A stretch of 64,000 nt of DNA from Kudoa neothunni. Lineage: Eukaryota > Animalia > Cnidaria. How positions within the stretch are numbered: position 1 is the stretch's first letter; each line of letters opens with the position of its first letter. Under the pieces are notes generated by a model. The model was given only the letters and a program-made list of their open reading frames with translations. It was not told the origin of the DNA and ran no database searches. The translations under genes and the position numbers were made by a program. The DNA is taken from NCBI GenBank assembly GCA_964304625.1, contig OZ199838.1, positions 12,006,524 through 12,070,523 of the forward strand, given 5' to 3'. Positions 1-64,000 of the stretch are shown here, in pieces.

Positions 1-1750
1 ATCTCTTATTAGAATTTATCCCTTCTATGAATTATTCACTTGTTTAGTAAAAAATATATTTTTTAGTATTAATTATATTTTTTAAGCTTTGGTGTTCAAT
101 AGCTTTAAATAAGTAAACCTTGGAAACATTCAATATGACAATTTTTATCATCCAGGGAAGAAAAAACATCGAGAGATCGTTTGTGTTAAAAATATGCGGC
201 CGTATTTTTTTTCTTTTTCAAACCAATCGTCGTTGAATACCTACCTCTCAAACATCTAATCGGTTTCACGTCTGAGGGAATTGGATTGAGTTCCGATCTC
301 AAGCATTTTCAAACACAGAAACTAAAGTAGTACGTACACTGCCGGATGCTTGGTTCAAATTAATATTAAAAAAATGTCTGTTTTTTAAAGAAATAACATA
401 CAATATAATGGGTTTGACTACAAAAAGTATTGTTTTTGATTACATGAGACCAATATCTTCATCAAAATCTCAATTGTTCAAAAATTAAAAAAAATAAAAT
501 GGATAAACATAAATTGGAAACTAAAATTATATAGTAATATATGTGATTTTTGAGATATTCACTGTCTGAGATATAGCCACTGCTTATAATGTATCCAGAA
601 TACAGCCTTGTTTTCTCTCTATTCTGGAAATTTTTAATTGGTTTAACAATATTTATTATTTCTTAACATTTAATATTATTTCTTTTATGTGGTTCTAGAT
701 TGATAATAAAATTTAATTTAGTCATATTTCTATAGTGCCCTAATACCAGCAACGTTGAGTAAACTTATTGTTATTGTGCTTTTGGGCTGATTACGACTTA
801 ATAAATACAAATTAAAAGGTTCTAATCTTGTAAATTAATAAGAGATTTAAAAAAATTAAATAATCTACAAATTGTTTTCAATTTCTATCATAATGAGTAC
901 GAATTTGGTTTAGAGCATCGGGCGAAAACAAAATTACAGATGAGTATCGTTAAAAATGTAAATTTATATGTTTAGTTAATAATGAACAAACATGGAGAAT
1001 TTAAATTTTGATTATACATTTATTAGGAACATTACTGGTAAAAAATATGAATACATAGTTCTTTACTGTATTGTTTATTGGAGTTTACAGAGTTTTGTTG
1101 TTTATTTACTATTATCAGTTAGTTGGTAATTTTGCAAAAGTGTTATTTACGTTTTTGTACTCATTAATGGATATTTTAGACTCGATAATATTGATATAAT
1201 ATTTTTCTCACGCATCAAAATTATAAGAAAATATTATGCGGAAATATCGCCAACAAAGTGCAAAATATAATATGAAAATTAACGGATTGTATTATTGTGG
1301 GATCTGTCTTAAAGACTTATCTAAGAATATCAACAACAGATTTTTTTCTAAGACATCGTAAAATAAAACGTAACATTTAATTTCAAATGTAAAATTAATG
1401 AGTGTTTTTAATATTTTTTATTAATTTTTCGAAAAATATTATTTTTAATCTTGATTATTTAGCCCAATTCATTGGGACCGTGATCTAAATCCGCCTTACA
1501 CACCAATTCGCATTAACCTTTTGTTGTTTATCAAATTTGTTCGATGATAGAAATTTTTTTATTAATAAGAATTTTTATACATAATAAAACTTTAAGAGGT
1601 AATATATTTGATGAATTTTGTGAGATTTTCCCCCAAACACAATAATCATCAATTGTAGTTCCAATGATACGGGATTATTATTAATTTTGTTTATCACTGG
1701 TTAGGTTTAAAAGTTTTGTTAAACTAAATTTCCGAATAATCAAGGTCATT

Positions 1751-4700
1751 ATGGAGAGTTTGCTATGGATTTTTGTTTATTCGTTTTTCCAGTTGATTAT
1801 TTATTGTTCGGATGGACCCTCGTAATTATAAACTGACTTCTTTTGTCCTAACTATCAGCAATAGAACTCCAAAACCTCGGGAAAATTCAACGAAAGGTCC
1901 CCTACTACCATTAATTACTCGTGTAATACTTTGATTAAATTTTCCGTGACTATCATTATTAAAGGTTAAAATACCCATCGAAACCAACCGCTACGCTAGA
2001 CTTAAAGCATTGGGAAATGGAAACATTATGATATATCTTTTTGCAAACCAATATGAACGCATAAAACCCGGCTCCAGATTGTACCTATGGAGACACGATC
2101 TGTCCACCCTTGTAGAACAAAAGCTGATTTTTGGAGAAAAAACATGCCAAGCGGATGACGTGTTTAAAAATGATCAAATGTACGCAGCAGTTGACAGAAA
2201 AGAGAACATCACTTTTATTTTTGATCCGGAGTCCTATCATTTCGAGGGTTATAGTATTCCGGTAACTCCGGATGACATAATATTTCACCCAAATCATCCG
2301 AACGTTTTATTGATAAAGTCAGAATCATCCGTAATTTTCTTACAACTATTTGTCATTAAAACAACAACAGGTGTATCTTTTCAACAAAGAAGATAAAAGA
2401 TGGGTCATAGTAGCTAACAATGTTGAATCATACATCTGGTATAGCATACATGTATACTCATATATATGAATTATAATATTTTTCTCAAGGAGAAATGACA
2501 GCACAACTCGGGTTTATTTTATTGAAAAAGGTAATTTTAAGTGTTAATCAGACTTCTTATTTAATTCTTATATTTTGGCGGTATCAGACGTCGTTACGAA
2601 GAAAACACGATTATATTGTATTAACCCATTCGTCAGTTATATTCCAAGGCAACTATTGCCGCAGTATGAAGACGTGATGATGATTGACGAAATTGAGGGT
2701 GACATTGTTGCGCTGGTAAAAACGGTAACGAACAATTCTGTTATATGGCTTGGGTGGGCCAGTTAAGGGTGCAGAAACTAATCGCAATCTGCGGTGTTCC
2801 ATTGAATTATCAAAGTTGTTCAGGCATATTCTTAATTTCGATAATAAATTATTTTTGAACATCATAATATGTTATAATTAGATTTACTTTAAAGATCATA
2901 TTTTTGGAAGTTAAGAAGTAGCAAAAATTACTGGATTTTATTAATTCCATTAAGTATTATGAGTAACTTTTAATAATAAATTATTTCCCCCATATTTAAA
3001 TTTAAACATTAATAATGCTCAAATAATGTTAGAATGAATTTTGATGATTAAGAAACAATAATTTTTTCTTTTGTAGTTGTGGCATTGATTCTCTCGCGCG
3101 TTCTCCAAACCATCCGAATCTAAACACAATTTTAGGTTAGAGAAGTATGAAACACCTATTTTATTAAATTTAAACAATGTGACAACTATAATATAAATAA
3201 TCTTATCAAATTAAAAAAGTTTGAAATATTTATAATATAAATTGAAGTTTTTTTCTATTCTTCCGCGTGAAACGCCTCCACACGCAAATTTTATCATTCT
3301 AAATTTATTCAAATTCCTAAATAAATAAATATTTTATTTGTTAAATATTCTAATAGTATACGAAAACAAAAGTATTTTTGTAAAATATGTTTATAATCTA
3401 ATTATTTAATATTTTTAAATTTTATAATATCAAAGTTTAAAATTAATTTATCCAAAACCTTTTTACATTTATAATGTCCGGAATAAATCTCTCTTAAATT
3501 ATGAAACATTTTATTTAATGTTCAAAAATTTATATGTACACGAATATAAATTTTGCTCGTCGAACTATAATAATGCTATGAGTTTTATTTTATATAAGAA
3601 TTTTAAATTAATTTTTGATTTTTAAAATCTCCAAAGTTTATCGAGATTAACCCTTAATAGGCTACCTACTGGTGCCCCCGATTTAGGCGACTTTGGGCTC
3701 GACGAGCCCACCCGGATTTATTTCTATCCGTTATTGGATTATATTTTAAGTTGTATTTGCTTACTTTAATACGTTATTGCGTGATAAAAAATGTATGATA
3801 TACAATAATTTATTTGGAGGGGGGGCACTCAAAGAGGTAAATTTTTTATTGAATGTTCGTTACATATATACAGTTGTTACACACGTCACATACTTGTTTG
3901 TCCCGCCTTATTATACGTGCAGGACATAAACTACATCGTTTCCGATCATCTATATCCTTATTTTCCGTAAATGACGAATTATTCTCATTGAATTTAAGCC
4001 TAAATGCTTCAAGAGAATGCTTTAAGGCAGGTTGACATCCAATGTTGTTGGTCTTCAGCTCTTCATTTCTGGTGGCTTACAATCAAAGAAGCGAATAAAT
4101 CCACTAAAAATTGTTGTCGGCGATTAGGTTTGTCTTTCAAATGTTCCATAATTCTTTTAAAAAACACGGTAAATGAATTAAAAGCAGCCACATCAATAAT
4201 TTGTTAGTAGATAATTGATTTGAGAAATTCAGACATGACACTGATACTTATCGTGCAATTGTGAGATTAACTTTTAAATAAAATAAAGCATGTTGCTATT
4301 GTCAAAATCATTTTTTCGTGCACATTGACTTAAAATAAAAAATTTCAAATTCATTGAAAATTCACAACTAGATATAAAATAAAATTTTAATAATTTACAT
4401 GAAAAAAACATTTTTTGAATGATTTATGCTCATGAAGCTCAAGGCCATCTATTAAGGATTATTTGGTTAGTTTGGACTCAATTTTAATAAACTCATATTA
4501 ATTTAGAGTTTTTTTGAACATTAAGTCAATCAGAATAATGGCTTTAATCTCTGCTATATCTTTTAGCTTCTCTTAAAGTTATTCATTTAAAAAATTAGAA
4601 TAATTATAAAAAATATGATCAAAGTCATTATTATCCCACTGGCTCCTAAATCTAACGAATTAATATCAAAACCGTGCGACGAGATAATGTGGATTATCAC

Positions 4701-7700
4701 AGGATGCATTAAAAATGGGGTAAGTCTGAATAATAAAGCCTGGCCATCCACTTCCAAAGATATAAATGGATCAAAACCGCGACCATTTTATTGTTAGAAT
4801 TTAGAGACACACATGTACATCATAAATCAAGAAGATGAACCAAAGAAAATGCATTTTCCCAATTCGTTGAAAATATTAGTAATTACTTTCCATATAATCT
4901 TATATATTTCAAATATAATATAAAATTCAAATTCGACCTAAAGCTAATTTTGTTTTAAATAACAAATAAAATTAAATATTCTGAATTTATATATAATCAA
5001 AAAAATTTTAAATACATTCAGGAGTTTAAAGTGGAACGTGTATTTGGTGGTCACGTAATACTTTCAATCTTGTCATCTGACGACTATAAAGTCGCTAGTT
5101 TGTTTGGCGGCGATTTGGCAACACTAAAATTTGTCCGTTTGATCGATAATATTAAAGTTAGACTAAGAAGGTATTTAATGATCGTAAATTTTGTTGGATG
5201 AACTTAATGAACTATTAAGCGGCGATTGGCATTGCACCGACCTTGAGTTTCACCCTATAATGAAGCATATGGTTTTCGCAAATCAAATCACTGCTTACAA
5301 CGATACATACTCCGTAGTGAGAACGATGGTTTCATACGATTTGGGAGTCCGATGGAAAACGGTTCTAGTGGATGCTATTCTGAGTGAAAACAATGGTCTT
5401 CCATGTGCAGGACACAAATGCAGCTTCTACCTTTTCACTAGTTGCAGTAGAAAACGTCGATACTTTGCAATGGTACAAAAATACACACCGCATATTGTGA
5501 TATCTCAAGGTGGGAACAATTTTTAATAATATATTGATTTAAATTCCACTTTTAAACATATTAGGAGCTATCGGGTTACAGGATTCCGACCTGTACGTGA
5601 CTGGTTTATTTATATCTACCGATTACGGTAATTCATTCTCGTTGGTTCAGCGGGGAGAACACGACCCGTATATGATTAACGGCGGAAGTGTTATAATTTC
5701 TTCTGAGAAATATACCAACACTTTAATGTAAGTATATTTGAATATTAAGTATTTCCCATTTTAAGAATTTGACTTTGAATATATTCTTATTCTTATTATG
5801 TATATTATGCTATTTTTTGTTATTTATTCGTTCAAATCTATTATTATATTATATGTCTAGGTATTCTTTTGATGACGGAATCACATTTCACACACTGGAC
5901 CATCCAAATAACGAGGAAACCCTCGCGTTAATAAACTTTCCTGATACCTATGAAACTAAATTAATGGTTTTCACCTACAACAGCAATTACGAAATAATAA
6001 TGAATGTGATGGATTTCAAAAATATTCTAAGTAACTGTTTAAAATGTTGTCACTTGTCATATATAGACATTTTTAATATTATTTAGCGAATGATTGTGAA
6101 GAAAAAGACTTTATTTTAGAATATCCCCAAATCTACGGCCAAGTTGGTTGTTACAAAGGCTCACGATATCAAAACTACCGAAAAAAACACACCTCGTTAT
6201 GTAGAATAGTCGAAGGAATCAATTTACATCCTATCAGAGAAATACCATGTGTTTGTAAAGTCGAGGATTTCGGATGGTATGCATAATCGCGTCATTTCAC
6301 AATCAGTAACCGACACTTCACATCCATTCTGAGCTGAATTGGGAATATTTGATTCATAACAACCAATCCTTTTTTATATTTAATAAAAATATATAGTTAA
6401 ATTTAAATTATTGTAACCTTATTAAAAAATAAACGTTAAATTATTAATATAAAACTATACTCTAATACATAACTCAATCAACGAATAGACATAAATGTAG
6501 AATGGTTACCGGTTGCGCATCTAACAAAAATTATCATAGAGCTTTTTTTAATTTGGATTTTTATACAGCTCTTTTGGATTCTATTTGAAAGGAAAATTAT
6601 GCGTGCTTGACCCTGCACAAACTCGCGAAGACGATTCCACGTCGGATTACTTGACTAGGTGTATGCCTGGCAGCTTCATCGAAACCGTATCACAGTAATC
6701 GATAATTATTTTAGAAGAAAATTTCTGACATTTCAAAAGTCAATTTTAACAAAAATACCCTTAAATTTCGATTTAATATTATCGGGAATTTCCTCGCTTA
6801 TTACAGCGAATATCAATGATATTTTGTATAATTCTAACAATTTTGAAGTTACCAAAAAGTATTTGAAGACAACTGTGAGGGTGCTGTAGACCAAAAGTCA
6901 ACTTCGGTCTCAATCTGCCGTGCAAACTGTATTAGACATAAAAATATCGAACATTGGCAATCTTTGTGACAACTTTTAATTTAGCTTTTTCCAACACTGT
7001 AATTTTAAAGGTGGGAAACACACTGAACCTTTTTGTCACCAGCGACGATGTGTTAAATTCGTTCAGCAAAATCAGATTCGAAATTCCAGAAGATGAACAT
7101 TTTCACTCGTTCTTTTTCGATTTCACCGCAGGTTGTTTCTACTACGTGGTCAGTAATGTTGGAGTGAAGTCGATATGTTATGGCGAAAAAAATGGTCTTA
7201 GTTCTAATATAATGTATTATCTAATTGATTTATAGTCAACAGAAAATCCCCGCGCCTCCCCACAACAGTCATACATTCACCAACAATCTATCAAGCAACG
7301 TTCGATTTCATCGGACTAAATTTTATTGTTTTGGATCCGAGAGGAATTTTCTTGAGATCAAAATATAGAAATCTCGAAAAATTTATCTTTAGAAACCAAG
7401 CTAACAACAAGATTACATCATTCAAAGCATACCCGTTATTTGGGTAGGTGATTCATTGTAGATATATTAACAAAATTTTTAACCTTAACCCATAAATACA
7501 ATTTTAAAATTTTGATTTTTTTCTATTATTATTTTATACTTTGTTTTAAAATTAGTCGGTAAAGTGTGAAATTTTTTAATCAAAATTTGCAAAATTATCA
7601 TTTTAACGTAACTATTGTTTATAATTTTACTCGATATTTAGAAAAATAGTCGCTTTAAGTCCCGGTAGTGATACACTTTTTGTGCTAACGTTCAGTGGAG

Positions 7701-10700
7701 ACATCGTTCACATGATTCCACGTGTCAGCATACACGGATATCTTTTGGGAGAGGCAGGCCAAGAAATTTTCCTTTGGGATGAAGAGGCTATTTATCAATA
7801 TAACATCAAAGATAGCAAGTTGGAAACGGTATCTAGTTTTCAGTAATCTGAATTAAATTAATTAATTAACAATCTCTATAGAAGGAGAAACTACAAAAAA
7901 ATAAACATTTGGTTGACGTGGCTGTTCTTAATGGACAATTTTTTTATTTCTATCAGGATTCGATCGACTCCCAAGAGTATCATTTTCTCGTCAACCATCT
8001 TATGGAAGTTTTTGTTGGATACAAATACGATAAAGGTAGTTTTTTTATTGTCAAAATGTGAAAATCTCTTCCAAATAGATTATGACTACTGTGGAGTAAC
8101 AGAATGCCACTTTCTATGTGTACCTGGTGTGGAGTTATTAAAAACTCGCTGTCTGTGTCCGAACGATTCTACGTTTAGCCAGAATATTTGTCAATGCGTA
8201 CCCGAAAATCCTCAATGTTTTAGTAATATATGAAATTTCTAATTTTTCTTCAAATTAGCTAAAACACTTTAAAGGCTGTAAAGCGCATGAATTCTCATGT
8301 GGTGATGGCAGCTGTATACCTGAAATACAGGTGTGTGATGGCATCAACGACTGTTTTGACGGGAGAGATGAAACTAATTGCAAAATAAGTAATAGTTAAC
8401 CTGAAATATCTCGTTGTGCATTATTCAATATAGCTTGTGATAGCGAAAAATTCAAATGTGATCCACTAAATAAATGTCTCAACCTCTCACTGAGATGCAA
8501 TAAAGTGAAGGATTGTCCAGACGGCTCCGATGAGAAAGGCTGCGTATATCGTATATCAACTAGCAGTGTACTGAGTGCAGTAAGTAACTGATTTCAACAA
8601 ATCATGAGTTTTTATGGTAATTTGAAATTTACTATTGTATTTTAAAAATAATTAAAATAATAAATATATTAAACGAAAAATAATCTAGTCGGTTCGTTTT
8701 ATTTTATTTTACAACTTCGAGATAATCTTTTTATTAAATTTTATTTGTTTAAATTTTACAAAACTACTTTATCAAGAATATGTACGATAATATTAAACCG
8801 AAAAATTCGAAATTTTTTCTAGATAGTTTTTATATTAAATTCCTCTTGTCAACCTCGGAAGGATTTATGGATATTATTCTGATTTCTTCTATCGTCGAAT
8901 ATTTGAATAATGTCTTATAACAAGTTTTTTATTTTTGAAAACCCATTTAAGAGTAACATTCCATCGAAAAATTTTAATTATAAGAAATTTTAATAAAAGT
9001 GTAAAAACCACTTTTTAAGGGAGCCAGAGTTTATTTATAATGAAATTCATTAAGAGCATTCTCATATGCCTAAAACAAACATTTTTAATAAAATAAACAA
9101 TTAGTAAATTTCTCTTTAATAAAATATTGGTGTGTATCAAATTTAATCAAAAATATACTCTCTAAGTAAATTGAACCCTTTCACGTGCAATTTATTATGT
9201 GGTCTGAAGTTGATTTATTACGTAAAAATGGTCAGTTATGTGATTTAAAAAGTTAAAATTCTCAAAATAACTTTCATCCGTCATTATCATTAAACTACAG
9301 GAAAAAATGAAAATTAAATAAAATTCCTATTCGTATACATTATAACGACGTAAAAATTTCACACTGCGTTAAAATGCATTGAAAATTTAATGTGTATCTA
9401 ATTTGTAAATAATGGCTTGATATAATAAGTATACTTAAATCAATCAATTTTTTGTGTTTGCGGGGCAATGATGATGCCAACTTTTCATTTTCAAAACTAT
9501 TACATATCAAAAAATATTTAAAGCAGAGGCTTTATGTAGAGAAGCAATAGATTGAGTTTTAATATATATTTTTCATTGAAGTATATATATATATATATAT
9601 ATATAATAGCCTACAAACAATGACAATAATGATTTATTAGATAATACACAACATTAGACTCTGTATAACCTTTTTAAATTATATGCAAATATTTTTTAAC
9701 TACAAAAAATTATATTTTCACACAATTTATGAAATATATTACGATCATGCATGGAAATAAATTACTTTGTTTAAAATGACGCTATTTCGATTTGTTTGAA
9801 TGAGTATTCTGATGTTGTAATTCACCAAAATTGTGTATAAATTGTTTCTAAATATTAAAAAATTCCAATAATTTTTTAAAACTGTTTTGGAAAGAATATC
9901 AAAAATTTAGCAATATTCGGATGCAATTTTCTCTTTTTTCGTTTAAAATTTAAATGATCATTAGAAACGAAAGAGTTAATAATCTACTAAAACTTTTACC
10001 ATATGCCGCGAATTAAAATGTGGAAATTGCTACCATATCCCTTTGGATTAATATATTTCATGAAATCGGTTGACTACTAGACTCCTAAAGTCAGGTATTA
10101 GGTGCACTTAATTTATTTTCTATGAAATACAGCTCCTGTATGCAAATCCACAGAGTTCACCTGTGATAATTCCAAATGTATTCCAAAAGAAAAAGTTTGT
10201 AACAACGTGAACGACTGTGGAGATCACAGTGATGAAAGCATGTGTAAAGGTGAGTCTCTTTATAATGATTATGTTTCTACGGTACGATTTTAATATTTTT
10301 TTTCTCTAAACTTAGACAGACAATGTACGAACAAAGAATTCCAATGCAAATCAGACAAGAAATGTGTCCCGAATTCGGCTGTATGTGACGACGTGTTCGA
10401 TTGTGCAGATATGAGTGACGAACAAAACTGTATCTATCGTTAGAATCGTTCTGTTTTTGATGCATTTGTATATCTTATGTCAAAAAAAGGTCATGCAATT
10501 AATCTTCAAGTAAATACCGAATGTCCTTTCAGATGTGATACTAACAAATGTATACCGTTGGAAAAAGTTTGCGACCATTTTGCTGATTGTGCCGACTTCA
10601 CGGATGAATTCTTCTGCAGTATAAACTTTTTCTCTTTCAATCACTAAATAACATCAATATTTCGTTATATTTGTCCTACCTACTTAGGTTATAAGCATCA

Positions 10701-12037
10701 CTGTTACAAAGGATACGAATCGTGCAATTATTCCGGCTACTGTTACACTTACGACGAAGCTTGCGACGGCATTTGGGATTGTAGTGATGGAACAGATGAA
10801 AAAAATTGTCCCAGTAAATTATCCTTTCACTTAAATAATATTTGTATTCATATCGTTTATATTTATCATTTAGAAAACACTCAATGCAAAAATCCAACAA
10901 GCTTTCAATGTCAAAGTGATCCATACCAATGTGTTCCCAATAATGCAATCTGCAATGGTTATCACGACTGTAAAGACGGCTCTGATGAATTTAATTGTAG
11001 TCAAAATTTTTAATAGTTGTTTTAATTGTTATTTTAATAGGTACGCCAAGAAAAATTCACTACATAGGCTATAAACACGGGGAATCATCAAATGGAAAAC
11101 CTTTCGTAGAGCTAAGTTGGTTTGCAGAGAAACCACCCTCATCTAACTCGACTTTTGATATTCAGATTTTAAACTCCAAGTAAATCGTGCGTCCAATTGC
11201 CACCGCCATCGTTTATGTTATCACGATGATTAATACTCAACTAATTTAATTAATCTTATACAGGTTCCATTTAATTCATCAGTTTGAAACCACCGAGCAA
11301 ATATACAATATCACCAATCTTTTCATGTGCAAAACCTATACCGTTAAAATTGGCTATAAAAATTCTAACGAGCATTACTCAAACTATCTAGTAGAAAGCT
11401 TTAAGGTGTTAGGGTCGTGTAAGTTAATTCTGCAAGCTCATTGTGGCTAAAATAAAATTTTTAGATATCGCTAATCAGCCTCAACAGCTTTTAATTAACG
11501 AAACCTACGTGTCCTGGATCGAACACGGAAAACATTGCAAATTCACTTCGTTCTTTGTAGACTTTCGTTTTTCCGAAAGTTGTAATTAAATATTTTTCTA
11601 CTCATTCATTATAGGTGGAATGTAAACGCAAAAAATCTACAGTATTGAGATCTTTCACTAACAACCTAGAAATTTTTGTTCAAGCAGGAATTGATGAGTG
11701 CTATGTATATTATTTTAATTTTGATCATCAGTGTGAACTATTCAATTAGATTTACTCGTGCCCTTTTTCAATCTTCAATTTTTTGTGTTCGTCACCTCTA
11801 TTGGTGCGACCTTTACTGATCAGACAGAAGAGAATTCAAACTATTATCGTTTCAGTTTTTATAGGACTTGTGGCAATTGTGGTTTGGATAGTATTGATCA
11901 TTAAATTCAAGCTAACTATTAAAAGATTCCTCGTCGCCATGTTTATTAGACGCTACATTCCAAATCAAAAATACCAACGTATAAATGATAACTTGGATGA
12001 ACTTTTGGAGTCCGAAAGCGATACTTTCATCAACTAA
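1751..12037 (+). CDS. SORL1: SORL1/SorLA-like mosaic receptor, multi-exon: signal peptide, VPS10 propeller + 10CC, degenerate propeller/EGF, 7 LDL-receptor class A repeats, about 2 FN3-like domains, TM helix, cytoplasmic tail
   Basis: ATG 1751 gives signal peptide [22 protein letters not shown]; GT-AG introns join it to ORF 2010. BNR/Asp-box motifs [24 protein letters not shown]. 10CC-type [11 protein letters not shown]...[14 protein letters not shown]-like CHFLCVPG...CLCP. Seven LDLa exons near 8275, 8434, 10133, 10316, 10511, 10689 and 10874 (e.g. [35 protein letters not shown]). FN3-like exons 11041-11700. [22 protein letters not shown]; stop at 12037. Some internal exon boundaries are approximate. 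Confidence 0.88.
3651..4210 (-). mobile_element. piggyBac remnant in a SORL1-like intron (one end plus transposase C-terminus)
   Basis: TTAA (3647-3650) followed by CCCT. Palindrome TGGGCTCG-A-CGAGCCCA at 3694-3710. Minus strand reads [12 protein letters not shown]...[14 protein letters not shown]...[24 protein letters not shown], the piggyBac C-terminal cysteine-rich domain, with a stop and a frameshift. Confidence 0.75.
9583..9604. repeat. (TA)n microsatellite in intron
   Basis: About 11 TA units seen directly. Confidence 0.85.
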
Positions 12038-13399
12038 AGAAGTGTGCTCTACTTATTGTCAAGTTTAGATTGACTGCCTACGTATGATTCTGATAGTACA
12101 TTTTCTGCGTGTCGGAACCAATAAGCGTTCTTCAAATCACATATTCTATATTTCACTAATTACAGTATTAATATCAGTTTTATTAACTTTATACATTATA
12201 TTTGTTGTATTAATTAATTATTTTACACTATTTTTTAAAACATTTTAATTGATTGACCTTCCGAGCGCTTTGGGGCCATAAAGACCCCAGAGCATATTGT
12301 AATGTATTTGTAATGTATTATTTTTAGTCAAAGATGTCTGGTGTTACCTTTATTCCCCCAAAAATAAATGCTTAATATAATGCGAGAAAAAAAGTTTTTA
12401 ATTATCTAAATTAATAATAAGATATGCGTACTTTTAACACGTATTGCTTTTGGGATGATATATGACCCTATTTTTTCCATTAAATAATGCGGAAAAATTT
12501 TTGGTACCACAATCCAAAGTTATATGGAATTCGATTGATAGAATAAAGAGGAAATGAGAAAAAACCTTGTTCAAATACCTACGATTGACAGCGAAGCGGA
12601 TTGGATTAGTTTCGAAAAATGGATGGTTTGGGCGAAGAATATTCCACAGATTTTAGGAATGACTCCTGATAAATTTTCAATTCTACTCAATATAATGATC
12701 CTAAGTCAAATTCATCAGGCTCTAATTCTGATAAATTGTCGTTAATTGAATTTTAAATTACGACAAATATAATGCAGTACGGAATGCAGAGAAGTCCAAA
12801 TCGTATAGGACAGTGTTTCCAAATATAAAGATTAAGACCCACCGATGAGAGGCAGAGAAATTTTCGAATGCTTAATGAACAGCTTTAACGGGACGTCGAT
12901 AATCCTGATCATTGATGTTACATGGATAATGGTGAAACTAGTGGACAGTAAACTACACATTGAAATTAGTACATCTATTTTTGATATCGATTATTTTTAA
13001 ATTACAATTATTATCACAAAACAATATCAAACGCAACGAATGATTATATAAAAATAAATAATAACATGGTCTTTAGCCCAAAAGAAATGAAATGGTTTTG
13101 ATCCCAATCCTGCCTCATTTATAGTTGTGATCTCCCCCGTTTTTGATTTAACCTAATGTAGTATTGATCATATTCTATCTAAATTATTTATTTTCGGTTT
13201 ATAAGCCTCGTATACATTAAAGTCTTGCATGATGTGGGTGGGATTATCACGAGTTTCATTTCGTTCTGTTTTTGACGAAATGAAGAATTAAAGAGTTAAT
13301 TTTTAAGGTCAATCGATAAACTACTTTAGATCTGATCGAATAAATTTTAAATTTGATGTTAAAATTATAAAAAATGACAATGATGTTGTTACTTGATTA

Positions 13400-15720
13400 T
13401 TTTGGGTTGATCACCCAATGCACTTTACTCTTCAATTTTGTTGAAAAATTGTGCTAATAGAGTCAATAAATAAACTTTTGAACTAACGGTGATAGTAAAT
13501 TCAACTATTCTGTCTATATTCCACAATTTTTATTCTTATTAATACACGCTTGTATTTTACTGCTGCTAACGATCCTATTTGAGAATTTAGCATCGATTAT
13601 GCATGAATTTTGTATGAAAAAATTCAAGCAAACATTGATGGCTTCTTTAAGCAAATTTTAGAATACTTTCCTATTTTAAATGTAAAATTATGTATCGTTG
13701 TTACGGTTGAGAACATAAAGTAAGGGAATTTTTAAGAATTGTCTCTTCAAATATCCATTTTTTACCTGTAAACTCTGTGTAATACAAATATTTCGAAATT
13801 ATTTAGCACAAAATAATACGAAATTAAATCATCAAAATGTTAACAAATATTAGAGTTATCATTCCCACCGAGAGTGGAAGCAATCGGACGACCTAAAGAA
13901 TCAAGACTAACACTCATTGCTTTTTCTAGAAAAAACCCATGAACAAATAATATGCTATCTATTTAAAATACTAACTGTTTATTTAAAAAAAGTTTTATTT
14001 GAACACAAAAATTGTATCACAATCGGTCTAATACAATTTTTCTAACTCATGCGCTTAAGAATTTCCATAAACTAATAATTTACTTCCTTGCTATTTTAAA
14101 CTTTTAAATTGTACAAATATACCGCCCATTTAAAATAAGTGAGCAGTTTCCACAAACTTATAAACGTTTCATGGCGCACGTTCATATTAATAGAAGTCAA
14201 AATTGTTTATTTCATTTGGGTATTATCCTTATTAACTAATTTTACGAAAACAATTTGCATATTAATTTTATTAACCCTCGCGGGACGGTGTGGGGTTCAT
14301 GCGGACCCCAATTTTTGTATTTTTGTGTTTTTTCTTCGCTTTATAAATGAAAAAATGTTCTAATCCCATGAATTCCAAAAGAAGGTATCAAGTTTTTTTA
14401 TGTTGCTTTTAAAGTTTTTTTATATTTAAAATTAATCGAAATAAACTTATTTCATTTGTGCATGATTTGGATAAAGGGGTTATTCAGTTAGCTTTTTAAT
14501 TGAGATTAATATATAAAATAAAATAATTAATGAAACTTCATTAAACATGTGCTTTAATTATATTTTAAATCAAAATGCTTGTATTTCTATCATTTTATAT
14601 CATCGTCCGACAAGTACCGATATATATACATAGATTATTGAAGGATTGGAGGCTTAAATTAAAATCCAAGTTGTTTGTGTACAATATAAGTAAATTATTA
14701 GTTATTGTTTTTTTTATTAATAAATGTTGCGGTGACCAATATTTACTGCATATAATAATTTCAATTCTGAAATATTCACCACCGTTTATGATTTTATTTA
14801 TTATATTTTTTAATTTTAAAATCACATAGAAATAAAAATGTCTTCTAAGTGAAAAAATACCCAGATAAAATAAATGTACTATGTAGATACGGATATTAAT
14901 TTTCGAGGACTTTACATGCATCGATGATTAATTTAAGCTTACAAGTTTAGATTTAAGTTTTTTATTTTATAGCGAATAAGTAATTCTGTCATTGGTATGT
15001 AAAATAAAATCAATGCAATATTCTATTATGTGATTTCTGTGTTTATTAACAAATAACAATTTTGTTATAATTATAATCCTCCACGCTATAAGAAGATTAA
15101 CGAGAGTTACTCGGAAAACGCGGCTTGACGTGGCTAGGTGGTCCTTTGAATATTCTTGAATACAAACAATGCTACTGAATGTCTTAATCATTGTCATTGA
15201 AAAGCTATTTATACTGCCTATCGGTACCGTGCGAGAGTGTCACGGTAGTTTTGTGAAGCTTTGCCTTCAATAGAAAATTCTGCTTATTTACCCATTTTTT
15301 ACAAAAATATATAGGCAATTTTAACCAAATAATAATTGTTTCCGTATCTTTATAATATATTAATCACATAAAATGGTAGTTATTATAAAAATTGCGCTTA
15401 CATAATGAAATAACCGCTGGGGTCCGCGCGGACCCCACACCGAAACACATACGTACATTTTCCGAACACCGTCCTGTAAGGGTTAAGCATTAAAAAGGCG
15501 AACTAAAACTATTTTTTAACACAAAACTCCTTACAATAATGTCGTATTTTTCAATGATATATTTTTCTTTAAAATTGTTGATTATGTTAGACCAAAAATC
15601 ATTATTACAAATATAAATTTCAAATTTTATGTGAGTTTGTAGATTTGGAGTTATTCTCTCCCGTAGCAATAGACAACCCGCATAAGCGGATTGTATGGAT
15701 CCGTAGCAATAGCCACTGCC
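13400..15720 (+). mobile_element. Mutator-like (MULE) 3' remnant
   Basis: About 13860-13942 translates PPRVEAIGRPKESRLTLIAFSRK, similar to the C-terminus PKKVKEVGRPRGYGLTALKWSRK of the 52.7-56.1 kb MULE. Terminus CAATAGCCACTGCC at 15707-15720 is identical to that element's TIR end. The left end was not found. Confidence 0.6.
14275..15482. mobile_element. Non-autonomous piggyBac element (about 1.2 kb)
   Basis: TTAA on both sides (14271-14274, 15483-15486). TIR CCCTCGCGGGACGGTGT versus CCCTTACAGGACGGTGT (reverse complement). Subterminal palindromes at 14291-14310 and a perfect TGGGGTCCGCGCGGACCCCA at 15418-15437. No transposase. Confidence 0.88.
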
Positions 15721-17843
15721 TATTTTTAATGATTACACCACAAATAGGCGTAATTTTTTGAAGCAGATGGTCGAAGAACTTTACAATCCCTTATTGACAA
15801 AAAATTCGCCCGAAAATAAAGTCATCAAGAAAACATCTAAGAAAATCTTCTCTTCCTAAAAGAATCCACTTATGATCTCCAAACTGTCTAGATGTAAGTA
15901 CTGTGAGCGAACTAAAGATAAAAAAACAAATAAATGATGCCAGAGATGCTACAGATATTGTTTGGCATGTGAAAAAGTAATAATAAAAGCAAGTTTCACA
16001 GCAAAATAACATTAATATTTGAAATTATTATAATATTGAATCAGATTATTTAGATATTTATCCCATATAAAATTTAGAATAGTAATATAATTTTATAGGA
16101 TTAATTTGATATTTTCTTTTTAAATGGATATTTATTGGAATTGTATGCATTTCGTTGATAAAAATATTTCAAGTTGCATTTAGTAGACCCTGTTTGTTGA
16201 ATATTATATAGTTACTACGTACTTTTTAATTACATCGTTAATAATAGCCCTATTTAATATCATAAAACGTAATCACGTGATTGTGGCCTCACTTTTCTCG
16301 AGAAAGAGATATTTGGCAATAGAGAAGTGATAAGACGTCTTTTACAAACACGTTTTTCACATCTACTATATTTATTTGAATTAGATTTGTGGGCATTTAC
16401 ATAAAAAACAATTATACATGAATTTATCCCTCTTATCTGTGTTTTTAATCTTCTATTAAAAACTAAATATTATTTTAAAATAAATAAGTTAATGTAATAT
16501 GATAGATTTATATAAACTTTTAAAAGTGTATCAATGTACAAATTTTTAAGCTAATTATGCTCATAAAATAAAAATATTTTTCTATATAAAATCTACGTTA
16601 TATTTTAGTGTTGTGTTCAGTATATAAGCAAACGAGAGTGTTATTAAATTAATAATGAACTGCAAACTAAATATATATAACTCAAAGTTAAATAATAAAT
16701 TATGAAAATGACTTAAATTTTGAATTTGAAACTAAGTCATTACAGCTACTTCTGGGCATATTTATGTGAATGCTTAATGTTTATCACATAATATATTAAA
16801 TGACAGTTATGTTTTATAAAATAATATTTATATGAAACTTTTACGCAATGGTATATTGGATATTTTCGATAAATACGTTAATATCAAAAAATAGCTAATT
16901 ATAGTAAATTCATGCTGATACAATTGCCTGGAGATTTTATTGAAATCTTATCACCGGCCTAAATTTAAGATATGCTGCTATAACCAATCATGAAAGTCCC
17001 CTTTAATTATAGTGTGTACGCATTTTTTCATTTTCGTGTTCACTTTTAAGGAATAGAACTATTCTATTTGCAAAGTTTTTTTAATTAAACCTAAACTTTG
17101 ATAAAAACCGTTAGCTATACTACAGCAAAGCACACTTAAGTTGAGTTTGTTTAAGTTAAAATACAGTTCAACAATAATTATTCCAAGACTTCATAATAAT
17201 TTATTTCAGTAATAAACTCATTGAACTCCGTAGTAAATATTTTTTGAGCGAGATTGTTCACGTGGGAATATTTTTAAAAAAATTATTTATTCGAATTATC
17301 GTTTAGTATTGGTTGAATTTAATCCGGATTTATTAACCATATTCTAACAAAATTTTCCCTGATATGCCACCATTTTTGGTTTTTCAAGAAAAGAAAAATT
17401 TCTTTTTCTTGTATGTATAAATCGGAAGATTGACATAGTCCTAAAGAGGATGAACTTTATAAACATAACAGGTTCCAAAGTTCGAACGTAACTTAATCGG
17501 AAGAAAAATCAATCCGGATTAAATATATTTGATGAAAACAAAAGGTGGGATTAAAATTAAAGTCTGAATCGTTTCAATGCTAGAACTTAAGCAAACGCTC
17601 AAAATAACAATTCACAGTACATACAATCGTGATGCATTTCGTCAATAAGCTCATTTTGTAAAAAATGACTTGAACTAAGTAACTGATGAGTTTTCTACAA
17701 ATACTCATAATTTACGGTTATATGCGACACATTACGCAAATGCAACGATTGTATGGAATTTATTAGCCGCTAATAAAAGTAGGCGATTCAACAAAAAATT
17801 ATTAATAAAAACTCTACAACATTACATTTAAATAATCAATGGA

Positions 17844-18258
17844 TTACTCCTTCCAACGATGTCCACATTCACAACACTTGTAGAATGTTGTCATGGGCTC
17901 GTCAGCTGAGCGTGTTTGAATCTGCATGAAATACGCTCTATTGTGTTCGCAGTTAGGGCATTTTTCTAAATATTTTTATTGGTAAATAGAACACATCCAT
18001 ATTCTATACCTTCAGTAGAATCAACATTCTTCCAAGCATCTGCTCCACCAAGCACATCATCTATTTGTTTTAATTTGGGGTATCTTTTATTTCCAATCTA
18101 AAACATCATTCGATTAGATTATCGTAATTGAGTATGGATACTTTGTGTTTGATGGGATGATTGTAGTTACATGTGTGGCAGGTGAAATAATAGATATTAT
18201 CCAAACTGGTCTCTTCTACAACCAATATATTTGAACAATTAGGGCAGAACAACAACAT
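17844..18258 (-). CDS. POLR3K: DNA-directed RNA polymerase III subunit RPC10 (C11), 108 aa, 3 exons (18258-18142, 18097-18010, 17965-17844)
   Basis: Spliced translation [12 protein letters not shown]...[64 protein letters not shown]. Two zinc ribbons and the TFIIS-like QTRSADEP motif. Two 44-nt GT-AG introns. Missed by the ORF track. Confidence 0.96.
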
Positions 18259-19074
18259 CTTTGTATTTCACTAATTTTTGGAACTAAAGTAAGGGGAACA
18301 GAGGCGGAACAGAACTAGTAAAACTCCGGTTGCGCGCGCAATTACGTATTTGAATGTTTTCTGTCTTTGTTTTTATTTGAATTGTTTATTTTTATGGGAT
18401 GAAATATCATTTTATGAGCTATGTAAATTTGGTTCGTATTCTTATAATAAAATGACTATAGATTTGTGGGTTTTTTAACATGCTTAAAAGGGCAACTTAT
18501 TTTTTCACTTGGAATAAGTTTAAAAAATAATGGGTTTCAATTTTTCGTTTAATAAATATAATAGTTAACTTATTTTACGGGATTACCTGAGATCGTGGCA
18601 AGAGAACGAAAAATCTATAACGTCCAATTTTACACATTTATTTGCGCGCGAATATAACAATATACATAGCTATTTAATATAATTGAATTACTTTAATTGA
18701 AGACATAAAGTATCTTACTTAAAATGAAAGTAATTAGTTATTTTGACCCAGGAAAAATTTGTCGAAATAATAAGAAATATTTTTCTCCGGTATCACAAGA
18801 ATAATTCTTTTTTTAAATATTAAACAATTTTGAATTAAACTTAATAGATTAAAGAAGTATGAACAGTAAATTGTGCTTTTCAGTCATTTTAAAAATTTTA
18901 ATTTCGTTGTAAAACTCGTTAATGCCTAATGTTCATTTAAAATTTAAATAAACAAGTAAAAAGTTGCGCCATCATGACACTCTATTTTGAACATTTTCCC
19001 TAACGCACTTTAAAAACGTTATCGCGATTTTAATCTATTACGAAAAATTTAATATAATTTTAATGAATTTCCAA

Positions 19075-20075
19075 ACTAGAATATTCATCCAAAAATTTGA
19101 AGGAGAGGCTATTTTACAGAATATGTGACGGAGTTCGGCATTTTCCGTAAACTGTCGAATAATTGCTTGGGATGGAAAGTTTTGGGAAATTATTCGCCTT
19201 AGAGGATATCGACGATATAGCAGTTTTTGATTTTGCATATTTTCTTGAAGATAATGCATATATAATTAAGGTTTTGCAGAATCTTGGACTCCTACAAAAC
19301 TACATGAAATGTTCGTGTAGCACAGTAATGAAGATATCAACAAGAAAGGACATCGATGAGGGCCACCAATTTAGATGTATAGATTGAAGAAAACGATGCT
19401 CAGTAAGAAAAAAATAATATTTTCCAATTATCCAAACGTCCTCTGTGGAAAAGTTTCCTTTTTATGGTTTACGTCATTCATAATCCAACGGTTATTTACG
19501 AAATACTACAGTTTTATTTCAAAATAAAGTCGTATACTACCATTTTTGAATGTAAGAGTATTCTTCAGGATTTAATGGCTTCACAACTTGATGAAGAATC
19601 CGAAAAAATCAGGGGAGTAGGAGTTGTTGTACAGATCGATATAACTGTTAATTCAAAAAGAAAATACAATGTAGTTAGATTTTTGAAGAACCAACAATAT
19701 TGGATGACAGGGGGGATAGATGAAGATGAAAACTGCTTCTTAAAAATTTCTCGCCTTAGAAATCAGTGTTCTCGAGGGAATAATCACCGAAAATGTTGAA
19801 GACGGTTCCACGATATGGACAGCTGGTTGGGCTGGGTATAATCTACTGACAGATTTAGGATTTGTTCATGGGGAAGTGATCCATAAGGGAGATTTGTCTC
19901 GAACGAAGGCGTCCATATTAATCGAATCGAAGCTACGTGGTGAACCTTCAAATGCAAATACAGAAACGCGACCAACAAATGTTCGGAAAGCTTTCCCGGA
20001 TATATATCCGATTCTTTGTTTAGGCGTAAATATAAAAATAAAGAATTGAGCACGCTGTGTAAATATATAATGGAT
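19075..20075 (+). mobile_element. Merlin (IS1016/ISXO2-like) DDE transposase pseudogene
   Basis: Zn ribbon (MKCSC...FRC), VVQID...KRKYN...YWMTGGID, and downstream VHINRIEATW. Contains stops and frameshifts. Confidence 0.85.
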
Positions 20076-20699
20076 TTATATTCAATTTATTATTGTGTCC
20101 GATTTTCCCCTAAAAGTTATGTTTTCGTACCGAAATTAGTCATATATACTATAAAATAGCCCATTGATAATTACCAACAATTACGATTTTTGTAATTTAA
20201 AGTTATTCATATTATACTTTGGAATTGAAATATTTCGTAAGAAATTTTCAGAAACTTACTTCTATGCGTTGGTGATACTTGGATCACAAAAAATTTGATG
20301 TAATCTGAAATATAAATGTAATTTTTTTAACTAACTTTATTATACTGATATTTATAGCTTAGGCTTCTATTGGAGTATAATATGTTATGTTTAAAATAAA
20401 TATGAAATAATTCTATCATAGTCATTGTTTATATATTTCATGTTTACTTAATGAGTATTATTAAATTTTCATAACTTCAGTTAAAATTAGAGTGTATTAA
20501 GTATAAAGCCTATTGTTTCAATCGTAGCTTACAATAATATCCCAATCACAAAATTTTTATATTTAAAAAATCTATTTAATTCCTTATTAAGTTTTATTAA
20601 TTGGAAGCCTTTTTAAACGAATCCATATACTTACATTTTTTATTGTACCAAAAATGTTAGAAAAGCTACCAACAGGTATTTAAATTCTCAAAGAAAACC

Positions 20700-20780
20700 C
20701 TTAGTCAACAATACGGCCCTCCAAGCTTCGGTAATGAGCCAATGTGGCCCGCACCCCTAAATGTTGTGCTCATCGCTGCT
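20700..20780. mobile_element. Probable hAT (Charlie-like) terminal fragment
   Basis: GC-rich CGGCCCTC...GTGGCCCGC...CATCGCTG followed by CTTTAG resembles hAT MITE right ends. No partner end found. Confidence 0.3.
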
Positions 20781-21779
20781 TTAGTAGATGAGTAGTAATT
20801 AAAAATCCTCATTTAATTTCTTTAGCGTCTTCGTTCTAGCTTTATTGAACAAAAGTGAATATCGACTAATTAATATGCAAGATTCTGAATGTAATGCGTA
20901 AGAATCGATAAGATACATGTTTCATGGTTTCATTGATTCCTATGCATCTACTAGTTTTAAATTCTTAATTATTTAAACATATTAATTGAATTGATTAACT
21001 CTAATTTTTAATCGGTTTGAGTTTAATTGATTTTATATTAGAAATTTAAAATGGTGGGGCAATAGTCACCGTTTGTTAGATATTTTCTAGCGACATCAAA
21101 ATATTTTACAAAATTATGTACTTATCTTCAAATGATGCTTAGTAAGTAAAAAAATTTAAAACTCGTCAAATGAACACCTTTATAGCATCTACACAACCTG
21201 AATATGATCAAATAATAAACTATGAATTTTATGCTTGAAAAGAGTTGTAATGCTAAATTACAACCAAAAATCTAACCAACTTCACGATTTTTTTAACTAT
21301 ACAGGAGACAATGGATGGTTCGTAAACCCATTGGAGCCTAAAAACTAAAGTGCGGTAGGTAACCAATTTCACGCACTATTAAAAACCCAATTTAGTTAGA
21401 ATCTTGAGAGGTTATTGTTTATGAAATGTGTTTCTTATAATATTTCAATCAAAAAATTTTTTAATTATTTTAAAAAGTTGCTAAATAATGTAACTAAAAG
21501 TCACGTGATTGGTCGATTAGCGCATTTTGTTCGGATACTTCTTGTACATTATTTAGTTAAGTCAATATTTAATTCAAAAAACTCCTATAACTATACCTCT
21601 TGACAAAAAGTACAATATTACTTATTATGAAAATCTACAATCTAATGGCCCAAAAACTGTCACTGTATCACTTTTTTAAAATACCTATTATCTCGACCCC
21701 TATTGGCATCCTAGAGATGAAAAATGAAATAATCAGAACCTATAACGTTTTTAGAATCTAAAAATATAAATTATTTGCA

Positions 21780-22050
21780 TGCAAGACAATTCCATTCTGT
21801 TAATGAAGATGTATATGGGTGGATTGGGTGGACACGAAGCAAAAAGATTGTAGTGAGCGTTGTCACGATAATCGTCAAGAGAAATTAATTGGCCAAAAAA
21901 AGGTTTACCTTCATGTGCAATTCGTGGAGGGTTTCGTTGTTTTAAAAAAAGGTCTAACATTGAAAAATCAAATTTTATTAATTAATCTGTTGATGCTACT
22001 CCTGAAACTACTTCAGAGTGGATCAATCAAATCAGGACATTATTTAAAAG
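21780..22050 (+). mobile_element. Probable Merlin transposase N-terminal remnant
   Basis: Fragmentary CAIRGG...LTLKNQILLI...ETTSEWINQIR resembles the Merlin SIR.GS.F...L....ILL...T..DW.N..R pattern. Heavily decayed. Confidence 0.4.
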
Positions 22051-23763
22051 ATAGTCTGTAAATTTTATTTACAACGTATACGAAACTGCCTTATTCCACC
22101 GATAGCAACAAGGGGAGTATTTCATAGGTAGTTAAAAAATATTTTTGCATTGTTAACGCGTTTCTCGAATTTTAATTATCTTTTTTAAAATTAATATATA
22201 GTTAATTAGCCTTTATAAACCCAATTTAACCATTATTAAATGCCATTTTTTTGAACGATTGCGCACGCCTGCGAGTGAAATTGGACGTACTTTTTTGTTG
22301 GTCCCGAGGGGATTACGTGAAATTGATTCCTTAATGTGTACCAGCGCTTCCCGATTCATTTTAATTCCCGCATCCCCAAATATTATATGAGGACAATTCT
22401 GCACCCATCCCCCGAAAAGAGATTTAAAAATGGATTTATTTTTATGCGGAAGAAATATTTTTACTAAACTTACATTAAACAGAAAAATTCCGTAGACTTT
22501 AAAAAACAGGCGCGAACATATAAATACAAATGATAATAAATTAAATGTTTTCACTTTGTTTCCGGCCCTTTTGAGCAGTAACTAAGTTTCAAAAAGGCTA
22601 TTTATCAGTTAAAGATATACTTAAATCATAATTTATGGATTTTGTAGTTTTTTCGTTTATTTTAAATTTAAAAATTAAATGAGAAAAATAAAAATGTGTC
22701 CCGATCTCGAATGAAAAGTTTTAATTTATATAATTTTTGGATGTAAATTGATTCTAATTTGAAGTATTAAAATTTAAAATAAGTTATCAACATGAATGAA
22801 TAATTTAATCTTGACGCTAATTAAGGTTTTATCATTACCTGCCTTAAAATTTACTTAAAAAAATAAATAATAAAATTTTTAATAATTCGGCTCATTTTGG
22901 AACACCTAACGAATCATTTATCTTTTCTATTAAAACTTAAATAATTCATAATTTTCTATGTTGGGATATTTGAGATTTTAACTAAATAATTTATTGAGGA
23001 ATAAAAATGAAATAAAATGAATTTTCAGTAAAATTCATCAAATAACTATTTGTTATCAGATTTATTTCAGCTTTGATCTCATACGAGTCGCACATGATAT
23101 ATTTTCGAGAGAGATTCTGATTACTTACAATTGGTATAATATGTACAAAGCATGCACGGCTGTAAAATTTTGTCTTTGACTCAAAATGTAAGTCTCGGGA
23201 AGTCCTGCTGCTTACTAAATCTCGCTACAGAAATCAGTTTCCTGTTTTGCATTCAAATACATATTCATTATTTTTTTATACTTTATAACTGCATTTCGAA
23301 AAAAAGTTTAATTCGGCGCTCAAAGCTTATGAAAATCAAGAATTTGTCCCGCAAATTAAAAACTTTGATGATCCCTGACAAATATAATCAAAACACGCGC
23401 GCGTTACCAAAAATCGATTAACCGAAACTTTGGCATTCGAATAATAAATTATAGGTTAAAAATTATTGGATAATTGGGTTTCGACCGTGTATATATTCTA
23501 AACTATGAATCTTTTTTTTCTCATTAATTCTTGTTATTTTCCGAAGAGGAGTGTTTTTTTATGATTTAATTTTTAAGTGGACTAAGCGGTGATCTTGCTG
23601 ATAATTTAATTAACCTATAATCTTTAATATTTTGATAGGTGCGTTGATACGAAAAAATGGATAATTATTTAAAAAAGAATCGTAATTCATTATAACAAAA
23701 TCTGATGTAGTTTGGTGGAGAATAATGATAATATATTTGGATAAGTGGTTTCCATAGCCAAGA

Positions 23764-24426
23764 TTACGGAAGGTCATCGAAGGTCTTTTTCTTCGCAATA
23801 CCTTTAGGTCTTTCAGGTTCAGCCGCGAAAGAGTTGAATTTAAGCACCCTTATAACGAAAGTTAAAATTTTGGAATCACATGTGGAATATGTATATAAAA
23901 GGAGTTACAGTCTCAAAACATGGCCAGTTTTGCCCAGCATCATACGAACAAAATCACTGTATTCTATTCGTTCTTTTCCTGGAGCAATATCGTTCATAAT
24001 CTTAACCAATTCTAGATGGGTTTTAGCTTGGCCGACCTTCTCGAATACTCTTTTAAGGTCAATCATTGCTACAAGATGTTATGCGGTCAACAAGAATATA
24101 ATATTACTCAATGATCCGGTGCAATGCTCATCAATCTCGATAAATTTTTCTACAAACGATAATTAAAACTATACTAAATTGAAGCTCATTACGAGCAGCT
24201 TCTTTTAGTTGATTCTCCAGAGTTCCCTTCATTATCTTCGTAGACTCCGCTCTGTAAAATGTCCTACAGTTCGAACCAAATTATTTAATAACTCCACATT
24301 TTTACTGAATATAACTTGATTTTGTTTCTCTAGTTCACTTTCAAAAACAGTCTTTTTATGAGCTCTCTCTGTAGACAAAGTCAATCCAATCAAAATACAT
24401 CTAAATTAGAATTTCAACATACCCAT
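23764..24426 (-). CDS. AIF1: Allograft inflammatory factor 1 (AIF1/Iba1)-like EF-hand protein, about 6 exons, with an apparent 1-nt frameshift at 24225-24227
   Basis: Spliced translation MERAHKKTVFESELEKQNQ|DILQSGVYEDNE/GTLENQLKEAAQKFIEIDEHCTGSLTMIDLKRVFEKVGQAKTHLELVKIMNDIAPGKERIEYSDFVRMMLGKTGHVLRLVLKFNSFAAEPERPKGIAKKKTFDDLP. KTHLEL, DF.RMMLGK and the terminal LP are AIF1 hallmarks. GT-AG introns. Confidence 0.88.
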
Positions 24427-25902
24427 AATGATCCAAATCAGTACGAAGTATTGAAATCGATGATATCAGATATCTACTAAGAGTCTCAGATTATCGCTAA
24501 ATCTCGATATCAACGCCCTTTGTTATACCTTAAATTATATCATAATCGTCCGTTGTTATATGGAATATATAATAAATTTCAATAAATTATGTCTTTTATA
24601 GAATATAATAATTTAAGAATTTAATTTCGTTGTAAGAACATTATACAATCAATCGTATTATTAATAGATGAACTTTTAGTAAGCTCATCCAATGTTGATT
24701 ATATGCAAACTTTTAAAGGCACTAAGAGGTAAGCTGCACACATTTATGCTTGTGAAATCGTCCATTCTTAGAATAGACCGACTTCATAACGTCTATTATT
24801 CACGTAGAGAATTTTTAGGTTGAATGGTGAATTCCAATTATAACAGTTTATTACTATAAAATTAATTAATTTAATAAAGGTTACGAATTGAGTGATTCAT
24901 TTCGAACTCATTTTACTCATTCTCATCTATACTTCAACCTTTGAAATATTCCTCATAAAGCTACTTTATGTCACGCTATGATATACTATTTAGATATTAG
25001 CTATATTTAGCTTCTATAATCTTTCGAATGAAAAGTAAAAATTCGAGCTCAATTCAATATCATTAAAATTCTAATCATCAAATTAATATTAAAATAATAT
25101 AGTAATAAACACTATAAAGATGATTTAAGCTGATAAATCAATTTTTTGTTTACTTGATTATTAATGAATCTAATTCAATATAAAATATATTACATCATAG
25201 GTGATTTTGTCTATTGGGTGTAAGGTGTTAAGTCAATCTCGATTTGAAGAGTATTTATTAAGTAGCATTATGATATTACATGAGAAGATAATACTTTATC
25301 GATTTTGATTAGTTCATTAAAAACATTGCTATAAGACAGCACGATTTTTTTCCTGTAATAAAATGACAAAGTTTGACCCGATACGCTCATATTTTTCAGT
25401 TTATACGAGGATAATGTAAAATCTTTAAAAAATAAGGCTTTTAATACACCATTTTTACGCCTTTATAAAGTCATATATGTTTATTCACACAGAATTCTTA
25501 GGATAAACAGTATTAATTGATGTCGGATATCCCAGAGTTAATCATTTTTCATCTGAATCTATCCGATTACTCACACATACAAGCGAATAAAGCACATTTT
25601 AAATGTCAAGTGTTGGCTTGCTTAGTCAAGGGATAATTCGACTTATTTGCACAAAACCGCAACAATTTTTTTAAATAAAATAATATACCATTATAGGCCA
25701 ATAAAATTAGATTTTATATAATTTGATCTGCGATAAAATTTTAAATGATATGGTTGATAATCCGATACGAGTAAGACAGTTGTATCCGATTTAAAATCTA
25801 TGATTGTCAGATTCTTAGTGCGCGAGCATACGAGTAATATTTTGCAAATTATAGTTTCAGTTATTTGAGACAAGGAATAATTGTAATGTTAGAACACGTT
25901 TA

Positions 25903-25965
25903 ACCCTATAAGAACTCAAAATTTTACATACACTAAGTCATTTTGGGATATAAATACACCCCATA
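25903..25965. mobile_element. piggyBac-like terminal fragment
   Basis: TTAA-CCCTATAAGAACTC followed by a degenerate TGGGAT...ACCCCA palindrome. Similar to the end at 61256. Confidence 0.5.
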
Positions 25966-26676
25966 TTTTTTTTGATAAAACTAATAATAAAAAAATTATT
26001 AATTTGAGAAAATTTTAGATCATCCTATCGAATAAATCTGGGTAATTAGCCACAAACTGTTTTAATTGTCATTCGCGTACGCGCAATAAATTTAAGATGT
26101 CTATTTTGGAACATACTTTGAATATTTATTAAATTTACCTCCCCCCTTATTTTTTCCTCAAACTATGCTTAAGTTACAGATAAATAATCATAGCGCCCAT
26201 ATATCAAAAACACATGTAAAATACTCCTAAACAACAAGAAAATAGAATGAATGTTAGTGTTAATGATTCAAACATATCGTACAAATACATTTTGAGTGGA
26301 GCTTACAACAAGGAGAAGAACAGATGTTACATCTTGTTGTTGTTTTTCTGTCCTTTTTTCTTATAAAAAATCGATATCTGGAATAATTGTTGTTGATTGA
26401 TGAATCTATGGATGTATTTAACGGGTTAACTGGTATCATGTTTTGATTTATCCTTGAAACTAATCGACTAACTAAATGTTCAGCACCATTTTTAGGAAAT
26501 TCCTCCCCAAAAGATTTCGCGAATTAAATACGTTTTTGTAAATAAAAAAGGTGTTGATAAATGAAATGCCCAACATATTAAAGAAAACGACGAGTGACCA
26601 GCGACGTGTGATTCATTTCACAATCACCGGTGTTAACAATCTTGAAATCGTATCAACTCCACCTTTTATAGCGTTA

Positions 26677-27068
26677 TCTTGTCTAAATATACAAAGTCGT
26701 AGTGTCCGTGTGTCTGTCAGTGTGTGTGCTCAAATCTTCTCCTTATACAGAGAGTTATTCTAATTAATGGTTCTTCAATATACTTTAAAAAATACAAAAT
26801 TAACTATAAAAATACAATGATATTGTCAGGTTGCCTATAAAGTGGTGAATTCGTAGTGTAAACTTTTTGTAAACAGATTAGCGCTGACAATAATAAGATT
26901 ATTCCATCATGTAACTTTAAATACGATAAAGTGGTAGGTGTAGATAACTTTTATTTTCCGCTGCTGCTTCGACTATACAATTGTGATACTATGTTTATTA
27001 TCTGAGCATAGTTAAGACTTTCTATTGAGTTTTCGCTTGCGTAGGCCGGGACGGTCGGGTAAACACTC
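26677..27068 (+). mobile_element. Possible non-autonomous Helitron
   Basis: 5' A|TC start followed by TAAATATACAAAG...GTGTCCGTGTGTCTGTC, and a GC-rich 3' hairpin-like GGCCGGGACGGTCGGG. The terminal CTAG is degenerate. Similar 3'-like motifs near 32455 and 52325. Confidence 0.4.
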
Positions 27069-27258
27069 ACGTGTAATTCGAACGGGGTATTAATTCTCGG
27101 GGGAAAATTACTTACATTGCACTTTTAGTTTTTGCAAAAAAGATGTGTATTATTCTTTGTATTGATTTAAATTGGAGAGAACACACATTCTCTAAGTGCG
27201 ACATTGTTAATAACTCTTAGATTAGTTTGTTCATCGACGGGTTGGCCAATGCGAATAA

Positions 27259-29784
27259 GGCTATTGTGGAGCGTATGGCTCTCCTATTTTTAGCGTTTAT
27301 TGCGATTTTTTCCGTTTAAAATGGCTCGAAAAAATCTTATATGCTCTTCTCATCTGACCCGTATCAAAAATTTTAACAAAATTATAAAAAGAAATTTTTT
27401 CTAATCGCATATATGATGGCGAAATCAACAACATAAACTTCATGTTAAACACTGGTTTATATATTTCACTATGAAGGAATATGAATGTGATTACAATTTA
27501 TGCATTTAAATGTTTGTTATAAAGAATAAAAAGTTATAATAAATCATTATAAACGGTTGTTGTTCAGGCATATAGAATATTGAAACTTTCTCCATCCTCA
27601 TGGCATTTTTTCACTTTTATTTTCTCCGAATTAAAGATATATGAGTATTGTTAGAATTATAAATTTTTATGGTCAAATCGCTACACTATTAGAGGCAATT
27701 ATTGAGCGTTATTTGATAAATTGTTTCTAAAAGGGTGCTTAAAGTGTGATTAGTAACTGGGAAAATTATAATTAAGTAAAATAACATTGATTTCAAAGGT
27801 TAATAATTGAGAATAATCTTTAGAAACGAAATTTATTTTGACAGATTATTATTAATGGAAACTTTACCATGTTATATATATAAATTTATATTAATTTCTA
27901 TTATTCGATCAATTTTCAACATCAATTTTATCCGTTTAATGTAATATATTTTGTTGGTTTTATTATTAAATTTCTTTTTTCTTCGTATTCTTGATTTTTA
28001 ATGGAACAAAGAATGATAAATATTGAGTTAAGGGTTTAATTAAATTAGCTCAAACCTACAATAATATTCTAACGTTTCTTTGACTCAAATTTATGTTAAA
28101 CTTCGAAATTAAATACATATTTAAGTTTTTTAAGGTTTAAAACAAATATTTTGATGAATATAATATTATGTTAATCTAATTTAATTATTATATTCTAATG
28201 ATGTCGAATATTAATATTTTGCTTATAACAAACAAAAATAAATCTAAATGCTTCCAATTTATTGTTATTTGAAGGTTTTTTATAAAATAAAATTTTAAAA
28301 TTCATTCGTAAAATAGATAACAACGTATTTTCTATATGAATACAAAGTATGATTAATTTATCCACCAAGTCACGTTGGTCGTTTCTCTCCTCTTTATTTG
28401 CGGTGACGCAATGGCAACAACTTATTTTTATTGAAAAATTTATATTGAGTAGGTGATAGAAAACATGGAATCGGGATGTTTTATAACAAGTGATCTTTGA
28501 GAGTTGAGTTGTATCACAAATATTTATTCTACCCTTTTTTTGTTTTATATAATTTCAATGAATTATATTAACGTTGAAATCGTTTTAAAAATTATACTTT
28601 TATATGATAAATGATATAAGGTGCTAAATGTTTCCTGAATTAGGAATAATTGTGAAGTTATTCATAACCATTCTTGAGGGCATAAATCCATCCGTGCGCT
28701 GCGATTTTCAGCCATTCGAACGATAAAAATATTTCCTAAGAAAAGAAAACCAACTGCTTGTTTTATAGCTGTCGCAAAAACCTTTATCTGATAAGTGTAT
28801 CGTGTGCATTCGCAGTCAGAATAATGAATATGACAATCTTAAGAAAAAATGAATATTATGTTCTTGTGATCATTCATGGGAAATTTTTTATAAGTTATCA
28901 AAATTATTTTTCAGCTTTAATGATTGAAAAATTTTGTTCCGAATAATAAATATCAAGAAATAGAGCCTGCCCTGAATTATTATACTTTAATAATCAAAAT
29001 ATGAAATTTGATAATCAAAATATTAATTATAAGATGATTTATAAATAAAATATTAATCTAAATTTAAATATACTATATTTCGATAATGAAAAATAATTCA
29101 ATGTTAACAACTGATTAAGCAATAAAAGAATTACGCAAACATACTGCGTAATTATGTTTATTTTTCATGAATTATTATCCATCAAAGAAAATTAATCTCT
29201 GAAGATTGTTTTCATTTTTAAACATTCTTATGAACCATTGAATTAGTTGTTTATATATTTTTCAGTTAATAATTACTTCTTAGAGTCAAGGTTAGGAGAC
29301 AATTTACCAAATAACACTCAATATTGCCTTAAACAATAGAGCATTTCGAATGAAAAGATTTACAATGCCGAAAATAGTCATCCTCTTTAATTAAGCGAAA
29401 GTTTAAATGAGAAATTGTTGTGAGTGTGAAGAAAATTTCAATATTCTACATACCTGAACGACAACCGTTTATAGTGATTTATTGTAAATTTTTATTCTTT
29501 ATAATAAAATGCAAAAATAAAATAAACATTTAAATGCCTAAATTGTAATCACATTCATATTCTTTATTAGTGAAATATAGAAACCAGTGTTTAACATGAG
29601 GATTAATGTGTTGACTTCGCCGTCATATATGAGATTAGAAGAAAAATTTATTTTTAAAAATTTGGAAAAACTTTTGATACGCTTCAGATGAGAAGACCAT
29701 ATAAGATTTTTTTAGAACCATTTTCGGAGTAAAAAGTCTTGAAAAAATGCTAAAAATGGGGGAGCCACAAGCTCCACAATTACC
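27259..29784. mobile_element. Non-autonomous DNA transposon with long (about 260 bp) terminal inverted repeats
   Basis: About 27259-27520 is an imperfect reverse complement of about 29520-29784 (e.g. CATGTTAAACACTGGTTT / AAACCAGTGTTTAACATG). Ends begin GG(C/T)(T/A)ATTGTGGAGC. No coding capacity. TSD not recognisable. Confidence 0.85.
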
Positions 29785-31599
29785 GAAATCTCTTAAATGA
29801 ATTTTCTTTAAAGGATGTAATCTGAACCTATAATTTAGTTTACAGGTTTTATATATTTATAAAAATCTTGAACTAAGGGAAAAATCCTATTTGTTCACAC
29901 GCGTTTATGAAAACTTATCAAATACAATCATCAAACCTAATATTTTAACATGTTTGAATCGTTAAATAATATATACAGTGAATTGAAATATTTTTTTTAT
30001 ATTCTATTTCAATCTTTTTCTATTCTTGTGTCTATAATTTAATTTGTTCGGTAACAATGTCGGATTCTTAGTAACTTTTCGACAAGAATGTGAATGCTGA
30101 GCTTTTTGTAAATCAGCCAAATTCCAAATTATAAATATTGTTAATAATAAAAAAGTTGTAAAATAATTTCATTGTTATTTTACTGTTTTCGTGGTTTTCA
30201 TCATAATCAGTGTATTATATTGTCAATATTTGGAATAGATTAAATAATTATATTTTTCGTATTTTAGAAAATACAACATTTTCATAAACAATGTTTTATG
30301 TGAATGTGTAATTAGCGTTTGCATTAAATAAAACACAGCAATTTCTATAATGACTCCTCTTGCATCAAACAAACTTCACAAGATTTGTTTTAATAAGACA
30401 AAATTGTCAATTTTTTGTTTGATGTTAGAAGGAAATAATGTGAGACTTCAATGTTACATTAGTGAAAATTTCAAAAGATGTTTCTTTAAAAAAGGACGAA
30501 TATCGATGAAGATATTTTAACAGGAACTGCAGTGAAATATTTCTAATTTGATTAGGCTCAATATTTAAAAACTTAATGCTTTCGATAGGAGAGATTTTGT
30601 TAAATTATTAATAATTTTAACCTACCATAGATTATTCCGGTCCTTATTTATGAATGAATCTATAAGAATTCGCATAATAGAATGTTCGTCGCTACTAATA
30701 TACGTTGTAGTAACACAATTTTAAATTGTTTAAAAGAATTCAGACATGCCTTAAAATTCTCATGCCAGATAATTAAAAATTTGCGATAGGTTTATTTATT
30801 TTTTTATTGATTTACCGTAAACTGGAAGTCGTGAAAGATGTCGAAATTGACGAAATAAAGATAAGTATGAAGAAAAAATAGAGAATGGTTTATTTACGTG
30901 ATGTAATATCCTTGGTGGAGAGAAAAGAACGACCGAAACTTTCCTCTATATAGTTAAGCATAAAATAGAAAAAAATTTACTTCGATTTAACTTTCAGCAT
31001 ATTGAACTGAATGAACATTGTAGATAAAAATTCAAATAACTCATTATAATGTATTAACACCATCTGATTCGTTGGGGTGTATCCCAAACTAAGTAAGCAT
31101 GGATATTTCTATCAGAAGATAGACCGCCCAAATGAGCTTCCTGACTCAAACGCGGAACATATAAACACGATCGAATAAAAATGACATTAACAACAAATAA
31201 TTTTACCCAACATGGAACAAGGAAAAACGTGTTAGATACGTTATAATTTACAATAATTTGTAAATTTTACCATGATTGTTATTTTTACGTTTGAAATTTT
31301 ACTGAGTCTTTATTTCGAAGGAATTATCTTGATGAAACATAAGATGAATTTATGAGAGTCATTTAACACATGTCACGGTATATAATGTAGATTGAATTAG
31401 CGAAATTTTATAAGCTTAATTTATTTGGGTTAAAGCCTAAATATCAATTTTTGGTATTATAAATTGTTTGTTATATTTCTTGATGGATTATATCGATTCA
31501 CAGACAGTGTTTTGCGTATGACATTTCTTTAAATAATAAATTAATGTTTTCAGTATCTTTATCCTGCGAAAAATAAGAATCCTACGTCGATTACGCCAT

Positions 31600-31900
31600 A
31601 AATTTCGGGATATTGGGCATAAATTAATTATTGGTTTTTATTATAACACTAATAGGATGAATAAATACCATTTCCATCCAAGTGTCAATATAAGCTATGG
31701 GCTTTCCGGTTTTAAGGATAGATAATGTTTTACTGTCCTAATATACCATTCATTATTGGCTAAAAACCTACCTCCAAGATAAGATCTATTGATAGTTTGG
31801 GTTAGTTTTAATGTAAAGCCTACATCCAAAATAGAAGGTAACGTCCTTATTTAAAGAAATAAATAACGCAGGCCTCATATTCGGAGAAAGGAGGAAGCAC
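31600..31900 (-). mobile_element. Possible IS630/Tc1-superfamily transposase remnant
   Basis: Minus strand reads ILSWR...KTGKPIAYIDTW, similar to the I..WR...GRPIIYLDETW first catalytic Asp motif. Many stops. Confidence 0.35.
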
Positions 31901-32639
31901 GCAATCCAAATTTAACAATGATATGATAAACGAAAATTATTGTAAAGAAATTAGATTCCGTTAGTTCACATAAATAATATGCCCATAAAATATAATTTGC
32001 TTTAAATATAACAAAAACTATACACATTAATAGACCCTATCCTATATAAAAACATATTTGTAAGGAAAAACTTTATGTATGATAGGGGTTAAGCAAGCCA
32101 TATAACAATGAAACTTACAAATAATTTTCTAACAAAAAATTATTAATCCTTCTCAAGTTGAACGGAAATCATAGTAGATTTATTGTTGTTGATAATGTAA
32201 CGGTTGAGCTAATCAAGTGGCATCATTCTTAAAGTTAAAACTTTTATAATTCTCATTTGACAATACCTTAAAAATAATGCATTGACAAATGAAAACCCGT
32301 AGCATTAAATATTGATTGTATAATAATAAATTTTGAAATATCTAAAGAGTGAATAACTCGAAAATCTCCGAAGGTATGTTCGGCTCATTTGTTGGTTCGT
32401 CGGTGCGCTAATCATTAATCACTAATCGCGAGGTTATAGGTCCGAGACAGATGGCGGGCAAAACACGTACACGTGTGAGGTTACTATATTTGCGCAAAGC
32501 GATGCGATGATGTTCAAGATGTGGTACGGAACAAGAGATTCAAATTAGAGGCTATATGTGATGCAAACGTCGGGTTAATGTATAATCTTTTACCGCTGTC
32601 CGCATAAAGGGGATTATTCAGATTAGAATGTTATTCCTG

Positions 32640-33050
32640 GATTGTATACACGCTCCGATTTTGCAAACTCAGAATGTATGGATTGTCGGAGGTGTCAATG
32701 AAAATGGGGGCGTTCTCATGGTTCAAACTGAAATTAGAGATCAGCCGACACTAGAAGGGATTATTCTCCAATATTTTAATCAGGGTTCAATAATACACAC
32801 TAATGTATGGTCAAGCTTCGAAAACTTAGAAAATATTGGATACCAGCATCATGTATTGATTCATAAGTATAAATTGGCGAGTGTCAATGATGTTCATAAT
32901 AACAAAACTGAAAGTTTGTGGGAACTTATAAACGTAAGTACAGGAGTATAATAAACAAGAAAAAAGAGATGATTTCATCCTATAATTCTGAGTGGTGTTT
33001 TAAGAGAAGGCAACAAAATAAAATATTTTCTGATTAATAAATGTAAAGTT
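32640..33050 (+). mobile_element. Merlin transposase C-terminal fragment
   Basis: VWIVGGV...RDQPTLEGIILQYFNQGSIIHTNVWSSFENL...GYQHH...VHNNKTESLW matches the ISXO2/Merlin DDE core; the second Asp is mutated. Confidence 0.85.
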
Positions 33051-34183
33051 TTCAGTCTTTATGTTTTGCGCAGCGCTTCGTTAATACTCGGAAACTAAAA
33101 CCCCCCCGATTTTTTTGGGATGTGGTTAACTTTAGCCGAAGTTTTTAGACAGACTACTAACCAAATATAACGTATTTACATCTTCGATAACTAAATATGT
33201 GTTTTTATGAGGGATAGATTTTGTTCGTTTGAATCATATCGCACCCTAGTGCCAAACTACACTTCAGTCTATCGATCCACTTTGTCCTACAATTACATAA
33301 ATCCCGTCTCCAGAGACATTGGCTTAACGTCTTCCTCTGGTGTAATCGATCCACCGTTAAAAAATATTAAGCGATGTCAAAATAATACTATAATTAATAC
33401 GCGAAATACGATTTATTCGGAAATATTACCGCAAATAACATTAAACTAATCCCGCACTTGCGAAATAAGTCGAGATGTACTATGTTCGTGTTTTACAGGT
33501 AAACGGCGGGTAGATCGGCGGTAATATGCTTCTCACACATATGTCGCATAATAATTGAATTGTACTCTTTATATTTCTAGAGAAACCAGTTATCACTTTC
33601 ATTAAAATTGTTTTTGTCCCTGTGTACTCACAATTAATGTTGATATTGTTTGTGGCTGTTGCCGTGCTGACACCACGTAAAACTCATCATTAATTAAGAT
33701 TAACTAAAGTTGGTAATTTCATAAACCTATTAAGTTGCTATAAATATACCAAATATTTAAACAAACAAATTTTTCCGAAAAAATTTTGTTCATTAATATG
33801 CGACAATTTGAAATTCGGTAGTTGAGTAATGCTAAGTTAAGCTTTAACGCATTCAAGCGATTACTTGGACTAGCATGAGCAGTTCACTCTTTATCTCTTG
33901 ACATTAGAAACCGAACAGGTGTTTGAGTGAATTGATAGAGGGGGCCGATATAGATTTTTTAATACTAACTAATACACCATAAAAACCCGTGTAATATTTT
34001 GCCTTTAGAAGCGAGAACCTTGAACGAGGCAACGCAATCGGTTAAATGACTTGACGACTAGTTGTGAGAAATAACAGATAAACATTGTCACAAGACGTAA
34101 CATGTTTAAAAGATTACGTCAAATAAGAATAGTGTTTTTTATTGAGAAATAAAGAGATTTAATTCCATTAAAACTATAAAACT

Positions 34184-34216
34184 ATGAATGTGAGTGACAC
34201 TATAGATACCTCGTGA
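34184..34216 (+). promoter_or_regulatory. Candidate uORF MNVSDTIDTS* upstream of AdoMetDC; contains an overlapping ATG-TGA and a GTGAGT donor
   Basis: ATG 34184 (A at -3), stop TGA 34214-34216 followed by TAA. Whether it lies in the transcript is unknown. Confidence 0.4.
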
Positions 34217-34325
34217 TAACCAGGCCATAATAAGGAATCTACTGAGCATTACTAAAGTCTTTCGTGGATTATCGCTGGTGAACGACTTCTGAGCTATTTG
34301 CCGTCTGGAGCTCAACAAAATTTTT

Positions 34326-34361
34326 ATGCAAATATTAATATACGTTAAGAAACCACCCTAA
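34326..34361 (+). promoter_or_regulatory. Candidate regulatory uORF MQILIYVKKPP* in the AdoMetDC leader
   Basis: ATG CAA ATA TTA ATA TAC GTT AAG AAA CCA CCC TAA. Weak start context (tttATGc). Ends 23 nt before the main ATG. Frame is open upstream to 34293, including a CTG at 34305. Confidence 0.55.
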
Positions 34362-34384
34362 TATTTGAAGGTAGTAGTATAGAA

Positions 34385-35732
34385 ATGTATTCGATTTTGG
34401 AGAGTGATAGCGGTGCCGAGTTTGATGTCTTTTTCGAGGGGACTGAAAAGTTACTAGAGGTGTGGTTTACCTTCGATACTAACAGGGAGCCCTGCAAAAG
34501 TGATCTTCGTCTGATACCTCGGTAGGTTTTGATTGGTGCCAATATTTAATGTTATATGGTTTTGGTTATAGAGCCGCAATTGATTCTATTCTCGACCATA
34601 TCGGAGCTAAAATAATCAGTCACTCCAAGTCACAATGTTGGGATGGTTACGTCCTATCGGAGAGTAGCCTGTTTATTTCTAAAAACAGAATCATCCTAAA
34701 AACATGCGGTTCAACCACACTACTGCTTGGTCTTCAGCCATTTATTGTTGCGGCCTTCAAGCACACATCTGCTAATGCAATATCGAATTTATTCTATTCC
34801 AGAAAATCAATGCTTAAACCAGATCAACAATTTTATCCTCATCTCGACTTTGATTCGGAAACCGAATTTCTAAAGAAGCATTTTCCAGATGGCGTATCTC
34901 ATAATTTCGGTGAGAATTCGGTTGATAAGAATAACGAATGGGTTGTGTTTGTGTACGAAAACCCATCAATGTAATAGGTCATATTGTGGCCGAGTTTAAT
35001 CTATAAGATTGTTACGTTTAGTGATGTTGCTGACCATTGCAACAAATGTGATTCAAGCTGTTCTGTTGAGCTATTGATGAGTGACTTGGATGTTATGTTG
35101 GCTGCAAATTTCCACAAATATCCAAATTATAACAACTCTCCTTCGATGTCTAGAGCCAATACTACTACTGATAGTATGGACGACAGTGGATACTACCATA
35201 ATGAATCTGATATCGGTAATTCACTGCTTCGCCCTTTCTCACCAACAAAAAAAGCCCGCTCTATGTTTTATGTAGGTTGCCAATAAAGTTTTGTTATCTT
35301 ATTAATGTGATTGATTGAATAGAGATCGGGTTTGGTGAATGTTTTCAACAAATGTGATATTGTTGATTTTGCCGAGTTCGACCCACTCGGTTTGTCTGTA
35401 AATGTGGTCAATGATCAAATTTACCATACTATCCACGTCACACCACAACAACTGTGCTCATACGCTAGTTATGAAACCAATCTGTGCAGTGAAGGATGGA
35501 TGTGCAATTTACGTCACGTCGTCAATGTCTTTATGCCTAAATCATTTGTTATGAATGCGTTTGTTTTGAATGTATGTTGTGTTGGGTGATTGCTGAACGC
35601 ATTTTATACGTCACTTTTTAGCCACTTGAGTCACCCGAATCGTTCCATCCAAACTATAGATTGCAACATTGTGATTACTTGAAAAGCGCAGGCTATCAAA
35701 TATTCTATGGGTTTTATGTGAAATGTGATTGA
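34385..35732 (+). CDS. AMD1: S-adenosylmethionine decarboxylase proenzyme (eukaryotic type), 5 exons
   Basis: FFEGTEKLLEVWF, DLRLIPR, self-cleavage site YVLSE/SSLF, ILKTCG, FYSRK, Q.YPH, TIHVTP, SYASYETN. GT-AG introns near 34522-34571, 34971-35021, 35272-35322 and 35572-35621. Stop TGA at 35730-35732. Confidence 0.96.
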
Positions 35733-36411
35733 ATATATAAACACAACTATTTTTGTTGTGGTTGATTGAAAAATCAGCCACAATACGTTTTTCGATTTCC
35801 TCTAACGTATTCCATATTTTTAATCCTTTCGATTATATTAGTTTTCATTTATTTGGCGCGCTTTGTGTGTTGTATTTTGTTCGTTTTCAAATCATAGACA
35901 CCGAACAGAGTATGTATTCATGAAATCACTAATAGATTTGGAGTGACGTTCAGAAATCTATATTTTCTTTTGTTCCGCCTGTAGTTTCAAGATAATTGGT
36001 AGGTATCATTTTTCTCTTGTTTGAAGATATTCTCCGGCGCGTATTAATTTGGAGATTTAAATTTTTAATCATTTTATAGCATGGATGATTGCGCACCCAA
36101 CCTAAGTTATGAACGACCAATTAATTAAAGAATTTATTCTCTCAAAATCGAAGCAAAATTTTTTTTATTAGGATGAATATTTCGATTTTGAAAACTGTGC
36201 CACAAACAAGTCCCAGCATTGGAGATATCAAACTTGGGGGCGATAAGGAAAATCATGGACATCCTCCACAAATAAAACAACAAATCTTGGTGAACTAGGC
36301 TTCTCAAATCATAAATTGTTGGAAGATGCAAAACATAAGCGGCTTTTTAACATAGAAATCAAGTGTTTCGCCGAAATAACTAAATACTAAACAAATAAAG
36401 CCCAGCATATT

Positions 36412-39400
36412 CAGTGGCGGCTTGTAGTCTAAATTAATGGGGGATGCTGCAATGCAATAAAATTGTTTTGTAATCGTTGTTCAAAACTGAATATATTTTT
36501 GGTGAGGGAACAATCGTTTACGTTAAAACCAATTGTAATCTTAATAATAACACGAAAACGGGAATATATACCTACGTAATATAGATTAAAACCCAACTTA
36601 AGTCAGCCGGAATTGTGAATCGCACAATGCCTCCGTGTCACCACCCCGTAGATTATGTCTATCTGGCTCTATGGCACACGAATGTGCAGTTTGGTAAAAT
36701 GCCAGACACATGCGAGGCTAATTGCTCTGGGTATTCAGCGAAGGGATTATAATATAGAAGAAAGCGTTGCTGAAAATTCAACTATTTTTTCAACATACAA
36801 CGACCACAAAATAATTTTATCATTACATACTTGAATAGGGGTGAATATTTTAGATTAATATAAGTATCGAGAGAATTAATTATTTTATAAACAATAAAAA
36901 TGTTTTTTTTAAACAAAGCATGAATTAATGAAAAAAATTTCGATATGTTATATAAACAACCTATATTCAAAAGTTCAAAATTATTTTCGAGAAATTTTCA
37001 GCATAGATCTAATCATTTATAGCCATCATTTGTATGTTAATTAAGATGTTTATTTTTATTTCATCAATTAATTAATTTGAACGATGTGACCGCGTTTAAT
37101 AAAATTTAAAAAACTACGACTATATGGGAAAAAATTTTTTAATAATTAAGGAAGCAAAAAATGGCAAACAATAACTTTAATAGTTTAATAGAGATCCATA
37201 AAAACACGAAAGAATTGTATTGCAAGTATGAATGGTTAATAACTAATTATACAGTGTCAATATATGATCGTCTATTTATAAATCAAATGTTTTCTCCAGT
37301 CTTTCATCGAAGCAAAATTATCAATAACTTTTTCATAAAAGTTGGAGGTAAGGCTTTGCTCAATTTTAAGGAGTCTTTCTTTCTCAGTTGATATTAACGC
37401 AAGGGATGTTAATCTTTCATTATTCGTTCGATTTCTTTTACAACATTTTATTCTTTTCATCTCAGAAAGTGATCTCTCCGTGGAAACAGTTGTGGCTGGA
37501 ATTGCCAAAATTATATGCAGCAGTTTACAACTTCCGGAAATGTTTGAGTAAGGTTATTTTCAAATATAAAATCAAGCAGTTTTTTAGGAGACATCTTGAA
37601 ATAGTTGAGCATTGTAAATTCCAGGCAAATCTGCTTCCAGGCGCACAATATCAAAAAAATCCATAATTATTTTCTAAACTCTCAAATGCATTATTATCAA
37701 TTTCACATGATAGCTTGCTACATTTATTCCCGCCAATCAATGAAATGAAATACAGATTTTCAAAATCATTGAATTTTGTTTTCATATTATTTGTTATATC
37801 GTTCAAAATGATGTGATATAATTTGATTCTTTCATTTTTCTTCGCAAATATAATTCGAAAATTCTACCTATAGAAGATATTTTCTCTACAGTATTCCTCG
37901 AACTTCACATATAACGGGTCAAATTTGTTGTGCATATCATCAAGTGTGTTTATTGTATTATTGATTGTTTCAACGCAATATGGAATATCTGATTTTTGTT
38001 AGCACTTTGAACAGAATGTCAGTCAATACGAAAGTTTCGTTATAAACTATAATAAGAAAGTATGTTGAATTTTGTGTTATCCAAATATATAATTCATTAC
38101 TTTTAAGTAAGGTGTCCGGGTCCCAGAGTGTAGGGTTACTGTTCATGTTGTTGAAAAGATTACAGAGATCTCCATAATATTCCAATATCGTTTGAATTAA
38201 TTTTGAATTAGAGCTCCACTTAGTTGGAGCTGTTTTTGGGATGCGCTTTTAATAGTTTTATCGAGGAATTGAGTTCATTTGGTTGAATTTCGGAAAAAAA
38301 CAGCAAGCGCTTCACATGTCTTGAAAACTTGTATATGTGGGGATGAATTATGCGGACTGAGAAAACACAAGATTTAGTTTATGTGCGTAGCAGTGAGTAA
38401 ATAATGCTGTTTGTATTTTTCGTTTAATTTTAGCCTGTACGCCATTAAGATAGAAAACCATTACTATGGCTCCATCGTATGTTTATGCCATTAATTCTTC
38501 ACTGCAGTTGTATTTATTTGTACTTTTCAAGACAAATTCTGCTACTCTTCAGCTACTCTATTATTTAGGACGTCCAATCCAATAAAAGATTCCATAATAT
38601 TTGAGTCTATTATATATCTTAGTATCGTCGAATGCTGAGAAGTGTTTGAAATATCTGTTGTTTCATCCAATTCAATGACTACAAACAGGACTCTTGCTAC
38701 TCCTTCTTTGATACTATCTTCTAAAACCGTACTTGTAGCTTCGATCAAATCAGTTGGAACCTTGTTTGATAATCCAGAAAATATTGGTGAGTTTTCCAAA
38801 TTATTTGCCAATTTTTCATAAAACTTGGCGGTATGATGATGATTTCAGCTCATTATCATCTCTAAAACCAAGTTTTTGTTTAACAAAAAAGCACGTAGAA
38901 TAAATCAATTTGTTCAATATTTCCCGGTTGTCTATGACATTTTTAAAATGAATTTCAATGCCTAAATTCTTCTGTGTGTCTAATGGCAAATCAATTCTGA
39001 TAGATCCAAACGTTTTCAATATTATTTGGTTATGATAATGTTTTCAGATCACTCATGTTTATTCAAAGCGTTAGGCAAGTTATTCAGATTAGAATATCCT
39101 TCTTTCACTCAGATATTTTCATTAGGCGCCAAAATAACAGGCAAGGGAAAAAAAAGTTTTTGTGTCGTAGTACTCCCACACAACCATTCTTTCCTCTCGT
39201 ACCGTACACTATGAAAGGTACGAATAATATCCTCTCCTTTCTGTTGTTTAAATTCATAAAGTTTTGGTGTTGGTCTACCGTTTGTTATGATTCTCATCTT
39301 TTCTTCATAGGGAAGTTTTGAAGACTGTCTGAGATAATGACTATTCATGTTTGAAAGTAACGTGATAAAACCAAAAAACACCTCAACAGATAATCAAAAT
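36412..39400 (-). mobile_element. Decayed hAT transposon, ZMYM1-like (TTF-type Zn finger, DUF4371, hAT dimerisation domain)
   Basis: Fragments YERKEWLCGS, KQKLGFR, IELDETTDISNTSQHSTILRY, YDGA, HCYAHKL, PTKWSS, IPATTVSTERSLSEMKRIK...ERLTSLA. CAGTGGCGG terminus at 36412. Many frameshifts; the other end was not found. Confidence 0.88.
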
Positions 39401-39653
39401 AGAGATTAGGAATAATTTATGTGTAACTCGCATTTTCTCTGAAGTATTACCTAATTTTATCACTCTGGAGACACTGATTAAGATTTAAATATTTAATAAG
39501 TCCAAAAATAACCAGGATTTCATGTATGGGAAATGACAATCGGTTCCTGTTACTGCATGGTGTTACGTGACTACACAGGGTAAGCAGAATGTAGTTTGCA
39601 TATCCTGGCTAGTATAAAGATGAAGATGCGCATATACGTGTTTTGTTATAGTA

Positions 39654-40650
39654 CAGGGTGGCCAAACCCTGACTAGCGAGCCACATGTTAATTCAGAAAA
39701 ATACAAAGTTTAAACTGTCTAATCAATTGAAGAAATGAAACCTTTAATCGTAAACTAGAAAATATTTTTGATTAGAAAACATAGTTACGAACTACCATCT
39801 AGTTTTAACTTTGATGCAACTTAGCATTGTTACTAGTTTTATTAGGAAATACAATTAGAACTAATGTTTATCCATTACCAGCGTGATAGGTATCGGAAGA
39901 ATAAAACGTTCATTAAAGCTTTAAACATGAGCCATAATTCCAACTCACCAAGAGAATTGTGGAAATACGTTCTAGAAACTAAATATTCAAAATGAAAAGA
40001 AATTTGTCTCAAACTTGTTTTTATCTTTTGACCAACTTATTGTTGTGAGTCTATTTATTCAACGTTGACGTTTGTAAAATAGAAGCATCGCGGATCCCAT
40101 TCTCACAAACGAACATCTGACGGAACTAATTCGCACAGCATTAACAGCATACGAACCGGATTACCGTCATCTCATTGATTATGTGGAAACAAAAAACTTG
40201 TAACATTCGAAACAATTTCTAAAAATAATATTTCGAAAGCATTAAATCCTTATGTTATCACTTTATTCGTGAATTTTTTAATTTTATTTTTTGTCAGACT
40301 ACCATACATGATTAAACATGAAAACTATTTTATTATTTTTGCGACCTTATTCATAGGAAAAAAGATTTTTGGAACATTAACTACTAACTTACTTTTTTTA
40401 GAAAAACCACGATAAATTATACCTGTACAAATTATATGCAAATTTTCCAGCAATTAATTGAACAAGAAAAAATTTAAAACCTTTATGTTTAATTCTACAA
40501 CATTTTATCTTATTATTTACCAAAAATTTTCCAAAAATGGAAGTTTTAATTAAAGAAGAGGTACCAAAATGATTTTAGTGCCTTGTGGCTCTTGAAAATT
40601 TGGGAGACCTTAAAGTTGGCTCCCAATCTGTACAAGTCTGGTCATCCCTA
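39654..40650 (+). mobile_element. Internally deleted hAT element (Charlie/SPIN-like)
   Basis: Perfect 8-bp TSD TTATAGTA (39646-39653, 40651-40658). Imperfect TIR CAGGGTGGCCAAAC. Retains a dimerisation-domain fragment PTYCCESIYSTLTFVK...LTNEHLTELIRTA. Confidence 0.88.
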
Positions 40651-41942
40651 TTATAGTAGGCCGGAGGCGGCCGTGACCTCTGTCTAGCTTGACCTAAATA
40701 TTTGAAAATTTTTTTAATTTTGCGCATACAATTATTTATTTATATATATATTATTTACAATATGTATATTATACAATCACAACTGAAAATTTCTTATTCA
40801 TCTATATTGGAAGTTGGTAAATCAGGCATCGCAGACTCTAATTTGTCAATGCTTTACACTCCTAAACCCATGAAAATTACTCTATGTCGAGTTATTTTGG
40901 ACTATCATTGATCCCGATTATATTAATTGTGACTAATATTCTACTTGTATTGATTATGATTTTTATATTTAAACTAATACTGAGATAAAAACAAATCATT
41001 TGTCTATTTGCGTGCTTCATTAATGCACACGTTATTTATTTTTTAAGTGGTTTTATCCCATTAATTCTCATGTTACGCCCTGTAATGCAGATGAATAAAT
41101 TTCCCCATCCAAAATATTCCAAGGTATGCATGTGCCTGTAAAATGCCCCTTTGGTGGAACTGTGTAGCGCAACAGTTCCATTCAAATATTTTTGTGATTG
41201 TTCAAGGAGAAGAGAGTGTTTTTTAACATTGAACATAATAATGATGAAATTTAAATGTTTATACAAATAATTAAATTTAAAGAACTCCATAGATTTAATT
41301 ATATCAATACAGTAACAATAATGGTTCAGCTTTGCACATCGATGTTTGTGAATTATTAACACGTTTATAAATGTTCAGTGTATTTGAAATAAATAAAGTA
41401 AGTATAGAATTCTTATATCCAGAGTATAGGGTTATTTACCTGATAAAAAAACCATAACTACCTTTCTCTGGCATAAAAAGGGGTATACATTAATCAAATT
41501 GAAGTAAATATGGATTATTTTTCATAAGTTTACACGTTTTCATAAAATAATTTTTCGTAATCCGTCCTCTAACACAAAGAGAATATCATACAATATTTTT
41601 TACAAAGTACAGCTATTAGGGTGTGGAAAAATCGTTAGAAATATAAAGGCCCCTCGCTTGCTACAACATAGGCAAGTTTCAATATTGTTATGAATTATAT
41701 AAGTTAAAATTTGTAATGATTCGAAGATTTATACAGAGAATTATTTATTGCATCTATTATTTTTAAGAATCAAGTAATGCAACATTATAAGTTTTATTAT
41801 AATAGATGAAAAATCATGTTTTATAGTTCGAATGATATATAATAATGTTGACTCCATGAATGACGCAATAGATAATTCAAAAAATTGAGTCTATCGTGGA
41901 AAAATTAGTTAGGAATATGTGCCAGCGGATATTTATGTAAGG

Positions 41943-43132
41943 CAGGGGTCGGCAACCTGCGGTTCCCACCTTACGTGCATAATATAAACTACAATATCTA
42001 AGGTTAACACGTGAAGAAATTATATAATTATTAATTCGTGAACTCATTATTACGTTCAGGTTTTGAATTTTCATCACATAAATCATTTTTTAATGGAAAT
42101 ATCTGGGTAATAAATGAATATATGGTGCTCAACATCACCACCTTGAATTAATTTCCGTTATTTGCAACTTCCAAGTTATATATAGAAAGAAAAGATTCAG
42201 CAAAAATAAATTACTTACAAATATTAAAAGTTCCTAGTAGAACATTGTCCGGTACAGCTACAATTATTAACGAGACAATAATTCTAAATGTTCTCAATTT
42301 TTTCTACGTTTTAAATCAAAAAATTATTTGTTATCATTAATCAAAATTTATCATCAATAAAACTGTTAATATCAAATTGAAATTATTTAACAATAAATTT
42401 TTCGAGTATTATACAAAATACATCTTATTCGTTTATATTCACAACTTTTTGTAACCCTTTAAATTATACTTGTGGAAATGTTGATAGTTTTTCGAGGTTA
42501 CAAAAAAATTGAGACAACTGTTTTCCAACGAAAAATAGTTATACATACATTTTCATTAAATATGATCCATTAAAAGAATTATCTTGTAATATATAACGTT
42601 ATTTAGTTCTAATACAAATAAAACCCCATATACAATGTTGCTGAAATAATTAAATTCAGGAAAACACGCTAAAAAGTAATTCATTCAATTTTAAAAGATT
42701 AAATTATATGTTTGAAATTTTCCTGTTTGTTGACGATAATATTCATGAAAGTGAATTTTATACCGTATATTTGTTGTATAGACGTCAATGATAAAATTTT
42801 TAATTCAGCATAATAGAAATTATCGAAAACGCAATTACGATATTACTTGACGTAATCAGAAAAATTCAAGTGTATATATATTCTATTTTTATTATTTCCT
42901 CCTGCATTAAAATATTAATAATAAAAATAATAGGTTAAATAATTATCAAAAAGCACATAGATAGACTAATCCGAGAATTATCTTCAAATTTTTCTGAATT
43001 GTATGTATTCATGGTTTCAAAGTTAAACATTTTGATTTTCGAGCCTATATGTAATGTGCCGCTCCGGAAGTCGAAAAATTTTTCCCGCCATCAATAATTT
43101 GTTCATCCAGCCAAATCGGTTGCCGACCCCTG
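41943..43132. mobile_element. Non-autonomous hAT element
   Basis: Perfect 15-bp TIR CAGGGGTCGGCAACC. 8-bp TSD ATGTAAGG / ACGTAAGG. Confidence 0.92.
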
Positions 43133-43716
43133 ACGTAAGGGAAGAGGATTATATAAATACCGAGGTGGCCAAGGGTGGTACAATTCCACAGTTCCATACA
43201 TGGGCCGCCAATGATGATATTACTACAAATGAATAACACCTCCATATGCTACGTATAATTTTAAATCGAACCTCGTAATAATCATTATGTATGTTGACGC
43301 CATTTAATAATAACAATCTTCCGACACGAATAATTGTTATAAACATGATTATATATATATACTATCACGTATATCGTACGAATTATTAGAAAGTTCAAAA
43401 TATATTAATCATTGAAAAATTATCCTATAAAATTTATAATATAAACAATCATTCAAAGAAAAATCGTTCAATACATATGCACCAGTAAATGTTGGGCATG
43501 TAAAAAAATTATTATTCTTCCTCGTGCAAATATTAAATTTAATTAACACGCATTTACAATATTTAATTTTTTATCATGAAATAGATTTAAACGACGATAA
43601 TTAAAATATTATAACGATATCATATCCATACGAAAGGAAACATTTCCATAAAAAATTATTAGAGATACATTAATGGCGTTAATTAAATTATTATGTTTCC
43701 ATATATTAGAATTTAA

Positions 43717-46069
43717 CCCTCTAATGAAATTGGGGGAAATTTTCACCCCAACGAAAAGTTAATGGTTGTATACGTGATATGTTTGATATTCATTGGATAC
43801 AAGATATTTTCAAATCGTCCAAAAAAATTAGTAATATATTATTTTAAAATATTATGACTAAAAATAGAAAATCAGCAAAATTATATCAAGTTTACATTCC
43901 AATGAATTTTTGGGGTAAAAAAATTACCCCAGATTTTTTCGCATCAACTGATAGATAAACTAATTAATTATTATTGTGTTAATCAAATTTTAGGTTTATC
44001 TGATGGCTGAATTTGAAGTTATATGATTATTACCTATGACGTTGATCACGTGACTTCTTTTTTATTTGTAACCTTGCGATAATTGAAATGGATTTCATCG
44101 ATAATAATTTAAATTATGAATAAAATTCTTTTAAATTGATTATGAATACTTTGCAACCGATATGTCGTAAGAATCTGACGAGATTGAAAATTTTGAGAAT
44201 TCGGGTCAATCCATAAAGTAATGACGTTCTATGGTGATGTTTTTCCATTTAATAGATTCATTACTTATAAATGCTTGTTTCATTCACAGAAGGAGACTTG
44301 TGAGATAATATGATTATGAGGAAGTTTTTGAAAAACTGGAAAAGTTACTACAATTGTGCTGGGATGCTACGCATTTTTTTTGAGACAAAGACTCGAGTGT
44401 GCATTAACCCTGCACTACCTAATATCCATGCTTTGGCTCCTGCGCATATGGGGAGAATTTGGTGGGTACGCGACCACTTTTTCTGCTTTTTTATTCTCTC
44501 GTTGCACTAAGAATAACTTTAATAGAGAGTTGTTGTTAAGATTGTTGCAACTATTATTCATAACACTATGATCAGAAATACAACAGTAATCTTCTTCGAG
44601 ATAACAGTAGTTTATATATATAATAAAGTAATTAACTACTATCTTAAGGATTCTAATGCTTGATAATTAAAGGTCATTATTTTGTATTAATAGAATCCCA
44701 TAGGTATTCTAACAGTAGTTTAAGACAGAATTATTTTTTTTCAACAAGAAATTTGTTATTTCTCTTGTTATAAACGAAGTTTATTTTACTTTTCAAAAGG
44801 AAAAATTTAACTCTGTAATGTGTTCCAGCGTTTCGGTGTGATGGATCTTGAATAATTTCTTTATTTCTTTTAGATTTTCTGTTTAATTCGTTCATTTTTA
44901 GATGAACTCTCGACACAAACTCATGGAACTGTCCTCGACCGATAGTTATAGGAGTGTTGTCTTTTGCTTCGGCTTTTATGACATTGACTTATTTATTTTC
45001 CTATTATATTGTACTCTCTGGACAGTTTTATATTTCTCCTTCTCGAAAGTTCGATCCATTAATTCTTATATCGAGTAGTTTGAATTTTGTTGTAAGAATT
45101 TTGCGATAAAATCTTAAATCACTGGAAATAAAGTCTGCGAATATTTTTGATTTTATTGATACAATTGTATTCAATGTAGTGACTGATTTCAGGCCGGAGC
45201 GCCTAACGATGTTCACTTTAGATCCACTCTTAGTTCCTAATTTTTCCAATTATTTAATAATCTACACGTTTTCTTCAAATGAGTGATAATTTTTCTCCTT
45301 TTCCTACTGCGTACTAACCATGCCAATGTAATCAAACAACAGATTTCAGGTATGTAAGAAGCATGCACTCCTATTTTCCCAACTACAAGATTATTTATTA
45401 ATTATATAGTTATATTTATCGATATAGTTTACTCTTATCTCACGATTTATAGCTATAGTTAATTTGTATATTTTGAATTTTCGACATTATTTCTAAAATT
45501 GCACAATAACCATACTACGTAATAACCCTGCGCTACTGTAATCTTTCCATTAGTGGAGAGAAACATCCTTGAAGACCAAAATCCTAAGAGCTCAACCTTA
45601 TCTATTCTGCTATAATTCATCACAAGAAGTAAATGAACGATATTTTCAAGGTTTGAATTTTATTACGGAAAATTGAAAAGAACCCCGCTATTACTTGTTT
45701 CAGATGTACGAAGCTGTCGCAAAATTCATTGCGAGTGTTTGCAAATCTCGTTCTCATTCAATATTCTGTTGTTTCGCAAATAATAATTAAAATATTTATT
45801 ACGTGATATAAATGTGAAATCTACTCAAACATTAAGCTTTCATCAAAAATTATCATTGCGAATTTTAACGGATACAGTTTTCATAGGATTATGAGGATTA
45901 CTACTCTGATGTTAGTTGTTTTACGGCTTAATTTACCCCCGGGATTATGCCTATTTTTATTTTCTGAAATTGAATAATTTTTATGATTCGAATGGAGAAA
46001 TAAAAAACTGGGATAATTTTTTACCCCAAAATTCATAGGAGTGCAATCTATTTTTAGTACATTGGAAGG
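43717..46069. mobile_element. Non-autonomous piggyBac element (about 2.35 kb)
   Basis: TTAA flanks (43713-43716, 46070-46073). TIR CCCTCTAATG / CCTTCCAATG. About 45-bp internal inverted repeats (about 43892-43938 versus 46003-46046) containing TGGGGT...ACCCCA palindromes. Confidence 0.82.
44530..45486 (-). mobile_element. Possible LTR-retrotransposon remnant nested in the piggyBac element
   Basis: On the minus strand, a TG...CA segment (45486-45321) is followed directly by a PBS-like TGGTTAGTACGCAGTAGG and decayed Lys-rich ORFs. No matching second LTR. Confidence 0.3.
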
Positions 46070-46566
46070 TTAATTATATTTAAAAAATGCGCATTGGTTA
46101 GAAATAAAAATGAATATTTCTATTTTCGTTTTATTTAAAATAATATTTTAATGTGTTTAATTTTGTCAAATTTTAATTTTTAATGCATTCAAAATTTTTT
46201 GATGTTATTCGTGAATTTAATGTTTTTCAACCCAGGTTCTAGCTCAGGAAGAATACTTAACAATAACAAAAATCATCCCAAAAATTGGAAAAAAATCTTT
46301 TCTATAGATATTTCGTTTTATGTGGATATACGCATATATATTCTTCCAGGTAAAATTGGTTTTTTCAACAAGAATATGATATCTAAATATATCTATATTA
46401 AATCATAAAATTGGGATTTTTTAGTTAGATAAATACCTAAAACCAAATTTTCAACATATTTTATCATTGTCTTTAATGTTATATCGAAGTTTAATGCCAT
46501 TTCGGGTACATTATAACAAATACGGAATGGGCGTTTCGGATTTCTAAATTATTTAAAAAAAATGAT

Positions 46567-47070
46567 TCATTGTTTCTTAGTAAAGGTTACATAATTCGAT
46601 TTGCTTAAAGAGTAGATGTGGCAAATAACAAAATATCCAAAACCAGTTGTATTTAGAAGACCCATTAGACAGATGGCAAACACCAGTTTAGAAATTAGAC
46701 CAAATTGTAATAACATAAACGTCGAAGTTACTCCAGTAGCAATAAAGAACATTATGTATATTATGAGGAAAAGCAAGTTGGTTTTAAATCCCAAAGGTAG
46801 TTTTTTGAGTAGAAAGGTCGCTCGAAGAACAAAATCTAGCTGAACTACGAAAGTGATGAATGGAGTCGCTAACATCATACAACAGTAGCTATCCATCCCA
46901 ATACCATATTTTGGAAATCCAAGTAATAAAATCATTATTGAACTCACAATTATGATTATATGAATACTAAATGAGGCATAATGATACACCTTTTTGGTAA
47001 CAGCCACCGAACTTGATGTTATATTTGAAACAAAAGCTTGCTGGCTGTTATATTTTGAATCTTTTACCAT
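46567..47070 (-). CDS. Four-TM membrane protein, MARVEL-like, intronless, 167 aa
   Basis: Single ATG-initiated ORF with four hydrophobic segments. Clear paralog of the 57302 gene (LDFVLRATFLLKKLP...LLFLIIY versus IDLIFRGINVYPKLP...LLNLIIY). The MARVEL assignment rests on size and topology only. Confidence 0.75.
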   Translation of the reverse strand: MVKDSKYNSQQAFVSNITSSSVAVTKKVYHYASFSIHIIIIVSSIMILLLGFPKYGIGMDSYCCMMLATPFITFVVQLDFVLRATFLLKKLPLGFKTNLLFLIIYIMFFIATGVTSTFMLLQFGLISKLVFAICLMGLLNTTGFGYFVICHIYSLSKSNYVTFTKKQ

Positions 47071-47977
47071 TTTCTATTTTATGTCACTGCGAGTGTAAAT
47101 GTTATAGCCTTAAAACAACTCGTCTTATTTTGTTTATTTACAAAACATACATTTACTTGATCTATGTAATATAATCCGAACGGATAATCTTAATTTTTGT
47201 ATTATTCTATTAATGGAGAAAAATTGTAATTCCAAAAAATCCATTAATTATATACCATCTTAAAATAATTACAAGCTCTCATTCATATCTTTCTCCTTTA
47301 ACGTTATACCTTATAACTATGATAAAATCACGTTGAATAGGCAATTGAAGATTTTCACCCTCAAATAAGCCAAAGAATTGATACAAGTCCACTTGTAATA
47401 TCAGCAGAAATTAGGACACAGAAAGTTCATGCGATTACTAAAATATGAAGATTTAATTAATAAGCATAGGTCCAATAATAACTGATGAAATATAGATATT
47501 TAATCCCAGATAATTAGTTTCGTGAGCCAAATCATTAAATGGACGTGAAATTGAGAATTAGGCTTTGATAAATTGTAAATGATTTTAGCGTTTGAATTGA
47601 TATTTAATTTATAAATATCAGTTGACGAAATAATAATATTCGGAATACTAAATTGATTAATTTATCTTTTAGATTTTACGATTGAATTTGATAACAATAT
47701 ATCTGTTAATTAAATTTGCTCCAAACGATTATTTCAAAAGGTTTTGTCACTATAATTCGCATGAAAACTTTTTGTTTAAAAGGAAAAATCTATGTTGAAA
47801 CGTATGGGCTAATGAATTTTGGCTCACCACGCCACTTGTATAAACACTATACACATCTCAAGGAGTGGCATTTAACCTCTCACTTTATCTTCCTGCAATA
47901 ATGTATAAATTTAACCACCGAGCATCAGCGTCTAGGAGCGACCTTTATACACAATCTGACTACTTTACAGTCTACAT

Positions 47978-49184
47978 CAACGATTCTTAACCCGGGGTTC
48001 GGTCTGTGAATGATTTCAATAGAATCTGAGCGTGATATTATCATCATACATTCATTATATTTAGGTATTTTTTAACATTAACGTAATTATTACAAATTTA
48101 AAATATATCCTTGCGTTATTGTTCCTTATACGTATATTATATTTATTATAATATTCCCCTGTGTTATAATTTATTATGTAAAAAAATCTGTAAAAATAAA
48201 AGTCATTCAGAAAGTTATTTAATAAAAATTAAAAATTTCCGAAACATATTTCGTACCGTTGCAGATTAAGCAATTATAATGATTACTCCTTTTACAACAG
48301 CTTATTATTGCAAATCTAGATTTCCATATTTGTTACCATAAAAAACGAGTCTCGAATTCGTTTATATGGCTGTAGCTTTTTCAAATATTATGTCAGAAAT
48401 CTGTGAACACATTGATCAAAATCAACTACAAAAATCTCATTGAATATTCATTTAATGTCTATTATTTATATAAAAAATAGGGTTTTTGAATTAATCTCGC
48501 ATTCTATTACATAATCACTCCTCCATTTGTAACTCATTATTTTAATTAACTCAATAATGAACAAAATAGAGATTTTATATAGAAAAAATATTTTGATTAT
48601 TATAAGACCTTTTTTCACATAGAAATTTCTTATAGATTTTGCTTTTAATAATTTACAGATGTACATATTATAATTCCAAAGGTTTCATTAAATTTTTATT
48701 AAAATGTTATGCGACATTCTCTATACTCTGTTAGAATTTTAATAATTTCTAAAAAAATACTGGAAAGGATTTCATAGTTGTTAATTTTTTGCTTAATTAT
48801 CAAAAATAATTCATGTCTTAGTTATTCAAAATTTTTAATTTATATTAAAAAAACCGTCATTAAAATTAATTTAAATAATGAATATTTAATAAAATTTGGG
48901 ACAGAAAAATAATTTAAGTGAAGTCTTTCGTTCCTAAATTTTATTTTGTATTAAGAATTTTTTAAATGAAACTAATATTAAAATTGTATACAGCTTGAAC
49001 TTTTTTTTTTAAACATAACTAATTTAAAACCTTTCTAATCTGTCCTCTAAGATGGATGATGTGGATTAAACGATTAAAATATTGATATGTATGATTCGAT
49101 TATGTATTAAAAACAAGATGTGGTTCATGGTAGGTCCATTGTACACATCAGGGGTCCGCAAGGAAAAAAGGTTGAGAATCACTG
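47978..49184. mobile_element. Non-autonomous hAT (Buster/Charlie-type) element
   Basis: Perfect TSD GTCTACAT (47970-47977, 49185-49192). TIR CAACGATTCTTAACC / CAGTGATTCTCAACC. Confidence 0.88.
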
Positions 49185-49246
49185 GTCTACATTCTGGCAT
49201 GACTATTGCGCAGAATTAATTTTATCTCTAATTTGTTGGTTTAGAC

Positions 49247-52028
49247 CAGTGGTTTTCAATATTTTTGGAACCGCGAAACCCCAGAGATTAAAATTTTTTG
49301 GCGGACCCCCACACATAAAATCAAACCAAAATAAAGAAAATACAAATTTAAATTTGCACACACGCTCACCAAAAAAACAACAGAGATATTTTCAAAGTTT
49401 ATTTTGTATTCGAAATAAATAAATGTTAATGTGATATTTTTGGTTGGTGACTTTGTATTACAGCTTCAATATTTGGACGAGTTTTAGAGAGGCATACACG
49501 CATTTCTTCTTCAGGGATAATAAGGTTTCTCTGTTCTTATTTTTAATATTAGTCATGGCTGAGAAACCTAATTCACATAGGTATGATGTTGAAAATTGTA
49601 GAAGAATACACAACGCCCTATTCGAAACTAATGGGTATTCTCGTGAAATTAAAATCCAAAACGGATCAAGGTTAAGTGAACTGTGCTTCATTTTAAGACT
49701 CCTATCATTTGAAATCCCTGCCAACTCCTCTTCCTCCTTTAAATTGAAAGTTGAATTCGAGGGTTCGACAAATGGATTTCTAACCAATCGTACTCTTCGG
49801 GGGATATTGATGGAAATTATTTATCTAATCTTTAAATCCAGAATTCCAAATGATTAATTATCAGAGGGATAATTTCATCATAATTCTTATGTCGATGCAA
49901 AGTGGAAAACATCTCACAAATTCCTTGCGAAACATGTTTCTTTCAGGTAGCCAGCTTCTGCTTGAATGCATTAATTTTTCCACTGAAGATAAAATATTTT
50001 ATTTGGCTTCCTGCATACTTTTGTTTAAAATATTCAAATTCTTGAAGACGTCGGATACGTAGGCCAGCTTTGAACACCAATTTCCATTAGTGAGAAATCG
50101 GATAAATTCGACCTTATCTTTTTCAAAAAAATTCAGCAATTCTTCTCCGAGTTCATATAACCGAGACAATACCCGCCCTCGAGAGAACCATCGGACTTCA
50201 GTGTGAATTAACAAGGTGACACGCCCAGTATCCATACTTTCACAATTTTTTCTGAACTGCCGACATTTTATTGGTCTTGATTTTATGTAGTTGACTATGC
50301 TGACCACCATATCAAATACATCCTTTAACTCAGGACCAATCTCTTTGGCAACAAGTGCTTCGCGATGAAGAAAGCAGTGAGTTAATGAAACGTTTGGCTG
50401 AGATTGTTTTACAAGTGAAACAAAACCTTTTACACATGCAGTCATTGATGGAAGTCCATCTGTGCATATTCCAATACACTCTTCCCGTGTCAAGTCCCAT
50501 TGATTTAAGTATCGCGTGAGAGTATCATATATGTCTTGCCCTCTTGTTGTTCGTGGCAACTCTTTGCAACATAAAAATTCTTCGACAATAGCATCGTTTT
50601 CAATATATCGAATAAAATCAAGTAACTGCGATTTTCCACTTGAATAGCAAGCAAATTCGGCAACTTTCAGTTTTAATATCACATTCTCTTCGATATCAAG
50701 TGACATATCTAAAATCCATCCACTTGTTATATTGTCAGAAAGGAGTATGTTTTTAAGTTCATTGGCAGAAACTTTTCTAAAAAATATTTTTGTAATTTAA
50801 CACATGTTGATAGCACTAACGATTCAGCAATTGGATGTGGTTTCATCAGCTTAGCTATGACCTCTGCTACAGTAAAACTTACTTGGCTCGCTAATTGTGA
50901 TATTCCTTCAAATAATGAAGATCTTTTCGGAGTTGATTCTTCCAGTCTTTGAAAGTATTCCATATTTTTTTCAGCCAAAGTAGGATGTTTCGTTATCAGA
51001 TGACGCTTTAACTTTGACGGTGTGATTGAATTATTTGATAATGATTCGCCAAAGATTAAACATAATGGTGATGGAAAAGTTTTATCGCCAGTAGCAGTAG
51101 ACCCAAAAGCTTTGTAATTTGAATCAAATATTCGGTTTTTTTGCTTTGTAATAATTTGTTGCAGACCTTCATTTGAATCCATCTGTGGGTAGATAATAAA
51201 AAAAATGTAAAATATATATATCCAATTACTCCGAGTTTTCTAATATATGAAAAATAATATGTGGTATTTTTCGGTGATGAAACCATGACTATGCAGACTG
51301 ACGGCCCGCCGCTATGACACTGAATAACTTTAATTATGTCTAATTGTCGAAGTTAAAACATTGTTAAACTTATAGTATAAGATATAAAACTTGGATACTT
51401 CTGATGTATTGAGAATTTCATCTTTTTTTAATAATACCATTGTCTGGTGATTATTATCAAAGTTCCACCTTTACAATCTTACTGGACACCACATTTCAAG
51501 TTGCGTTGAATAACATCAATATCAATGTTTGGATATTTTTTGTCTCCATGTTAAGGCGTTGATCCAAAAGCGATAACTTTTTGAATATTGTTCATAAATG
51601 AAAGCATACATGGGTCATGCACTTTCTGTTGTTTCAATTGCGAGAAACAACATGATCCCTGGTACCGCAAAATGCTTGTTATACAGAAAATTTTTAGAGG
51701 AAATAAGCCGAAACGATAGCAAAATTTAATGAAATTCGGTTTCTTGCATTCAAAAATAAACTCAGATTCTTGAAGCGCAGCTACCATCATTCAATGGGGT
51801 TTTAACTAATAAAAAGGTTTAAAATCTTTATTATTAAAATTATTCTAAATTTAGGTGATTGTTATGAGAATAATAATTAATTAAAATGGACAAAATTATT
51901 CATATTCAACATCGCCAACCATATCGGCAACATTTATTTAAATTTAGATGCCTGTACAAAATTTTCATATGTATTCCTGCCGCGGATCCCCTAGGCGAGC
52001 TTAGTGGAATCCCGGTTGAAAACCATTG
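49247..52028 (-). mobile_element. Full-length but decayed Buster-type hAT transposon (ZBED5/SCAND3-like transposase, 51182-49458)
   Basis: TIR CAGTGGTTTTCAA / CAATGGTTTTCAA. Flanks GTTTAGAC / CTGTAGAT fit NTNTAGAN. Motifs PSKLKRHL, GICTDG, THCFLHREAL, HTEVRW, FSTSYLCELGFS. Frameshifts and a deletion near the first catalytic Asp. Confidence 0.93.
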
Positions 52029-52702
52029 CTGTAGATGATGAATTGGTTAAACTAGAGTGATATGTGTATGAGTATATTGAAAAACTCAAATACAAACAAA
52101 AATAACAGATTATTTTAGAAAGTCTTAAAAATTAAATAAAAAATATAAATTTTTCATTGGTTGTTTATCGTTCGTACGCATGAAGCTATTACGAATCACA
52201 CGTCAGTGACGTCTAATGTGTAGTTTTCACCGGTCCCGAGGAGATCGCGAATTAGTGGTCACCGACTGTCGATAAAAATAACAAAGAAAAATGTCATGGC
52301 GCAAACGCTTTAATGAATATGATTCCGGCAATCCGGGTTAATCTCTCGTCATAAGTTATTTTTTAAAATTACATCTGAAATTTTTTAGTTTTCAAAAGCA
52401 CTCATAATTAAGTGTATTCCACCGGAATATATAACTTTATCTTTTAAGAAACGCTAACAGCATAAATTCTCGAACATTGAGATTATCAAATTAATCGTAT
52501 AATGCGTGTTTTAATCCCCGCGGCCGCATGAAAATTAAGTGATTTTCTAACACCGTTTTCTAAACATTTGCCAATGTTTTATATCAGTAAACCACTAATT
52601 ATTGTTAACCTGTATAAATGAAAAATGATTGGTTTTTGTGTTGAAATATTTATAGATTTCAGCACAAAAATTTAAACTTCAAATGACAAACAGTTGTTTG
52701 AA

Positions 52703-55700
52703 GGCAGTGGCTATTGACACGCTAATGAATTTCTCGGCAATCATTAGATATTTTACATTAGTTAATTTCTAGTATTAATTAGTACATTTTTTCATACAAG
52801 ATTTGAAACTTATGATAAAAAATATTGAATATTAACATTATACCTATGAGCGTAGATTTTGGTATTTTCCATCCTTAATGCAACTATACAAGCTTCCAAC
52901 GCGCATTTAAACATTTAAGTGAGATAATATTAACTTTTTTTGAAATAAAATAAGTTCCTTTTAACTACAGAAGAGAAGTTTTAGTTGATAATATCATGTA
53001 ATTGGTTTGCGAATAGAGTAAGCTTTGATATGTAAATCAACATAATCATTATAGAATAGATAATCTGAATTTGATTATATTGTTTTATTTATTTTGATAA
53101 ATTTTCAATTTTTAGATCGTTTTCTTGACCATTTAAGAGCGGTTAATCCGTATCCTCTGGGTCTCCCAACTTCTTTTACTTTTTTGGGCAATATAAGATC
53201 TAAATAATAATTATTACAATAAAAGAAGATGCAAACCTTTTATTCCCAAACATTCTGTAGACTTGTCACCAGTTGAGTCATTTTGGGGCTGCGATGATTC
53301 GGGAGTTTCCTTTAGTTTAATTGGTGATATGGAGACTACACATGTTTCGGGCTGGTGGTTACTTTCAGACAAGCCCTTTATGACATTTGCATTCTCACCT
53401 AATTTAGTATAATTAACATCTGTAAATAGGTTTAAAAAGTTATCACTCTTACAAGGGGATGGTGACTCGACTATATCCGTATCTACATTGCATTCTGTGG
53501 ATGAATCAAGAATCTTTGCTGACTCTAAAAATAATCATTATGTCAGTAGATAATAATGTATATTTGTTAATTTCTTTAAACCGACTAGGTTATGGCTTTT
53601 AATTATTCTTTCTGAGGTTCGAAAATATTCTACACAGCAGTTGAAATATTCACCACAATATTCCGCAGCACTTGTTGCTAATTTGTCTATATACACATTA
53701 GCGGTTTTCATTCGCTTGGAAAAAGTTGAGAGGTTTTCCGAATTCTTCTTTTTTACTATAGACCCTGTTAAATTGTTTTTTACTGTATTTATTTTAGTAT
53801 TTTCTTTAATAATTTTTGAAATACGATCTTTTCTCCATCTTAAACGACACAGTTGGGGTTCGAACAGGGGCATCAATAATTTAAGTCAGAGCGAATATGT
53901 GCTGGCAGGGCAATTGGTAAGAACGATAGAAGGGGCACGTACAAGAATTTGAAGTGGAGTCATACTCTATTCCAACATTAAATTTATCTCCCATTTTTTT
54001 AATTTCTTTGGTTATTAGTTTAAAAGAAAATGATGTCAAAAGATCGCAGTAATTTCTTTCTACCTCACTCTCAATATTTAAACGCGTCGATTTTGACAGT
54101 TCTGTCACAATATGGCATGTCCTTTCTGTTCTTAGAGAATTTAAACGGTGAAAAATTTCTCAAAGAATTCATCTAATCTAGAAAATTTTTTAATGGTGGT
54201 CTTTAATTTGGAGTTGAGGCATGCCAATCTATTGTTTGTTAGGTTGTCGTAATAGTGTCTCGCATCACTCAAAGAAATTATCCATTGTGACCGAATTGGG
54301 TCCCAATTTTTTCTGAAATAATCGTTGAAGTCTTCATATTTGTGATTGTATAGTTCAGCAAGTAAGATTTGGTATTGCTCTTCGTTTTTCGAAAACATCA
54401 TTTTTCTAATAATATCTAAAATATTATCTTTGACTTCATTTTTTATCTTATATTTAGCAAGTCTCAATTGTCGCTGGAACGTCTGTATTACATGAAATTT
54501 ACAGAGAATTAATGTAGAATTAGTAAAATGATTTTTCAGAGCTTTACGAAGTTTTAAATCCTTATCAGTAACAATGGACAGTACTGATTGTTTTATCCAC
54601 AGTACAATTGATATTAGTTCATCGATATACCAGTTGGTAACAGCTTCAGTTTCCTCATACATAATGCAGGCACTACTTACATGAGATAAACCCATAGAAT
54701 CTTCTGAAACCGTTAGATACAGGGGAGCACTACAATTTAAGGAGATAAACATTAATAAAAATAGGTCAAATAAAACAAGATAACATTCGTAAAAATTACC
54801 GTGAATCTAGTAGTTTGTAGGTTGCATCAACTAAAAGTAGCTCTGGGAAAAAAGAAAAAACCTTCTTCATTTCATCATCCAGGAGTAATATTGCATCAAC
54901 TTGATTGTTTTCGTCAGCCAATATTCTCACATCACAATTATAATCAACGTTGAACAATTGATGAATATAGTTGATATCATTTATTTTATTCGACATATTT
55001 ATTTTGGAATTGTGTATTGATTTCAATGTAATTTTTTTCCCGGTCTCTTGTTGGATTTTAGATTGCAGCAATTTTTTGTTGACTCCCAAAGAAACTAACT
55101 CTGTATTAAATCTTTATTCTTATCCAATTTACGTTGCGGTGGCAAATAACTGAGAAAAATTTCATTTCTTGCGTGATTATGATCCAAATTCAAGGATTTC
55201 ACTTTAAGTGTTTGTCCATCGGGACTAATACTCAAGGATACATGAACCGGACAGTTTCCTTTTAAAGTCTGACATTGTCTTATACCTTTTGATCGGTATC
55301 GATACTGATTGCTAAAATAGCATACATATTTTATTGAACAATAGATTAAATCCTCATTGAACGCTTTAATGAGAATTCGCTTGATATTGCTAATTTTTTT
55401 GGAATCTCGCGTCATTAGGTTGCTGTAAGTCTTCTGTTCGTATAATTTTATGGAATCTCCAAGATGCTTAAATGAGGTAAACTTTTTCCCCACTTCAAAA
55501 ATATCAGTTCCTATGTTATCCTCCATCGCACTTGTTTGCGCAGGAGTTATCTGTGTAAAACTTAAATATTTCTTTTCAGCTAAGTAATTTACATTCGACC
55601 TGATAGTTAATGAATTATATTTGAAAAAAACTAACAATATGAAGTGTCATGAGTTGTTAGATACGACTTAATAAACATTAAACAGAATAAATTATTTGAT

Positions 55701-56125
55701 ATATAAACGAAATTAAATATTGGGTTATATGTTTGTATTACTAATTAATTTTGCAGACATCAGTGATTTTAAGCCATGAGGTCTTGATGCCTAAACACCG
55801 CTTACCTTTTCATTATGATAATAACCAACCTTGAAAATTTGAAACAAATTTCATCTTCAAGCATTATAACTTCTATAGTTAACATTATCTAACTTTATAT
55901 ATGCTTTAACGGTCCAATATTCCTTGATTACGTCAGCATTTACATGTGGAAAATTCAACGATGAGTATTTAATAGGAAATTTAAAAATTATTTAGGAATA
56001 ATTATGATTAAAAAATTAATGAATAGCAGAGATACAAATAATACAAGAATTTGGAGAAATTCATTAGCGTGTCAATAGCCAGTCCCGAGAAGGGATTATA
56101 CGCTAGCGTGTCAATAGCCACTGCC
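52703..56125 (-). mobile_element. Full-length Mutator-like (MULE) transposon with SWIM domain, pseudogenised
   Basis: TIR GGCAGTGGCTATTGACACGCTA at both ends. 9-bp TSD TTGTTTGAA / TTGTTCGAA. Motifs CP...HNH, LLVDATYK, IVTDKD, LCKFHV, TNNRL(A), SWIM CTCPFYRSYQLPCQH. Frameshifts; GT-AG intron at 54730-54799. Confidence 0.95.
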
Positions 56126-57301
56126 TTGTTCGAATGCTAAATTAAATTAGAGGTAAATGTGCCTTTGGGATTCGGAGAAATTCGTTCTTGTCGCAATAGA
56201 TAACTCGGTATGGGATTATAAGCTATTATGAAATGATAAAGATCACTACTAAATTATAACGTCATTCTAATTTATAATTGTACTGTATTTATTTAGAAAT
56301 TTATCATTCCTTAATGACTAACGACTATCACCGAGGTGTAAATACACCAGATAATTACTTAAATCTTGCGGAAACATTCCTTCTAATCGAATTTAATGGT
56401 GGTAAAAATTATAATACATTTGCATATAATAAATTTTTCTAATAAATCCTACTTAATATAATTGTTTGAAATTTTCACAAGTATCAGCACCTACGAAATG
56501 TAATCCGATGTTCACCTGGTGTAAAGTTGTATAAAGTTATCTTAAATATTGAATTATATTGTTATATCTTAGATTTCTAGTACTAATCGTTTTTAGTACA
56601 CAATATCCATGAATTATAAAATAATATTTCATGCGAATATGTGAATAATTAAACGTATTAGATAAAAATTCATTAAAATATGGTACAAATATTTGTATCG
56701 GTACATTATTATCTAATTGATAATTCCACATAAATCGACTACAAATTTTATTTTTCGATTCCTTGTTTTAGTCGATATTGTTTAAATAGTAAAAGAAAAT
56801 CAACTTCACTCTACTTTTGCTGTGAATATCACCCACTTTACTGTTACAGATACTAACTTATCTTAGATGATTTAACTTAAGAGTTTATCTACTCAGGTTT
56901 TAAGATTATTATTCTATCTAGTGATAATAGTCACACCCAAAAATAGCTATGTAAAATATATATGTTTGCGGTTTGAATGTGGTTAATAGTGCTTTTGCAA
57001 ATATAATAAAATCGTCGAAATTTTCCATGCCTCGAAAACTATCCCATGTGTTTCTGTAACACATTTCTAGTAAAATAAAATACCTGGGATTAAAATAAGT
57101 ATAAAATCTTGGATTATATCACATATAACAAATATACACAGTGGATTTAAATAAGTAGAACTCGTTTAGCGTACTTCATAACCGTAATCTTCTTAAATTT
57201 GTATCCGTGGAGTTTTTTTGTGAACCGTTGCTGACCGCTCACGTCATTTCAACGTTGCTTTATAACTATTGATTTTGACCACGTAGCTGTGCCAGGAGAG
57301 A

Positions 57302-57861
57302 ATGAGCAAACAAACGACAACTGTCACAACCACCACTACAATGAGCTCTGGAGGTTTCGGATTGATTTTACATCAAAAGGGTTTTTATGTAACTTGTGGT
57401 ATACTGCTGATGTCATTTTTGGTGACAGTTATTGGTGGAGCTAAAGGTTTCACCAATAGTAGTGATGGAGCTGTTATGGTCGTATTTAATGCGATTGCAA
57501 TGGTTTTTGCTATCATTGACCTTATTTTTCGAGGGATTAATGTCTATCCTAAACTCCCGTCCATCATGAAATCTGCCCTTCTCAATCTTATTATATACAC
57601 TGTTGCGTGGATATCATTTTTATCTATTTCGATAGTGTTCTTCTCGCGATACAATGTGGTTGTGGCAATATTTTGCGCTATATTCACTCTGATAAATTCA
57701 TTGTTGACATTTGTGTTTTGGGCTGTTTGGGTAAAAATGGCAGCAAGCAACAACACAGTAATTTTTTACCGAATTTTTTCATTTGTTATAAAGTGGTTAA
57801 GTCCGTAAACTAATTTGTTATTATATAGGTTCATTTTACCATGGATTCGTACCCCTTCTAG
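57302..57861 (+). CDS. Four-TM membrane protein, MARVEL-like, 2 exons (57302-57757, 57829-57861)
   Basis: Thr-rich N-terminus MSKQTTTVTTTTT and four TM segments. Splicing 57758-57828 (GTAATT...ATAG) gives C-terminus SNNTVHFTMDSYPF, matching the paralog's SNYVTFT. Confidence 0.8.
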
Positions 57862-58499
57862 TTGATATCAAGCTAATGAGGTTTGTGTTGGTTTGAAGTT
57901 TGACTTTCTCGAATTACCAACTCTAGTGAAGCTTTATTGCTTATGTTTACAGCAAGCTTACTTTGGCTTATTATAAAGTTGAATATTTCGAATTTCGAAC
58001 CGTATTTTTTATTGCAAATTGGTGCTAACCTCCCAGCTTTGCTTGATATTGCGAAATTTTTGCATTGAGATGTTATCAAAACACACACCAATCTTTTTAA
58101 TTAACCCATAGAACGGATTAAACCAAAAAATTTTAAATGAGCATATTTTCGCAATTATCATTATTAAAATTAAGATCATTTTATGGAGATCGTAAAGGCA
58201 GGGAAAGTTATGATCGGATGAAAACTTCAGACACCTAATTTCTGTTGCTCAAATTATTATCCCTTTCACGATATAAACTGTAATCGACACTTTACTACGA
58301 ATAGCAACGCACCCCCTAGTATCAGCCTAAATAATTTAAATAATTAGATGAGGCTATGTTCCAACTTCCGTATTAAATTCTATTGTTAAAAATTCGATTT
58401 TGAGGCTGACCTAAATGAAATTAAGAACACAGTCCTAAATTTGAAACCATCGGTAGAATTTTCAACGTGTACTTGTTGGGTCAAATGTATTAAAATACT

Positions 58500-60830
58500 T
58501 GTCAAGGATCCTATATCCATTAACCTCCATTATATACTGTCACATAGAGTTCAAACAAGTGACCAAAGGATAACGACGCGTACACATAGTCGGTAATATA
58601 ATTATGCCTTTTGATAAGGATGCTGTTTCTTCGCGCTCCGTAGCTATTGTAACATGTACAATGAAGGGAATAATAATATATTACGATTATTAATTACTTA
58701 TCGTATAAACCGTTTGACAGTTACAATTAAAAGTGTCTTCATTAGAGAGTAAATCTGTAAGAGTTCCCACAATATGGCACCTGCTGACGATAACATATCT
58801 GAAAACTCTGAAATCGTACTGTTATCATCGATTGAAAGCAAAATTAACATTGTTGCTGAACAAGCTCAGCTTCACATGAGGGATGAAACGAGCACTGTTA
58901 TACTGGGAAAATTGAGAAGAAAACTGAAATGTCTTTTCAATCTGTACAAGGAATATGTCTCAGAATTCCTTCAAAACGATTCGTTGAACGGTCAAACTAA
59001 TTATGAAAATTTTATCGACGATACGCAACTGTTGATTAATATGACTTGGATAAAATGATCCAAACTGAAGGGGCGAAATTAGTTACCAATTCGAACCTTA
59101 AACTTAAGTATGATAAATCAACAATGGCTGAAAAATCGCTCAGAATTCAAACAAATAAAACCAACGTGCAACTACCAACAATAAAATTGGAAAAATTTGG
59201 TGGTTCTCCTTGTAAGTGAGGGCAATTTTGGGAGAATTTTGAAATACTTGTGGGAAACTCAACTGAATTGTGCGATTATAGCAAGCCATGTTACCTAAAG
59301 TCAGTTCTTTTTGGCGAAGCGAAAAGATTGGTTATGGATATTGGTCTGGAGGTTTGTAACTACAAAATCACATGCGATATGTTGAAAGACCGATACGGTA
59401 GAGTGATCGATCTGGCGAAAATGTTGTATGATTAACTAAATCAATTGCTAATTACTTCGAATGATGCATACGACTTAAGATACACCTTTAACAAGATAAA
59501 ACATATTGTCAAACAATTGGAAAACCTTGAAGAAACCATTTCGGATGCTTTTATGGTTCCACTGATACTTTCTAAGTTTCCAGTTGCGTCTAGGCTAAAT
59601 CTCGAGGAACACAAATCGGTGGAGCATTGGTCAGTGAAATCTTTGGAGATAACGATTGAGAAACTCATACTTGCTCGTGAACAAGTGGACGAATTTGGTT
59701 ATAGAAACACTCCTAAACATTCGAATGATAATGTGATTGATAATTACCAAAAAACTCCTTCAACTACAAATAATTGTGCCGTTTGCTATAGTCTTCACTG
59801 GAGTGATGATTATAAAACTTATACTACTGTAAAAGAAAGAATGAGCAAATTAAAAGGTAAATGTACGAGATGTCCGAACTCACATGGAAATAATGAGTGT
59901 AATATGCGAAGAACCAGTTATCATTGGGAATCGAATAACGATCACAGAAGTCTGTGTCCAAGAAAACATAAATCTAATCTCAGCAACTTATATGTTACAA
60001 CAAATACTGCAAATGGGAATCGCAATACTGAATCTCAATTGTATATCAAAACTTATATGAAAATTCAATCCTCAAAAATTCACACATTTAGAACAAAACT
60101 GATAAATACAGAAAATCCAAAATTATATGTTATTGTTAACGTGGTGTTAGATTCGGGAACTGCATCCACTTATGTGAGAAACAACCGACCGCTTACCTAC
60201 TTTGATAAAGATTTAGTTCTTCGCCCAATAGTACCAAATGACTTCTTGATGTTGAATCCTAGACGTGACTGTATTGGACTAAAGAAACTGTCTGATATGG
60301 ATATTGATGAGTTAGATAAATCAAGACCTGAAATTATCAAAAATTGGAGAAGAGGTAATGGAATCCTTAGAAAATTTTGGAACCTATGAAAAGGAGAATA
60401 TCTATATAGTCTCAATGAATGATACATTAATTCTATTCCAAATCCTCAAAGGTTATCAAATTTGCGTCCTCAAGTGGGAGATGTAGTCATAGTCCAAATC
60501 GATCTTCCCAGGTAGAAATGGAAACTTGCGAGAATATCTGAGTTTTTCGAATCATTTTGAGGTGAAGTCACGTCTGCATTGGTTGAGGATGCTAATAGGT
60601 GCTTCAAAAGGTCCTTGATGTATTTATATCCTCTAGAAGTGAAGAATTGAGAGCCTGCCCAACTGTTTGGGGGAATATCAGGGATCCTATATACATTAAC
60701 CCCTCATATATACTATGAAGGGAATTATAATATATTACTACTATTAATTACTTATCATATAAGACGTTCGACAGTTACAATTAAAAGTTTGTCTTCATTA
60801 GGGCGTAAATCTATTAGTGTCCCCACAATA
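58500..60830 (+). mobile_element. BEL/Pao LTR retrotransposon, internally deleted (RT, RNase H and integrase core absent)
   Basis: LTRs 58500-58774 and 60676-60830. TSD ATACT / ATCCT. PBS-like TGGCACC after the 5' LTR and polypurine GGGGGAA before the 3' LTR. Gag (LPTIKLEKFGG..., degenerate CCHC knuckles), protease VLDSGT, then the Pao integrase C-terminus PNDFL...KFWNL.KGEYL...PQVGDVV...LYPLEV. Confidence 0.92.
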
Positions 60831-61255
60831 ATCCTAGTATAAGAATGTATTTGTGCACACACTCAAACGGGCACACCTCATATATACAGATAAATTAATT
60901 ATTTAAAATAACAGTTAATAATAGCATAAAATGAGAAAGTTTTAATTTCAAGTAACTACTACTTAAAAATAAGCAGATTTTAATCCTATTACCGACATCG
61001 AATATACACTTAACAAACATAAAACCAAAAAGATCACCAGTTTAAAAATTCTTTTGGAGCTCCAGGGGATTAAAAAATTAGAAAAAATTCTAAAAGATAA
61101 TAAACTATTAAAGTTTCTTAAATATTTGTTTATACGAAGAATTTTTTACTATACATGCATACTTAAGAGCACACACTAACATAACAGCCTTCTTTATATT
61201 ATAGCGAGTGGAGAAACGCAGTGGTTTAAAAAAATAAATGGTCACATCGAATTAA

Positions 61256-63320
61256 CCCATATAGACTCGGTGCCCTTTGTCTTTGAGTTACAGAGCTATA
61301 ATTTTACAAGTATTCTCAAAATACATTTGTGATCTACACATTTTTAAATAAAAATACTATTTTTATTTTTACATACTTTTTATCATGTTGCGTTAACGCA
61401 ACATATAATCTACATTGACCATAGGGATTAACGGATGAAATATATCTATAATCGTATACATATTTTTTTAAACAACACGCATGAAAATAGTAAAATAATT
61501 GAGTATAAGGTATTAGTAAATGAAGTTCGTTAAAATAAGTGGGGTGACACGGCAAACCACCACAATATTGGACTTGCAAATTTTTCATCTTGTCCCTTTT
61601 CATCCACACATCGCATCGCTCAATGGTTCTATCGCCACATAAATTGCGTGGAAATTGGAAAGATACTGAGAACATGCGTTTTCTGGTTGTATCGAATTTG
61701 ACAGTCAAAATTTGGACACCAGTGGTGTTCTTCGAAGCATAAGGGAATCCCCAGTGTCAGGATGGAGCAATTTAAATATTTTTTGTGAATTGAAAACTGC
61801 CATGCCGATATAATTGCAAAATATATTCCAATACCACTTTTTCCAGATATCAAAATTCTGTAGGTGGCGATAGCTGAAGCGAGGGAATCAACGCCAACCA
61901 TATAACGGTAAAAGCTGGCAACAATGTTTGGCATTGGAATATATACATCACTTTTATTACCCTTAGAATACCTTCTGGCATTCTTTATTGGTGTAATTTG
62001 AACAAAATTTGTTCCTATAATAACTGGCCTGGTATCGTTCCATTTGACCAACATCACTTTGTCGGTAGTGTACGATTCAAAGAAACCACGATTTTCTTTT
62101 TTGAAAACGGTGTCGCATGCAAATGGACACTTCATGGTCCTATTTTGTTGAATTGAACTGGTGGCTTCTATGTTTAAAGAAGACAGGTGGTTTAAAAATC
62201 CTATTGAGATGAAGAAATTGTCGAAACAAAACTCGTAGAGTCTAGGATATTCGACCAATTTCACAAAGTTTTTTACGACACTCCCACCTAGCTCCAATTT
62301 CATATCTAAGTTTGTTCCGTTTTCACAATAAATGTCTGTGATGAAAACATAGCCATAGTACGAATAAAGACGCCAAAATCTAAAACCAACTTTTACTGGT
62401 TAACATTTTATATACATTTTTGCGGAATGATGTCCAAAATAAGGTATCATTTGTTCGTTGATAGAGAGACGTCTCGAAAAGTAACCGCATCGTTGAAGGT
62501 TTTGGTTCATGATGTTTATATAATTTCTAACTTTAAACAAGCGATCATTTTTATATGCATCATCATCAGAAAATAAATTATTGTTGCATATGTGAATATA
62601 TTTTTTTATTTGTGTGAATTTTTAGTAGGATATACATTTCTTTACTGGTTTAACACCGTAATCCATACCTTCTTCCCAATACATTCGTTGCATTGGGCGA
62701 CGGTTATAACCACTCAATACCAAAATTCCGATAAAATTCATCAATTCATTTTTTTCAATATCAAAATCGTTATTTTGACCGGCGTATGTGACACTTTCTT
62801 TAATAATCCAATTTAAAACACTGGAGTCAACGAACAATTAAAAAATCTCGCGTTCGTCCATTGTAACAATCATGGGTTCAAATTTATCCAAATAAAAGTC
62901 ACAACTATCTAACAAATAATTAAGATGATGTATAAAACCCCTTTCGTTTATACCATTCGGAGAAATATCTGTATATCTATTGGATATACAGTAGTGGGTC
63001 GGTCGTATGTAATCCCCTTGGGGATGAGGAAATTGTACGTACTTTTTTACGCACACGCGCGAAAATATTAAAACAAATGACTAGTTATAACTTTAACATT
63101 ACTGAAAACAAGTTATTTTTTGTTTAAAAATACTATTTAAAATTGAAAAAACATAAAAAACAGAATCAGATATTAACCCCTGTTTCTTTAAGCCATGCTG
63201 TTTAAAATAGTTGTCAAGCTCTTCTAAGTAAAATAACGCAGTCTTTGTAAGGTTCATTATTTTATCAATAAAATCATCTTTCTTTTCTGAATCTTTGGAG
63301 AGAGGATGTCATGGCTCCAT
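61256..63320 (-). mobile_element. piggyBac (PGBD2/PGBD3-like) transposase pseudogene with one terminus
   Basis: TTAA-CCCATATAGACTC end at 61252. Motifs FIGILVLSGYN..P..RMYW, LSI(N)EQMIPYFGHHSAKMYIK, FDNFF, VKWND, YMVGVD and a C-terminal Cys-rich domain. Stops and frameshifts. Confidence 0.92.
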
Positions 63321-63720
63321 TGTTATTATTATGAATTAGGGAGGACACAATTATAAATCACATTACTGCATGTCTACAACATGTGTCTATGTTTATTCTT
63401 CGGTTTCTAACTTTCTGTCACACTTATGTAACTATAAAAACTGACCAACTGTTTAACTTTTGTAGGAAAAAAACGCTTAATTTAATCATGCGGTCAAAGC
63501 AAAAAAAGGTACGTACGACCGATCCATTACTGTACATAGATAATATAGATAGTAGATATTTGTGTGACTTTGTGTCGAAACCTTTCTATTGATATTTTTT
63601 AAATTCTATCCTTTATGTGATATAAATCAAACAATCCAGATAGATCTTCTTGAATTAAAACTTAATTTAAAATTTTAACTATATTTTTTATTTGTTTGAT
63701 TAAAATTGTGAATTCTTTAA

Positions 63721-64000
63721 CACTCATACTGAGTTTGGGGTCAAAAGTGGCCCCAGAGAAAAGTTCACTTATTAAAATCTATATCAATCAGCATGAAAAC
63801 ATCTAATTTATTGTTTTAAATTTACTTCTATATGTGTCATCTTTTAGTAAATAATATTGTTATTATATTTGAACCCATTGTGTTTTTATTCACATTTTGA
63901 CTTAAATCCACCTTCAAATGAGTTTGGGGTCATTTTTGACCCCAAAATAAACAATTATTTTAATACATTAATGATTCGACATAATAAATAAATTTAAATA
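63721..64000. mobile_element. Left end of another piggyBac-family element, running out of the window
   Basis: TTAA at 63717-63720 followed by CAC. Two palindromes GAGTTTGGGGTCA...CCCCA at 63736-63755 and 63925-63944, the same layout as the 43717 element. Confidence 0.7.

What the first reader, a model, noticed from the sequence alone, without database searches (positions are those of the whole stretch)
34293..34387. Weak-start uORF ending Lys-Lys-Pro-Pro-stop just upstream of AdoMetDC: candidate polyamine-sensing translational switch
Seen: uORF MQILIYVKKPP* (34326-34361) with a poor start context (tttATGc). It can be extended in frame to a near-cognate CTG at 34305, and it ends 23 nt before the main ATG, which has a better context (gaaATG). 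Established: polyamine-pathway mRNAs are feedback-repressed by uORF stalling (mammalian AMD1 MAGDIS, the plant AdoMetDC small uORF ending PS-stop, the AZIN1 uORF with PPW, yeast HOL1 MLLLPS-stop). The AZIN1 and HOL1 proline motifs depend on eIF5A, which high polyamine levels inhibit, and in AZIN1 ribosome queuing boosts a weak start. Inference: this peptide is unlike MAGDIS and may be a lineage-specific PP-stop sensor that tunes spermidine synthesis. A short uORF can arise by chance, but CCA-CCC directly before the stop is rare in DNA this AT-rich.
Basis: partly seen in the sequence, partly recalled or inferred. Interest (0 to 1): 0.8.

Follow-up and report, generated by a model that had tools for sequence, protein, structure and literature searches.

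The report
Conserved Pro-Pro-stop uORF before AdoMetDC
The tiny upstream reading frame in front of this parasite's spermidine-pathway gene (AdoMetDC) is real and is conserved, ending in Pro-Pro-stop, across myxozoan parasites and jellyfish relatives, so it is very probably a translational brake of a known general kind, although its response to polyamines is untested.

Summary
An 11-codon ATG ORF, MQILIYVKKPP-TAA, lies at 34326-34361. It ends 23 nt before the ATG (34385) of a five-exon, single-copy AdoMetDC gene.

It is not a chance ORF:
- All five other loci in the same AdoMetDC clade, which contains the named myxozoans Henneguya and Thelohanellus, carry a frame ending (R/S/I)K-I-P-P-stop, from 1 nt of overlap to 25 nt before the main ATG. 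Four of these open with ATG and are 10-11 codons long; the fifth has no ATG.
- In the last five codons, variation sits at third codon positions (0/1/5 by position). The flanks do not align.
- Hydra vulgaris and seven hydrozoan-like contigs from six organisms carry a longer version, ...Y-I-K-Q-F-P-P-TAA. One of these contigs has a poly(A) tail, so there the uORF is in mature mRNA.
- Every uORF ATG has a pyrimidine at -3 (11/11). The main ATGs have a purine there in 11/13.

It is a conserved-peptide PP-stop uORF with a selected weak start. It is cnidarian-wide (Medusozoa plus Myxozoa), not species-specific. It also fits Ivanov et al. 2010, who noted metazoan AdoMetDC uORFs with a penultimate proline.

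No RNA reads exist for this organism. Polyamine and eIF5A dependence is inferred by analogy.

I rate it a new member of a known kind, of moderate interest.

The parts
34323..34329 (+). Weak initiation context of the uORF (tttATGc: pyrimidine at -3, C at +4)
   Evidence: A pyrimidine at -3 is found at 11 of 11 family uORF ATGs, against a purine at 11 of 13 main ATGs; Fisher p = 3e-5.
34326..34361 (+). Conserved-peptide uORF, 11 codons plus TAA: MQILIYVKKPP*
   Evidence: Orthologous uORFs are in L001, L066, Henneguya L064, Thelohanellus L065, L067, Hydra L061, L016, L020, L026, L045, L055 and L074/L076.
34347..34361 (+). Conserved C-terminal core K-K-P-P-stop (aag aaa cca ccc taa), the proposed termination-stall site
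   Evidence: Across six myxozoan-clade loci the variable sites fall 0/1/5 at codon positions 1/2/3. The last 15 nt are 80% identical, against about 32% in the flanks.
34362..34384 (+). 23-nt spacer between the uORF stop and the main start; it contains no ATG
   Evidence: Spacers in the myxozoan relatives are -1, 7, 15, 19 and 25 nt.
34385..34521 (+). AdoMetDC exon 1 (main ATG gaaATGt; FFEGTEKLLEVWF motif)
   Evidence: SAM_decarbox, E = 3.9e-5.
34572..34970 (+). AdoMetDC exon 2 (proenzyme cleavage motif LSESS; KTCG)
   Evidence: (E = 3.4e-38).
35022..35271 (+). AdoMetDC exon 3 (lineage-specific low-complexity insert, no Pfam match)
   Evidence: The exon boundaries were read from GT..AG sites and the reading frame.
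35323..35571 (+). AdoMetDC exon 4
   Evidence: E = 4e-20.
35622..35732 (+). AdoMetDC exon 5, ending in the TGA stop
   Evidence: from the reading frame and the splice sites.

Best explanation
The ORF at 34326-34361 is the ortholog, in this myxozoan genome, of an old cnidarian conserved-peptide uORF in the AdoMetDC leader. Medusozoa carry a 14-16-codon form, M-Q-...-Y-I-K-Q-F-P-P-TAA. Myxozoa carry a 10-11-codon form, hydrophobic stretch-(R/S)-K-(I/K)-P-P-stop.

Proposed mechanism (inferred):
1. Most scanning 43S complexes pass the uORF AUG because its context is deliberately poor, and they start at the AdoMetDC AUG.
2. The ribosomes that do translate the uORF terminate slowly at Pro-Pro-stop, a step that needs eIF5A.
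3. When spermidine is high, eIF5A action is impaired and the terminating 80S stalls. Because the stop lies only -1 to 25 nt from the main AUG, the stalled ribosome blocks or covers that AUG, and AdoMetDC synthesis falls. This is negative feedback.
4. In four of the five ATG-started myxozoan uORFs, the AUG lies exactly 30 nt (one ribosome footprint) upstream of the last Pro codon. A 43S queued behind the stalled ribosome would therefore sit on the weak AUG and reinforce the block.

Shown here: the ORF exists, its peptide-level features are conserved, its weak start context is conserved, and it sits tightly against the main ATG. Inferred: that it is translated in this species, that ribosomes stall on it, and that the stall depends on polyamines and eIF5A.
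For: 1. Conservation in relatives. L001, the closest relative (62% identity in exon 2), has MLIIFHSKIPP* with its stop overlapping the main ATG. Henneguya has MLFLYSRKIPP*, Thelohanellus MFFFTIKIPP*, L066 MLIIIIRKIPP*, and L067 ...GYSRKIPP-tag.
2. Clade. These six loci form one clade with 97/96 support on the exon-2 region. Henneguya and Thelohanellus are among the top named hits for exon 2.
3. Coding-type substitution. In the last five codons, 0/1/5 sites vary at codon positions 1/2/3. The Pro codons are cca, cct or ccc, Lys is aaa or aag, and the stop is taa or tag. Flanks are 32% identical against 80% in the core.
4. Medusozoan homologs. Hydra vulgaris has MQTLTVEYIKLFPP*. Six further organisms are represented by seven contigs, whose closest named relative is Hydra. 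L026 is intronless and has a poly(A) tail, so there the uORF is in mature mRNA.
5. Rarity. 2 of 1808 short ORFs in the window end in PP. Of 1295 short ORFs upstream of 58 metagenomic AdoMetDC genes, 8 end in PP, and 5 of those are the hydrozoan-like uORFs.
6. Start context. The uORF ATG has a pyrimidine at -3 in 11/11 cases; the main ATG has a purine in 11/13, p = 3e-5.
7. Pathway context. The genome encodes spermidine synthase, eIF5A, deoxyhypusine synthase and a single AdoMetDC.
8. Literature. AdoMetDC uORFs in metazoa carry a penultimate proline, and adjacent prolines affect termination (PMC2811004). High polyamines inhibit eIF5A-dependent termination at the AZIN1 and HOL1 (MLLLPS*) uORFs and termination at MAGDIS (PMC10855120). 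The queuing model needs a start-to-stall distance that is a multiple of 30 nt (PMC9648851).
Against: - There is no RNA evidence for this organism. Three metatranscriptomic runs with the same species label gave 0 reads on the locus, so the transcription start and the presence of the uORF in the mRNA are not shown.
- Other first-stage notes suspect spliced-leader trans-splicing in this genome (untested). TAG triplets lie between the uORF and the ATG.
- No experiment on any cnidarian uORF was found in the held library.
- The window's peptide has K, not I, before PP, and lacks the aromatic residue of the medusozoan form.
- L067 has no ATG at all, so in that lineage the uORF is either non-AUG-initiated or lost.
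- The 30-nt spacing does not hold in Thelohanellus (27 nt) or in Medusozoa (39-45 nt). Bottorff et al. found no queuing periodicity for the UL4 uORF2.
- A second hydrozoan AdoMetDC paralog and the one Nematostella locus read lack the PP-stop uORF.
Confidence: 0.65

Rival explanations
1. The uORF is translated and conserved, but it only dampens or buffers AdoMetDC translation constitutively. It siphons or blocks a fixed share of ribosomes and does not sense polyamines.
For: All the conservation data fit a fixed brake as well as a regulated one. Stalling uORFs can buffer output against ribosome loading without any ligand (PMC9648851). No polyamine data exist for any cnidarian.
Against: The element sits on the rate-limiting gene of spermidine synthesis. 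Elsewhere such uORFs are polyamine-responsive: MAGDIS and the plant small uORF, and HOL1 and AZIN1. Pro-Pro-stop is the kind of motif whose termination depends on eIF5A.
Confidence: 0.2
2. What is conserved is a nucleic-acid motif (AAR-AWA-CCN-CCY-TAR), such as a core-promoter, initiator or RNA-binding element close to the start codon, and the ORF around it is incidental.
For: The conserved core is only about 15 nt and pyrimidine-rich. It always lies close to the main ATG in Myxozoa. In L067 the core is present without an ATG.
Against: Variation is confined to third codon positions, and both TAA and TAG occur. An in-frame ATG 27-30 nt upstream is kept in 5 of 6 myxozoan loci although that region does not align. 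In Medusozoa the same peptide end lies 101-225 nt from the main ATG, inside transcribed leaders.
Confidence: 0.08
3. It is a chance ORF in AT-rich upstream DNA, or it lies outside the mature mRNA (upstream of the transcription start, or removed by cis- or trans-splicing).
For: No RNA reads. Short ORFs are abundant, 1808 in the window. TAG triplets at 34372-34382 could serve as acceptors. First-stage notes suspect trans-splicing in this genome.
Against: Expected frequency of a PP ending is about 1e-3 per short ORF, yet it recurs in all six myxozoan-clade loci and seven medusozoan-type organisms. L001 leaves no room for an acceptor, because its stop overlaps the ATG. The substitution pattern is coding-type.
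Confidence: 0.04
4. The uORF acts through regulated reinitiation, as in GCN4, and not through stalling.
For: Very short uORFs usually permit reinitiation. In L001 the stop and start overlap (UAAUG), a layout known for termination-reinitiation.
Against: Spacers of -1 to 25 nt are too short for efficient re-acquisition of the ternary complex (general knowledge). A reinitiation-only model would not need the strict Pro-Pro-stop or the weak uORF start.
Confidence: 0.03

Closest known systems
Metazoan, plant and algal AdoMetDC uORFs with a penultimate proline (Ivanov, Atkins & Michael 2010, NAR 38:353; PMC2811004)
   Same: A short conserved uORF in the AdoMetDC leader with proline at the penultimate position. 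The authors link adjacent prolines near the uORF end to slow termination and to polyamine-responsive repression.
   Different: The paper's supplementary alignments are not held here, so I cannot tell whether cnidarian or myxozoan sequences were included. The myxozoan form is far shorter (10-11 codons) and abuts the main ATG. No invertebrate member has been tested, as far as the held library shows.
Vertebrate AMD1 uORF MAGDIS
   Same: Same gene and the same logic: a very short uORF whose terminating ribosome stalls and blocks access to the AdoMetDC start in response to polyamines. A MAGDIS uORF was seen in the control locus L049.
   Different: There is no sequence similarity, and MAGDIS has no proline. 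MAGDIS relies on lying 14 nt from the cap; this uORF has a poor Kozak context and lies next to the main ATG.
Yeast HOL1 uORF MLLLPS-stop and AZIN1 uCC (PPW ... PS-stop), the eIF5A-dependent polyamine sensors
   Same: Proline-containing C-terminal motifs at or near the stop, a hydrophobic N-terminal part (MLLL- against MLII-, MLFL-, MQIL-), a weak or non-AUG start (AZIN1), and polyamine feedback through eIF5A. The queuing model applies.
   Different: The downstream genes differ (a transporter and antizyme inhibitor). The motif is PP-stop, not PS-stop. eIF5A dependence is not tested here.
Plant AdoMetDC tiny plus small uORF pair
   Same: Same gene, sequence-dependent repression, and a peptide ending in P-S-stop.
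   Different: The plant system has two overlapping uORFs, and the small one is 48-55 codons. Here there is one uORF of 11 codons.

Membership tests
AdoMetDC leader conserved-peptide uORF (Ivanov et al. 2010 class) | The uORF lies in the 5' leader of an AdoMetDC mRNA | tested here: inconclusive
   It lies 23 nt upstream of the AdoMetDC ATG on the same strand. No RNA reads were obtained for this organism. In a relative, the homologous uORF is inside a polyadenylated, intronless transcript contig (L026).
AdoMetDC leader conserved-peptide uORF (Ivanov et al. 2010 class) | The peptide sequence is conserved among species, with coding-type substitutions | tested here: met
   Six myxozoan-clade loci and seven medusozoan-type organisms carry it. 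Variable sites in the core fall 0/1/5 by codon position.
AdoMetDC leader conserved-peptide uORF (Ivanov et al. 2010 class) | Proline at the penultimate position | tested here: met
   All members end in P-P-stop.
AdoMetDC leader conserved-peptide uORF (Ivanov et al. 2010 class) | Polyamine-responsive, peptide-dependent repression of the main ORF | not testable with these tools
   This needs reporter, toeprint or ribosome-profiling experiments.
Vertebrate MAGDIS uORF | Hexapeptide MAGDIS (critical D-I-S end), about 14 nt from the cap | tested here: not met
   The peptide is MQILIYVKKPP. MAGDIS itself was recovered in the control locus L049.
eIF5A-dependent proline-stop uORF sensors (HOL1, AZIN1) | Pro-Ser-stop or PPW motif whose translation or termination needs eIF5A | tested here: inconclusive
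   The motif here is Pro-Pro-stop, not Pro-Ser-stop. The eIF5A and deoxyhypusine synthase genes are present in the genome. Dependence on them is not testable here.
eIF5A-dependent proline-stop uORF sensors (HOL1, AZIN1) | Weak or non-AUG start, so that uORF use can be modulated | tested here: met
   A pyrimidine at -3 and no G at +4 in 11/11 uORF ATGs. L067 has ATT where the others have ATG.
Plant AdoMetDC tiny/small uORF pair | Two overlapping uORFs, the small one 48-55 codons | tested here: not met
   There is a single 11-codon uORF. The nearest other upstream ATG ORFs end 168 nt or more before the main ATG.

The most novel reading that the evidence does not exclude
An ancient cnidarian AdoMetDC peptide uORF has been shrunk in the parasitic Myxozoa to a regulatory cassette of about 60 nt. 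In it the weak AUG sits exactly one ribosome footprint (30 nt) upstream of a Pro-Pro-stop stall site, and the stall site abuts or overlaps the main AUG. This would be a natural, self-reinforcing ribosome-queuing switch. One lineage (L067) has gone further, to a non-AUG (ATT) start.
Probability: 0.25. Interest if true: 0.7.

Novelty: new member of a known kind. Interest (0 to 1): 0.5.

Why it matters
AdoMetDC commits S-adenosylmethionine to spermidine synthesis, and its translation is feedback-controlled by uORFs in vertebrates and plants. This result shows that a different peptide uORF, ending in Pro-Pro-stop and carrying a conserved weak start, has been kept from Hydra-like cnidarians down to some of the most reduced animal genomes known, the Myxozoa. 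That argues for strong selection on translational control of polyamine synthesis.

The myxozoan version is unusually compact: 10-11 codons, and from 1 nt of overlap to 25 nt from the main start. The start-to-stall spacing equals one ribosome footprint in four of the five ATG-started myxozoan uORFs. This makes it a clean natural substrate for testing the eIF5A/polyamine termination-stall model and the ribosome-queuing model in vitro.

It also gives annotators of myxozoan and cnidarian genomes a concrete conserved small ORF to record.

Tried and rejected
- RNA evidence. The look-up of sequencing runs listed no RNA holder. Read laying on window:32600-36100 (3,501 letters, within the operators' limit) gave 0 reads from three metatranscriptomic runs with the same species label, and only DNA contigs from X1. 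This is no test of expression.
- Spliced-leader test. The Rfam SL1 (RF00198) search of the genome found nothing, but nothing rang in the controls either, so it is uninformative.
- Word search with exon 2. It gave only nine short hits because of the length filter. This justified the exhaustive search, which showed that only one close relative (P0001/L001) exists in the library.
- Taxon from other window genes. The long ORFs are transposase-like: MULE/ZSWIM and a piggyBac-type DDE. They are not useful for taxonomy.
- Old Biochem J papers on nematode AdoMetDC, and the Ivanov 2018 and Vindu 2021 Mol Cell papers, are not held. The supplement of Ivanov 2010 is not held either.
- Hydractinia (L062), a second hydrozoan paralog (L077-L079) and Nematostella (L063) have no PP-stop uORF near the start.
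- A nematode, mite or rotifer origin was considered from GC content and intron size, then dropped after the names and the tree.
- The spliced (joined) AdoMetDC protein was deliberately not assembled, searched or used for the tree. Exons were searched one by one by reference, and the tree uses the exon-2 region only.
Full report
**1. What is in the window**

One search shows atg caa ata tta ata tac gtt aag aaa cca ccc taa at 34326-34361, which reads MQILIYVKKPP*. The start context is tttATGc. An in-frame CTG lies at 34305, with no stop between it and the ATG. A 23-nt spacer without any ATG follows the stop, and the main start is gaaATGt at 34385.

The downstream gene reads MYSILESDSGAEFDVFFEGTEKLLEVWF... 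Its exons are 34385-34521, 34572-34970, 35022-35271, 35323-35571 and 35622-35732, separated by introns of about 50 nt. Exons 1, 2 and 4 match Pfam SAM_decarbox with E = 3.9e-5, 3.4e-38 and 4e-20. The proenzyme cleavage motif (YVLSESS) and the KTCG motif are present.

I searched the exons one by one by reference.

This is the only SAM_decarbox match in the genome, which is 40.26 Mb in 4 contigs.

**2. Is the ORF more than chance?**

Within the window, only 2 of 1808 ATG ORFs of 3-40 codons end in Pro-Pro, and one of them is this uORF. Base composition predicts about 5e-4 to 6.5e-4.

One ORF alone could still be an accident. The decisive evidence is comparative.

**3. Relatives**

*How the relatives were found.*
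- A word search with exon 2 found one close relative, P0001 (62% identity), on the Logan contig L001.
- The exhaustive HMMER search confirmed that it is the only close relative in 1.8 billion representatives.
- Among the next-best hits, the named invertebrates are Henneguya salminicola (P0132) and Thelohanellus kitauei (P0137), both Myxozoa.
- A maximum-likelihood tree on the exon-2 region alone puts the window, L001, L066, L067, Henneguya and Thelohanellus in one clade with 97/96 support.
- A follow-up note from another agent on this genome names the organism Kudoa neothunni. I did not verify the species, but a myxozoan origin agrees with my tree.

*The myxozoan-clade uORFs.* Every locus in the clade has the same element directly before its AdoMetDC start:

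| Locus | uORF | Stop | Distance from stop to main ATG |
|---|---|---|---|
| Window | MQILIYVKKPP* | TAA | 23 nt |
| L001 | MLIIFHSKIPP* | TAA | overlaps the ATG (taATG) |
| L066 | MLIIIIRKIPP* | TAG | 19 nt |
| Henneguya (L064) | MLFLYSRKIPP* | TAG | 25 nt |
| Thelohanellus (L065) | MFFFTIKIPP* | TAA | 15 nt |
| L067 | open frame ...IIQILFVHIGYSRKIPP, no ATG | TAG | 7 nt |

In L067, att caa att tta stands where the window has atg caa ata tta.

*Substitution pattern.* Across these six loci, the last five codons (K-I/K-P-P-stop) vary at 0, 1 and 5 sites in codon positions 1, 2 and 3. The codons seen are aaa/aag, ata/atc/aaa, cca/cct/ccc, ccc/cct and taa/tag. The 15-nt core is 80% identical, while the 13-15 nt on either side are about 32% identical, which is essentially random.

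It argues for selection on a translated peptide and its stop, not on a DNA motif.

**4. A longer homolog in Medusozoa**

A scan of metagenome contigs for the FEGTEKLLE(V/I/L)WF coding pattern returned 58 AdoMetDC loci.

*Members found.*

| Locus | uORF | Distance to main ATG |
|---|---|---|
| L016 | MNLSQIFFGYTKQYPP* | 101-225 nt (range for these five; per-locus gaps are) |
| L020 | MQPLLKVGGYIKQFPP* | as above |
| L026 | MQADQAVSYIKLFPP* | as above |
| L045 | MQSQGILAAYIKQFPP* | as above |
| L055 | MHLGQIFFGYLKQYPP* | as above |
| Hydra vulgaris genome (L061) | MQTLTVEYIKLFPP* | 155 nt |
| L074/L076 | MSCRRFTSYRKRFPP* | 196 nt |

- The five contigs are intronless, full-length contigs. L026 ends in a poly(A) tail.
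- Their closest named relative is Hydra vulgaris, at 61%.
- All of these uORFs stop with TAA.

*Alignment with the myxozoan form.* In a MAFFT alignment the myxozoan peptides line up with the two ends of the medusozoan ones: M-Q/L-x-L at the start and Y-x-K/R-x-(F/Y/I)-P-P at the end. L067 matches L020 over all 16 positions at Q2, L4, G9, Y10, P15 and P16.

*Negative controls.* In the other 53 metagenomic loci, only three unrelated short ORFs within 4 kb upstream end in PP, out of 1295 short ORFs counted across all 58 loci. A vertebrate-type locus shows MAGDIS* as expected (L049).

*Where it is absent.* A second hydrozoan paralog (Hydractinia L062; L077-L079) lacks the element, and so does the one Nematostella locus read.

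On present sampling, then, the family is shared by Medusozoa and Myxozoa, and it is not universal in Cnidaria.

**5. The weak start is conserved too**

All 11 uORF ATGs with known context have a pyrimidine at -3, and none has G at +4. The main ATGs have a purine at -3 in 11 of 13 cases (Fisher p = 3e-5, ignoring relatedness; the flanks are otherwise unalignable). The ATT in L067 points the same way.

**6. How it most likely works**

Established elsewhere:
- AdoMetDC uORFs repress the main ORF in response to polyamines. In vertebrates this works by stalling at termination of MAGDIS (PMC2811004).
- The same paper notes that uORFs occur in AdoMetDC leaders of diverse metazoa, and always with a penultimate proline except in vertebrates and the sea squirt. 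It also links adjacent prolines at the ORF end to impaired termination.
- High polyamines inhibit eIF5A-dependent termination on the AZIN1 uCC and on the yeast HOL1 MLLLPS* uORF (PMC10855120).
- In the queuing model, a stalled ribosome raises initiation at a weak upstream start only when the start-to-stall distance is a multiple of the 30-nt footprint (PMC9648851).

Inference for this locus:
- Leaky scanning past the poor uORF AUG feeds the AdoMetDC AUG.
- Ribosomes that do translate the uORF pause with Pro-11 in the P site and TAA in the A site.
- At high spermidine the pause lengthens. Because the stop is -1 to 25 nt from the main AUG in Myxozoa, the paused 80S covers or blocks the main start.
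- Four of the five ATG-started myxozoan uORFs have 11 codons. That places the AUG exactly 30 nt upstream of the last Pro codon, so a queued 43S would sit on the weak AUG and reinforce the block.

The genome encodes the needed partners: spermidine synthase, eIF5A and deoxyhypusine synthase.

Caveats: Thelohanellus has 27 nt, Medusozoa have 39-45 nt, and queuing periodicity was not seen for the UL4 uORF2.

**7. What is not shown**

No RNA data exist for this organism. The transcription start is therefore unknown.

First-stage notes elsewhere in this genome suspect spliced-leader trans-splicing. My SL1 search was uninformative.

I consider removal of the uORF by splicing unlikely, for three reasons. 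It shows coding-type conservation. In L001 the uORF stop overlaps the main ATG, and in L067 the spacer is 7 nt, which leaves no room for a shared acceptor. The homolog also lies in mature mRNA in a hydrozoan (L026).

**8. Comparison with known systems, and novelty**

This is not MAGDIS and not the plant tiny/small uORF pair. It shares the proline-at-the-stop logic of HOL1 and AZIN1, but with PP-stop in place of PS-stop.

It fits the class that Ivanov et al. 2010 described in one sentence and in supplementary figures that I could not read. I found no paper in the held library on a cnidarian or myxozoan AdoMetDC uORF.

I therefore rate it a new member of a known kind. The new points are its conservation into Myxozoa, its miniaturised geometry next to the main start, and a possible non-AUG variant.

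**9. Verdict**

A functional PP-stop uORF with a weak start is well supported. 'Lineage-specific' should read 'shared by Medusozoa and Myxozoa'. Polyamine sensing remains an inference.
- Confidence in the best explanation as a whole is about 0.65. That the ORF is a real, selected, translated element I put at about 0.9.
- Interest: 0.5.

Noticed in passing
L067:1294-1383: A myxozoan-clade contig (ERR9890981) keeps ...GYSRKIPP-tag 7 nt before its AdoMetDC ATG but has no ATG in the 29-codon open frame. ATT at 1333 aligns with the ATG of the window's uORF. This may be a non-AUG-initiated version, or a lost start.
   Followed up: partly
L012:2125-2226 and L018 (oriented) 1934-1963: Two AdoMetDC loci from an unidentified metazoan (N-terminus MATAGTQNFFEG) carry uORFs that begin MAGN... 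(MAGNRVRGK* in L018). The start is reminiscent of MAGDIS but the end differs.
   Followed up: no
L010, L044, L051, L057, L059 (leaders just upstream of the AdoMetDC ATG): Short transcript-like contigs from AT-rich organisms share the motif ATAGACAT 14-31 nt before the AdoMetDC ATG. It could be the end of a spliced leader or an initiator element. None of them has a uORF.
   Followed up: no
L015, L030, L039, L047, L054, L056 (about 220-235 nt upstream of the ATG): A group of genomic AdoMetDC loci (N-terminus MSNPFEGTEK) shares a different conserved upstream ORF, MHRTWS(K/R)(K/R)SMSRLCG*, with no proline at its end.
   Followed up: no
L063:5960-6085: Nematostella AdoMetDC has a 41-codon upstream ORF that overlaps the main start and ends ...NPS*. 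Its penultimate proline recalls the plant PS-stop. Conservation was not tested.
   Followed up: no
window 35022-35271: Exon 3 of the AdoMetDC gene encodes a Ser/Asn/Thr/Asp-rich insert. It has no Pfam match and no tblastn match in any of the 60 related loci. Another first-stage note (s1-712111) flags altered binding residues in this region.
   Followed up: no
window 54141-55637 (-) and 61629-62303 (-): These are transposase-like ORFs. One has a MULE domain plus ZSWIM3 N-terminal and RNaseH-like domains. The other has a piggyBac-type DDE_Tnp_1_7 domain.
   Followed up: no
L074:4-51, L076:9-56, L045 (oriented) 1-51, L020:15-65: In several hydrozoan-like transcript contigs the PP-stop uORF ATG lies within 0-14 nt of the contig's 5' end. 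This hints that the uORF may be cap-proximal (as MAGDIS is) or may directly follow a spliced leader.
   Followed up: no
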